A model generated the notes under the pieces. That model searched no databases. It saw only the letters and a program-made list of their open reading frames with translations, and was not told the origin of the DNA. A stretch of 64,000 nucleotides of DNA from Vitrella brassicaformis CCMP3155 (taxonomy: Eukaryota > Protista > Chromerida): the NCBI GenBank assembly GCA_001179505.1, contig CDMY01000384.1:1-64000 (forward strand), given 5' to 3'. The position numbers were made by a program, and so were the translations under genes. This document shows, one piece after another, positions 1-64,000 of this stretch (position 1 is its first letter; every line of letters begins with the position of its first letter).

Positions 1-720
1 TCATCGAGGTAGGTGGCCTTGTTGACCTCGCTCCGCTCGACCGTCGCCCTTGCCCTCTCCAACCATTCCTCCCTATGGTCCTCCTCGGCAGCAGCAGCGC
101 CCGTGTCGTCGCGGTCACCTCGATCAGAGCCCCGCAGCGCCTCCTCCTCCTCCTCCTGCTGATCCAGCTCGTGGATCTCGGCCGCTTGTGGTGTGTGCCA
201 ACCAGCCATCCATCCATCCATCCATCCACCAACCCACTGACTGACCAACACGTACTGTACCTGCGCCCGGTTTGCCCATGAGTACCACCATCGTATCTTG
301 AGTGTCTTCCTGTGTTGCTCGATGATGTCCAGCTCTGACGGACCAATGGACAACACATGCCGTCAGAAATGAGGATGGTTTGTCACTGGCGAAATCCCAA
401 CGACACTCCTCACCGGAAGAATGTCGAGATCGCTGAGAAAGAAAAGCGTTGTGCGATCTTGGAAGAATCCGTCAGATATAAGATGTAGGCAGCAATCGAA
501 AGTGTGTCTCCGTATCTAATTGGGGGAGACACACATGATCGTATCCACCCTTCCATCACTTTGGCTCGTGTATCATCAGACGCTTACGTCGTACCCGAGC
601 TGTTGCAGCAGCGCCTCCTCCTCATCCTGATCCAGCTGGTGGATCTCGGCCGCAGTGCGAATCGCTCAGGGATGAGGAGGGGCGCCGGACTCCATCTCGA
701 TGTGCCAGCTGCCGGCCTCC
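1..720 (-). pseudogene. Frameshifted 5' paralog of the P-loop/kinase gene at 3514-6534 (runs off the window edge)
   Basis: Near-identical to about 5950-6440 (AEI..L.QDEEEALLQQLGYD exon, GPSELDI.EQH.KTLKIR exon, same intron positions). It has ATACGATGGTGGTACTCATGGGC (23 nt) where the other copy has ATACGCGTGATGGTACTCATGGGC (24 nt), which frameshifts the Walker A (GKPGAG). There is an in-frame TGA near 666 and a second AEIHELDQ segment near 100-185. Confidence 0.7.
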
Positions 721-1005
721 TGATACAGGTTGACCCGACCGTCAACGATGCGGGGCTGACGGCCGGTCGCCCTGATCAGCTGGCAGCGGGGTATTACACA
801 TTGGAGCAGAATCGCAACCTGTTGACACACACCACAGTGCAGCAAGATGATGAACGCATCCATTGGATCACTTGCTTGCTGTGTGCCCCATGCACGCCTC
901 ACGTGTTTGTTCGTCTCGTGGTTCCTTGCACTGAAGTGGAGCAGGTAGCCAAACACCTCCATGTACGAGTTGAACCCCTCAAACGCGCTGTGGGCATTGG
1001 GCTTG

Positions 1006-1076
1006 AGGCGCGGCTTGCGATGTTTGTGGCGGCGGGCATCCCTCTTGAGCTTTCTGATGGCCACTTCTATCCACAG
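1006..1076 (-). repeat. 71-bp segment duplicated in inverted orientation at 6594-6664
   Basis: The reverse complement of 1006-1076 matches 6594-6664 with 4 differences. Both encode LWIEVAIRKLKRDARRHKHRKPR. Confidence 0.9.
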
Positions 1077-1281
1077 TTCCTCATGGGAGTGGCGCCGACG
1101 TGCCATTGCGGCCGTCCTTTTCGTTGGTGGGGCTGGGCGGGGCTTGGCAGATGTTGTTTGTCACAGGCTGTCGCTCAGACGCTTAGATGCCGAATACGAC
1201 AGCACACGATGCACCCAACTCGCTGCAGATGCATCCGACGCGCGCCTCGGCCAAGATCGTCACGCGCTGGTCTCGAGACTA

Positions 1282-2290
1282 TCACCTGAGCCTCCGCACT
1301 CTGCAATGCAGGGTGGACAAATCGAGAAACCATCTAGGAATGTGTGTGCATCCACGAGTGTGAGTGACCTTGTTCTCGCCGAGTACTTTGTCGAAGTACG
1401 CTTGTGCATCCTGTCTCTGCAAGCATCGATCGGACACACACATCTCTGCAGGCCCCACCAGTGAAGTCTCAAAAAGAAATATCTTGCTCACGAATTCCTT
1501 GGCATCGGTATCGTCGCGGAACTCCATCCTATCCAGGTCGATCACCACCGGACGGCACTCTTTGGTGGGTCGACGTTGATGGCCATATTGCCTCCGGGAT
1601 TCGCCTCCGCTCCCTGAAGCAGACAATTGATAGCGTTCACCAAGAATGAACGCGAGAATGAGAATGGTTCTTTCGCTGACCAGCATATCAGTGTGCAGCA
1701 GGCCAACGCTATGCAGGTGGAGGAGGCCCTCCATGGCTTGCTTGAGGAGCGTCATCAGCACGTGCTCCCTTTCCTCCCCCAGCGCCTCAGCGAATCGCCT
1801 GTCTGCCAGAGTGCCCCCTGAAGGCGACGCAGACAGCAACAACATGCGTGTGTATATCCGTGGGCGAAAGTGCGAGCGGACCGTTGATGAAGGGCATCAC
1901 GGCCACCTTGACGGCGGCGTGAGGCGACCGCACCTTCAGAATGCGGGGGGCGTCAATGATGTTCTCGTGGCGCAGGTGGATGGCAGCAGCGACGTCCCAT
2001 CCGTTGATTATGAACCCATTCTCATCCTACAACACACACACACACACACACACACGGGAATTCCGCACTCACTCATGCAGCCAGCCCAGCCAGCCCCATT
2101 GTCACATTGCTTACTCGCCCTTCATCCGTCTCGTAGAGCTTGAATATCTTAAAGGCGAGGCGCTCCCCTGCGGCCTTATCATAAAGGACCTCTACCCAGC
2201 CGTGAAGCCCCTCCCTGGCTGGTGTACTGCTATCCACGAAGAGTGCCGTGCTCCTTAAAGCCTTACCCACCGCCCGCTGCAACAAACAGA
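1282..2290 (-). pseudogene. Atypical protein kinase-like gene copy, frameshifted
   Basis: Exons read EGLHGWVEVL..LAFKIFK, HENII..VAVMPF, HLHSVGLLHTDML/GAEANPGGN and VVIDLD, collinear with the kinase half of 3514-6534. A 4-nt deletion relative to that copy (GACCC-ACC vs GACCCCATCACG, near 1560) separates the catalytic loop from the DLD motif. Confidence 0.7.
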
Positions 2291-2329
2291 CACACATGAG
2301 AGAGCGAGAAGATCAGGAGTCGCGAAGAA

Positions 2330-2890
2330 GGGGACCGTAAGGCTTCACTTCGGCTTGATATCTGCATAAGCAAGAAAGAGACAGACCAGAAAGTGGAACA
2401 CAGACAGAGACACACATGTCCGTCCTTAGATACCGCGATGCACTGTCTGCCCGCAGTTGTCGCTGTGCAGGTGGACGATAGGCGCCGTCATCTGCCCGGT
2501 GATCGCGAGCAGCTGATCGATCGTCAGCTTGCGTCGCCCCAGCGGCCCCTTCTGTCTGCAGTACTCTTCCAATTTCTGCCCGCCCCCTCACGTAGTCGAG
2601 AAACAGCCGCCGGCCGATGAAATCGAGTCTGGCGCCTCCTGTGCGGCGTCAAACAGGCTGTTCTGCTCTTCTCGGTGGAACAGGTATTCTCCTGGTGTCC
2701 ACTCGGTGCCCACTGCCGAAGAGACCTGCTTGCATACGACGACCCTCCCCTCTTGCTTGTCGTCACACAACATGATGGTGGTGCGGTGCTCTTCATCCAC
2801 TGGTTCAAGCAGCGGCTCCTTGTCATCGAGTGGGGCAAACCGCTGTTTCTCCTCATCTGGAGTGAAGAGCCTGACTCCAGCCTCCTTGCA
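2330..2890 (-). pseudogene. Remnant of a canonical Ser/Thr protein kinase (subdomains II-VIb)
   Basis: Reads GRVVVCKQV (subdomain II), then after a frameshift GGQKLEEYC...LLAITGQMTAPIVHLHS..VHR, then a GT-AG intron and DIKP, giving HRDIKP immediately followed by K-stop. Confidence 0.6.
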
Positions 2891-3513
2891 CTCCCGCTGA
2901 CCTGCATTATGCAGCGTTATAAAATGCAGAAAGAGTCAGTCAGAGCTCACAAGTGGCGTCTCCCTCTGATGGCGTGCCGTCCGTGTGCTTACACTGCTTG
3001 TATACGAAGACAACCACCGCACGAAGTTAACGCTCCTTCCTCCTCTCATCCGCAGCGAGGCGGCCCACATTAGTCGTCTTGAATCCTTCGAGCCAATCGT
3101 TCAACGGCTTCTGTGTACGCTTCTCGGTTTCTTACACTGATATGCGGGCGCCGGTGTCGCCATGGCCGCTGCCGGTGGGTGTGGTGCATCGGCATAAGTG
3201 AAGACAAGCCTCACAGATATAAAATGTAGGCGGCGATCTGTACGGAACGACAGACAGGGATGCAGAGAGGTTATGACCTGAGAGAAGACGAGACGTGATA
3301 CTCTATGCTGGGGGCACAGGGCGAGGGAGGATGGATATCAGGGGCGACACACGGGGTGGGCGACGTCATGACAGATGGGGCGTGGATGCGATGGATGCGA
3401 CCCCTAGCCACTGCACACACGACACCTGAGAGAAGACGAGACGCGACACAGGGAGATACACCAACACTTCTCTCAACGTATGTGTGTCTCTCTGCTTCCT
3501 GGCCTACCTTGAG

Positions 3514-6500
3514 CTAAATGTATTTCCGCCAGCCCTTCTCCAGGTCCTTCATGGCACCGGTGGCGGCGTGTGGTTTCGGACGGCGGGGTGGGGGAGGGAG
3601 GGGCGGTCTGTTGAGACCGGTGTCGATCTTGGCCTTGGCCCCTTTCACCCTCCCTCCGTCCCACACCCTCCGCCATGCCCTCTGCTCCCGCTGGCGCAGC
3701 TCGTCCTGACTGGGGATGCCGCCCTTGCCGGTGTGGGCTACCCAGGACTGGCGGCGCTTCCCTTTGGGAGGGGTGGGGGCGGAGTCGAGGGACTTGAGCT
3801 GTGAGGGGTTAGGGATCGGCGCGAGGGGCAGGGAGTGGAGGGTGGTGGTCGCACTGTGGCGGTACTTCGGCAGCCAGAGGTCAACGATGTGCTCGATGGC
3901 CTGAATGCAATGCAGCCGAAACACCGACAGTCTACCCTCCTTGTTTGTATGTGCGTGCGTGTGCATGTGGAGTGAGGAAGCCCTGCCCCCGCTCACCTGG
4001 TCGGTCTGGTAAAGGCCGCGCTTCAGCCGCCGCACCAGGTCCGCAGCCTCCCTGGTCTGCAATACAAGTCGAACAAACCAAGCGAACCATCCATTTCACC
4101 CATCAAATTGGTGTGTGTGTGTGTGTGTGTCGGGGTGTGTGTGTATCTGACCTTGTGGTCGCCCAGCAGCTTGTGGAACACCTTTCCGAGCTCCCGCGTG
4201 TCGTCCTCCGCATCATCCTTCTGCAAGCATCCATTGTAAAACACACACATACACACACACGAGCCCATGAATGATCTACCCTCCAATCCTAGCTGACAGA
4301 GATATGGAAACATGCACCCTTCTTACGAAGGCTTTCGTGTGTGGGGCGTCCTCGTCCCTTTCCATGGGGTCCAGGTCTATGACCGCCAGCCGCCCCTCCC
4401 TCGTGATGGGGTCCACACGCAGCCCCAGATTCTCGCCTGGACACGCCTCCGCCCCCTGAAACACACGCACACAGACAGACATTGATTGATACAAGACGGA
4501 TCGATGCAGATATGTCGTCTTTGGCTTACGAGCATGTCAGTGTGTATGATGCCTCTGGCGTGGAGGTAGTTGACGGCCTGCAGCGCTTGCCGCAGCAGAG
4601 GCACGAGGAGGAACTGACGGTCCTCGCCCAGCCCCGCCACAAACCCAGAGCCGGCGAGAGTACCGCCTGAATGGATAAAGCAGGAAGAGACACATTCGCA
4701 ATTGGTGGACATTGCTGCCTCTCGGCCTTTGCGTACCGTTGCAGAATTCCATCACGACCACCTTGACGGTGGCGTGATGGGTCCGCACTCTGAGGATGTG
4801 GGGGGCTTTGATGATGTTCTCGTGCCTCACTTTGGCGTCGGCCGCGATATCCCACCCGTTGGCCACATACTGGTCCTGCGAATGCACACACACACACACA
4901 CACACAGACGTGCATCCATGCATGCCGCTAGCCCCATTGTGGTCTTGCGTACCCGCTCCTCCTCGGTCTCGTAGAGCTTGAATATCTTGTAGGCGTAGCG
5001 GGAGCGGTCGTGCGTATCAAAGAGCACCTCCACACACCCATGCAGACCCTCCCGCACCGGAACCGTCCCATCCACGTACACACTGTTGGTGTCGCTCTCT
5101 ACCGCCCTCGCCACCTCCTCCTGCACACAAAGGCCACAGACAGATGCACGAATGCACCGCTCATTGCCAAAATGCATCCGGGGCCGTACCCTCCATTGGA
5201 TGATTACATCCTCCCACTCCTCCCGTGTCAGGTGCCGGCGAAGCTGCATACAGCACCATCACGGAACACACAAATGCAACGGAATGCACGCTCCAATGAG
5301 GCGCTCACCGGCTTTCTCTTGCCGTTTGTGCGCACAGACGCCAGCGCGTCCTCCACGGCGACAAATCCTCTCGCTGACGGCATGCTGCAAGGGGGGACGC
5401 TCTGTGTGTCTGTACTGATCCATGTCTGTATGTCTGTCTGTCTGTCTGTTTCTTTTTGTGTGCGTACAGGCAGTTGTTCGTCTTGCGATCTAGGAACACG
5501 ACGGCAATCTCTCTCGCCGTCACACTGGCAAACCGCAGACAGAGAGAGAGATTGGGAGAGAGAGGAAAGGGGCTGCACGCATGACGTACCCATATTTGCC
5601 GGCGGCGGTGGTTCACACACGCCTGTCGAGTCGCGTGCCGTTCGGTCGGTCGATGATGACCCGCACCTGCCCTGGGCCGGTCTCCTCGAGCAACTCCTGA
5701 AGGTCTGCACAAACAGACAGACAGACAGACAGAGAGAGAGACAGACAGACCAGCAAGCCTTCATCAGTCCGATCGGCCAGCCCCCACCCCCGCCAGCCGT
5801 AGCGTGAGTGTTTGTATGGCCTACTAGCTACACATTCTTCGTCGTCGGTGGTCTTCTCGCTCATAGTGATGACCTTCCATCCACGCTCAGCAAACTCACG
5901 GGCGAGGTTCGTCTTCCCTGTGTTTGAAGACGCACACAATGAGCTGATTGACATGTGTGTGTGGTGTGTGCCAATCAGCCATCCACCCACCCATCTATCC
6001 ACCAACCCACTGACTGACCCACACGTACTGTACCTGCGCCCGGTTTGCCCATGAGTACCATCACGCGTATCTTGAGTGTCTTCTTGTGTTGCTCGACGAT
6101 GTCCAGCTCTGACGGACCAATGGACAACAGATGCCGACAAAGACACACGTCCAACGAAGAAATGAGGATGGTTTGTCACTGGCGAAATCCCAACGCCACT
6201 CCTCACCGGAACAATGTCGAGATCGCTGAGAAAGAAAAGCGTTGTGCGATCTTGGAAGAATCCGTCAGATATAAAATGTAGGCAGCAATCGAAAGTGTGC
6301 CTCCGTCTGTGTCCAAGAGAGACACACATCGTATGCTCCCTTCTATCATCAGACGCTTACGTCGTACCCGAGCTGTTGCAGCAGCGCTTCTTCCTCATCC
6401 TGCTGCAGCCGATAGATTTCGGCGGGGGTGCGGAATCGGCGGTTCTGAGGGGTGAAGAGGGGGCGGTTCGTCGAGCGGCTGCTGGCGCGACTCAGTGACA

Positions 6501-6534
6501 CTGGACGGCGGCGGATTATGTAGCGTACCCCCAT
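3514..6534 (-). pseudogene. Multi-exon P-loop NTPase (AAA_33/PNK-like) fused to an atypical protein kinase-like domain, with one in-frame TGA
   Basis: Spliced motifs: IRVMVLMGKPGAG/GKTNLAREF (Walker A), VRVIIDRPN (Walker B), EIAVVFLD, then EGLHGCVEVL, YAYKIFK, HENII, VVMEFCNG, YLHARGIIHTDML/GAEACPGENL and LAVIDLD. Basic C-terminal tail ends at 3514. TGA at 5613-5615 interrupts the P-loop frame. Confidence 0.7.
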
Positions 6535-7085
6535 GTTACAACGAGACACGGGTGCGCTCGACGCCAAGCCCACCACTCCACACCTGCCCACCGCTGTGGA
6601 TAGAAGTGGCCATCAGGAAGCTCAAGAGAGACGCCCGCCGACACAAACATCGCAAGCCGCGCCTATCTCCTCCTTGGAGGCGCCGCTGTTGAGGACGGCC
6701 ACGATCTCCTCCCAGGTGTGGGCGTCCTTCTCCTGCTCGCTTCTTCTCCGCCGTGAAGCATCCCAACCTGAGCTTCCGAAAGGCATCAAACGGCAAGAGA
6801 ATAACTTTCGCCTTACGGTCTGCGGCGGGCATTACCCCATGTGGGCAGTCTCTCACAGCCGATGCGCGCCCGAGGGAGAGGAGGAGGGTGAGGAGCCAGG
6901 TGAGGAGCAATTTGGATGAGGAGGAGGCTCAGCCGAACTGCAAAAGAGCAGAACAAACGAGAGAATGACGAGGACGTGTTGAAAATGAAGCGGGAACTAA
7001 CAGAAATGCGACCAGGAAAAAAGCGCGCCGTCCGTCTCCTGGCCGTCTCCCGGCGAGGAAGCGAAATCTCGCCGAAAAAACTCTA

Positions 7086-7094
7086 AGCTCGCAA
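7086..7094 (+). promoter_or_regulatory. Candidate core-promoter motif AGCTCGCAA (also at 25686, 39297, 42113)
   Basis: The same 9-mer lies in sense orientation shortly upstream of four + strand start codons. Function is inferred. Confidence 0.4.
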
Positions 7095-7101
7095 ACGCGC
7101 A

Positions 7102-8984
7102 ATGAGTTGGTTGGGCTGTTTGACGTATCCTGGCTTTGACGATGCGTGCCGCATCTGCCGGGATGGAGAGGAGTCCACCGAAACGGGTCTACTTATCTCA
7201 CCTTGTGGCTGTCGCGGCACAATGGGTAAGGCGGCATGGATCATCTCACGCGCCGCGCCTTGCCATTCTCATCACGTTAACGTTCCACTCCTCATGTGTG
7301 CAGGGTTCGTCCACACAGGCTGCCTCGAGGCGTTCCGACAGCAAAAGCTGCAGACAACAGGCAAGACGATGTGTGGTGATCTGCATGTGGTGTCTGATGT
7401 GTTTGCTGGTCTGCAGGTGAGCGGCCGACCAGCTGTGAGATCTGCAAGCGGTGAGGCACATAGAAGAAGGATGACCTGCTCATCAACCTGCGCTGTTGTT
7501 TCGTGTCAGTGAGTACGACGAGTATTGGCTGAGCGGTGCTCCACAGCAGAAGACAAGCCGATGGGACGCCCTTTGCCAGACGGTGTGCCTGTGGGTGGTT
7601 CCATTCGTGGCCCTGGGGGTCTTTGGCAACATCGTCACGCTTATTCCCACGCCATTGGTGTTCCCCTTCGGCGGCTCAGCGTTGGTGTACTTGATTTCCT
7701 ATCTGCTGGAGTGTCTGCTTGCCCTCCACCCACAGTGCCCCAGCGGCCGACAGCTGCACTGGGGCGTCCTTCTGCTGCTGGCATTCTTCTTCGGGGCCAA
7801 TGGATCGGCCTGGAGCAACCATGAGTCCGCCCTCTTGTCTGTTTGCGGCCTTGTGGTGCTGCTACCAATCAGCCTGAAGGCACATGACCACTTCAGAATG
7901 CACCGGCGGCTTCTCGCGATACATCGTGGCCAAGAGATGCTGCAGCAGGCCGGGCGCCAGCAGCTGTGCGTGTTCTATGGTTTCCTTCAGTCTTCCCACA
8001 CTTTGGCGGTGGCGTGCTATTTGTCGAGAGTGTTGGCGCTCATATCTGCGACCTTTGGCTGGATCAGCTTGGCCTCGTCTCTCATGGCATTGATGGCTGT
8101 GTGGCGGCATCGGTCGTCCATCGAACGGCACTTGGTGACCTACTTTTTGCCAGGTGAAGGGACACTAGGCTCCTCGCACAGATCAACTGGCCGTTATGTG
8201 TCTTCTCTCTGTCGGTCTATGCAGCACACTACCAGTGCGCCGCCTGCAGGGCGTAAGCAGCAAAAGACCACACACAAATTGATAGGTATCAGGCACTCAC
8301 CTTTGTTGTGTGATCAGCAAGCCGCCACAGGACCGCCTTTGTGCGAGGGACCCCCACTGGACGTGTTTCAGAGATTCTCTATGCACAGCGGCCTTATGTT
8401 GCCTCACCTTCGTCATCACCTCACTCCCAATATATGTGATGGTCGCCCCCGAGGCTCGGTCCTTCCCGTGGCTGGAGCTCTTCTGGCCGCTGCTGTGGCA
8501 ATGCGCCAAGCTGATTATCTGCGGCTCGACATTCATGTTCGGAGATTTTCTGCTTGGTCGTGTTAGTGGGGGTCGAATTCCAGAGTGGATTCTGGTACTT
8601 CTATTGACGCCAATCGGCATGTGGGTCGGCATGACCTGCTCGGGGCTGAGGATGGGCACGTTTGTGGCCGGTCTGACCGCCGCACGGCTCCCGGCCCTGT
8701 GTGCCGCCTTCGTTGCTGACGATCTCGTCCTCCACGTCACTGACCCCCGCCGGGCGTGGAAACGAGCAACACATCTGACTGAAGTCGCCTTCCAAGAAGC
8801 GAAGGCCGGAACAGCAGCAGTGGGCCTGCTGGGTGCCCTCTGTCTCACGTGTTGCCTCCTGGTAACATATGGTGGCCTGGTCTTCACGATACGCGTCGCT
8901 GGTGCGGCGTGCCTGGCGAGCATTGTGTCGGTTTGTGTTTATGGGATCGGCATGTGTGTGAAGATGTTGGTCGTGGATGCCTAG
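7102..8984 (+). CDS. RING-CH (RINGv, MARCH-like) multi-pass membrane E3 ubiquitin ligase
   Basis: CRICRDGEE...LISPCGCRGTMG/FVHTGCLEAF.../CEICK gives the C4HC3 RINGv pattern across GT-AG introns. It is followed by many hydrophobic segments and stops after KMLVVDA. Confidence 0.85.
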
Positions 8985-9369
8985 TATGTGATGTGTGCAA
9001 GCCCGCATAAGCCACTGCCGTCGACCCAAGACACTCAAGAGACAGACCTGGGTGAGATATGTATGCCATCCATATGTGTTGACATTCATCGTGTTTGGGT
9101 GGGGTCAGTGCATGCCATGCAAGCAAGAACCATGCACACGCGTTGTGAGAAACACTACAGGCACACCCATATCGCCGGCCGCTCCTAAATTGCATCTCTT
9201 CGAGAAGCCAAACGAAAAAACTCGCTCGCCTCCATGTTAGTTAGCCATGCGCAGTGCCTTACACACTTGTTCACACCCAAAAATACCTCACTCTCACCTC
9301 ATCACTCCCCACGTCTCCCCTCCCCTCCCCTCTAAGACAAGAAAAGTCGCCTTCTCTCTCTCGATTCGT

Positions 9370-11945
9370 TTATTCTCTCTGCCCTGGAGGTCTCTCCGTC
9401 CTGATGTTGCTCACCGCTCTCGGCGCCGTCATGGCCCCCCTTCGCCGCAGTGTGCGCTTCCGCCACTTGAGCGAGCGCTGTGCCGCCTCGCTCACACACG
9501 CCTCTGCCGTCACTCTGCCGTGTGTGGCCGATGGGCTGCTGTCGTCGCGTGATGCGGGTGACTCGGAGGGCGGGGAGGGGGCTGGCGCATCTGATGGCGT
9601 GTCGATGCGAGCAGAAGGGGAGGTGGCTTCTGCTGGGGGCTCGGCGGTAGTGACAGTGGCCTCGCGTTGGCTCTTCTGCGCCGACTGGGCCTGGCTTGAT
9701 ATGATCGTCACCCTGCCCCGACAAAACAGAGGCAGAGCGATGCATCGACCACGAACCGTGAGATGAATCGTATTGTCCTTCCCTTACTCCCTCCCTCCCT
9801 CCCTCCCTTCCATCCTCACCAGAAGATTGATACGAAGCCGACCCACAGCACGCGCAGGTCGGTCGGCACCAGCCCATAGGTAACGAGCGACACAAACGGC
9901 CAGAATTTGAGCCCCGCTATCACCAATGGAATCGCAGACGCCTTTATGGCACGCCAGATGACCGGCAACGGATCCAGCTGCACGCAACACACACACCAAT
10001 CAACCACACGAACGTCCACATCACACACATCCGTTGTCTAGACCATCTTGTGTATCTATCTGCCATAGTACCTCCAGTATGCCGAGATAGAGCACATAGC
10101 AGGCATTCCAGAAGGGCGCGAAGACGGCCCGGTCGGTGACGATCTTGCCCAGGGTGGTCGGCCAGTAGCTCTCCCACTGCAGCACCGCCTCGAAGAACAG
10201 ATCGTTTAGGTGGTACCACACGTGGCTGAGTGGTCCGTGCAGCAGGAGACCGGCAGAGGCGGAGCGAAACAGCCGAAGTCGGTCGATGCCAGCCAGCCCA
10301 CGGCCTTCATTCATCTGCACACGCGAGATGGCAACCAAGGAAATGTCTGGTGGTTCCCCTGCCTGTCTGCCCCTGATCTGATGAGTCAGTCGTTCGTTCC
10401 TTGCTCACCCACCCCCCCACCCACCTGAGCCGTCCAGTCCCCGATTGCATAGACCACTCCTGATGTGAGACCCTTGGTGACTACGGGGTCATCATGCAGC
10501 ATCCGCATGTACACATTCAGGTTGTCGAGCGGCGCCCGCATCAAGATCTCGCTCGTCGTCCACCCACGGTAGATGCTCTCATCCACACGCAGGAAGGACT
10601 GGGCAGTCGTGACGGCCATGATGGTGAGAAACACCAAGTTGAAGAAAAGGTTGACGAGCCTCTCCTCTTCTCTCTTGGTCGCCACGAGGCCCTTGAACAG
10701 CACCGGGGGAGGCTCCTCAATCGCAGGTACGGCGCCGACGGCCTTGAGAGCCGACTCATCGGGGAGCAGCACTCGATTGACGAGGGAGTCGATCTCAGCA
10801 TTGTACATGGGCCGCCAGTCGTTGGCGAGAAGCTCCCTTGTCATCGTGTCGTAGACATCTTCCTCCTTTGTCATGTTGCCCGACACGAAGACGCCGGTCC
10901 CATTGAACCCATCGCCATTGGTGGGGACAGTAAACGACCCTTCTGGCCCAAAATTAGCCTGCAGCAGCTGCCGGGCGATCTCAGCCGCTGACGAGGCAGT
11001 TGGTGCGGCACTGCTGGCCGCTTCATCGATTAATGCTGCTGACGGCTCCTCTTGCGCCTTTTGAGCGAGATAGCCGGCCACCACAGAGCCGAGCGACTCC
11101 GGCTCGTGTAGTCGTATGCTGACGGGCTCTCCGTTCTTGTCAAAACAAGGCCGTGAGCAGCGGGGGATTGCCTGGACGGCACTAAGGACATCCGGCTGGC
11201 CGCCTGTCCTCTGCATCGTTGGCACATCAGAGCTGGACACAAACTCATGGACGCCAGGGAGGCCCTTGGCAGCCAGGAACACCCTCAGCGATGGCCGAGA
11301 GGTGCCGTCACCGGATGGCTGCAGCAGCGCCAGGCCGCATCCCTCCAGCTTGGACTCGTCCTTGCACGCCGCCTTCATGCACGCCGATGGCCACACTGTC
11401 ACGAAGGATGCGAAGGCAGGGAAAGAGGCACCTCCTGGCTGCGAAGGCTGCACCAGAGTCAGCGGATGGAAGGCCACAGACATGCCCTCCTCATCAGATG
11501 TGGAGGGGCACGGAGTGAGTGGCCGCGGCCCTGACAGAGTCGACATAACGCAGCCGCCCCGACCCGCCGCAAAGGATTCCGTCAATGCGGTCTTGAGGAC
11601 GTCATCCACACATCGACTGAGGTCGGCAGGGTCCTCTTGCGGCGGGGAAGTGCCAGACGCAGTCGAGGGAGCCACACAGTCGGCAGCTATCTCCATGCCA
11701 GCCGCAAATCCTCCCAGCACGTCAGATAACGATGCATCAACGCCCTGGCCTTTCAAGAAAGTCCCAATGTGGCCATCGACGCGGTCAGTCAGCAGCTGAC
11801 TACTGGCTGTTTTCGTCGCTGCCAGGGGCTTCGTTCGCAGACGGGATGGCGACACTCTAGTGATGAGTGGCGGTGGCTGTGCTGGCGGGAGGAAGGCCTG
11901 CGACGCAGCTGGCAAGAGCGCCACGATGCAGCTGAGCGCATTCAT
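9370..11945 (-). CDS. Plastid-targeted Mpv17/PMP22 family membrane protein with a degenerate FBPase/SBPase-like N-terminal domain
   Basis: Signal peptide ending ASQA-F plus a transit-like region. C-terminal RAPLDN..Y...L.DDPVVTKGLTSGVVYAIGDWTAQ, RLFRS..G..LHGPLSH.WY, KIVTDRAVFAPFWN, AGLKFWPFVSLVTYGLVPTDLRVLWV match the plant plastid Mpv17/PMP22 subgroup. Confidence 0.85.
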
Positions 11946-12185
11946 CTTCAGCTGAAGGGCATCCTTCAAGTTGGTAATTGTTGATCGGATCTCTTTGCCG
12001 ACGTGCCCACGGGCATTATGCACACATCAGATGTATCAAAACCGCTCTCGTGAGATCCGCAACTCAGCTCGCAGCAGCTCGCCTTTTTCAGAGAAGCTGC
12101 TGAAAGGAAGAGAAGGGGCAGGCCGGCCGTGCAATCTCCGCTGTAGTCTTCCCGCTCGTTGTTGCGCTGTTGCATCTGCATATCG

Positions 12186-15100
12186 ATGGATGACAAGGCT
12201 GGTGCCTCCGAGAAACCGGCGTCCTCGCCGGCGTCAGATGCGCCATCACACGGCAGGCTGGAGTCCATCCGTTCGAATGCTCAGCCGCCGAGGTTTCATG
12301 CCAACGCGCCACCGACAGCGGCGACCCGCACGAAGCCGAAGTTCATCCGTGAGGCGTCCAACGCCAAGAAGAGGAAGGGCGACGGCGACAATGACGACAA
12401 GAAGAACGAGGCCAAGATGAGCAGCAGCGACGGCGACAAAACGACTGAGGAGAAGGACAAGAAGATCGACGGCAAGGAGGGCGGCGTCATGAATGAGGAC
12501 GAGGGCAGCAACAACCCGCCTCCGCCCAAGAAGCGCAAGCGTCTCAAGAAGCAGGTGGACGACGACGAGGAGGAGCGGTTGGCGGCCATCGAGGAGGAGA
12601 AAAGGCGCAGGCGGGAGGAGAAGGAACGGGAGGAGGAGGAGCGCTGCCTCAGGGAGCTGCAGCAGTGCCGCGACATCTCGCAGCAGATGGTCGCTGCCAT
12701 GGTGGATGCGCTGGGCGGGGAGGATGAGGGCAACAGGGAGGCCATACGGGCCACCTTTAGCGAGGGCAGGTGTCACGCCAGTGAGGCCTTCGTCGAGGAT
12801 GAGGGAGTGGAGGCTGCGGCGGGTGGTGTGTGGGAGCGGCTCAAGGAGTACCAGAAGGCCGGCGTCATGTGGATGATGACACTCCACAGACACGACCGCA
12901 ATGGCATACTCGCAGGTGGGCGGGCGGGCGGGAGGGAGAGATGGATGGGAGAGACGACACACACACGCGCATCCACACACACACACATAATGTTCTGTAT
13001 CCATTTAGATGAGATGGGTTTGGGCAAGACGGCTCAGACGCTGGTGTTCCTGCAGTGTCTCTACAAGCAGGAGGACACGGCTCCTGAGAACGCCAGTCTC
13101 ATCCTGGCCCCGGCTGGTCTGATTGAGAACTGGCTGGCGGAGATCCGCCGCTTCTCGCCCGACCTCAATGTGCTCAAGTACCACGGATCGCAGAAGGAAC
13201 GAAACGACGCTGGGGTGAGTGAGTGAGTGCACGAGTCAGCAGGCAGGCACATCCCGCCATTCTCCCTTCTTTACGTGTGTGTGGGTGGTGGCGTCAGGTC
13301 AAGTTTGACTGTCAGCACCCGCAGCCGTATGACATCATTCTGACCACCCCAGCGGTGTTCCAGTCGGACAAGAGCTTCTTCCGCAAGAAGGCCTTCGAGT
13401 ACGCCATCGTCGATGAGGCGCACGGACTCAAAAACGCAGAGAGCAATCGCACCAGGTGGGGGGAGGGTGGGTTAGAGGGAGGGAGGAAGGGCAAAGGATG
13501 GCACATGAGTGGTGATGTTCTCGTGTGTGGTTCGGTGTCTGCAGGGCGTTCAGCAACACCAAGATCCTCAACGCCGAGAGGCGACTGCTGCTCACTGGGT
13601 GGGTGACGCCACACAACACACAACACACACGCACAAGGACATCAAGACACACTCATCCTTTCCTTTCAGGACGCCCATCCAGAACGACACTGTAGAACTC
13701 CGCCAGCTGTTGACTTTGGTCATGCCGACCCTCTTCACGATGGAGAACCTCGAGCAGGCCACCAGGGCGTACTGCAACGCATACGCGGCCGAGAGGGCCC
13801 TGATGCAGCACAAGGGCGGCGCGAGTGAGACCAACGGTGCGGCATCGTCATCGGCATCAGCATCAGCTTCGGCATCGGCAGCAGTGGGCGAGGGCAGCGG
13901 CAGCAGCGAAGTGCAGCCGGAGGTCCGGTTTCTGCAGGAGATCCTGGCGCCATTCATCCTCAGGCGACTCAAGGCTGAGGTGAGCTCGCCCACCACACCA
14001 CACCCCACTACACAAGACACACATGTGTGTCGCGTGCGGTTCCTCTCTCTCCTCTGTCTGTCTGTCAGGTGACTCGTGACTTGCCGTCCAAGATAGAGAT
14101 AGTGGAGCGGTGTCAGATGGAGGGGCTGCAGCTGGCCCTGTACCGGCAGCAGCTCGACTCGGCCCGCTCGTCGTTCGCCGAGAACCTCAAGGCGCTCCCG
14201 GGGCTGCGGGGCAAACACAAGGACAAGGACAGCAGCAAGGAGCAGGAGGGCGACGCCGACGGCAAGAAGGACAGTAGAGAGGAGGAAATGGGCGAGGAGG
14301 GCAGGGTGCTCAAACAGGTATGCCGACACAGACACACACACACACACACATGGGTGGATTGGGTGGTGTGTGGTGTGTTCTTCCGTGTGTTGCTCAGTTG
14401 CTGGCCAACACCCAGGCGGCCAAGAAGCACGCATCCCGGTTCAAGTTCGTGGGCAGCCTGCTGGCGCGGCTGAGGCGGGTGTGCAACCATCCCCTGCTGC
14501 TGCAAGGACACTACACGCCCAACCAAATCAGGGTGAGTCAGCACGACAGACGCAACACCAACCTGCGCAACCACATGCACTCTCTGTGTGTGTCTGTGTC
14601 TGGGCAGCGCTTGGCCGAGCATTTGGTTCGTCGCGACGAGAACTACGTGACCAAGCCTCTGGCGACGGTAGAGGACTACCTCAAGAGCCACAGCGACTTC
14701 GAGATCCACCAGCTGGTCATGACGCACCCCGCCGTCAGCGACATGCTCATCCCGCCCGACAAATTCCTCGAGTCGGCCAAGATCAAGTGCGTGAGGCGAG
14801 AAAGAAACGAGCCCATCCATCCATCCATGCATCCATTGCTTGTGTGTTGTCATGTCTGCAGGAGGATGCTGGAGCTGCTCGACGAGCTCGAGGCCAGCGG
14901 CGAGAAGGCGTTGCTCTTCTCGCAGTTCACGACCTACCTGGACGTCATCGAATACACGCTGTCTGTGCACCGGCCGTCGATGCGGCTCCATCGGCTGGAC
15001 GGCAGCACCCCCATCGCCGAGCGGACAGAGATCGTGGAGAGCTTCTCGACCAAGCCTGAGGTGCGGATGCTGCTGCTGTCCACCAAGGCCGGCGGACACG

Positions 15101-15846
15101 GGCTCAACCTCATCGCTGCTAATCACGGTAGGTACCCATACACAAGTAAAGGTCCCTTCAGGAGGGGGACGGGATGGCTGTGTGTATGGTATGGTCGTGT
15201 GTGTGCTGCTGGCTGTCTGTTGTGTGTGCTGCTCTTTCTTCAGTGATACTGATGGACCAGGATTGGAACCCACACAACGACCGACAAGCCGAGGACCGCG
15301 CACACCGCATCGGTACGTACGGATGTGGAACACATCACATACACACACAGACACACACACATATGGACGGATGGAGCCCCATGCAACCCAATTAACGGCC
15401 ATGTCATTGACACCTACCTGCACTGACTGCACACAGGCCAAACCCGTGAGGTCAAGGTGCACCGGGTCCTGTGCCGGGCGTCCGTCGAGGAAGCGATCCT
15501 CAAGGTATGTATGTCAATCGCTCAATCTGCCATCATGTTCGTTGGCTGGCTGCATCAATCAATTGTTGCTGTGTGTGTGGGATTCTGTCTGTCTGTGTGT
15601 AGTGCTGCCAGCGTAAGCTTGATCTCGATGCATCCTTTGGCGGCAACACCGACCTGCTGCAAGCCGCCATACTGCAGGTAGCAGCCACACACACGCACAG
15701 CTGGCTGTGCGTTCATGTGGCTGTGTGTCTGTGTGCCTGTGGCTGTGCATCAGGATTGTCTGTGTGGTTCATCCCCGTCTGACAACGAGCAGCCCTCGCC
15801 GTCCCCCGCTGACCCTACCCCCACCTCCGCCCAGCAGCAGTCCTGA
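12186..15846 (+). CDS. SMARCAD1: SNF2-family chromatin remodelling ATPase, SMARCAD1/Fun30-like
   Basis: [69 protein letters not shown]...[62 protein letters not shown]. Confidence 0.9.
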
Positions 15847-16419
15847 GGAGCAGCGGCAGGCAGACAGACAGCCAGACAGACAAATAGACACAGACAGACA
15901 GACAGACAGGACCCTCAACAGTGTGGATGAGACCATGAAGGACAGGTGACGTGAGTGAGTGAATTTCGTGGGTGCGTATGTGGTGCGTTGACCTCCTCCT
16001 TGACTGAGGTTTTGACACTGAGTGAGTGTTGTGAATGTCCGATGCATTCGGATTGTCCGCTCAGTGCGCTCCTTGCCCTGTCCGTGTCCGTCAAACATAT
16101 TCATCAGCCACTGGCTCACTCTCTCCAGCACAAACATCTACCACTTCGTCAGTCTCTCTGTGTGTGTGTGTGTGTGGCCATGGTCCGTCCCAGCTCTCTA
16201 GAGCAGGGGTGCGACTTCGGATCCGTCCATCCAGTGAAATCGTTCACATCTCTTGATCGGGAACAGGGGCTCAAGTGTCAGTCAATCGGACACGAACATC
16301 ATGTGGCGTCAGTCAGCCATCAGTCAGCCTTTTCTGTGTCGACCTCACTTGATCAGTGCGGTCAGTGCTTCAGCTCAATGTCACTCTGTTTCTCGATGTC
16401 AGCTTGATCAATCCTGAGC

Positions 16420-19400
16420 TCAGTGGCCCTTGGTCGGCCGGATCGTTGCTGACATGGTGGTCGTTGCTGACACACACACACACACACAGACGCACTCACG
16501 AGTGCGTGTGGATACGCAAGAGAATTCAGGCGGGCGGCTTACTGTTGATCCACTGCGTCACTTGCTGGTAACTTGCGGCCATGGCGTCACTTGTGGTCAT
16601 CTCGCGAAACAACTCCTGCAGACACATACAGATCCTCCGCACACAGGGGATCACATCCACATGCAATGTGTCCCCCGCCCCGCCCGCTGACCATGATTTC
16701 GTCCTGTGTGGGTGGTGGTGTGATGCCCTCGAGTGCGCCAGTCAGCTCGGCCGCCGTGACCGTGCCGTCACCGTCCACGTCGAGTGCCCTCAACAACTTG
16801 TCCAGCCGCTGAGTGTTCTTGCGCACGCGCTGAACACAACACACTTATGGACATGCGACATGTTTGCGTGTGTCGTGCATTCCTTACCTCTTCCTCTGTC
16901 TGTTCCTCGCGACGCAGGATGATCAACACCAACGCGATGAATTCCTCCCGCGACAACAAACCCTGGCAAGGTTCCATACATGCAGCTGTGTGTGTGTGTG
17001 CTGTGTATATGTGTGGTTGGTGTACGTTCTTGTTGTAGTCGATGGCGTCAAACCATCCATCAACCATCTTCGTGACATCGCCCGTACCCAAACGCAGCAC
17101 ACCGACCATCGACACGGCACTCTGGTCACACACGCACAGCACAAAGGATGTCTGGTGTGTCTCCGTGTGTCTTCGTGTCTTGTGTGTGTGTGTCTTGTGC
17201 TGCCAGCCTGTTTGGTGATCTGTGGCTCGGTCTCTGTGCTGGGCTGCGTGGCGAAGGCGTCGAAGAGGCTGTTGATGAGCACGCGCACCGACTGCGGCAA
17301 ACGACTGCACACACACAGACAGATGTGAGACGGATCGTTGTCTGTGTGTGGTATCTGTCTGTGCTCACTCGAAGAGTTGTCCGATCCTCCTCTTCTCCGA
17401 GTTGACGTCCTGTGCGGCGGGAAACGCTCCGAGGCTGGCCTTGTGCTCCAGGTAATCGATGAACTGCATGTGGCGGGCCAGCTGGCGACGGAATGAGCCT
17501 CCTCGACCTATCACATCACACACACGAGCACTTGAGATGTTTTATGTGTGTGTGCTGATGACGGATGGATTCATTGCATGCATACCTGTCTGATTCGGTT
17601 CTAATCGGCCATCATGTCCACCGAAGTGAAGACCGTCAGCGACACGATGATGCTGGGCCTGTACCAACACACGGAGACACACATGTGCATCTGTTGACAC
17701 GTGCTTTTGTGTGCTGACCAGAAAATGATGAGGTCGATGGCGAGAACAGCGAGGAGGATCGCCAGCCACAGCCGGCCGTAGCTGATGTGCGCCCAGATGG
17801 GATGCGTGGCCAGCACAGAGTATATCAGCACCGTCAGCAGCACGACGTGCAGGAAGAGAAGCACCTGCAGAGCCCGCTGCATGTAGCCACTCCCCTTGGC
17901 CGTGAAGAGCAGGAGAGACTCGTCTCGGTGGACCAACGAGGGCAGCCCGAAGATGGCGTTGATGGCACGGCTGATGGCGTTCTGACCAGACGGAATCACC
18001 ACTGGGTCCTTCTCAACTGCCGCGTGAACGCGGTCAGCTGATCATGCACACACATCCATGGTGTGTGCAGTTGCGTGTGTGTGTGTGTGTGTGTCTCAGA
18101 TGTTCCTTACGTGTGCCCTGGTGGATCTCCTGAGATACGCTGACGACGTTGGGCTCGACATAGCTGCGCTTCTTGCCGATGTGGACGCAGAAGGTCAGCG
18201 ACACCAGGAAGAGGCCCGCCAGGCAAACTGAGAGGAACACCGCCAGATCTGTTTCGCCAAGTGACAACGCCGGCCTGTCACAGACAGATGTGACATGAGA
18301 GTGTGTTGTGACACTGTGTGTGGAGCCGGCTGTACTTGGCAAGGACGGCGACTGCCAGGAGCACCATCCTGCGTGTGAGAGAGAGAGACATGTGTGGTGT
18401 GTGCATGTGTGCATGTGTCTCTGTGTGTGGGTACCATGACGTGACGGGGATCTCCACGAGTGACGTCAGGAAGTCGAGCAGACTCACTGACAGATACGAC
18501 GCGAACGAGAAGCGAGACGGCTGTGTCGGCTTGGCGATGAACATGTTGTCGTTGCTGACATGTAGATGGACACGCACACAGAGAGACATGACACGGCCGT
18601 CTATCTGCTAGCGTCCCATCGCTGACTGGCTGATTCACGTACGTGAAGAACAGGTGCTTCGTCCCCCAGTAGCTGATTGCCGCACTGCTCACGCCCCGCC
18701 GAGAGAGGTCGGCCATGGTGAGTTTGTCGTATCGGTGCCAGACGTTGGTTTGGCGGAGTGCGAGAGTGATGAGGAGCGTCGTCATCAGGATGAACGTCAC
18801 CATGACCGCAAACACAAAGTAGTGCACCGACTCGAACACTGAATACACACGTAGACATGTCTCTCTCCCTCTCTGTCGTCTCTGTGTGACTCACGTTCGA
18901 ACATGTGTGTGATGGCCATTTCCTTTGGCTCGTGGTGTGACGTCAGCTCGCGGACGGCGGTGGCCTCGATGCGGTCGATGCCGAAGAGGCTGTCGTTGAT
19001 GGCCTTGACAATGCCCCACCGAACCGCAGAGAACAGCAGCAACGCTATGAAGCCCAAAATGGTCAACTCCTGCACTCATCCACACACACACGCACAGAGA
19101 GAGAGAGAGAGAGAGAAACCGGTGAATGTGTGTGGTTGGACGGGCGTGTTGCGTGTCTGTGGTTACCCGTGTGGCGGCCTGAACCATCTGGAGGATCTGC
19201 TTGTGCTCCGGCGAGTCGAGGGAGCGTACCAGACGATGGTGGCCAAACTCTGATGCGCACACACACATGCACACACACACACACAGGTTGATTGAATGCA
19301 TTGGTCGTGTTGTGTTTGTTTGTGTGTGCGGCTGACCGAAGACAATGGTGAGGAACAGAATAAGGACGGTTAAGCCGATCACCACGGTGTTCTCGCTGAT

Positions 19401-19505
19401 GGTCCCTGCAGCCTGCTGCGTCGATTGATTGACGGTGGCAGAGGTCATGGGGTTGAGGCTGATGAGGAACAGCGTCATCAGCTGCAAGAGCTCAAAACTC
19501 GTCAT
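16420..19505 (-). CDS. MLO-like multi-pass membrane protein with C-terminal EF-hands
   Basis: QELTILGFIALLLF (MLO-like ELMxLGFISLLL), FESVHYFVF, several transmembrane exons, then EF-hand loops DYNKN/GLLSREEF and DVDGDGTVTAAEL. The family call rests on short motifs. Confidence 0.6.
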
Positions 19506-19859
19506 GCTGATGCACTCACTCACACACTCGCTCAATCAACGAATGAACGAATGAATGACTGACGCGCTCCGCCTGTGCCTTGCTGCCAATAGTCACCAGA
19601 CAGAGACACGAGCTATGCACGACCGTAGATGTATGTACATGTGTATGTGTGTACGCGATCGATCGTGTTCGAAACGCAAGAGCATTTCACAATGAAACCG
19701 ACGGGTCCCTTTACATATGTACATTCCGCCCACTCACCCACCCACCCAACCGCCCACCCGCCACATCCATCGACGACGAATGATTGGTCTCTCCGCTCCG
19801 CTCAGTGTACACACCAGAGCCCCGGCTCAAATGAGGCAGCCATTCGTTACCTGTTTGTG

Positions 19860-20966
19860 TCAGTAGTTGGTTGCCGTGGTACCATCGGCCCAGTACGGCT
19901 GTGGGTCGCCATAGGCAGACGCCGTGAAGGGCATCTTCTGAGGCCGGGATGAACTTGGGTAGCAGCACGCAAGCACCAACCACAACTGAGCGAACACCAC
20001 ACAGCACAAGGACAAAGGCATCCACAAGGTAAGTCTTTATCTTGTCGTGCCGCCCACCCGTTCTTGGCGACGCTGAGAACACAGGGAATGCACATTAGAA
20101 ACGCGATCATCGCCTGAAGACACGACCAACGATTTTCATTGCAAAAAGGCGTCTGTGTGTCCGTGTCTGAAAGCGCGCTGACCACGAAGTCGAGTACGAT
20201 GACCCAGGCCAAACGCGGCAGACCCAAAATATACTTGGGCTCACCATCTGCCGCCAGTCACACACAGGCGTGGGGCTCGTAATGTGCATCTCTTTCCTTC
20301 TCTTTCGGCTCACTCACTTGGTGAGAGGAATAGCTGGAGGGTCTCGTATGCAATCCTGCTGAGTGTCAGGCGGTCCTCTCCCTCCACAGGAATGCTAGTA
20401 GTGCCACCCGGAGCAGCAGACGAGGCAGGCTTCTGCCTCTCCGTGCCTTGCGAGGAATTCTCGCCGTGTTTGGGCGCCAACACGACTCCATGGTTGCCCT
20501 TGTGGTGATGGTGGTGGCCCGGGCGGCGCTGCAGAGATACCGAAGAAGATGCGGGATGGGTATGGTTGCTGGCCGCAGGGGGATGGTAGTTGTGGTTGGG
20601 ATGCTGATGCCAGCTATGCGGGCGTCGGTGGTTGCGCCCATCATTGAATGGATTATGGGCTTTTGCCGTTGTGATGATGCCTCCCCGGTCCTCGGCCTCG
20701 TCCTCCCTCTCTATCATTTGCTCCATGGCCGGCGCCAGCTTGAAGTGCGGGCGCTGCGCAGCGTGGAACTGCAGCAGAAATGAGTGGCCATCGTCGTCGC
20801 CGATGGTCCGCGGGCGGCTGAGGTGGTGCTGGAGGTCCACTCGCTGGTGCAGAGGTCGCGCAACGGGATCAGATGCGGACAGCTGTTCGTGCTCCTTGGA
20901 TGAACCCAGTGCCGTGATGGATGGGCAGAGCCATAAGAGAATGCAAAGGGGAGCCAGCTGCCACAT
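19860..20966 (-). CDS. Signal-peptide-bearing His-rich protein with a C-terminal membrane anchor (hypothetical)
   Basis: MWQLAPLCILLWLCPSITA leader, His-rich ectodomain, spliced GEPKYILGLPRLAWVIVLDFVV/AMIAFLMCIPCVL hydrophobic segment, last exon ending ATNY-stop. Confidence 0.55.
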
Positions 20967-21598
20967 GGTGCATTAGAATGGTAGAGATAAACGACTTCTC
21001 CAAACGGCGAAATCATCCGTCATGCATTCTCGCCAACGCGAGCTTAAACTGCGCCGAATCTGTGTCAGATCTGACGCAGATCCGCGTCGTCTGTGGCTCT
21101 TATAAGGCTGCTGCTCGTGCAAAATGCAGATTGACCCATCGGCCATGCTGACAGCAATGGGCGTCTTCGACCATTCATACCAGCCACAGCTGTGGCCCTC
21201 CCATTCATGTAGTGCTGTATGATGGCGAGGAAGTGATGACCCATGGACATATACATGTCTATCTCTAGAATGCATATGCATCGCGCGGTGTATCTCAGGC
21301 ATGATGTGTCTCAACCATCGGTCTGGTTCTTCTGTCTATCCCAGCACTTGCGGCGCCTCCCTCCCTCCCTCCGTCACTTCTCCCCCGCCCATGAATGAAT
21401 CAACACAAGACGTCACCGTCATGGATATGCACACAATGCAACACCGACCAGCAGCCAGGCACCCTCTCCAGACAGACAGCCGTAATGTACACGACAGACA
21501 GACAGACACCACACACGAGTCATGATTCTGCGTGCATGGATGCCCTCCCTCCCTCCCTCCCTCCCTCTATCATCTGTGACTCAATGGTTGGTGTTAGG

Positions 21599-24500
21599 TC
21601 AGGTCACTTTTCGCTTCTTGCTCCGCGTCACGTATGTCGGCTCAGCCGCAACGGGCACAGCGGCAGCAGCAGGGACAGAAATCGGCTGGTCGGCGGGATT
21701 GTCGGGCGCCACAGCCCCGACCGCCGCAGTCACCCTCGGCCGCTTCTTGCCGTCGCCCGCCTCATGGTTCCTCTTTCGCCCCTTGGCGCCTCGCTGCCCT
21801 CCCTCGTGCAGCTCAGTGTCCGCCGCCCTCTTGTTGTTGGTCTTCTTGTTGTTCTCTGTCTTGCGGGCTTTCTTGGGTGCGCAGCCCTCCTGCTTCTGAC
21901 TGGTCGGGGGGTCGTTGGCAGTCAGCATCGATCGCTTCTTGTCCCGCTTTTGCTGCTCCTGCGGCAGTCCGAGCCCTGGCGCCCGGCGCCTTGTGTGCAT
22001 GAGCAGCTTCTCCTTGTGCTGGGCGACGGCCCGCTGGGCGGCGTCGAGGAGGAAACCGAAGGGCAGAGTGGCGATATCAGGAGCACCCATGGTGGTCGGG
22101 TTGAAGGCCTCACACACCGCCTTCGGCTGCACAATCATACGTACAAGAGAGGCACAGAAATGCAATCATGGATCGACGGATGGATTGGGGATGTTTCTTC
22201 CGCCCACCAGGGAGTGGGTGTTGATGCGCGCCAGGGCCCGTGCGATCGTGAGACGCGCCAGATGCTTGACAGCCACGTCTCTCGTGCTCACGGTCGGTGG
22301 CTGCTCAGTCAACTCGTACAGAAGGGGCCTGCATGGATTGCACACAAAGCAACCGCATGCACAATGGATGGATGGATGGATTCATGTGCTGCATGACTGA
22401 GTACATGTTCTTGAGTGTGTTCTTGACGGCGTGTGAGAGCTGGTTGGCGATCTTGGTGCGATGCCTGACGCCGTTGAGAGTACTGATCCCCCACTGGTCG
22501 ACTTGGTCACTGTTCATGGGGGCCGAGGCGAACAGCTGCACACAAGACACAGACACGACACGCACACAATGAAACTGAGCTCCCCAAAGAGACAGACGTA
22601 CCACGCAGATGTACTTACGTGTTTGAATCTGAGGAAACTTTCGCTGCCGATCTCGCCGCCGCAGATGTCGAGCAGCGACTGCACACGGAGGCCGTCGGCC
22701 TCGGCTGCCCCCACGGCGGCCTCGCACACCACGCGCACCGGATCGTGGTGACACCCAGCACCGCCCTCGGCATGCGCGAAATACGCCTGCAGGCATTCAA
22801 AGACAGTGCGGTGTGGGCCGTGTGTGTGTGAGTGAGTGAGTGATTGTGTGCGTACCTGGACGAGCGAATTCAGTTTGTCTTGTTGCGCCTGTGTGCCGGT
22901 CTCCTTGGTGGACAGGTACAAGGCCATGAAGGCCGCCTCCAACTTGGCAACACTATTCCTGATCGATACACACACATGGACATGGATGGACGCCACACAC
23001 AGAGAGAGAGAGAAGAACACTTACAAGCCCGTCCACTCACCCACCATCCCACCCCTGTCTGTGTATCTGCCTGCCTGCCGCTCACTCACTTGAGTGTCTC
23101 ATACTGCTTCTGTAGGGTAGCCTCCACAGCCGCCCTGATGCCCTCAAATGCATGCTCACGACCATCCTCCTGGTGCTCGCCTCCCCTCATGACAACCACC
23201 ACGCCCCACGCCTGCCAATCGCACCTGCCCACCGTGAAGCCCTCGCCATTCGCCGCCTTGGCCAGCTCCTTTGACAGCTCCCGTGGGTTTTTGCCCGTAG
23301 CGGTGACGGCATTCACCGCCCGCACACTCCACACACCATAGGTATGCTGCGTGGCGCTGGCCATGAAGGACCGCATGAAGTCGGATTTCTCGCACACGGC
23401 GTCCTTGGTGGTCCGAACGAAGCGCAGCTTGTATGTGAGGGGCACGTTGGGGTAGATGCGAGTGGTGCTGGTGGTGGGTGGGTCGTCTTGCTGCTGCTGG
23501 TGCTGGTGCTGTATCGTGTGGTCGAGCATGCGGAAGAAGGTCGTAACATCACCGGGTGCCTGGGCCTTGAGGGCCGCCATGGCGTCAGTCAACGGCAGAC
23601 TGACGGCCACTACACGACCACCACCACCATGGGCACTCTCAGGCTGCTGGTCCGATCGGCTGACGTGTGTGGGTGTGTGGCTGCTGGTCTTGGTGTGGAT
23701 GCGGTCGTCCATGAGTGTGCAGGCCAGGCGGGTGGCCGCCGAGGGGTCCACCAACGGGACGCTCGCGTTGCGGTGCATCACGAGAAGGTCCTCGGGACGC
23801 ACAAAGACATGAGAATGGCCGCGGTGGCCATCAGCACCTGACAGACAGACAGGCAGGCAGAGAGAAGGATACATACTGTGAACGTGTGTCGGTCGGTCGT
23901 GCTGTGCGCCCCGCGTCCATGTGTGTGTACGCACCGTTGTCGTGCGGCTGTCCGCCTGTGCATTTGGTGTCCTTGACGTAGTTCTCGATCGACTGGGGGA
24001 TGGTCAGGTGGATGACCCCATCCACGCGCGGCGCGTGGCCTGCGTGGACGAGGTCAACGCCACTCGTCGCAACCAACACGCGAACCTTCCCTACACATAC
24101 ATAGACACAACACAACACAACACATGTGCGCATGTCTGGCCATATCTGTGTGCTGTGTGTGTGTGGATTGATGCCCATAGCCCACTCAGTCCCTCACCTG
24201 TCATGAATCGGTCCATCACGGCGGCCAGCTGTCCCCTCGTGCGGCCTGAGTGATAGGTTTCCACCTCCCCAAACAAACCTGCACACATCACAACACGCAC
24301 ACGTGCACGTGTCATCCATCCAACCACCCGCCTGTCTCTCTGAGTGTTGTTTGTGTGCGTCCTAGCGTACGTGTTTTCATCAGAAAATCTGCAAGCATCT
24401 CAGCGTCCGACTGCCGCCACGCAAAGACGACGATGGTCTTCATGGCCGCCCAGGGCTGTTTCCTGAGCAGCGACTTGACCTCACGGACACGGTGGAAGTC

Positions 24501-25400
24501 CCAACGGTGCTCGCTGTACGTTACGCCAAAGACGCCATCGTCATTGGAGCCAGCTGGACAGACAGCACAGGGAGGAAAGGAGTTGAGGGCTTATTGTTCA
24601 GATGTCTGTCGGTCTGTCTGCCTGTCTGGCGTCTGGCGTGTCTGTCCGTTGTGGTTGTGTACAGCGCCTGTGTACCTTGTTCGTCTTTGATACTGTGGCC
24701 TGTGGGGGTGTACAACGGCATGCGATCCTCTCGGCCGTTGGCAGACCCAGACACCTGCAGGCAGACACAGAGTGACGATGCCCAAAGATGGAGGGACGCA
24801 CAGCGACAAAATGTGTGTGAGAGATGAATCCTCACTCACTTGAGGTTCGTGGACGTCTATTTTGCCCACGGTCTTCCTGTTCTGCTCTCGTCCTGCACGA
24901 CTGGCACCGTCCTTGGGATCGAAATGGTCCACCCTCTTGTCGGTGCCATTGCGCCGGCCAGTGCCGCCCTGCCGCTGCTTGACAGGGGAGGGCAACGTCA
25001 GCGGCAAAAACGGGTTGTGGAGAGGCGGTAGCGAGGGCGGCGCGTTGCGGAGGCCCGGGCCCTGCTGTCGGCCACTCGGCAGCGCCAGTGACGGTGACGC
25101 GACGGGAAGGGGCGACAGATGGTGCAACGCCCTCTGCTGGTGGTTGTAGGTGTGGCGGCGGTTGATGGGTGAGCGACGGCGACCGGATTGGGTACCGGCA
25201 GGTGAGGCCACAGCACCGCCGCGATGGCGCTGTCCCGTCCGGTTGGCGCCACACTGCAGCCGGGTGGACGTTGCGTGACGGGCGGGGAGGGTGACGAGCG
25301 ATGGACGGCTGGCTCAGCTGCAGGCGTGACAAGGGTCCTGAGGGCCGGGGCGGCTCCGGCGAGTCCGACATGATTGCTGAAGACGGAGGAACACTGACCA
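21599..25400 (-). CDS. RecQ4-like helicase-derived protein (helicase C lobe plus RecQ4-type C-terminal region), probably inactive; 5' end uncertain
   Basis: SLLRKQPWAAMKTIVVFAWRQSDAEMLADFL, ETYHSG, VRVLVATS, VIHLTIPQSIENYV, DG..GHSHVFV..EDL and the downstream YPNVP.TYKLRF region parallel RECQL4. Lys/Arg-rich C-terminus ends at 21599. Confidence 0.65.
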
Positions 25401-25830
25401 ACTCAGACCTGCACACACAGACGCACAGCCATCCGTCACAGAGGTCAGATTATCGCTGCATGCGAACATGCAGGGCCTGGCAGTGCCCGTGTTCATCCAC
25501 ATGGCATTTTGTCCCACCCGCGGCTTCCTCCCTCGTCTCAGCTTCGCTTACTTGAACTATTGTGACAAACCGCGGTCTCTATGACGTCAGGCAGTGGCGT
25601 TCGCCTCTGCAAAAGGCGTGGAGAGCCATTTTTCCATTGCCATCAAGAGCTTTGATGTTACAGGGTCGAAAGTGTTTCATGTACAAGCTCGCAATTTTAG
25701 CGGGATTCGGTGCTCCCTGAATCGCACAAATCAACAGAGGCAGCGTTTGCTCCGGTTGCCTGAGTCTCGGGCACCTGCCTGCACTGCCAACATCAATGCC
25801 AACGTTCCTGCAGCAGCCGAGCTCGACAGC

Positions 25831-27588
25831 ATGATCCCCAACAGCGTCCAAGGCAGCGTCGCAGGGAGCTACCACAAGGCCCGAGGCGTGTGGGTGGCCA
25901 GCCCCAAGAAGGCGCCCATCAACAACGCAGAACAGACCACGGCAGAAGTCAGCGCAGAACAACTGAAGGTGCGTCTCATCAGAAGCCACCAAAACCATGA
26001 CCTGCACACACGTGTGGATGCGGGTGTGTGTTGGTGTCAGAGCATCAACGCGTTGAATCTGGATAGGCCCGCGGGTAGCCCCGAGCATGCGTCCAAGATG
26101 CCATGGAACAAGAAGCATACCTCCAAGGGCCGCTCATCGTCGGGTGCTCACTCAGGTATGCAAGCAAGGCGGCAGCAGTGAGCATCGGAGTATGTGTGTG
26201 CACTCGAACGTGTTCTCTAGGTGGCTCCCAAGGCCGAGCTGACGGATATGGCGGTAGTGGTGGTGGAGGTGGTGGTGGGCAGTCCTCTGCGCCTCCGCCC
26301 CTTCTCAAGACGCCCATGGGCCTGCCGAAGTGGCCGGTGCAGCATGTGGTGCGTTTGCTGTGCTCTGATAACACGGCTACCACCATGATCAGACACGAAG
26401 GTAAGGCAGTGCACAGTGCAGGGGTGCAGCTGTGTATGTGCCTGTGGATGGATGGATTGATGGATGGATGGATGTGTCTGTGTGACGGTGCGATGGAGGG
26501 TTGCAGGTGAGTTCTTTGATTCCATGCGGCGTGAGGCGGGCGTGATCATCTCTATCACCGAGCGCGGCGCCTTCCGCTCCGGCAAGGAGTATCGGATACT
26601 CTATGTAAGGGGACCGATCAAGGGCATCCTGAGGGCACTCGAACACGTCGTGGTCAGCCACACACAGACAGGCATGCCAACAGACGCTCACACACACACA
26701 TTTATCTGAACCTGTTGCATGAATGTATGTGTGTAGAGTAAGGTGTACGAGGCGTGTTCGGCCAAGTGTGTGGTGTGTCGCGTGCTCGTGCCGGCGGGGG
26801 ACACGGCGGGCATCACGGGCACGGGAGGCGGCGGCCTGTCGACGCTGCTTGACGCCACGGGGGCCACGGTCAAGGCAGAGGGGACCGAGTACCAGTAAGT
26901 GTGGATGGAATTGGCCTGCTTGAATCACATTTGTCTGATTTGCGTGTGGTTGGTCACGTGGATGTGCAGTGGTGGGGAGACGTTCCGTATCGTGAGTGTC
27001 AGTGGGGGAGAGGAGGCGGTGCTGTGCGCACTGACTCACATCGTACAACAGCCGCTTCAGGTCCGCCTGTCAGAGAGAGCAAACAACATTACACACACGA
27101 ACACCCCAGCATCATACCGTGCCTGCGTGTCTGCAGGTGGCTGAGAAGGGCGGCCCTGGTGCTGCCTCTCCGCACCAGCACCGCACTCACAAGGCTCCCC
27201 CGCCTCCCCCGCCTCCACCCCCACCTCCACCTCCCCGTTTCCCTCCCCCGCCCCCGCCCCCCCGGCTACCCGTCGTGCTCTCCTGCTGCTGGCCTTACCA
27301 ACAACCGCTGCACCAGTACTGAATGCACCACACCCGGATGTGGCAGGGCGCGTGGACGCATACTCGAATGTGTGTGTGTGTGCGTTCAGGTCATCGTCTG
27401 TCTCATCCACCATGTTGGCCACTACCAGCGGCTCCTGCAGTGGCGGGGAGGCCGACAGTCTCGGCCATGAGGGGGAGGAGGACCGACACGCCGACATATA
27501 CACACCTGCTGCTGCCAGACCAGTGGCGCACAAGAGGTCAGCCATCTCCACCACACTGCCAAAAGACCAACACAAAGACCAAACATAA
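25831..27588 (+). CDS. Multi-KH-domain RNA-binding protein (hnRNP K/PCBP-like) with a Pro-rich C-terminal region
   Basis: VVRLLCS...IISITE...RILYVRG and CRVLVPAGDTAGITGTGG...TGATVK/..RIVSVSG.EEAV..AL..IV are KH-type patterns, split by GT-AG introns. Confidence 0.75.
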
Positions 27589-27790
27589 ACACGTACAGCC
27601 GCTTGTTGTCTGCCTATGGAAATGTGCGTCATGCAGTGATAAGCACGATATCAGCAGTGGGGATCTGGGGGCCGGCCACTATGACGACCGCGCTGATAAA
27701 GGGTCCAGGTACGCACATACCAACGCAACGCACATCAACCAGCGGTGACTTCTGCTGTCGCGAATGGATGGCTGCAGTGGGTGTGATGAG

Positions 27791-27949
27791 ATGAGTGAGG
27801 TGGAGTATTTGCGGATGCAGGTGGAGGCGATGCACATGGAGAAGGAGGCCATCCAGAGGCGACACGAGGCCTTCATCCAGGAGATCATCGCCGCTGCATC
27901 AGAGGGGCTTCCCGACCTCCAATCGCAGCTCACGGTCGTCTTCTCCTGA
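27791..27949 (+). CDS. Short helical/coiled-coil ORF, uncertain
   Basis: MSEVEYLRMQVEAMHMEKEAIQRRHEAFIQEII has coding-like composition and heptad character, with no recognisable family. Confidence 0.25.
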   Translation: MSEVEYLRMQVEAMHMEKEAIQRRHEAFIQEIIAAASEGLPDLQSQLTVVFS

Positions 27950-28005
27950 CTCATCCGCCATCCATGTGTTGCGAGAAACGAGTGTATGTGTATGTGTGCG
28001 CGCGA

Positions 28006-28112
28006 CACGGCGATGATAAAGGGGGAACGACGAGAGGGATAGAGGCGGGTAGATAGATTAGTTGTTGGGTGGCTGAGACATGTTTAGGTACGTGCATGTG
28101 CATAGGTCGCTT
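28006..28112 (+). repeat. Imperfect ~110-bp direct repeat, copy 1 (copy 2 at 30851-30975)
   Basis: CACGGCGATGATAAAGGG...GATAGATT.GTTGTTGGGTG.CTGAGACATGTTTAGGTACGTGCATGTG is present at both sites. Confidence 0.85.
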
Positions 28113-28429
28113 CCGTCACCTGCATACAGGGAAGCGTTCGGGCACGGTGAGGTAGCTATGGATGTGAATACTGAAAGGTACATGCCATCTGTCGCGATCG
28201 CTTGCGAGCTCGGGGGGCTGGTGGGGGCCCGCGGCCGAGAAGGAGGACCACGGAAGAACGCCGCCCCGGCCTTCAAACCACAATTGTTTCGGCATGTCGG
28301 AGTCTGTCGATGAAGGGGCGAAGAACACCGAAAAAAAGCTGGAGGGCGCCGCTGACCAGGAAGAAGACCTTGCGGCGGAGGACGTAAGGAGTGCTGGCTT
28401 GATGAATCAGACGTGGATGTGCACGTGTC

Positions 28430-30068
28430 GACATTCACCAGATTGAGCAACTGGAGTACCAGGGGTTGACATTCCTTGAATACATGGAAGAGTTCGAAGT
28501 CATCAAGCAAGATGCCCTGGGCGAGACGCGAAAAGACATATACTCTTACAGTAACTCAAGAAGTACTGAGAAGCAGAGTTCTCCTGGTTTGTGTGACATA
28601 CGTTAACTCATAGCGCAACGGCAGGCAGAGTCTGTCGGTCTCTCATGAAACGAACTACGTCAACGTCGACCAACCCTCAAGTTCTCCTGGTTTGTGTCCT
28701 GTGATTCTTCTGCAGTGGCTGTGGCCACCAGGGAACCTTCATTGGAAATCAAACCACAGCGACTCCTTCGTTCGAAATCAGCGATCATGCCAAAGGGACT
28801 CTATCAGGGATAGCGAATACGATACTGGTGCAACCTCTTAGCCGTTTTGTGGCTCCAAATTGGGGGGCCCACAATTCTCGGCCTCCGTACACAAAACATG
28901 ACTCGTTGTTGCTTTCATCGAGTGAATGAGAGCTTTTTGTCCTTTCTCGTATGCAGACTTGTATTGAAAGTACACCTCCGCTAATCGTGAAGACCCAGAT
29001 GACGATGGATACTATGACAAAACGCCGCGAGAAGAACTGCCTGCTATAGACGACAATTTTGATGTAGGCATCGGCGCTCTGACGGCCAGATTGCTAGCCA
29101 TTGGTTTCTTGCCACCTATGTTCTTCAACACCTTCCACGTGAGAGGATGCTTCTTTAACCACATCGATGTGTTTCTTTTGTGGCTGCTTGAATATAGGAG
29201 TTCACCCGACTCGTGTACTCCTGGTTTACCGTGGAGATATATTTCATTCCTCGAATAGTCTGACGGGCATTGTGGTTGACATATTGGTATCTGGATGAAA
29301 AGATGAAACACTTTGAGTTCATCATTGTTTTTAACTTTCAATACCTTTCTTGCTCACTCATTTCTGATCATGCTCTACCTCATCCTGCTACCTATTCTGC
29401 TCTGGCTAGAGACGGACCCCATCAATGTTGTACTCAATGCTCTAGCATTTCACTTCTTCGTCTCCATCGTGAGCACTAATGAAAAAGCAAAGGCTTCTAA
29501 GGCGTGAGCTGTATATCATTGTGGTAGGACAATATTGGAGACACACATCAAGTCACACTGGTTGATGACATCGATGTCAACGCCTGTTATCGTCTAATTG
29601 AACACAAGTTCGACATCTACAAGAAGCGATTCTTCAAAGAGCTTACCGAGTGCCTCAAATGGACTCACGGACGGTTGCGTAGAAAAGAATACACAGCAAG
29701 ATAATAGCACGATACACATTGTTCTATTCTACTCCTGATTTCACTTGAACAGCGGCAGAGTTGCGGAGCCTGATATTTCTGCGAAACTGAGAGTGAACTT
29801 GGTGGCTTGGGAGCTTCGATACAGTCGCATGATGCGAGGCGCATTGAGCTATGCCATTGATGGTATTGGTAACGTTGTGAACTTAGTGATATTCTTCTTC
29901 TTCATCATATTCCCAAGCATAGAGGGCCTGGCTATTGTTGCCATAGCGTCAAGCATGTGCTGCTTCCTTGGTGCAAAAAAGGAATTATTTGGTATCAACT
30001 TTTCTTTTGCACTCGTGGTTCATTTTTGCGTGCAGGAGCATTTTTTGCCTTGTGTAATACTGCGGTAA
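28430..30068 (+). pseudogene. Disrupted, low-GC multi-pass membrane protein remnant
   Basis: Protein-like fragments in shifting frames (QIEQLEYQGLTFLEYMEEF, ALTARLLAIGFL, ILLWLETDPINVVLNALAFHF, LVIFFFFIIF) broken by stops. It lacks the intronic microsatellites seen elsewhere. Confidence 0.4.
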
Positions 30069-30116
30069 AAAAAAATACTCACACTCGATACGCAGCTTTC
30101 CACGTGTGTGTGTGTT

Positions 30117-30152
<36 letters not shown>

Positions 30153-30850
30153 ATCTCTCATATTCAGTTTTGGACTGAGTGCGAATTGTGTATAGGCGCA
30201 CGCCATCTGGGGATTTCGTCAGGTGGATTGACATTACTAATCACACACACACACACACACACACGCACAAAGGGCACATGCATCTTTCTGCAGAAGACCC
30301 CTTTCTCGAGGAACTACCAACTCGCAGGGCGTACGCAAAAAAGAAGAAAGACAATTTCGGACTCCTTCAGCTTGATGGCGCACTCACTTAGTGTCTGTCT
30401 AAATATCGAGCCGGTCAAAACATATATGCGTGTTTGGACGTCCGTGTTAGGTGCTTCTTCTGTGTATTGCTTGTTTGTTTGCTGTGCGGTGTGACCTATC
30501 ATATATTGCTGAGTCCTTTGGCAACTAAGTCCTTTGGCAACTAAAGACTACCGAAGGAGAGGATTTAGTTGCCAAACAGGAAAGACAGCCAAGGCAGTAG
30601 TCGACGAGGCGTTCAACGGAAGTATGTCTGTCCAGTATTGTATGGGCACACTTAACTACTCCCGGCTCTTTCACACACACGCAGGATTACGTCTTCGCAT
30701 TCCCCATGTTCGCACACAACACACCATACGCCACACACACGGATCAGCTGCCTTATTCTGTCGATTTTCCTGGCCGTCTGCGTTCTCCTGACGTTAGCCT
30801 TCTTCGTCTCATCTATCTGTTGCGAGATACGACTGCATGTGTGTGCGTGC

Positions 30851-30975
30851 CACGGCGATGATAAAGGGAGTACCGACGAGAGGTAGAGGGGATAGATAGA
30901 TTGGTTGTTGGGTGACTGAGACATCTTTAGGTGGCTGAGACATGTTTAGGTACGTGCATGTGTACGAGTCGCTTC
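30851..30975 (+). repeat. Imperfect direct repeat, copy 2 (with an internal TGAGACAT.TTTAGGT duplication)
   Basis: Matches 28006-28112. Confidence 0.85.
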
Positions 30976-31394
30976 TTTCAGCTGCAGACGTGGGACGGAT
31001 GGATGGATGGATGGATGTGTGTGGGTGCGCTGGTAGGTGTGTATAGCTAGCTATGAATGTGTGACACGTCAATCAATGCTCATGGTTCTCTCGGCGGAGG
31101 GCGGACGCATTCATCAACGAGACGCGTAGAGCAGCACAACGACAGCACCCAGGACTGACGAGAGATCGGATGTTGGGCGACTGAGACGTGTCTAGATCTA
31201 CGGATGTGCATAGGTCGCTTCCTTGATGCATATATGGGATAGGGTGGGATGGGATGGGATGGATGTGTGTGGGTACACGCGTGACATTGGAGGGAGGGAC
31301 AAAGACAGATATGCGTCAATCAAGGCTATTGGATGGGATGTGTCGATTAATCGACTGCATCCCATCCCATCCAATAATGTGTCTCTCACCCCCA

Positions 31395-31530
31395 TTTGCG
31401 ACACGCAACTTGCTCCAGGTCTTAAATCGACATGGCAGGACGGGATCAGCAGGCAGGCACATAGGAGGAAAAAGATCAACCGACGTTTGTGGATGTGTAC
31501 GTAAAGTATGTAGATACAAATAGGCAGACA
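31395..31530 (+). repeat. ~140-bp direct repeat (second copy at 32680-32826)
   Basis: ACACGCAACTT.CTCCAGGTCTTAAATCGACA.GGCAGGACGGGATCAGCAGGCA...GAAAAAGATCAACCG.CGTTTGTGG is shared by both copies. Confidence 0.85.
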
Positions 31531-32168
31531 GAGAGACAGGCAGGCAGGCAGACAGCCAGACACGCAGACACACAGGGGTGGTCAGCATGGGATTGGGCAG
31601 CCTCGGCCTGCGCCCAGCGACGTGAGGGCCCGTGCGACACACGACAGACGCGCACGTACCACCCCCAGCCCCCCAAACCCATGACCATGGGGAAGGAGTA
31701 GTGAGGCTGACAGACATGTAGATACGAGAGGACGACGGACCAGAGATGCAAGAATGCAGGCTTGCACAGCACAGAGAGAAGGCAAGAGTGGTCAGTAGCC
31801 AGATAGCCAGACAGCCAGCCTCCAGACATGCGAATCAGGCGAACGATACCGATGGCTGACAAATCGACAAATGCATGATGGAAGGAAGCAGACAGGCAGC
31901 GAGAAAGGCAGCCAAACAGACGGACAGGCAGCGAGCGAGGCAGCGGAAGAGATGAGCGAGCAGGTAGGCAGGACCGGCAGGCAGCGAGAGTGGCTGCAGC
32001 CAGACAGACAGACAGACAGACAGCGAGCCACCGATGGGAATAGCCGCTGGATCGACGAGCGCGTAATGGAAGGAAGCAGAGAGGCAGCGAGAAAGGCGGC
32101 GAAAGAGCAATGAGGGGAACAAGCAGGACAAACGGGCAGCAAGAGAGACAGCCAGCCAGCCACAGTCC

Positions 32169-32331
32169 CTTGAGTGTCTTAGGTCGACGGCAGTGGCTTA
32201 TGCGAGCTTGCACACATCACATGCACTAGGCATCCACGACCAACATCTTCACACACATGCCGATCCCATGAACGAAAACCGACACAAAGCTCGCCAGGCA
32301 GGCCGCACCAGCAACGCGTCGCGTGAAGACC
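32169..32331 (-). pseudogene. Duplicated 3' end (last codons, stop, 3' UTR) of the RING-CH gene
   Basis: The reverse complement matches 8879-9039: VFTRRVAGAACLASFVSVFVHGIGMCVKMLVVDA* vs VFTIRVAGAACLASIVSVCVYGIGMCVKMLVVDA*. Confidence 0.9.
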
Positions 32332-32464
32332 GGAGCGTAGTGTGGGTGGCGAAAGACCTCCACACACACACACAGAGAGAGAGAGCGCGAGAGGGATGGA
32401 TGGATTGATGCACGCACACAGAAAAACCGACAAGTATCCATCCACATGCTGGCTCGTGCACATG

Positions 32465-32593
32465 GGCGATCTTGTGTGTGAGCGCCAGGGCGTCCTTGAG
32501 CGAAGTCAGCTCACGCGAAGGCGTCGCTGCATCGACACCGAGGGTGAGCTGACTTTGTTCAGGGACACCTTGGCACTCACCAACAAGATCGCC
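32465..32593. other. 129-nt imperfect fold-back (pre-miRNA-like or MITE-like hairpin)
   Basis: Arms 32465-32514 and 32544-32593 pair over 50 nt, with a further inner stem GGCGTCG/CGACACC. Confidence 0.75.
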
Positions 32594-33539
32594 ACCCTCC
32601 CCTCAGGAACGAACAACATGAACCAATGCCCGTGCACGTGTGTACGTGGTATGGGTGTGAGGGTCGCAAAAATGGGGTGTTTGCAACACGCAACTTACTC
32701 CAGGTCTTAAATCGACACGGCAGGACGGGATCAGCAGGCACATAGGAGGAGGAAAAAGATCAACCGTCGTTTGTGGGTGTGTACGTGTGTACGTACGTAT
32801 GTAAATATGTAGATACAAATAGACAGACAGACAGACAGACAGAGAGACAGGCAGGCAGGCAGGCAGGCAGACAGGCAGACAGGCAAATTGCTCCACTCCG
32901 TCGCCACTCTCTCTCTCTCCCCCTATCTCTCTCCCACACGCAGCCCGCACGTCAGCCACCGACACACAGCCAGCTTCCTGAGCTATCTATCCCCCGCTCC
33001 ACATACATGTCCACGGTGCAATGGATGGATGGATGGATCACCCCTTCTCCCTCATACATGCCACTTAGGGTCGATGTGTCTGTCTGTCTATCCGTCTGTC
33101 CCTTATTGTGGGCTGGGAGCGGGCACCAACATCTGATGACGACAAGATAAGGGATAAGCAAGCCGGCCGGGCCAGCGGGGAGCAAAACCTCTCAGGCTCA
33201 CTGCACTGCACGCAGAGGAAAAAGGAGCTGCATACATGTGTGTGTGGATGTGCAGGCACACAGGCAGGCAGGCAGACCGAGACGAACAGGGAGGGAGGGA
33301 CGGGACGGGACGGGACGGCAAGAGAGAGAGACCAGGAAAGCAACAGTGCGCCCGCCCAGAGGGCATGGATAGATAGAAGTGTGTATGTGCAGATACCCAG
33401 ACAGACAGACAGACGTGAATAATGACCATCTCTCCCCTCTCATAAGTATGAGTGTCAGGATGCAATGGATGGACGTGTGTGTGAGTGAGGGATGGATGGA
33501 TGGATGTGTGTGAGGCCTCATTGTCCCTCCCTCCGTCAT

Positions 33540-36500
33540 GTGTCTGTCTGTCTGTCTAAGGCTGCTGGTGTGGCTGTGGGTTGGGGGTGGGGGGTGGGCA
33601 CAAATATCTGAAAGGGAGGGAACCGATAGAGATAGACAGACGCCGTCCGTCTCTGTGCCGATTGTGAGTGTGTGTGTGTGCCGACCTGGTCAGTATTCTT
33701 CATCTTTTTCAGCAGCCAGATTTTGATGGCGCACACCTCTTGTCTGGACAGTTTCCCGCCGAAATTTTGGACGGACGCGTCGTTGGCCGGCGTCTTCTCC
33801 TCAAGCATGAGCGCGAGCGACGCTCCGGTGACACCCTCCTGCTGCAACAAAACACAACGAACGCATCCCGCCCACCCACCCACACACCCCCATCATGTGA
33901 AGCATGCGCTGTGCTGTGTGTCTAATCACTGACATCTTTGACGTGCTGCCAGAGGTCCGGATTGGCTTTGAGGATCCCTTCCTGTTGTTCCAGCAACGCC
34001 AGCACGTCTGCATGGCTCAACTCCTCGAGCTTCTTGGGGCCGTGCTGAGCTGCACTCACGCCGGATGGTGGGCCGCCTTGGTGCCCCTGCTGGACTCCAC
34101 TGCCTGCCTGCACTGACGGCACACCTGCCACACATATACACACACACACACACACACATACACACACACACATGGGTGCATGCGTCTGCGAAGGTATGTG
34201 GGCCCCTCCCTGCCTTGTCCCCCGGTCCCTCACCTGGTTTGTCGCTTCCCTCATTTTTGACATCCGCAGCCGGCTGGTTGTGCGGCATCGGCGGGGGAGG
34301 CGCATAGGGTGGCAAACCGTACGGGCACGGGCCTGACACGCGCATACAACCGTGCCTTGTTTGTTTCCAGACAGACAGACAGACAGACACTGACCCTGCT
34401 GGGGAGCCGGATACTGTGCGTGTGGGTATGTGCCGTAGGGCCAGTAGGGATGTGGTGGCGGCCAGTAGTGAGGGTAGTGTGGTGGCGGATGTTGGGGTGG
34501 CCCTTGACTCCGGCCAGCCCCCTTCTTGTCGCCCTTGGAGTCGTCACTTGCCGTTGCCGCTCCCTTCTCCGCGGCCGCAGCACCAGAGCCACCTCCGGCA
34601 CGCTCACCGGACGATGCGGCAACACCCACACCTGCAATCACGGATAGAGAGATGAATGGCAAATCCACTCACGATGGTTTGATGTGTCTGTGGCCTTCCC
34701 TTCTCACCGTTGTTGGCTGTGTCGGCCGGCACTCCCTCTTCTCTGTCCCCGCCAGCAGACTGCCCGACTTGGTTGCAGTCACCGCCACTCCCTGAATGAA
34801 GGTGCACATGCAGGGTGCGTCACTCCCTTTCTGTTCCTTTTACCACTGGCGTGCCGCTCCCCGTCACCACCACCCCCACCACGACCTGAAAGGGACGGGG
34901 ATGAGCTGATGATGTCGGTCTCAATCTGGACCAGCTCACCGGTCTGTGCGTTGGCGGCCGGTGCTACTTCCCCTCCCCCTCCCCCTGTCCCTTCGCGTGA
35001 CTCCTGCACAGAGGCCTGGAAGCCATCGCCATCGTCATCGAACACAATGGGACGGTCAGATGATGATCCATTCTCTCCGGGAGAAATGCGTATCTGCCCA
35101 TCCCACTGGGGCAGAAACTGCCCGCGGCGGCGTGCTCGCGGCGGGAGTCCCGGCGCACTCGCGGCGTGCTCGCCCTTGACGGTCTCGGACTTGACGGTCT
35201 CTTCGTCTTGCTTTGCTTCCATCTTGAAGGGCTGGGGTGGTGCGGCAGCTGCTGGGGTGGGGGGAGCAGCCATGGGTGGTGGCTGCTCGTGCTGGTGTTG
35301 GTGCTGGTGCTGTGGAGAGGGTGGGGGAGGGGGCTGAGGCTGGGCAGCAGGGGAACCTCCTGCACGCACAGAGGAAGGCCATATACACACAGCAGGGTCT
35401 GAATGCGCGCATCGAGCTGCCTCACGTACCGTGCAGCTGAGCCATTGCGGCGGTTTGCTGCAGCATGGCCAACTGGACAGCGTCGACAGCGTCGGTGAGC
35501 GGCACCCAATTCCACCACCTACGCCTTCCCTTCGACACGATGACATCCACGCCCAGCGCAGCAATCACCACCCGCACTGCCGGCACGTTATCGTTGACGT
35601 CATCCGCGATCTCCAGCTCGGCGTCGTCGGCGTACCTCTTGAGCAATCGGGGTGTACCTTTCGCTGCGACCTTTTTGACAAGCTTCTGTCGGCAGTCGGC
35701 GACGACATCCTCTGGGTCAGGCATGGGCGGGCCACCAGCACCCATCGGCGCGGCCGCGCCAGAAGCACTAGTATCTAATAGAGACGCACGCGCAGCAGTA
35801 GGTATCCCTCTATCGGTTGGGTGTCCCCCCGTTGCTTCCTGACTTACCAGCCATCGGGTCATCCCCCACGCCACCCCCCCCCCCCNNNNNNNNNNNNNNN
35901 NNNNNNNNNNNNNNNNNNNNNNNNNNNNNNNNNNNNNNNNNNNNNNNNNNNNNNNNNNNNNNNNNNNNNNNNNNNNNNNNNNNNNNNNNNNNNNNNNNNN
36001 NNNNNNNNNNNNNNNNNNNNNNNNNNNNNNNNNNNNNNNNNNNNNNNNNNNNNNNNNNNNNNNNNNNNNNNNNNNNNNNNNNNNNNNNNNNNNNNNNNNN
36101 NNNNNNNNNNNNNNNNNNNNNNNNNNNNNNNNNNNNNNNNNNNNNNNNNNNNNNNNNNNNNNNNNNNNNNNNNNNNNNNNNNNNNCCCCCCCCCGCCGCC
36201 TCCTTGCGGCCCGTGTGTGCTCCCGTCCCTGTAGTACGGCGTCCTGTTGCGGCTGTCCTGGGCGAGCTGCCAACCAGAATTCGGCAAATCAAGCCGATCG
36301 GGAGACGTCGTCAGCGCCCGCAGCCCCTCCAGCAGCTTGTCAAAGCGCCACTGCCCTGACGACGGGTCGCGGGAGGCCGTCGCGCTGATGTAGCGGGCCC
36401 TGCCGTCGCTGAGGCCGTCGGCGGACACCGTCACCGTCACGGTCACTGCCTCGTTGGTCCCAGGGATGGGGTGGCAGGTGACCTTCAGCCCTTTTGTCTC

Positions 36501-39112
36501 GTTGCGGGCCTTGACCGCGTTACTGCACTCCTTCACGTGCAGCGGGGCGCTCCCTCCCCCACCGCCCGCATGCTGTGGAGGGTACGGAATCGGGACACAC
36601 ACACACACACACATTGTCGCATGCACGCGTACGGATGACGGACCCGCCGTGTGTTTCGCGCTCTTGCGATGCTTCTGCTTTCTGTTGTGTGCGAAGTCCG
36701 AACCGCCAGCGTCCTGCATACATGTGCACATACATACAGCCTGCCTCCCTGCCCTCCTGTAGGTTCTCGCAACTCACCTCGGGTGTCTTCTTGCGCTTCT
36801 GAGGAGTCACATCTACACGACAAACACGAACGTGAACAGCGTGCCCGCCAGAGAGACGTTCGCCCATTTGCACGCATACCTGCAGGGGGCATGGGGTGGT
36901 CTGCCCCTTCCTGCACCGCGGCGCGGCCTCCCTCTCCCTCTTCGCCTGCAGAAAACAAGACGCAGACAAAGCCGTATGAGGTCTGTCTGTCATCTGTCTG
37001 TGTGTCTGTCTGTCTGTCCGTCCGTGTGCCTACCTGTGTGGTGCTCGCCATTCGCTGCGCCCCGCATGTCCTCGGCTGCCGCAGTGGGGGCCGTGGTGTC
37101 GTCACGGTGAGGGGTGTCGTGGCTGTGCTGCTGGAGTAGCGCAGCCAGGTTGCCTGCACCCCCCACATTCTCTCTATGTGTGGCGATCATGGCCCGCCCG
37201 CTGCCTCTCGGCATACCTGGGCCAACAGCGCCCGTCGACGCGGCCGCACCCGAGCCACCCACAGCAGAACCACTACCACTACCTGCAAAAGAACAAAATG
37301 CACACAGGCGTTTGGGGGGCGCGTCTGGCTGTTTCCTTACTCATTCAACCACTTACCGTCCAACTGTTCCTTCTTGCGCTTTCTGCCCCCGCCCTTTCCC
37401 TCCCTCTCCCGCTGCTCTTTCTCTGCCCCCCTCGTGGCCGCCGGCTTGCTGATCCTCTTCTTGGCTGCCGCTACTGGCGAGTACTGCTCCGGCGCACCGG
37501 CAGACCCTTGGCGGGGGGGCAATCCCCCCGTGGGCTTGTACTCTGCCTGTTGGGTCGTCTTGCCTATGGCGACCTGCCAGCCGGGGTGGTTGTCAAGGGC
37601 GTCGCGCGACGTCCTCAGCGCCCGCAGCCCCTCCAGCAGCTCCTCACACTGCCACTGCGCTGACGACGGGTCGCGGACGGCGGGCGCGTACAGGTACTCG
37701 GCCTTGCCGTCGGTGAGGGTGCTGATCTGCACCCGCACGACCATCGTGAGGGCGAATGCCGTCGGGCGGCAGGTGAAGTGCAGCCCCTTCAGCTCTGGAC
37801 GGGCATTCAGTGCCTTGGTCAGTGCGGCATGGCAGTCGCTCTCAGGTCGCGGTGCCCCTCCTGTACCACCGGCCTTCGCAGCGGCCTGAACGACAAACAG
37901 GCGTGGAAGCGTGGACGCGTGATGTGTCGCGGCGGCAACTCCCTCCTGTCCATGCACACCTTCGGGGGGCGTGCCTTGGGAGGTCGGTCGCTCTCATTGT
38001 CCTGCAGAAGACACAACACAAACTCACGAATGGACGGCACATTAACTTCTTCCTTCTCTGAGTGCGGCGCCCACTTGGGTGGCACTGTCGCATTGATTGA
38101 CGGTCGTCACCCGCTTGGCGAGCGGAGCTTCCCCATCCACCTTGCACACATCACGACACCCACAAGTACAGGGGTCAGTTTCCTCCTGCTGTGCGTTTTC
38201 GCAACTCACCTCAGACGCCTGCTTGCGCTTCTGGGGGACTTCACCAGCAGCAGCACCTACACGCCATCAAATGAAACGTGAACAATGTCCCAGCCAGGGA
38301 GACGTTCGCCGATTTGCATACCTGCAGGCGGCATGTGGTGGTCTGTCCCTCCCTGCGCCACGACACCACTCCCCTCCTGGCTCTGGACTGCAGCACACGC
38401 AGACGAAGTCAGCAGCCGATGAGAAAGAGATGGTCATGTGGCTGGCTACCTGTGTGGTGCTCGACACTCGCTGCGTCCACCATGCCCTCGTCTGTCGCAG
38501 TAGGTGTCGCGACCGTGTGCTGCTGTGCCTGCTGCTGCTGCTGTGCCGGCTGCTGGAGTGTGTGCGGCAGTTGGGATGGGGGGATGGTGATGAGGTGCAT
38601 GTGTGGTGGCAGAAGTGGGGTGGGTGTGGGAACGGGAGGGGCGTCCTGCTGCTGTGTATTGGGTGCGGGTCGGTGAGGGGGGGCAGGTGGCCACGTGGCG
38701 TCGGGGGGTGTGGTCGACATCGTCACGAAAACGACAGTGTCTCGACGGAGAGACTGGTGAGGGTGAGGAAGAGCCGCTCAATAGCCGAAAATAGCCACTA
38801 CCTGACGACACGCACACACAAGACAGACAGACACAACGACCAATGCACCAGAACAAACGCAAACCCTCCCTCCCTCCCTCCCTCTGTGCAATGGGACGCG
38901 CACACACACGGCGCATTCGATTGTGATACCTTTGCCGTGCCGAGCCCCGAGCTGATCGTGGCCGAAGGCAGCCCTGGTGTGGCACCTAGTGTGCTCCTCT
39001 GTACGCCTGCTGGCGCCGCCTCAACGCTCTCCTGCCCGCTCAGAGATGCCACCGAGTCGACTCGCCGGAGAGCGCGAGGCGCAGAGGTTGTGCTGCCGGT
39101 GGACGGCAGCAC
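33540..39112 (-). CDS. Large low-complexity protein with an internally duplicated ~110-aa domain and a C-terminal SAM-like domain; ends uncertain, spans an assembly gap
   Basis: Two paralogous exon blocks (about 36240-36970 and 37560-38410), Pro/Gln/His-rich linkers, and a C-terminal LEELSHADVLALL...EGVTGASLALML...AIKIWL segment resembling a SAM domain. No ATG was found at the 5' end. Confidence 0.55.
35886..36185. other. Assembly gap (300 N) flanked by poly-C
   Basis: N run seen directly. Confidence 1.
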
Positions 39113-39387
39113 CGAATAAGCTCCTCTTTCTGCCCGTCGCTGCCGCGGAACGCCGCAGCAGGACCGTCACCAGGAGGTTTGGATCTTGGCGCAAATCGAG
39201 GAGATCCTGCACGTATCCCGTCCACTAGGGCTGGGCGACTCACCCGTGCCGCTGCATCGTTGCCAGGCAGCCAACACAGGAAGGGCGGAGAATTTGAGCT
39301 CGCAACTTCCTCCCTGCCTAGGGTGTTCCCTGAAACCGCTCTAAAAAGAGTTGTGGTGTGCCTTGCGATGAGAGAGAGCATGTGGTG

Positions 39388-39795
39388 ATGGCGTTGTTTT
39401 GCCCTACGTGCGCCAACATCTTGTTGGTTGACCAGCAGCACCTGGGCAGCAACCTGCGGTTCTACTGCCGCAGCTGCCCCTACGTCTTCAGGATAACCGA
39501 GAAGGTCACGCGCAAGACAACCTTCGAGCAAAGGAAACGCGACGAGGTCTTCGGCAAGGAAATGTGGGACGGCGCACCGAGGACACAAGGTACGCAAATG
39601 GCAGATGACATGCCCGCGTCCCGCCTCTGATCTGCTCTGTGTTATGTCTGTGTGTGTTTGATGCGGTCAGTTGTGTGTCCGGGTTGCGGCCACCGTGAGG
39701 CGTTCTTCAAGCAGATGCAGATCAGGTCGGGTGACGAGCCCATGACGAGCTTCTACAGATGCTGCTCGTGCGAGAAACACTGGAGGGAAGACTAG
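39388..39795 (+). CDS. POLR3K: RNA polymerase III subunit C11 (RPC10/RPC11)
   Basis: MALFCPTCANILL...FYCRSCPYVF N-terminal ribbon, one intron, then CPGCGHREAFFKQMQIRSGDEPMTSFYRCCSCEKHWRE TFIIS-like ribbon. Confidence 0.95.
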
Positions 39796-40099
39796 ACTGA
39801 CTGGTGGCTCTGTGTGGATGACGTGTGTACAGTACTCATGTGACAGCAAAGCAGAGAGTGTGACGGACCGGCAAGGCACTTCTGTGAATACATCCATTCA
39901 TTCATTAGTTCATCGATTGTCATTGACACACGAGCACGCTCTCGACTTGGTGTCCCATGAGCAGCTGCATGATCTCGACCTCACTCCGCTCACGATGCGT
40001 ACAGAACGACAACACCTGCATCACATCCATTCATCCCGCAGGTCCATCCATTCATTCTCCGCTCACTCACCTGTTGGCTGCGGTAAGTGACATAAATCT

Positions 40100-41091
40100 C
40101 GCCGGGCGATGCGGACGGTGTCCTCTCAGAGGCACAGACAGGCTGAGCTCTGGTGCGCTTCGCCCTGCAGTCCATCCACGTGAGAGACAGACGACAGACT
40201 GACTGACTGACTGACTGAGACACCCACTCCCCCGCCTCCGGGCTGCGTACCTCCGATGGCAGCAGCAGAGCAGTGCTGCCGTCGCGACGACCGCACAGAG
40301 AGTGACCACCCACCCAACCTGACATCGATGGGTACTCACACGCGAAGCGTTGTGTGGTTACTCCCTCACCAGTGTGTTGTTCTTGTCGCCTCTCTGCACG
40401 ATGGCTGGTGGCGCTGGCAGCACATTGCCGGTCGACATTGATGCGGGCGAGGCCGCCACACACTCATCCTCGCCGGTTCCCATAACGGTGAGGAGCGCCT
40501 CGCACACTGATTCCTTGGGCGGGTTGGCGGCAGCGGCATTGGCGCGAGAAATGAGGCCGTGGAAGAGCCGCCACGACGCGACCAGGCTGATAGTGTGTGT
40601 GTTGGTGTGGGTGGTGTGTGGGTCGATGACAAGGCTGACGGACAACACACCACCAACACCTGCACAAACACGACACAAGACAAGACAATCAATGAAGCTA
40701 AGCACACACAGACACACGGTGATGGTGTCTCGTCTCGCTCACCTCGTTGAGTGTGTGTCGGCAGTGCCATGAGAGTCACTCTGTGCTGGTGCTTGACGGC
40801 CACCACCACACCACCCCGCCGACTCACCAGCAGGTCGGCCTGCCCAATGCTGTTTGTTCCCTCTCGGCCAAACGCCCTCACCATCATCGCTTCACGACAC
40901 TGTGGTGGTCCTCGTGTGTGCGTGGCGCACACACACAGCCGCGGGGTGTCATCGGGCGGTGGATGCTGTAAGTGTGGTGCCGATATGGTCAGGCGGACGA
41001 GCTGATGTTCCGACCGCTCATTCACCACCACCAAACGCGACATAACCGACCGCAATAACGACAGCAGTAAGGGCAGGAAAAGCAGCAGCAT
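40100..41091 (-). CDS. Hypothetical signal-peptide protein, multi-exon
   Basis: MLLLFLPLLLSLLRS leader and several GT-AG-bounded segments. 3' end uncertain. Confidence 0.35.
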
Positions 41092-41279
41092 CTTTTTCAC
41101 ACGGACTTGACGAGAGGCGGCATTCCAGTTCACTCACACGGAAAAAGTCATATCATGCGTATTGCGATGCGATAGGTCAAGGGAATGTACACACACATAC
41201 ATAATCGCGATGTATGTCGATACAACCAACGTCAGTCAGTCACGATCAGCTCCGGATGCACCCGCCAGCCATCGTATCA

Positions 41280-42037
41280 TCATCCCCTTCCCCTGCCTCC
41301 GAAGCCCTTCATCTCGCCCCTCCCTGCACACCACACGCATTACACGCATCACAGGTTACCATGCACATGTCTACTGTTACCTCTGCCGGCAGGCGCGCCT
41401 CGGCCCCTTCCCCGACCACGGCCCTTCGCCGCCTGGCGAGCTGAGAGCATTGACAACACACACACACACACACACATGCGCACACACACATATGGTGATG
41501 GATGACAAATGCATGGTTTGCCTGAGTGTCACCTTCTTTCTTTTGTTCCTCCTTGACCATATCGATGACCTCGTCGGGCAGCCTCAAGTACTTGATGTTG
41601 TTGCCGCGGATGTTGACCTCGGCGATCTTCCAGAAACGATCTCCATCCTGCACACACAGTCACACGACAAGGAGAGAGAAAGAGAGGCGGCATCATCACG
41701 CCGACTGTCCACGTGCATCTGTGCACGTGTCAGTCAGCTCACCCGTGAAGTGCATATGACGTCCCTCATCTGCAGGTTCATGAATGTGTCGCAGTTGGCG
41801 AGCACGCCGCTGTAGGTCTCGCCGTTCTTCAGCTCAACCATCTGAAACGAACGCAGAGAGCAGAGAACCCGAAACGCCATTGTCTGCTTTCCTTGCCGTC
41901 TTTTCATCTCTCTCTGGCCGCACCATTGGTTGATTCTGAGCTGTCCTCAGCAGATTTAATGGAAGCTGATGGGAGAGAGATCACACACATCATCGAACGT
42001 CGCCGAATTCGATTCTTTCTCTTGCACTTACCACCAT
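41280..42037 (-). CDS. LSM4: U6 snRNA-associated Sm-like protein LSm4
   Basis: Spliced [39 protein letters not shown].../[29 protein letters not shown] with an RG-repeat tail. Confidence 0.97.
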
Positions 42038-42169
42038 TGTGCTCTTCTGGACAAGGCAACGCTGCCAACGACTTGATCTGTGGCAGATCAGCAGTCACGA
42101 CGATCGGATTTGAGCTCGCAAATGGTAGCTACGATCGGCGTGGCGTTAGTTTGAGAGCATATCGCGAGG

Positions 42170-44379
42170 ATGTCCCGTTCGCGAAGTCGCAGCGCCGACC
42201 GTCGGGAGCGCCGTGACGAGAGGGGCGATGACCGAAGCCGTGAGCGTGAGCGAGAGCGTGAGCGTGACAGAGACCGCCATGATGACCGCGACGAGCCTCG
42301 CGACGAGCGTCACGGCAGGCGGCGAGGCCGATACGATGACGACAATGGGGAGAAACCTGACATCATGGTGAGAGATGGCCCGCATGCAGCAGTTAGCAGA
42401 AGGGAATGGCGTGCTTGATTCTGTGTGTGGATGTTGCAGGAGGTGAGCGAGAGTGATGCGGCCTTCCTGCTCGGCCGCAAGGGTGCGACCAAGGAGAAGA
42501 TTGCCCGGGTGGCCGAGGCCGTCCTCGACCTCGACGAGAAAGGTGAGCGAGCCAACGAAGAACGTCTGATGCCTCCCACATTGACATCGTGGCTGGCTGG
42601 CACCCAGATCTGATATTGGAGGTTCGTGGGAGGCCTGAGGCTCGCGAGAAGGCCAAGCTGTACGCCAAAGTGGTGATGGCTCAGAGGGTGGGGCCGGTGT
42701 CCATTGACTTCGACGAGAAGGACCGTGACGACCTCTCACTGGTCCCTGTGCCGGCTGACTGTGTGGGATACGTCACTGGTGAGCGACGTAGTAGACAGAG
42801 AGGGAGCGAGCAAAGCTGTATGGTGTGTGTGCTATGCGTGCAATAATCAGGCAAGAAGGGCACGGTGTTGCGTTCTATAGAGGAGGAGTGGACCACCATC
42901 ATGTTCTTCGTCGAGAATGCCAAGGGGCGCAAACTCAAAAGCGAGATCCAGGAGCACCTCGCCATCTTCGGAGCTGAGTGAGGCAGCCATCTCGTTCACA
43001 GTCGAGCGTCGATGACGAATCCATGTGTGTGCGTGTGTGCGTGTGTGTGTCAGGCGCAATCGTCGTGGTGCTGAGCTCAAAATCATGAGCGCAGTGGAGG
43101 GCAAGTCCAAGGGGTTCTACACAAAAGGTATGTGCCTGGCAGCCAACCACATCAATGTCTTGAGCTCCCCGCCTCCCCTTGTGCGTGTGTGCATCGGCAG
43201 CGGTGACTGACTACTTCGACCCCCGTGACATGTTCTCGACTGACTACTATCGCATCCCCGAGGAGGACTTCTCATACGCACTGGGCTCCCAGGGCACCAC
43301 GCGACGCAAACTCGCCATCGCATCGGGAGCCGTCATGGAGTACGTCGGTCGCATCGCATTCATGTCCGGTAAGCAGACACCCATGAATGCATCACTGGGG
43401 GGGGGGAAGGGGCGGGAAAGCGTCACAAACGTGCTCGTGCTGTCGGCGTGTTCAGGCACGTTGGCTCAGCGGAAGCGTGTGTATGAGTACCTCCGGTGGC
43501 TGTGCGATCAGCGTGTCAAGAGCGTCACAGTCGACACCGACGGCAGGTGCGTTGACCAATAAGCGTACTGAGCATGCACACCGGATGACGGACGTGTACG
43601 CGTGTGTCTTTCAGGGACGATGTGACGGTGCTGCACATCCCGTATGAGTATGTGGGTCTGGTCACCGGCTCCAAGGGACGCACTCTCAGGCAGGTGGAGG
43701 AAGACACGAGGACATTCTGCTTCGTCGAAGGCCTCAAGTAACCAACACACACACACACACACACACACAAGCCGTTGATTCCACATCACACACCTCGCTT
43801 CATCTGTCTGTCTGTGTGTCAGCCGTGAGAGTCGTGGTGAGGGCACTGGTGAGCGTCTGCTGATCTTCGCCGAGAACCCCAGGTCACGGGAGCGGGCCAA
43901 GGAGATCATCCTGCGACGCATCGACGACCACAAGAGCGGACGCCTCTACCGGTATGTCTGCGGCTTCGCAGGCTGCACGCCAGACCATGCACCGTACAGT
44001 CGATATGTGTGTCGCTCAGTGGTGGTGGTCATGATTCCCGCGACTACGGCGATGAGTCCTATCGGTATCGGTGGTGGGACTACGACAGCCGCAACAGCAG
44101 GGGCTACTACGACCGCGACAGGCCGGAGCGCTACGACGACTATGACAGGGGCAGGGACGACCGATACCGAGACAGGTGCGGAGGGAGGGAGAGAGTGAGG
44201 GAGAGAGGGAGGGAGGGAGAGAAAGGGCACATGGATAAAATTGATGGACTGTATGTATGTGTGCGTGTCTGTGGCTTGCGTTGGTTGTCAGGTACTATGA
44301 CGACCGTCGAGACCGCTACGACGACCGACATGACGACAGGCGGGATCGCCACTATCGCGATGACGACCACTATGGGTAA
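42170..44379 (+). CDS. Multi-KH-domain RNA-binding protein with RS/RD-rich termini
   Basis: MSRSRSRS start. KH loops FLLGRKGATKEKI, VGYVTG/KKG, YALGSQGTTRRKL, VGLVTGSKGRTLRQVE. RD-rich tail. Confidence 0.85.
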
Positions 44380-44704
44380 GGCGGCCATCGAATGCGATAC
44401 TGGCTATTTAGTGGCGGGCGGGCGGGCGATGAATGGATGGATGGATGGACATGAAGCTGAGCTGGGTGGCGATGCCGTACAGACAGTGCAGCTGAACCAT
44501 CTCGTCACGCTGACTTTCGTGCCTGTCTGACGCCGGTGGCTGGTGTGACTGAGAATGATGATGATGTTCTTGTGCTTGATGATGATGGCAATGCAGTCGA
44601 GGGCCCCCGGGGGCGGGTGAGCTGCATGCACGTCTTTTCCGTTGTCTATGTGTGTGTGCCGCCCGCGACTTCATTTCTGACCCTTCATTTCACGAATGTT
44701 CATC

Positions 44705-44737
<33 letters not shown>

Positions 44738-45604
44738 TGGGTGTGTGTCTGTGTGTGTGTTAGGTCTGACGCTCGCAACGGCCGACGATGATAGGTACAC
44801 ACAAAGGAATCAGCACACACGCAACGAAACGCAGAACGGCATTCAAGTGTCCTCTCTGCTCGACGGGTCCGTGACAGACAGGCGAATGGGCGGCCGCTGA
44901 CCGACCGAGGGATGGGTGTTGTGTGTGCTGCGCTGAGGTGCTGTTCGGTGATTGATGTAGAGGCTTGCCGAGAGACCGTGTGGAGGGTAGACAGACGCGT
45001 GTGTGCGTGTGCCTTTATTGGGCCGACTGACTGTGAGTGAAAGAGTGTGCCTTTTGCCGTCCGTGTGTTCGGTCACTCCCCGTGTTCACCACCGCCCACA
45101 GACCGACAAATGCAGTGGTACGTGTGCCCGTATACGCACGCACCCCTGCATTCGTTGTGTGTGGTGATGGAAACGGTGAAGGACGGCACGTGGACTGAGC
45201 AGCCAGACGCTTTAGTATACACACATAACTTACTGGTTGAGGTGAGTTTTTGTCTTGGCGACTTCGACCCCACTCGTGCATTGCATATCACTGAATGTGT
45301 GCATGTGTGATGGATCCCACCCACCCACCCGACAAGGCATCGCACACGCGTACACTCCGACCGACGCTATATAGCTCTCTATAGACACAAAGGAAGGAAA
45401 AGTGCGCCATCGGTGCGCCTGTCTTGCCACACGCTAGTACTGTGTGATGGGATCAAAGTGGCGCACAGCACAGCAGTCGCACACCAACTGCCAGTCCCCT
45501 CTACACACGCACACCTCCCAGCCTCTGGCCGCCATCAGCTCAGTGCATCGTTCGCTGGCCACTCTCTATCTACCGATCTAGCTGCTCTACACGCTCCCAT
45601 CCTA

Positions 45605-46557
45605 TCAGTGTGTGTCTCCTCCTGCCGGGGCGGCAGATGCTGCTGCGGCGGCGGCGGCCGGGGCGCTGCTGCTGCTGGCGCCTTCCTGGTCCACGTCCAT
45701 GTCGGCGGGGCCGCCCTCCTCCTTCTTGACCTTGCCGTCGCCGCTCTTGGCGCCCCAATACCTGCGTTCAGCACAAACGCAACATGAGGCGTGTCTTGTC
45801 GGTTGGTTGGGCGGGTGTGTGATGGTTGTGGGGCTGACTTGCAGCTCTCGGTGTAGAAGGCGTTGGGGTGGTTGCCCACGCCGTCAGCTGCACTCATCAC
45901 AAGACGCACACAGATGGAGAGGAACATAACTTCTGTGTGTGTCGGCTGTGGCGCGAGTAGGTAACCTTACCTGCTGAGTCGGGGTGGGTGGCCCTGAAGT
46001 ACTCCACACACCCCAGCTGAGCGACCCGACCACAAAGAGAACCACGACGTCAGTGGATGGATGGACGTTGAGCTCCCGCCCACCTGACCTGGTAGTGGTG
46101 TCCCTTGACGAGGTCCAGGATCTTCTTGGTGGATCCGTCTGCATTTATGTGTGGGGGACAGACAGACAGACGCGCAGACACCCGCCCAGAAGTGGAAGGA
46201 CGCAGGGCAGGGCTGTGTGGCGCTCTTTGGTTGTGCCTCTTACCTGGCACGTTGTAACGCCTCATGAGCTGGCTCAGAGGGCCGGGGTCGAAATGCTTGA
46301 ACGGACAACCTGCGCAACGCAACACAGACAACCAACCGACCAACCGACCACACACAGGCAAATCACAGGACTGGCTGCTGGCTGCACTGTCGTTCCCAGC
46401 TCGTGGCTGGTTCTTGTCTGTCGGTGACTGACCGTGGTAGTCTCCCGGGCCAGGGTTGGGTGGTGCGTCGCCGCTCATGAGTTTGGCGCAGCCGTAGGGG
46501 GGCTTGCTCTTCATGTGACCGACCTTGCCGTAGATGTGCTTGATGTGGTAAGCATGC

Positions 46558-46607
<50 letters not shown>

Positions 46608-48722
46608 TCTACCCATCCCTGTCGGCGTGGTGACGTGCTTACTCCTTGTCAAACGCCGTGGCCTTGAGCGTCATGTTCTGCTTGAAGTAGGAGAGTTCCT
46701 CCTCCATCGACATGCCCGCGCCCTTGAGGAACAGCCAGATCTGCAGACGGCCCCAGTGCTTCAAGTGACGCTCGCTCCTGACACACACACACACGCCCGA
46801 CAACGTGTGTGTGTGTGTGTGTGTGTGTTCGTTGCTGTGGTGATGGATCGTGGTTCCCACCTGAGCCCCTCCATCAGGCGGCGCATGCACGGCGGAAACG
46901 AACGCGGCACGACCTGATGATAGACACAACCACAACCACAACCACAATATGCCTAATGGACTGACTGCATGTGTCTGGCCGCTTCCCCCTCCCTCCCTCC
47001 CTCCCTCCCCAAGGCACCGCACCTTGTCGATGTTGTGTGGCGTGAGTCGCTCCACGTGCTGCTCCTCAGGGCTGAAGGCTGACGGGTCCGGACCTGCACA
47101 CGCCAGCAGCATCGGCCAGCTCAGCTGGTCGCAGTGTGGTGGTGGTGGTGGTGCGTCTCTCTCCCACCCACCCACCCCACCCCACCGCCCATTGCCTGCC
47201 TGCCTACCTAGGTATATGTTCTTGAGGTTCTTGACGAACGAGCCGAAACGGGGGTCGTTGTGCACCTCCTGACCCACCCACACATCCTCACATGGACCGA
47301 CAAGCTGCGGTTGGGTCGGCTGATGGGTGTGGTGTGTGCGTACGTACCACGATGTGGCGCGAGTTCTGCAGGCACTTGAGCTGAGCCAGCAGGAACTGTC
47401 TGAACGGACAGACACCGACGAAGGACTTAGAGGATGCCAGTGGGGTGGTAGTGGTCACCGAACCAACCACCCACCTGTATCTGTTGGCAATGATGGTCTT
47501 GAGGTCCTCCTCGGCCACAAACGCTACACCACCTGATCGGTCAAGAGCCACAGCAATCGGCAGGGGCAGTGACGTTGTTTCCTTCCTGGCTCACGCACGT
47601 CGTAAGACGACTTTCCGCCGCGCAACGAGTGATGCAGCGGCCTCCCACGGCACCTGACGTCCGTCAGCCGCATGTTATGCACACGCAGGTGTGGCTGTCC
47701 GAAGCATGCACTGTCAGCCTCTGCTTACCTGATAGAAGCGCTGGTCTTTTTTGCCGGGCGAAACATCGTAGATGTCGAGCCGCAGCCCGTCAGGGATGTC
47801 ATTCCACTCCATCTGAGACCACGGTGGTGCACAAGACGCACAAAGAGTGTGTATGCGTATGTGTATGTGTAGAGGTGTGTGTACTGACCGAGTGGTATCT
47901 GATGCCCTCTCTGAGGAGGAAGTTGGCCGTCACGGCAGAGCTGCTACCTGGCACACCACACCACAACACACACACACCCACACCCACACCGACACACACG
48001 ATACACATACCCCAATCACACCAGGTCTATGTGTGGCGACCCTGGCCTCTCTCTGCCCACCTAGTTTGGCCTTGAGCATGTGCACCTCCTGCGAAACAAA
48101 CCAGTTCTGCTTCTCGCTACTCTCGCAAAACCTGACAGACAATGGCACACAACACCAACACCCACATAGCGTGTTGGCGGACTGTGTGCGGCTGGCTCCC
48201 CCCCTCCCGTTCTTACGCCAGTCTGAGTGTGAAGTGGGAGTGCTCGTCGCACTCCTTGGCCCGCTCTGTTGACAATGGTCCGTTAGGGTCCTCGACGGCC
48301 AGGCCATGTTCGTAGAGCGATTTCATGACTTTGTCCTCCCGCTGCCGCACCATCTGGCCGTAGTTGCTCATGTCGGCATCGTCGCTGGCGTCCAGGTCTG
48401 TGGCGTCCAGGCTGTAGATGCGCTCGATGTCCTTCAACACTGACAGATGTGAGATGCATCAGATCAACACGACACACACGGGAGATCCATCCATCCATCC
48501 ATCCATCTGCTCTGCGTGTGGAGTGTGTGTTGTATGTGTATGTGTGTGTGTACCTTTGAGTCTGGCTATGGCATAGTCCTTGAAGTCCCTCACGGGCAGG
48601 GTGATGTCGGGGAACTCGCGATACAGGCTGATGAACACTCCCTTCCGCACAGGAGGCGGCGCTGGCTGTGCAGCGCTGCCAGCAGCGGCTGCAGCCGATG
48701 CTTTCCCCCTATTCGCCTGCAT
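45605..48722 (-). CDS. PRIM2: DNA primase large subunit
   Basis: SLY.EFPDITL.V.DF.DYAI.RL, HLKHWGRLQIWLFLKGAG, AYHIKHIYGK.G, YGCAKL...P.PGDYHG/CPFKHFD, ILDLVKGHHYQ, NHPNAFY Fe-S domain motifs. Confidence 0.95.
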
Positions 48723-48775
48723 CCCCTCTAGACCGTCAGCACATAGGGTTCAGGGTTCAGGATTCCAACCCCGGG

Positions 48776-48862
48776 GGAAGATGCGCGTGCAGGTCTTGCA
48801 TCTGACCGAACAGACGGCGGCCGTCTGTTCGGTCATGTGCAAGACCTGCAGGCGTGTCTTCC
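48776..48862. other. 87-nt near-perfect inverted repeat upstream of PRIM2
   Basis: 42-nt arms with 37 Watson-Crick pairs, 3 G:T and 2 mismatches, and a 3-nt loop. Confidence 0.9.
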
Positions 48863-50783
48863 ACCTCTTCTACGCCATTGAGTGAGCACCCTGCATCGTT
48901 GTGAGCCCTCCTGACGGCCCACTGCACACGCGAGATCTGTCATCTGTCCTCACCCCTCCCTGCCTCCCTCCCTCCCTCCCTCCCTCTGGCGGTGTGCTCG
49001 GCCGACCCACAGGATGCACACACGAGTGACACACAGGCAGGGCGGCTGCTGGCGGCACTGACTGACAGACAGACAGACATCGGTGTGCAGTCAGGTGAGC
49101 GACCAGCGAGTGACACACCGAGGTGGTGCATGGCGCTGTGATGACGGCTGGTGCTTGTCATCTGTCTGTGTGTGGTGTGCTGCAGATGTCGCGTCGTGTG
49201 GTGTGTGTGGTGCGGCGGTGGTTGGCGACAGTCCTGCACTCGAACAACTGGTACGCCGAGAGAGATGGGCACACGGACAGCAGGACGCAGGCAGGACTCA
49301 CACGCACGCACAGGTGTCTTGTCTGTCTGTCTGTCTCTGTGTGTGCAGGTGTGACTGACTGACTGAGTGGCTGATGACTCCGACGCGCTGATGGCGATGA
49401 TATGTGCGGAAGGAAAGAAAGATCGGCCGATGAGTCGACGGACATGTCAACTGAAGTGAACTGGACCTCTCACTATGTCGCGTTTGGGTCGTATGTGCGT
49501 GTCGATTTGTCTGGCTGCCGCTGTCATGTCTCCTTTGACTGGCACTTGTCGGCCGTCTGCTGCCATGAGTGTGTCGGCCGGTGAGTGGGGGGCGGGGAGA
49601 GATGACAGACAGACAGACAGACAGAGAGGGAGGGAGGGAGGGATGATTGGCTGGCTGGCTGCACATGAATCGCTGTGTGGTGTGGTGTGGCGGCTGCGGT
49701 CTGTCTGTGACGAGGCCACGTGTCACGTCTGCTCGCGAGAGTGCTTTGATCTCTCGTCGATGCATCCGTCACACACGGCCGGCTGACAGACAGACGGGCC
49801 GACACACACCCTGATCTCTTCGCCTGCGTGACTGTGTGAGAAAGGGAGAGAGAGATATGATCTTTTTCTGTTTCTGTATGCTTTCGTGTCCTCCCCTCTC
49901 CCTCTGTGGGCATCTTATCAGCCTGCCGGCCACCCTAGAGCATCAGCCCATGAAGGGTGTTGGTGCTTGAGGGTTGCCGGGCGGTGACAGAGATGCGCAA
50001 GGGGGGGCGGGCGAGGGGATGAATGGACACACACACGAGACTGCTTACCCGTCCCGCCAAATGAGGCAGCGGGTGGGTCCTGTTGCCGACCGTCCTGATG
50101 TCATGCTTCTACGCACACGCGCACACACGCATGGACCGATGGATGGATGTGTCCACGTGTTGTGTCTGAGTGCGAGTCGTTTGCGTGGGTGTGGGTGGAT
50201 TCGAGCTGTTGAGAGACGAGAGAGAGATGGGATACCGAGAGAGACGTCGATTTGGTTCTTGTGGTGTTGCCTGCGTGTGTCGGTGTGCTGACTGTGATCT
50301 TGTTTGTGACCACGAAACAAATTGATTGTTGATTATCACTCTGTGTGTGGTGGCCATCGACCGGCTGACAGACACACACACACATACACACACAAAGGGG
50401 TGGACAGGCCACTCGTCGGTGTGCAGACTATACCATTGGCAGGCCAATGGCCAAGTCATTAAGGACAACCCATGCGCTCAGGAGCCATTGCACTGCATCG
50501 GTCTCACATCAATAATAGTGCCTAAGCCGATCGCCGGCTGAGAAATGATCAATGACAGAGAGAGGAACGATGTCATCTGTGTCTGTGTGTGAGTGAGACA
50601 GACACACAGATCTAGCTAGAGAGAGACGTCGAATGCGTTTCTGTGCGCTCTTCTCGGCTGGCCGTACGTACGTGTGGCCGTCTTGAGAGGTTTGCTTGGG
50701 TTCGTTTCGGTGTGTCCGCGTCGGACAGGGAGTGAGGATACTGGCCCGACCGAAATAATAGCACAGCGCGACCAGCACAAGCA

Positions 50784-53203
50784 ATGCAACTCGCCGCAGC
50801 CTTGGCACTCAACCTGGCGGCGGCGGGAGTGCTCCTCCTCCTCCTCCTCCTCCTCCTCCTCCCTCTGTCGGTGCTGCCGTCTTGCCCTGTGGTGTCCGCC
50901 TCGCCACCTCTCGCCAGCCGTGCCCGCTTCTCATTTCCGTCCCCCTTCACCAAGGGCAAGCTGCTGAGGCGAGAGCTGCAGGACGGTGAGGAGGACGACT
51001 CAGAGGAGACTGGCAAGGAGGGCGCCACGCTGCAGCACCGGGTGGTGGGCCGCTTCGACGCCAAGAAGGCCCCGCCCAAGGACAAGCCGAAAGATGCGAA
51101 GAAGGAAGAGAGCAGCGTAAAGGAAGATAAGGAGGCTGAGGGTGATAAGGGTGATTACGAGCTGGACTATGGCGAGGACGGCTTCAAGGGTGCCGTGCCA
51201 GAGCTCAAGGGCGGACCCAAAGGTGAAGAAGCTGCGGACGGAAAGGAGGAGGCCAACACAGAATCGCCACCTGATGATAATAATGAGGGCGAAGCAACCA
51301 CGTCAACATCAACCACCACCACAAGCACGACCACCTCAACCACCACCACTACCACGACATCTACCACTAAAGCCCCCAGCAAAGAGGAGCGGCAGGAGGC
51401 CACAGAGTCACCCTCTGACAGTGACGAGGGATGGGAGGACAACTACATCGAGGAGCCCGCCGCCAGCGGCTTGCAGGGCAAGACAGATGCTGACGCAAGT
51501 GAAACGGATGGAGGGAAGGCAGAGAAACAGCAGAAGGGGGACCCACAGGACGGTCAGGAGAAGGAGACCACCAAGGAGTCCAAGCCCATCTCGATGGAGC
51601 AGGCGGTGAAGGCAAGGCTGCCTGCCAAGGATGAAAACCGGCAGAAAGAGGACAAGAAACAAGAGAACAAGGCGGCAACAGCAAGCAAGCAGGATGCCAC
51701 GGCAAGCACACCGGCAACATCTGCCACATTCTACTTCCGCAACAGCCTGACCAACGAGCGCATCCCGGTGCCGCTGCAGCCCGGCCGCACACGCAACCCC
51801 CTGCTCACACACCCATTCACCATCGAAATGGTCCTGGAACACCAGAGAGACGGAGCCAATGTGTCCGCCACACACGGCCTCCCCGCCCCAGCGGCCCAGG
51901 AGATCGCCGCCGTCGAGATGAGCCTCTTCATGGAGACCGCTGACAAGAGGCGGCTAGAGGAGGTCCATCTTCACTCACCCTCTGCGATGTCGCTGCGTGT
52001 GTCGTCTCTCGCCGACAACAAAGGTGATGTTACAGCTGTTGGCGAGACGCCCCTGCTGAGTGTGGAGCACCGCAAGGAGCCGTATGTGATGTGCAGCGAC
52101 GGGCAGAGGGGCTGCTGGGTGGGGGACTTCCCTGGCACTTATCGGGTGCGGGCCGTGTTCCGGAGTGTGCATGGCAACACCCTGCCGCCCGTCGAAGTGC
52201 TCATCGATGTGCCGAGTGAGCGGCGTGGGTGTTTGTATGTCAACAACCGTCATGTGTCCGGCTGTCTGTGTGCTTCTGCATCCTTCAGGGCTCGATCCCC
52301 GTGCTGCCGACTGCCTGGCAGTTGGCGGTGTGCCGAGCAAATCGCCGGCCGACGACAAGGATGCCGACAGGCTGGCGTGCTGCCCCGTTGCGTGTGGGAG
52401 ATGTGACGCTGCACCCGACACCGACGAGTGCGTCAGGACACCGGAGTGCTGCCCTTCTCGCGTTCTCGAGAGTGACCAAGCGACGGTGTGCAGAAGTGAA
52501 GACGGCAGCAAGGATGCAGCAGCGCCGCCATGCTTCACAGGCACGGGAGCATCCACATACACATCCACACACACACAATTGGACGGGTGGGCATGACAAC
52601 GCTCGTGTGCGTGTGGCTGCAGAGCCCTCATCGCGTCTCGGGGATCTGTATTTCGTCCATCCGGCGACCGGGCAACGCATCGGCCCGCCCCTCCTCCCGC
52701 CCCCACACATCAACCGGCAGCTCACATCGCCATTCAACATGGAGGTCCACACATGGCACGCCACCAAAGACGACAAGCCGTCCATCAAGATGGAGCTGGC
52801 GCGCATCGACGGACTCATCGGCCACGACGCCGCATACGCCGGCGCGCTGATGAACGTATCATTGCCGTATCTCGATGCCGGCAAGGACGGCGACATGTGG
52901 CCTACAAAAGCGAAGGAGCGGATGGCAAATGCGGTCGAGGCGGGGGCGGTGCTGTCACGTGTGGGCTCTGGGGCGCCGTTCACTCTGTGTCAAGCCAAAG
53001 ACGGTGGCAAGAGGGACGCACTGGGGGCGTGCGAGGTCCGTGCCGATGGAGACAAGAAGGGGAGCCAGCTGCCCGGGGGCATGTATCGGCTCACGGCCAC
53101 CATGCTGGACGAAAAGCAGCAGCCAGTCGGCCAGCAACAGACGGCCATCATACAACTGGAACGTGCGCAAGAGAAGCAAGAAAGAAACTCACACACCTTT
53201 GTT

Positions 53204-53234
<31 letters not shown>

Positions 53235-56200
53235 GTGTGCTTGCAGGCCCGTCCGCGTCTGAGGCGCAGTGCTTCGAGCACTTGGGTGTGCTTGACGTCG
53301 CATCCCAGGCCTGCTGTGCGTCCACATGCGGGGTGTGCCACACAGACGATAGTCAGCAGTGCAGTGACCGCTGGGGCGGAGCCGAGAGCTGCTGTGCCAA
53401 TAGGATCGTGGAGACCAGGACATTCTGCAGCCATGCCAAGGCGGCGCCGTGCATCGGTGGTAGCCTAGGCGCGGTGCGGGGCGCAGATCCATTTCGCACA
53501 TCCGTCATCGTCTCAATGCGTGTGTGGTTCAGATGCATCCTTGAGTCTCGGCGAGTTATCCCTGATCCGGCCGACAGTCACCACCGAGACGGCCACTACC
53601 GCCCCCTCTGCCCTCATACCCCTCAACGCCACCACTCAGCCACAAGCACAGCCATTCGATCTCACGTCCCTCATTGCTGACCTATCGACCACCACCGCCC
53701 AGCAGCCTGCAGGCCCCCTTCTCGCGGTCACTCAATCCTCAGCGGCTGATTTCAACTTCCACGTAACCATCAACGGCCTCCCGCGGCAGCATGACGGCTT
53801 GGTCGGCGTCAAATTCGATGTGCACCGGGTGGAAAAGGGCAAGAAGGAAAATGCCGCAGCGCTGTTCCTGACACGCGAGCAGAGAGAGCCTCCGTATGCT
53901 CTGTGCTCGTCGAGTGACGGGAGGGAGCGGCTGGTTTATCGGGGGTGTGGGTGGCCTGCGGGTCAGTACCGTGTGACGGCCCAGATGATGTCCCAGGGCA
54001 AGCCTCTCAAGTCGCCTGTGGAGGTCACTGTCAAGACAAAGGGTGAGAAGTGGGATGGATACACGAGACAGGGTGACTGCATGTCGATCTGTGTGCTCTG
54101 TGCATCCCTTTGAAGGTCCGTCTGCAGCGGCCAATGCGGTGGGCATGGACGGCGTCTCAACCTCCGCCGATTTCTCAACCTTCCTGTGCTCGCGCATCCG
54201 CGGCCACATGAGCGACGACAAGGACTATGCGACCAGCTGCTGCCCCGCATTCTGCTCAACCTGCGGCGCGTCACAATGCGCGAAAAGCGGCAGCGAGAAG
54301 CAGCGCCCATCGCCCCTCGACTGGGCCCGCCTGCCGTCCGTCCCCCCACACGCATTCGCCAACACCACCACACTGCTCACATATCTGAAAAGAGACCAAG
54401 AGGGAGGTGGTGTGGTGGATGGTGTGGTGGATGGGCAGCATCGCGATTCGCTGGTTGCGAGGCGTGCAAAAGGTATGGAGGCGGTTGATCGTGCTGAGGC
54501 GCTGGCAAGGCTGGAGAGGGAGGTGCGGGAGCGGCTGTGCTGCGCGTCGTTCGTGGCTGAGCATTTCGGGTCCTGTTGGGAGGGGGCCTCGCCGCACCCC
54601 CCATGTTTGGCGGACGAGCCAGAAGCCAAAACCTTCGCAAACAGCCAGGGTGAGCATTCCGACTCGTTGTCCTTCACGCTTGTCTGGACCTCTGTGCCTG
54701 GCCGTCCTTCAGTGGCTGTCAGCCCGTTGCTGACTTCCATTAGCTTCATCGATCCCATCCCCCCCGGCGCTGCCAAGCCCTCCACAGCCACGGCAAGCAA
54801 CGTGCCTCTCTACCTGCCGAACGAAGCAGCGTTCAATGACCAACCAGCAGATGCGTACGAGCTGATCCCGCCCCTCGCACCCCGCATCCACGGCACACCG
54901 AGACACCTGCCCGTCGCTTTCGCCACGCCCCAGCTCAAGAGCCCTTTCAATCTGCAGATCGGCCTCCACCCCGCCATTGACGAAGACACCTCCCACATCG
55001 GGTTCCACGTCATGGTCCGCCGCGGCAAGGAGGTGGTGTCGCAGCTCTGGGACTTCCGCGCCCCTTTCACGCTCTGTGAAGACATTGTGAGTGACGGCCA
55101 GGATATTGTCAAGGAGTTCTGCGGTTTCGAAGGTCGGCCTGGCAACTACACGATCGTTGCGCAGGCCTTCTGGCTGCAGGGGAGGGAGGGGGAGGGGAAG
55201 GGTGTGAAAGAGGAAACAGAGAGGGCGAGGCGGCTGCAGGGTCAGGACGACGCGCAGCTCGCAGCATGGCACGGGGCCACTGAGAAAGAGGTGTCCGCCA
55301 CATTCAATCGTAGACCGATCGGACCACCCATCACCATGAGCATCGACGTCCCCGGTGAGTCAGGCCTGCTAACGTCCGTCCAACCAACCCTGTCGGTCGA
55401 GTGACCTCCTTGTCTCTGTGTGCGTCTCTGTGTCTCAGAGAAGTCCCCCGCCGTGGAAGAGTGCTTCCGCTCACACGGCATCCTGCAGCCTTCCCCCACA
55501 CCACACTCCCCTTCTCTGGCCTGCTGCCCAGCCGAGTGTGGCCGGTGCGACAACGACGATGGCGAGTGTGCCGTCCGCGGCAGGGCCCTCTTCCTCGACC
55601 CACGTGCGTGCTGCCCCAATGAGATCCTCAAGGCGGCTGTCGGCATGAAGACCTACAAGAGTGACAGTGACGGCGAGACACGAATGCCAATAGGCGAGCC
55701 GTCGCCTCGGTGCGCGCTGCAGGGTGCAGCGCCGTGTGTGGCGGCCACGAGCGGGTTGAGTGTTGCGCTGCGGCGAGACATCTGCGAGAGCGCCCTCAAT
55801 GGGAACTTTAACGCTTTGCACAACACATGCTGCTCGGGGTCATGCGGCACATGTGCGGCAGACTCAATCTGCCACCTGCGACAGGGCGGGGCCGATGGCT
55901 GCTGCCCCCTCACCATCACAGACCAGCAGCAGTTGCCGTGCTCAGCCAAGGGAGCGGCGCCATGCCTTGTCGACGATGGGCCCTACCATTTCCCGTCCGC
56001 TGAGGTCCGCAGATGGGCATTTCGTCCGTCAGAACAACCAAGACGGTCCGCTCACGGCTGCAGCGTCGACACGCCAAGCCGGTGTGTGATCTACCAGGTG
56101 GTCACTGACCGCTTTGCGCTCTCGCCAGGCAGTGAATCGGACGATGTGTGTGCCGGGGAGGTGGAGAGCGAGTGTCAGGCCATGGCTGGCGGGGTCGGTG

Positions 56201-58657
56201 AGGTGGGTCATGGGTATAGGGGTCGGTACTGTGGCGGCAGCTTCAAGGGCATGGCGGCGAAGGTGGCCTACCTCCGAGACCTGCACGTCACGTCGCTGTG
56301 GATGTCCCCACTAATGCAGAACACCAAATGCACTTTCGACGGTAGGTATCCACTCACAGCGCACAGATGTGTCCATCTCGCTGGTCAGGTCATGCTGTGT
56401 CTTTCTCTCTCTGTGTGTGTGTGTGTCATGCAGGGTCCGCCCCGAGCAACTGGGAGCGCATCAACAGCCACTTCGGTACGTCAGCTGACCTGCAGTCGCT
56501 CGTCACGGCCGCCCACAGCCAGCACATCGGCCTGATACCCGAGGTGGTCGTCAACCACGTCGGCAGGGCGGGGCCGCACTGGGGCGACGTCGTGTCGTCC
56601 CAGCGGCCCGCATACGCCACCATTTACCCCTTCAACGCCACCCACTTCTACCGCCCCTTCGCAAAGTGCCACCCTGCCAGCGAGGTGGCCAGCACCTCCA
56701 AGCTCACATCACGCGAGCGCATCAGACGGCTGGAGCAGTGCTGGCTCAATAGCTACCCCGACCTCGATACGACCGACCCATTCGTGGAGGAGTATCTCTC
56801 ACAGTGGGCTCTTGACGTGGTGCTGCGGTACCAGTTCGACGGCGTTGCTGTGAGGGACATCGGACATGTCGACACGGCTTTCTGGGAGCGGTTCCTGCGG
56901 CACTTGTCCACCCCAACAGAGCGGGGGGCGAGGAAAATGTGGGCGATCGGCGAAGGCATGACCTTTCCCGATGAAGCGCTTGGCTCGAGGGCGTTGCAGC
57001 TGCAGCACCTGGCGGCTTACCAACACCGGCAGCAGGCCAGCATGTTTGATGGCGTGCTCAACTACCCCCTGACATGGGCGCTGCGAGAGGCCTTCGCGCC
57101 CGATGTGGTGAGACGCAAGTCGATGCACGGGGTGGCCGAGACCTTCGCCCTCATGAAGCAGCTCTACAGCGCTCCAGGTCGAGCGGTGAACTTCCTGGAG
57201 AGTGTGGACATGCCCCGGTTTCTGCACGGAACGCTCCCATGGGACATGGGGCGGAACGAGGCGCCAAGCCGGGACACGCTGTCGATGGACGCACCGTCTG
57301 TGCGGCAGTACCAGAATGCACTCACCATTGTGGGGGCTGCGGAGGGGGTCCCCATGTTCATCTACGGCACAGAACAGATCAAAATGGCTGACAAAGGTGC
57401 GTTGGCAAGGGGGGAAACACATTGACGGATAAATGTACGTGTGTGTGTGTGTGTGTAGATGAGCGTGCGCCACTCTGGCTGAGTGCGTATGACACGGCAG
57501 AGGGGTCGCTCTACGGCTTCCTGAAGACCCTCAGTGCCCTCCGCGTCAACGGGCATCTCGACGGGCCGCAGAGAGAGCTCCTGGTGACGGAGACAGGGAG
57601 GGAGGGGAAAGACCGCCCCAGCCCACCCACCCACCCAACCACATGTGTGTGTCGTGTGTCTTGTCTCAGGTGGAAGATGACGTATACGCCTTCAGCCGGG
57701 GCGACGGCGGCAGTGCCGGCACAGGCACATACGCCATCGTCGTCGCCACCAACATGGGCGTCGGCAAACACACGACCATCAAGATCCCCAAACGCGCCCT
57801 GCCCTCCTCGCTTGTCGACACTGATGCGGCAGAGCAGGGTCTGTGTGAGGCACTGATTCCTTTGGGCAACGCGGCTCACTGCTTTGGGCTGAGTGTGCGG
57901 TTGGAGGGCAAGGAGAAGTGTGTCGTGCCTAAGGGAGAGGGGGACGCTGCGCAGGTGGAGGAGATATATGACCCTGACACTTGCCTGGTCAGCAAGCCCA
58001 CACACACACACACACGACATATAGCCACCCACCGCTTGTGTGTTCCGTCTCTGTGCCACGCACAGGCGCAGGAGGGCTGCTGCTGGGTGCCCATGTCCGG
58101 CCAGCCGTCGTGCTTCAAAGCCAGAGAGGGAAACGGAGACAAAGGTGCCCTCACAGCACAGGCCCTGTCAGCGCCGTCACCGTCGAGTGACTGCCCGACG
58201 GACGCTCTGTTCGAGGAGAGGTGGCCGTGTGGCTCAATCCGCGACCAACACGCTTGCAGGGTAAGTGGGCACACAGACCATGTGAATGAGCACCGGCTGG
58301 GTAATCATCTGAGTGCGTGTCTGTCTCATGCAGGCTCAAGGGTGCTGCTGGGACCCCCAGCCCGACTCGTTAACGAGCCCGCCATGCTTCACCACATCAC
58401 CCCATTCTCCCCCCAGCCCCCACACACACGCATCAACGTCGGCGTCGTCTCTCCAGGCCGACACCACCCAGTCGCCCCCGCCGCCGCCGCAGCAGCTGAC
58501 CACAAGTGACTGCTACCCTGTGTCTGCCCCTGGGGGCGAGGAGGGCGATGGTTATGTGCACATTCCCATCCGTGGTGGGATGCCCCGGGTGCTGCTGCCC
58601 AGACACACGTACACGCCGTCAGCGGCAGTGCAGGTCCATGGCATCAGCGATGAATGA
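50784..58657 (+). CDS. Giant secreted modular protein: acidic/Thr-rich stalk, 4 beta-sandwich-like modules, 5 Cys-rich repeats, GH13 alpha-amylase-like domain, 2 trefoil-like domains
   Basis: Leu-rich signal/anchor. GH13 motifs IYQVVTDRF, YCGGSFKG, SLWMSP, EVVVNH, YPDLDT, FDG, IGE, LNYP, NFLESVD.PRF, GVPMFIYGTEQ, ERAPLW. Trefoil-like ERWPCG..../GCCW....PCF. Confidence 0.85.
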
Positions 58658-59077
58658 GGGGAGCTCGGCTGTGGCGCCCGATATATGGGTGGGTGATCTA
58701 GGTGCGGTGTGGTGTCTCTGTGCTGTTGCTGTCGGACGGAGTGCCTGTTGGTGTGTGTTGGTAGGTAGTTTGGTGGGATGGGGGGGGGCTGTCGTGTGCA
58801 TGCTGCTGGTCTGTCTCCATCAAAGCGTGCGTGTGTGTGTGCGTGTAGTAGTAGATTTTTGCTGACGTCTAAACGTCAGTCACTTTCTGACCGAAGAGAG
58901 TAGTGAACACTACACACCACACGCCAGTAGAAGCACATCCAACACACGTACACACACGCACTGGGCTGCTTTGCTTACATACAATTGGCCACAACACTGA
59001 CACATTTAATTACGACGCCAATTCGGTGCATGAGAGATTTGGTTTCGTTTGGTTTGGTTTGCCCGGGGTGTGTGAAT

Positions 59078-59109
<32 letters not shown>

Positions 59110-60217
59110 GGATGTAAGGAGACTTGATATGATGTAGTATGACAGTGGGAGTGTCCACATGCATATAAATGTGTGCAGGGTACGGTCGGTACACACAGAG
59201 GCGGGGAGAGAGCCACGACACGCACACACTTTGTGTCACCAGGCAGACAGACAGACAGATGCCATAGAGGTCTCGATAAGCTCAACCAGTGAGAGCCTCA
59301 GCGCCCTGTCCGTCGGCATTTCCTTGGTGTGGCAGCACCTGGCAACGCAAACCGATGAAGGCTCGCCGCGCCTCATCGACTGACATCGCCGGGCGCTCCC
59401 CGACCACGGAGTTGCCGACGTGATGGAGCGTCTTGTTGCAAGGGGAGAGAGAAGCGCACGCAAAAATCGACACAGGAAAGCAGCTACAGTAGAAGCTCAG
59501 ACCAGCTTGACAAATCAACAACTCATCCATCCATCCAGCCAGCCATCCAGCCATCGACTCATCGACTCAGGTCACTCAATCACTCATCCGCTCACGGAGA
59601 AACGCATACCTCTGCACATGAAGTGAAGGTCAGAAAGCGTATTGGCTGGCGAGGCGGGGACGCTCAGCCGTTTACTTTGCTGCGAAAAACGAGGCAAAGC
59701 AAAGAATGACAGAGACAGAACGGAGAAAGAAAGACACAAGAGCTGGCGCCGCCCAGCTGGCCAGTGATACGTGTGTGTATGCGTGTATGTGTGTATGCAC
59801 TATGTACACCTGCACCCACAGACAGGCATCCGCGTGTGAGCAGCAGTGTGCCGTGATGTCAGCCGGCTGTGGGCCACCGGCCTCTCGTCAGCTCATTCGC
59901 AGACAACGAGGGGGCGATCGCCAACATCGAGCCGACACCACGGCACGTACAGCCGCCCACCACGACCCACAGCAATACACCAAAAGCACCAGACAACCAT
60001 CGTCACACGTGTCGGGTCAGGCAGGACCTTCCTTAAGTCTTAAGTACCTGTGTTGTCACGCATACATGACAGACATCATGTGTATAAAGCGGCCCCATGC
60101 CCGCATCCACGCCACAACGAGAAACGACCGATGAAAGAAACGAATAAAACCCCACAACGACCGACCAACACACGAAGATCGCTTCACACAGCATCTATCC
60201 ATCCATTCATCCATCCA

Positions 60218-63200
60218 TCAGGGGTGGCTAAGTGTCGACCCCTGCCGAGTGAGCTGCCTGGCCATTTGGTTCTTGAGGCTCAGCTGCACCGTCTGCACAC
60301 TCACGGCGTGGCTGGTCAGGGGCGTATAAGGCATGAGCACCGACGAGGTGCTCCCCTGCGGCCGCATCCGGTGGGTCGGGAAGAGGATGGGCTTGGCGGG
60401 TATGCCGCCGAACCGCTCGCCGCGCTCGAACTCCTCCCCCTTCATCATCAACGACATGGGGGCCAGGTAGGAGCCGTCAGCCTTCATTGGACGGTAAGGA
60501 GATCCAGGCACATGGGTGCGTCGGGATGGAGGGAAAAGGTGTGTGTGTGTGAGTGATTGTGTGTGTATACCATGTTGGTTGTGTAGAGGACGACGGCGCG
60601 TGTGCCGACTGTGCACCTGCGGCCTATGGTGATGGTGCCCATCTTCATGATGCGGTCCTCAAACAGGTGGCCTGCACAACACACCAACAGACACACACAC
60701 ACGACACACACATGCACTCCCAAATCCCAAATGCGATTTCCCCTCCCTCCCTCTCTCCCTCTCTCCCCTGTCAGCTCAGCTCACCCTGCACAGTGACATC
60801 GTCGTTGATGCAGGCGTCATCGCCAATCGCCACCAAGTCAGGCTCGGTCAGGTGAGGCGTCGCCATGTACACCCTGCTGCCAATCCGCGCACCCAGCAAA
60901 TGGAACCACATGGGCAGCAGGGGAGTGCCGATCAGCACCCGGATGAAGCTGTTGAAGGCCAGGTCTTCCTCCAGCGCATTGGAGAGCTCGGCGCGCCAGA
61001 CGAACGACGACCAGAGGGGCGCCTGCTGCTCGCCGTACCTGCCCACCAGCAGCCACTTGCCGGCGATGGCGACTATGGCGTTGACGGAGCCGTACAGCCA
61101 GAACATGGCCGGCATGAGGAAGAGGCCCCACCAGCCGAGATCGGTCAGAGTGATGGTCCCCACATACCTGACACACACACACACACAGGGAGAGAGAGAG
61201 AGATTCAAACACACCTCTCCCTGTCTGTCCGGTTCTAGTGGATACCTACCATGCAAGCAGAAACGAGTAGACCGACACGATCCCCGGCAGTATGGTCCTC
61301 AGCGCCTCAATCGACCCCCGTATAGGGTACAGGTGCACAGGGGGGTTGAAGGTGCGGCTGTCCCCGCTGTCCTTGACCACGGCACGGTTGGCGAGCGGGA
61401 AGGGCAGCGACCCCAGCCACGACGTCCCATCCTTGGCCTCGTCCGCACCGGGGGCAAGGGACATCACCCCCAGCAGCGTCTCCTTGCCGAAGCGGCTGCC
61501 CCCCGGCACACAGGCGTTGTTCCCGAGGAATGTCCTCTCCTCACACATCACCTTGCTGATGCAGAAGTTGCGCTTGGCGTCGACGGTCCAGCCCCCCAGG
61601 CCGACGAAGTCTGCCACGAAGCAGTCGTCACCGATGTGCAGCATATCGGGGGTCCAGTGGCGGGCGTCGGAGATCTCCACACGGCGCCCGAGCTTGGCGC
61701 CAAGAAGGTTGAAGTAGGTCCGGGTGAACATGGTGGAGTAGAACTGAGTGAGGCGGAGGAGGCCCAGAGAGAAGCACATGGATGGTATGGTATAGGTGTG
61801 TGGGGGGGGAGCTGACCTGGTGGGCGAATGTGAGAGTGATCTGTTGAGCCCAGTGGTTGACCCACCACCTCAGGTAGAGCCACCCGTACAGCGGGTAGGC
61901 GCCCTCCTTGATGCGCTGCACCGTCACCCACTTGAGCACCACCGTGAACAGCAGGTACCACAGCAGCCCGCCCACCACCAGCACCGGCGCCCACGCAGCT
62001 CCCACAGAGAACCCCTCATTGGTCGACACACGCACGGCCTCGGTCGTTGCCCAGAGCCAGGCCATCAGGGGCACCCCAAGGGCGAGGAAGATCACGTAGT
62101 AGCCGAGGAGCACGCCAAAGCAGAACATGGCGAGGGTGGCGGCGCCCACACGTCTGTGCTCGACCCTGTCGTCCTCGACGTCGATGGCGATGGTGAGGTG
62201 CCGCTTTGGCGTGCGGACGTTGGCAGCATTGCTGTCGTCGTGGGTCTTCTTGACGGATGACTTGGTGGGGATGGCCACTCTGTTGGAACCCCTTGCAGGT
62301 GCTCCCTCCCAGTGTGCTGATGCGGGGACTTTTTGGCCAGAATGGAGGACGGCGAGGTTGCCGATGGAGCCGCCGTCGCCAATCTCCGTGTTGAGGTTCA
62401 CGCCACTGGGGGGCAGCAACGCAGAGAGAGGGGTGGTGGTGGTGTGTGTGCGTGCGTGTGTGGGGCTGTGGTCTCACCTTCGCTGTCCGAGCACAGCGCC
62501 TCGGCCTAGTTTCACCGTTCCAAGCCTCAGCTTCCCGTCCTCGACCTCCCAGCATGACACCCGAGCACCCACATTGATCACCTGCACACCCACACCCACA
62601 CAGAGGTGAGTGGTTGTCCATGTAGAATGCGGCCATCCATCCCCTTCCTCTCTCTCTGCTCACCACATCGTCATCGAGTGTCAGGAGGTCATAGCCCGAC
62701 ACGAGCGTGGAGGCGATGTGCACGTTGCGGCCGACCTTGACGCCATACAGCCGCAGCACCCACGACAGCACTGGGGTGCCCGAGAACATGGCCAGGGGGG
62801 CGCCCCAGGTCTCGACGATCCACCACCTCAGGAAGTACCAGCCCCACCTACTCATTCATTCACAGACAACACAAGACATGTCAAAGAACCGCTCCTTCCC
62901 TCTCTCTCCCTCTCTCTCTCTCGTCTGTCTCTCTTCCTTACAGAGGGTGTTCTCCGGGCACCACTTTGCCGAGGACGATCCACTTGACGGCGACGGACAC
63001 CAGCACCCACACGGCCCATGACACGATCGTCCACGCGGGGAATGTGAAGATGACGTATGTGACGGAGTACTGGTCCAAAGTCTCCTCGATCGCCCACAGC
63101 CCGGCCGCCACCCACAGCGCCGCGAAGGCCGACAGGAAGAGCAGGAACACACCCTGCAGGAACCACACCGTCCAGCGCGTCAGAGCCGGGGCCTGATAGC

Positions 63201-64000
63201 ACAAGACAACACAGCCACACATGTCCATGAGGACAAAGGTCCATCACACACCACCACACTCATCTCGTTCCTACCCCGCCTGATTCGGTTTGTGTCTGCA
63301 ATCTTGACTTGATCGACTTAAGACCCGTCGCAAATCGTGTCGCCAGGCGGCCCAGCGGCGTCTGTGGTGGTGTGTGGGTGAACACACGCGCCCGGGGCAG
63401 CCGCAAAGGCACCCCCTCGGCCCTGCATGTGTCGGTGATGTTGGTGGCGAGCTTGCGGACTGTCCGGGCGTCGTAGAGGTCGCGGACGGCCGTGGGAACC
63501 ATCCGGATCTTCTTGCGCAGGGCGGAGATGAACTGACGATCGACACACGAGGGACTGTGCATGTGGTCGTGTGATGCGGTGTGGTGTGGTGTGGTTGTGC
63601 GAGAGTGGGTAGGTGCCCGGGCAGGTACCTACCTGTGCGGCGCTGAGCGAGTTGCCTCCCAGTTGGAAGAAGTCGTCTTCGGCGCCGACCCTCTCCACAT
63701 TCAACACCTGCACTCACACACAGAGAGAAATCCCCGCACCCCTACACATCACACCCTCTCACAACACTCTCGCTCCCTCCCTCCCTCCCTCCCTCTCACG
63801 TCCGAGAACAGCTCAGCGAGCGTCGTTTCCAGGACTCCCTCAGGCTCAAGGTACTCGTTCCCCGGCCCCCCACCGGCACCACTGCCCGGTGCGGTCTCGC
63901 TGCCCGGCGTGGGCATCTTCTCGAGCGCCTTCCTGTCCACCTTGCCAGTGGGTGAGATGGGAATGGCGTCGAGCAGGACGTACCGGGCGGGCACCATGTA
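60218..64000 (-). CDS. Membrane-bound single-module NRPS-like enzyme, epsilon-poly-L-lysine synthetase (Pls)-type: A-domain end, PCP, three TM plus left-handed beta-helix acetyltransferase-like repeats; 5' part outside window
   Basis: A10 motif PISPTGKVDRKAL and PCP DDFFQLGGNSL..LYDARTVRKLA. Repeated AVKWIVLG...PL/WGWYFLRWW, KWVTV.RIKEGAYPLYGWLYLRWW and AGKWLLVGRY....PLWSSFVWR units with L.RLYG.KVG/LLGAKLG/LLGARIG. HLFEDRIMK and GIPA end. Interrupted by GT-AG introns. Confidence 0.9.

What the first reader, a model, noticed from the sequence alone, without database searches (positions are those of the whole stretch)
60218..64000. Intron-containing Pls-type homopoly(amino acid) synthetase in a photosynthetic alveolate
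The sequence shows the A-domain C-terminal lysine motif, a carrier domain with intact phosphopantetheine Ser (GGNSL, codon at 63648-63650), and three tandem transmembrane plus hexapeptide/acetyltransferase-like units with no condensation or thioesterase domain. Established knowledge: this is the layout of Streptomyces epsilon-poly-L-lysine synthetase Pls and related membrane-bound isopeptide polymerases (the TIGR02353-type terminal domain), also described in Epichloe fungi. Typical host-style introns show it is a domesticated nuclear gene rather than bacterial contamination. Inference: this alga may make and export a homopoly(amino acid) such as a cationic antimicrobial or a wall/biofilm polymer, a pathway I do not know to be described in chromerids or their apicomplexan relatives.
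Basis: partly seen in the sequence, partly recalled or inferred. Interest (0 to 1): 0.9.

Follow-up and report, generated by a model that had tools for sequence, protein, structure and literature searches.

The report
Polylysine-type synthetase gene in Vitrella
This is the 3' two-thirds of a real, spliced and expressed nuclear gene of the chromerid alga Vitrella brassicaformis, encoding a membrane enzyme of the bacterial epsilon-poly-L-lysine synthetase family; a Vitrella homologue with the same lysine code was already listed in a 2023 paper, so the find is sound but not new.

Summary
On the minus strand, 64000-60218 holds the last 11 of 19 exons of one gene. The window matches Vitrella brassicaformis contig CDMY01000384.1. 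My hand-built 967-residue model is exactly the C-terminal part of the public 1565-residue protein.

The protein has a complete adenylation domain, a carrier domain with its Ser (63650-63648), and a full-length Pls/PosA terminal domain (TIGR02353, 484.8 bits against a cut-off of 423.1). That domain has three pairs of membrane helices and three beta-helix units. There is no condensation or thioesterase domain.

RNA contigs show six of the ten in-window introns removed, while DNA contigs keep them. Neighbouring genes are eukaryotic, so this is not contamination.

The specificity code, DAESIGTVVK, is identical to that of Streptomyces albulus Pls. Poly-lysine is therefore the likely product, but this is inferred.

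Not new: Patil et al. 2023 (PMC10522769, Supplementary Table 2) list "Vitrella brassicaformis (CEM14083.1), DAESIGTVVK, Lys". The scan also noted this gene in an overlapping window (s1-242725) and a Pls-type gene on another piece of this genome (s1-235818).

Added here:
- Orthologues in Chromera and in Piridium.
- A mostly eukaryotic clade that includes Nematostella and Nannochloropsis.
- A chromerid-only insertion in the adenylation domain.

The parts
63800..64000 (-). Exon 9 of 19 (in-window part; the exon starts at 64106 outside the window). Encodes the end of the adenylation domain, including the A10 motif, and the start of the carrier domain.
   Evidence: Frame-0 ORF and GT donor at 63799. 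Identical to public protein P0154. The junction is gapless against the Piridium transcript protein.
63941..63943 (-). Codon of the invariant A10 lysine (PTGK, residue 618), which is Stachelhaus position 10.
63633..63707 (-). Exon 10. Encodes the carrier-domain core with the GGNSL motif.
   Evidence: The junctions are gapless against Piridium.
63648..63650 (-). Codon of the phosphopantetheine-attachment serine (residue 685).
   Evidence: Pfam PP-binding matches residues 658-720.
63275..63532 (-). Exon 11. Encodes the rest of the carrier domain and a variable linker.
   Evidence: Its 3' splice junction (intron 63274-63193) lies in a variable linker. It rests only on frame logic and the public annotation.
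62942..63192 (-). Exon 12. Encodes the first pair of membrane helices (residues about 779-850).
62664..62847 (-). Exon 13. Encodes the start of soluble unit 1 (the WGWYFLRWW region and the first beta-helix turns).
   Evidence: TIGR02353 profile positions 75-139. An RNA joint at 62581/62664 removes the intron downstream of this exon, 62663-62582.
62478..62581 (-). Exon 14. Encodes beta-helix turns of unit 1.
   Evidence: RNA joints on both sides: 62577/62660 (cut +4) and 62405/62478.
61817..62405 (-). Exon 15. Encodes the end of unit 1, a disordered linker (residues 1000-1031), the second pair of membrane helices, and the start of unit 2.
   Evidence: RNA joint at 61743/61817 in two runs.
61250..61743 (-). 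Exon 16. Encodes unit 2 and the start of the third helix pair.
   Evidence: TIGR02353 profile positions 336-500, E 4e-33. An RNA contig and a loose end across intron 61249-61168.
60785..61167 (-). Exon 17. Encodes the third pair of membrane helices and the start of unit 3.
   Evidence: TIGR02353 profile positions 517-633, E 9e-34. X1 record 1 spans the flanking introns.
60571..60671 (-). Exon 18. Encodes the family-invariant Q-x-H-L-F-E-D-R motif of unit 3 (residues 1444-1451, starting in exon 17).
   Evidence: Invariant columns Q675, H677, L678, D681 and R682 of alignment A1. The 101 unplaced letters of RNA record 1 equal this exon's length.
60218..60481 (-). Exon 19. Encodes the end of unit 3, a 58-residue tail, and the stop codon TGA (60220-60218).
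60395..63156 (-). Genomic span, introns included, of the Pls/PosA terminal (polymerisation) domain, residues 789-1507.
   Evidence: TIGR02353 484.8 bits against a cut-off of 423.1. AlphaFold2 model pLDDT 89.9. TM-score by query 0.87 to the predicted structure of PosA residues 617-1331.
60050..60217 (-). Start of the 3' untranslated region.
   Evidence: RNA contig X1 record 1 continues without a break from the last exon through 60050. It has about 960 more letters beyond the stretch that was laid.

Best explanation
Window 64000-60218 (minus strand) is the 3' part of a native, expressed nuclear gene of Vitrella brassicaformis. The whole gene has 19 exons and encodes a 1565-residue protein. It is a single-module, NRPS-like, membrane-bound synthetase of cationic homo-poly(amino acid)s, belonging to the Pls/PosA family.

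Inferred mechanism:
1. The N-terminal adenylation domain activates L-lysine as the adenylate. This rests on a specificity code identical to that of Streptomyces albulus Pls.
2. The lysine is loaded as a thioester on the phosphopantetheine arm of Ser685.
3. The C-terminal domain holds six membrane helices in three pairs, carrying three left-handed beta-helix units packed as a pseudo-trimer. It catalyses repeated attack by a side-chain amino group on the thioester.
4. This builds an isopeptide-linked poly-lysine that leaves the cell.

Shown here: gene structure, splicing, expression, family membership, fold, the specificity code, and conservation in Chromera and Piridium.

Inferred only: the substrate, the epsilon linkage, chain length, export, the membrane in which the enzyme sits, and the biological role.
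For: - Gene model: my model equals the public protein's C-terminal 967 residues exactly. The full gene has 18 GT-AG introns of 72-142 nt.
- Splicing: RNA contigs from two runs lack introns 5-10 of the window. DNA contigs of the same organism keep them.
- Genomic context: neighbours on the 90-kb contig are eukaryotic, intron-containing genes (DEAD helicase, TMEM220, DUF1232, GH13). G+C content is uniform across the region.
- Family membership: TIGR02353 484.8 bits against 423.1, and TIGR01733 385.5 against 317.4.
- Domain content: Pfam finds AMP-binding, AMP-binding_C and PP-binding, with no C or TE domain.
- Specificity code: DAESIGTVVK. This equals S. albulus Pls (experimentally Lys) in Supplementary Table 2 of PMC10522769. 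Ala at position 2 is the Lys-type residue according to that paper's mutagenesis.
- Conserved residues: every column that is invariant across the 56-sequence alignment, which includes this protein, carries the shared residue.
- Fold: the model has pLDDT 89.9, and its best match is the characterised PosA, with TM-score by query 0.87.
- Orthologues: Piridium (transcript-derived, 55% identity) and Chromera carry the same code and group with Vitrella at 100/100 support.
Against: - No chemistry: no polymer has been reported from chromerids, and none can be tested here.
- The code predicts the amino acid activated. It does not predict linkage or chain length.
- The nearest characterised enzymes are only about 27-35% identical.
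- The chromerid adenylation domains carry an extra 45-78 residues between motifs A6 and A7, of unknown effect.
- No partner phosphopantetheinyl transferase was looked up.
- RNA contigs gave no coverage of in-window introns 1-4. Three of these are supported only by collinearity with Piridium, and one only by frame logic and the public annotation.
Confidence: 0.8

Rival explanations
1. The enzyme is a genuine Pls/PosA-family synthetase but polymerises a different building block, such as ornithine, diaminobutyrate, diaminopropionate or beta-lysine. Alternatively, it makes short oligomers or a cell-bound conjugate rather than free epsilon-poly-lysine.
For: - The family makes at least six different polymers.
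- Code-based predictions are imperfect. PosA's closest code match was a Lys-activating domain, yet it uses ornithine.
- A chromerid-specific insertion sits in the adenylation domain.
Against: - All ten code positions equal those of the experimentally proven lysine enzyme.
- Position 2 is Ala. The Orn, Dab/Dap and beta-Lys enzymes have Met, Phe and Gly there.
- The code is conserved unchanged in three chromerid species.
Confidence: 0.13
2. The gene is a decaying or functionless relic of an old transfer. It is transcribed but makes no active enzyme.
For: - There is no product evidence.
- The annotated neighbouring genes include no obvious pathway partner.
Against: - The reading frame is open across 19 exons.
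- All core motifs and all family-invariant residues are kept.
- The curated HMM cut-offs are exceeded.
- RNA depth is about 17 in one run.
- Orthologues are kept in three genera at 37-55% identity with an unchanged code.
Confidence: 0.05
3. The stretch is bacterial contamination or an assembly artefact rather than an algal gene.
For: The family is overwhelmingly bacterial.
Against: - The gene has eighteen spliceosomal-type introns, and spliced RNA exists.
- It is embedded in a 90-kb contig of eukaryotic genes with the same composition.
- The closest relatives are other chromerids.
Confidence: 0.01

Closest known systems
Epsilon-poly-L-lysine synthetase Pls of Streptomyces albulus (BAG68864.1; adenylation-domain structure PDB 7wew)
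   Same: - Same architecture: A - carrier - six membrane helices with three soluble units, and no C or TE domain.
- Identical ten-residue specificity code, DAESIGTVVK.
- The Vitrella adenylation domain matches 7wew at E 2.2e-78.
   Different: - Eukaryotic nuclear gene with 18 introns.
- Longer, at 1565 residues, where most bacterial members listed have about 1300-1350.
- A 78-residue insertion between A6 and A7, and a 58-residue C-terminal tail.
- Sits in a different clade of the family tree, together with eukaryotic sequences.
- Product not demonstrated.
Delta-poly-L-ornithine synthetase PosA of Acinetobacter baumannii (A0A5K6CNB8; PMC10522769)
   Same: - The whole C-terminal domain superposes on the predicted PosA structure: TM-score by query 0.87, 754 aligned positions, 27% identity.
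- Same pseudo-threefold arrangement of beta-helices on a helical bundle as that paper describes.
   Different: PosA's code is DMEHNGTVSK, with Met at position 2 (Orn). Vitrella has Ala there (Lys).
Fungal epsilon-PL synthetase of Epichloe festucae (PMC7179176) and other fungal homologues (Umbelopsis, Basidiobolus, Tilletia)
   Same: Eukaryotic members of the same family. Umbelopsis and Basidiobolus carry Lys-type codes.
   Different: The fungal sequences in my tree (Umbelopsis, Basidiobolus) fall outside the chromerid-containing clade. This points to a separate history. Epichloe itself was not in my data set.
Eukaryotic homologues in Chromera velia (Cvel_1691), Piridium sociabile, Nematostella vectensis (XP_001625520) and Nannochloropsis oceanica
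   Same: - Lys-type codes throughout.
- Support: chromerids 100/100. Chromerids with Nematostella and sequences from uncultured organisms, two of which lie on eukaryote-like contigs, 90/87. Adding Nannochloropsis 85/76.
   Different: - Only the three chromerid proteins share the large A6-A7 insertion.
- Chromera has an extra C-terminal extension of about 500 residues with no Pfam match.
- None of these has been characterised.

Membership tests
Pls/PosA family of cationic homo-poly(amino acid) synthetases (NCBIfam TIGR02353-type) | C-terminal 'NRPS terminal domain' that matches TIGR02353 over its full length and above the curated cut-off | tested here: met
   484.8 bits against a cut-off of 423.1. 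Residues 789-1507 cover profile positions 6-695 of 695 in one stretch. The exon-wise hits are collinear.
Pls/PosA family of cationic homo-poly(amino acid) synthetases (NCBIfam TIGR02353-type) | Single N-terminal amino-acid adenylation domain with all core motifs | tested here: met
   TIGR01733 scores 385.5 bits against 317.4. Pfam AMP-binding scores 261 bits, and AMP-binding_C is also found. Motifs A3-A10 are readable in P0154. Most of this domain lies outside the window.
Pls/PosA family of cationic homo-poly(amino acid) synthetases (NCBIfam TIGR02353-type) | Carrier domain with the phosphopantetheine serine | tested here: met
   GGNSL motif with Ser685, codon 63650-63648. PP-binding scores 43.9 bits.
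Pls/PosA family of cationic homo-poly(amino acid) synthetases (NCBIfam TIGR02353-type) | Six membrane helices in three pairs, alternating with three related soluble units of left-handed beta-helix type | tested here: met
   Hydropathy peaks fall in three pairs. The AlphaFold2 model shows three helix pairs and three beta-helix units, pLDDT 89.9. Single units match hexapeptide acetyltransferases.
Pls/PosA family of cationic homo-poly(amino acid) synthetases (NCBIfam TIGR02353-type) | No classical condensation or thioesterase domain | tested here: met
   Pfam scan of the full protein at E <= 0.001 finds neither.
Pls/PosA family of cationic homo-poly(amino acid) synthetases (NCBIfam TIGR02353-type) | Asp at code position 1 and Glu at code position 3, which bind the two amino groups of a diamino acid (PMC10522769) | tested here: met
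   The code is D-A-E-S-I-G-T-V-V-K. The rule is taken from the paper.
Pls/PosA family of cationic homo-poly(amino acid) synthetases (NCBIfam TIGR02353-type) | Makes an isopeptide-linked homopolymer of a diamino acid | not testable with these tools
   Needs enzyme assays or mass spectrometry.
Epsilon-poly-L-lysine synthetases proper (Pls) | Lys-type specificity code, with Ala at position 2 | tested here: met
   Identical at 10 of 10 positions to S. albulus Pls as printed in Supplementary Table 2 of PMC10522769.
Epsilon-poly-L-lysine synthetases proper (Pls) | Product is epsilon-linked poly-L-lysine | not testable with these tools
   No chemical data exist for chromerids. A paper search combining Chromera, Vitrella and poly-L-lysine found only papers with no bearing on the polymer.

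The most novel reading that the evidence does not exclude
The chromerid gene belongs to a distinct, mostly eukaryotic lineage of lysine-type Pls synthetases. Its members are Vitrella, Piridium, Chromera, the cnidarian Nematostella, the eustigmatophyte Nannochloropsis and several uncultured organisms, at least two of them intron-poor eukaryotes.

On this reading the lineage was present in the common ancestor of the three sampled chromerid genera and was passed on vertically. The evidence is that the gene tree matches the species tree and that the three chromerid proteins share an insertion in the adenylation domain.

The enzymes would make a polycationic polymer with a role of its own in eukaryotes, for example antimicrobial defence of coral- and invertebrate-associated cells, or a wall or cyst component. 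Whether the parasitic apicomplexans lost it was not tested.
Probability: 0.3. Interest if true: 0.6.

Novelty: already known. Interest (0 to 1): 0.3.

Why it matters
Epsilon-poly-L-lysine is an industrial food preservative and a model polycationic antimicrobial. Its synthetases are a rare example of peptide polymerisation without a condensation domain.

A working enzyme in an alga related to the malaria and Toxoplasma parasites would extend this chemistry to protists. It would offer a eukaryote-adapted enzyme for engineering. It would also raise an ecological question, because Vitrella and Chromera are, to my recollection, coral-associated, and Piridium, again to my recollection, is a mollusc parasite.

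The presence of the gene in Vitrella, with the lysine prediction, is already in print (PMC10522769). The open question is therefore experimental: is the polymer made, and what is it for?

The added value of this report is threefold:
- Evidence for splicing and expression.
- The orthologues in Chromera and Piridium.
- The mostly eukaryotic clade.

Tried and rejected
- Bacterial contamination: rejected, given 18 introns, spliced RNA and eukaryotic neighbours.
- Pseudogene: rejected, given an open frame, kept invariant residues and conserved orthologues.
- Unrelated hexapeptide acetyltransferases: rejected. Single units resemble them in fold, but the whole domain passes the Pls/PosA model and superposes on PosA.
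- Solved structure of the polymerisation domain: none found. The PDB sequence search gave only marginal hits to single beta-helix proteins, Foldseek against the PDB gave the same, and no cryo-EM paper turned up.
This does not prove absence, because the Chromera orthologue was also missed by those searches.
- Further alveolate orthologues, searched with the Chromera protein: none among the 120 listed, again with a word index of limited reach.
- Look-up of earlier findings by sequence: blank.
- One search was malformed (the search term was too long) and was repeated.
- A recent bacterial donor: the most similar bacterial sequences (Planctomycetota, Acidobacteriota, Myxococcota; 36-38% identity in the C-terminal domain) do not group with the chromerids in the trees.
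Full report
**Observation**

The region was read on both strands. The coding signal is on the minus strand and runs off the window at 64000.

I built a gene model by hand from frames and GT-AG boundaries. It has eleven exons:
- 64000-63800
- 63707-63633
- 63532-63275
- 63192-62942
- 62847-62664
- 62581-62478
- 62405-61817
- 61743-61250
- 61167-60785
- 60671-60571
- 60481-60218

The ten introns are 72-113 nt long and all GT-AG. The reading frame is open for 967 residues and ends at TGA 60220-60218.

- The A10 lysine codon is at 63943-63941.
- The GGNSL serine codon is at 63650-63648.

Exon by exon, the translated pieces hit the NCBIfam model TIGR02353 (Pls/PosA family) in collinear order.

**Identity of the locus**

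An exhaustive HMMER search with one exon gave a 51%-identical best hit, P0001. It is a Trinity transcript protein of Piridium sociabile, which NCBI taxonomy places in Vitrellaceae.

A word-indexed search with P0001 returned P0154, the window's own 1565-residue protein. P0154 is encoded on contig CDMY01000384.1 (90,467 bp) of assembly GCA_001179505.1. A paper on algal genome mining names that assembly as Vitrella brassicaformis.

Window coordinates equal contig coordinates. My 967-residue model is an exact suffix of P0154.

Mapping P0154 back on the DNA gives 19 exons and 18 GT-AG introns of 72-142 nt, spanning 66532-60218. The upstream adenylation domain is therefore complete and free of stops.

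**Native, spliced and expressed**

I laid the contigs of two RNA-type runs and two DNA-type runs on 60050-64000.

- RNA contigs skip 61816-61744 (seen in two runs), 62477-62406 and 62663-62582.
- One 2297-letter RNA contig at depth 17 joins the exons across introns 61249-61168, 60784-60672 and 60570-60482.
- Its 101 unplaced letters equal the length of the exon at 60671-60571.
- A loose end in the second run reads straight into the exon that starts at 61167.
- DNA contigs run through the introns without joints.
- There was no RNA coverage of 63745-63086. Of the four introns left without a listed RNA joint, three sit at positions where the Vitrella protein aligns without gaps to the transcript-derived Piridium protein. 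The fourth (63274-63193) lies in a variable linker and rests only on frame logic and the public annotation.

Neighbouring genes on the contig include a DEAD-box helicase, TMEM220, a DUF1232 protein and a 2316-residue GH13 protein. Several have gene spans longer than their coding length, which implies short introns. G+C content is uniform at 0.58-0.64. Contamination is excluded.

**What the protein is**

On the full protein:
- TIGR02353 scores 484.8 bits (cut-off 423.1) in one stretch covering profile positions 6-695 of 695.
- TIGR01733, the adenylation-domain model, scores 385.5 bits (cut-off 317.4).
- Pfam finds AMP-binding, AMP-binding_C and PP-binding, plus a sub-threshold Hexapep match. 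It finds no Condensation or Thioesterase domain.
- Hydropathy shows six hydrophobic segments in three pairs.

An AlphaFold2 model of residues 770-1520, built with a 56-sequence alignment, has mean pLDDT 89.9 and pTM 0.90. It shows three repeats, each with two long helices, short helices and a beta-helix. Only the linker at residues 1000-1031 is disordered.

Against Swiss-Prot models, the best match is the characterised delta-poly-L-ornithine synthetase PosA (residues 617-1331), with TM-score by query 0.87 and E 2.3e-54. After that come single-unit matches to hexapeptide acetyltransferases.

The PDB holds only such single-unit folds. By sequence it holds no polymerisation domain. The Pls adenylation domain is solved as 7wew, which matches the Vitrella protein at E 2.2e-78.

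Every column that is invariant in the 56-sequence family alignment, which includes the Vitrella protein, carries the shared residue. One example is the Q-x-H-L-F-E-D-R motif of the third unit.

**Substrate**

I read the ten Stachelhaus positions from a family alignment and obtained DAESIGTVVK. The same code occurs in Piridium and Chromera. An earlier scan note (s1-242877) had proposed this code, and I confirmed it.

Supplementary Table 2 of Patil et al. 2023 (Commun Biol 6:982, PMC10522769) prints exactly this code for S. albulus Pls, whose substrate is experimentally lysine. The codes for the other substrates differ.

The same paper shows by mutagenesis that code position 2 sets the side-chain length: Ala for Lys, Met for Orn.

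L-lysine is therefore the likely substrate. The mechanism is inferred by homology: adenylation, thioester on Ser685, then repeated attack by a side-chain amine within the membrane domain. It was not shown here.

**Novelty**

The same supplementary table lists [quoted passage not shown]. The main text notes homologues in "Amoebozoa, Metazoa, and Alveota".

I could not map the accession to this locus, because accessions of the window's own protein are masked. However, no other Vitrella homologue appeared in my searches.

Within the scan:
- Note s1-242725 is this same gene, read in an overlapping window.
- Note s1-235818 reports a Pls-type gene on another piece of the same genome. Its follow-up reached the same verdict, solid but not new. 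I found the paper independently before reading that note.

Whichever locus the accession denotes, the family's presence in Vitrella and the lysine prediction are already published. A 2020 survey of algal genomes counted only "2-3 Other(A) genes" in chromerids, without detail.

1. *Orthologues.* Chromera velia Cvel_1691 (2096 residues) and Piridium sociabile carry orthologues. By my recollection, which I did not check here, Piridium is non-photosynthetic.

2. *Phylogeny.* In a careful IQ-TREE analysis (47 rows, 1290 columns, LG+C20 PMSF):
   - Vitrella with Piridium: 100/99.
   - Adding Chromera: 100/100, which matches the species relationships.
   - These group at 90/87 with Nematostella vectensis and four metagenomic sequences. 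One of those (P0077) lies beside a ubiquitin gene and another (P0100) beside Derlin and SNARE genes, so at least two are intron-poor eukaryotes.
   - Adding Nannochloropsis oceanica: 85/76.
   - Adding a sequence whose neighbour is an ECF sigma factor, and is therefore bacterial: 95/98.

   The same ten-row clade appeared in FastTree runs with 196 and 172 rows and in a 67-row mixture-model tree. Fungal sequences (Umbelopsis, Basidiobolus) fall elsewhere. The most similar bacterial sequences (Planctomycetota and others, 36-38% identity) do not join the clade.

   Caveats: Nannochloropsis and the bacterial-context sequence (P0125) sit on long branches, amino-acid composition is heterogeneous across the rows, and the root is unknown.

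3. *A chromerid-only insertion.* The spacing between adenylation motifs A6 and A7 has a median of 25 residues in 202 family members. It is 103, 101 and 71 residues in Vitrella, Chromera and Piridium. Because the Piridium sequence comes from a transcript, the insertion is not an unspliced intron.

**Verdict**

The gene is genuine, complete, expressed and conserved. The poly-lysine product is a good prediction but remains untested. Because the gene and its predicted substrate are already in the literature, interest is modest. The eukaryotic clade and the vertical history within chromerids are the parts worth following up.

Noticed in passing
Outside the window: contig coordinates about 64870-64560 (L001 about 11660-11970), P0154 residues 396-498: The chromerid proteins carry a large insertion between adenylation motifs A6 and A7. 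The spacing is 103, 101 and 71 residues in Vitrella, Chromera and Piridium, against a family median of 25 in 202 sequences. Its effect on the enzyme is unknown.
   Followed up: partly
Proteins P0281, P0307, P0326, P0345, P0354, P0357, P0364: Several bacterial Pls/PosA-family proteins (one named from a Phycisphaerae MAG, the rest unnamed) carry a fused 4'-phosphopantetheinyl transferase domain (PF01648). They are correspondingly longer, at 1537-1946 residues. In effect the synthetase brings its own activating enzyme.
   Followed up: no
L002 10001-15352 and L005 3333-8474 (metagenome contigs): Uninterrupted Pls-type genes of 1783 and 1713 residues lie beside ubiquitin, Derlin and SNARE genes. 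They therefore sit in intron-poor uncultured eukaryotes. They group with the chromerid and Nematostella genes.
   Followed up: partly
window 59090-60217, minus strand: The RNA contig that covers the last exons continues about 1.1 kb past the stop codon, towards the convergent GH13 gene that ends near 58657. This is either a long 3' UTR or overlapping convergent transcripts merged by an unstranded assembly.
   Followed up: no
window 62430-62465, 62585-62602, 63569-63595, 60678-60769: The introns contain CA/GT- and GA-rich simple tracts. In the DNA runs these attract many partly fitting contigs and raise local depth three- to four-fold. Such tracts therefore recur widely in this genome.
   Followed up: no
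My protein searches found no second Vitrella protein. Whether it is a paralogue, and which locus is accession CEM14083.1, remains open.
   Followed up: partly
Protein P0013 (Chromera velia Cvel_1691), residues about 1590-2096: The Chromera orthologue has a C-terminal extension of about 500 residues with no Pfam match at E <= 0.001.
   Followed up: no
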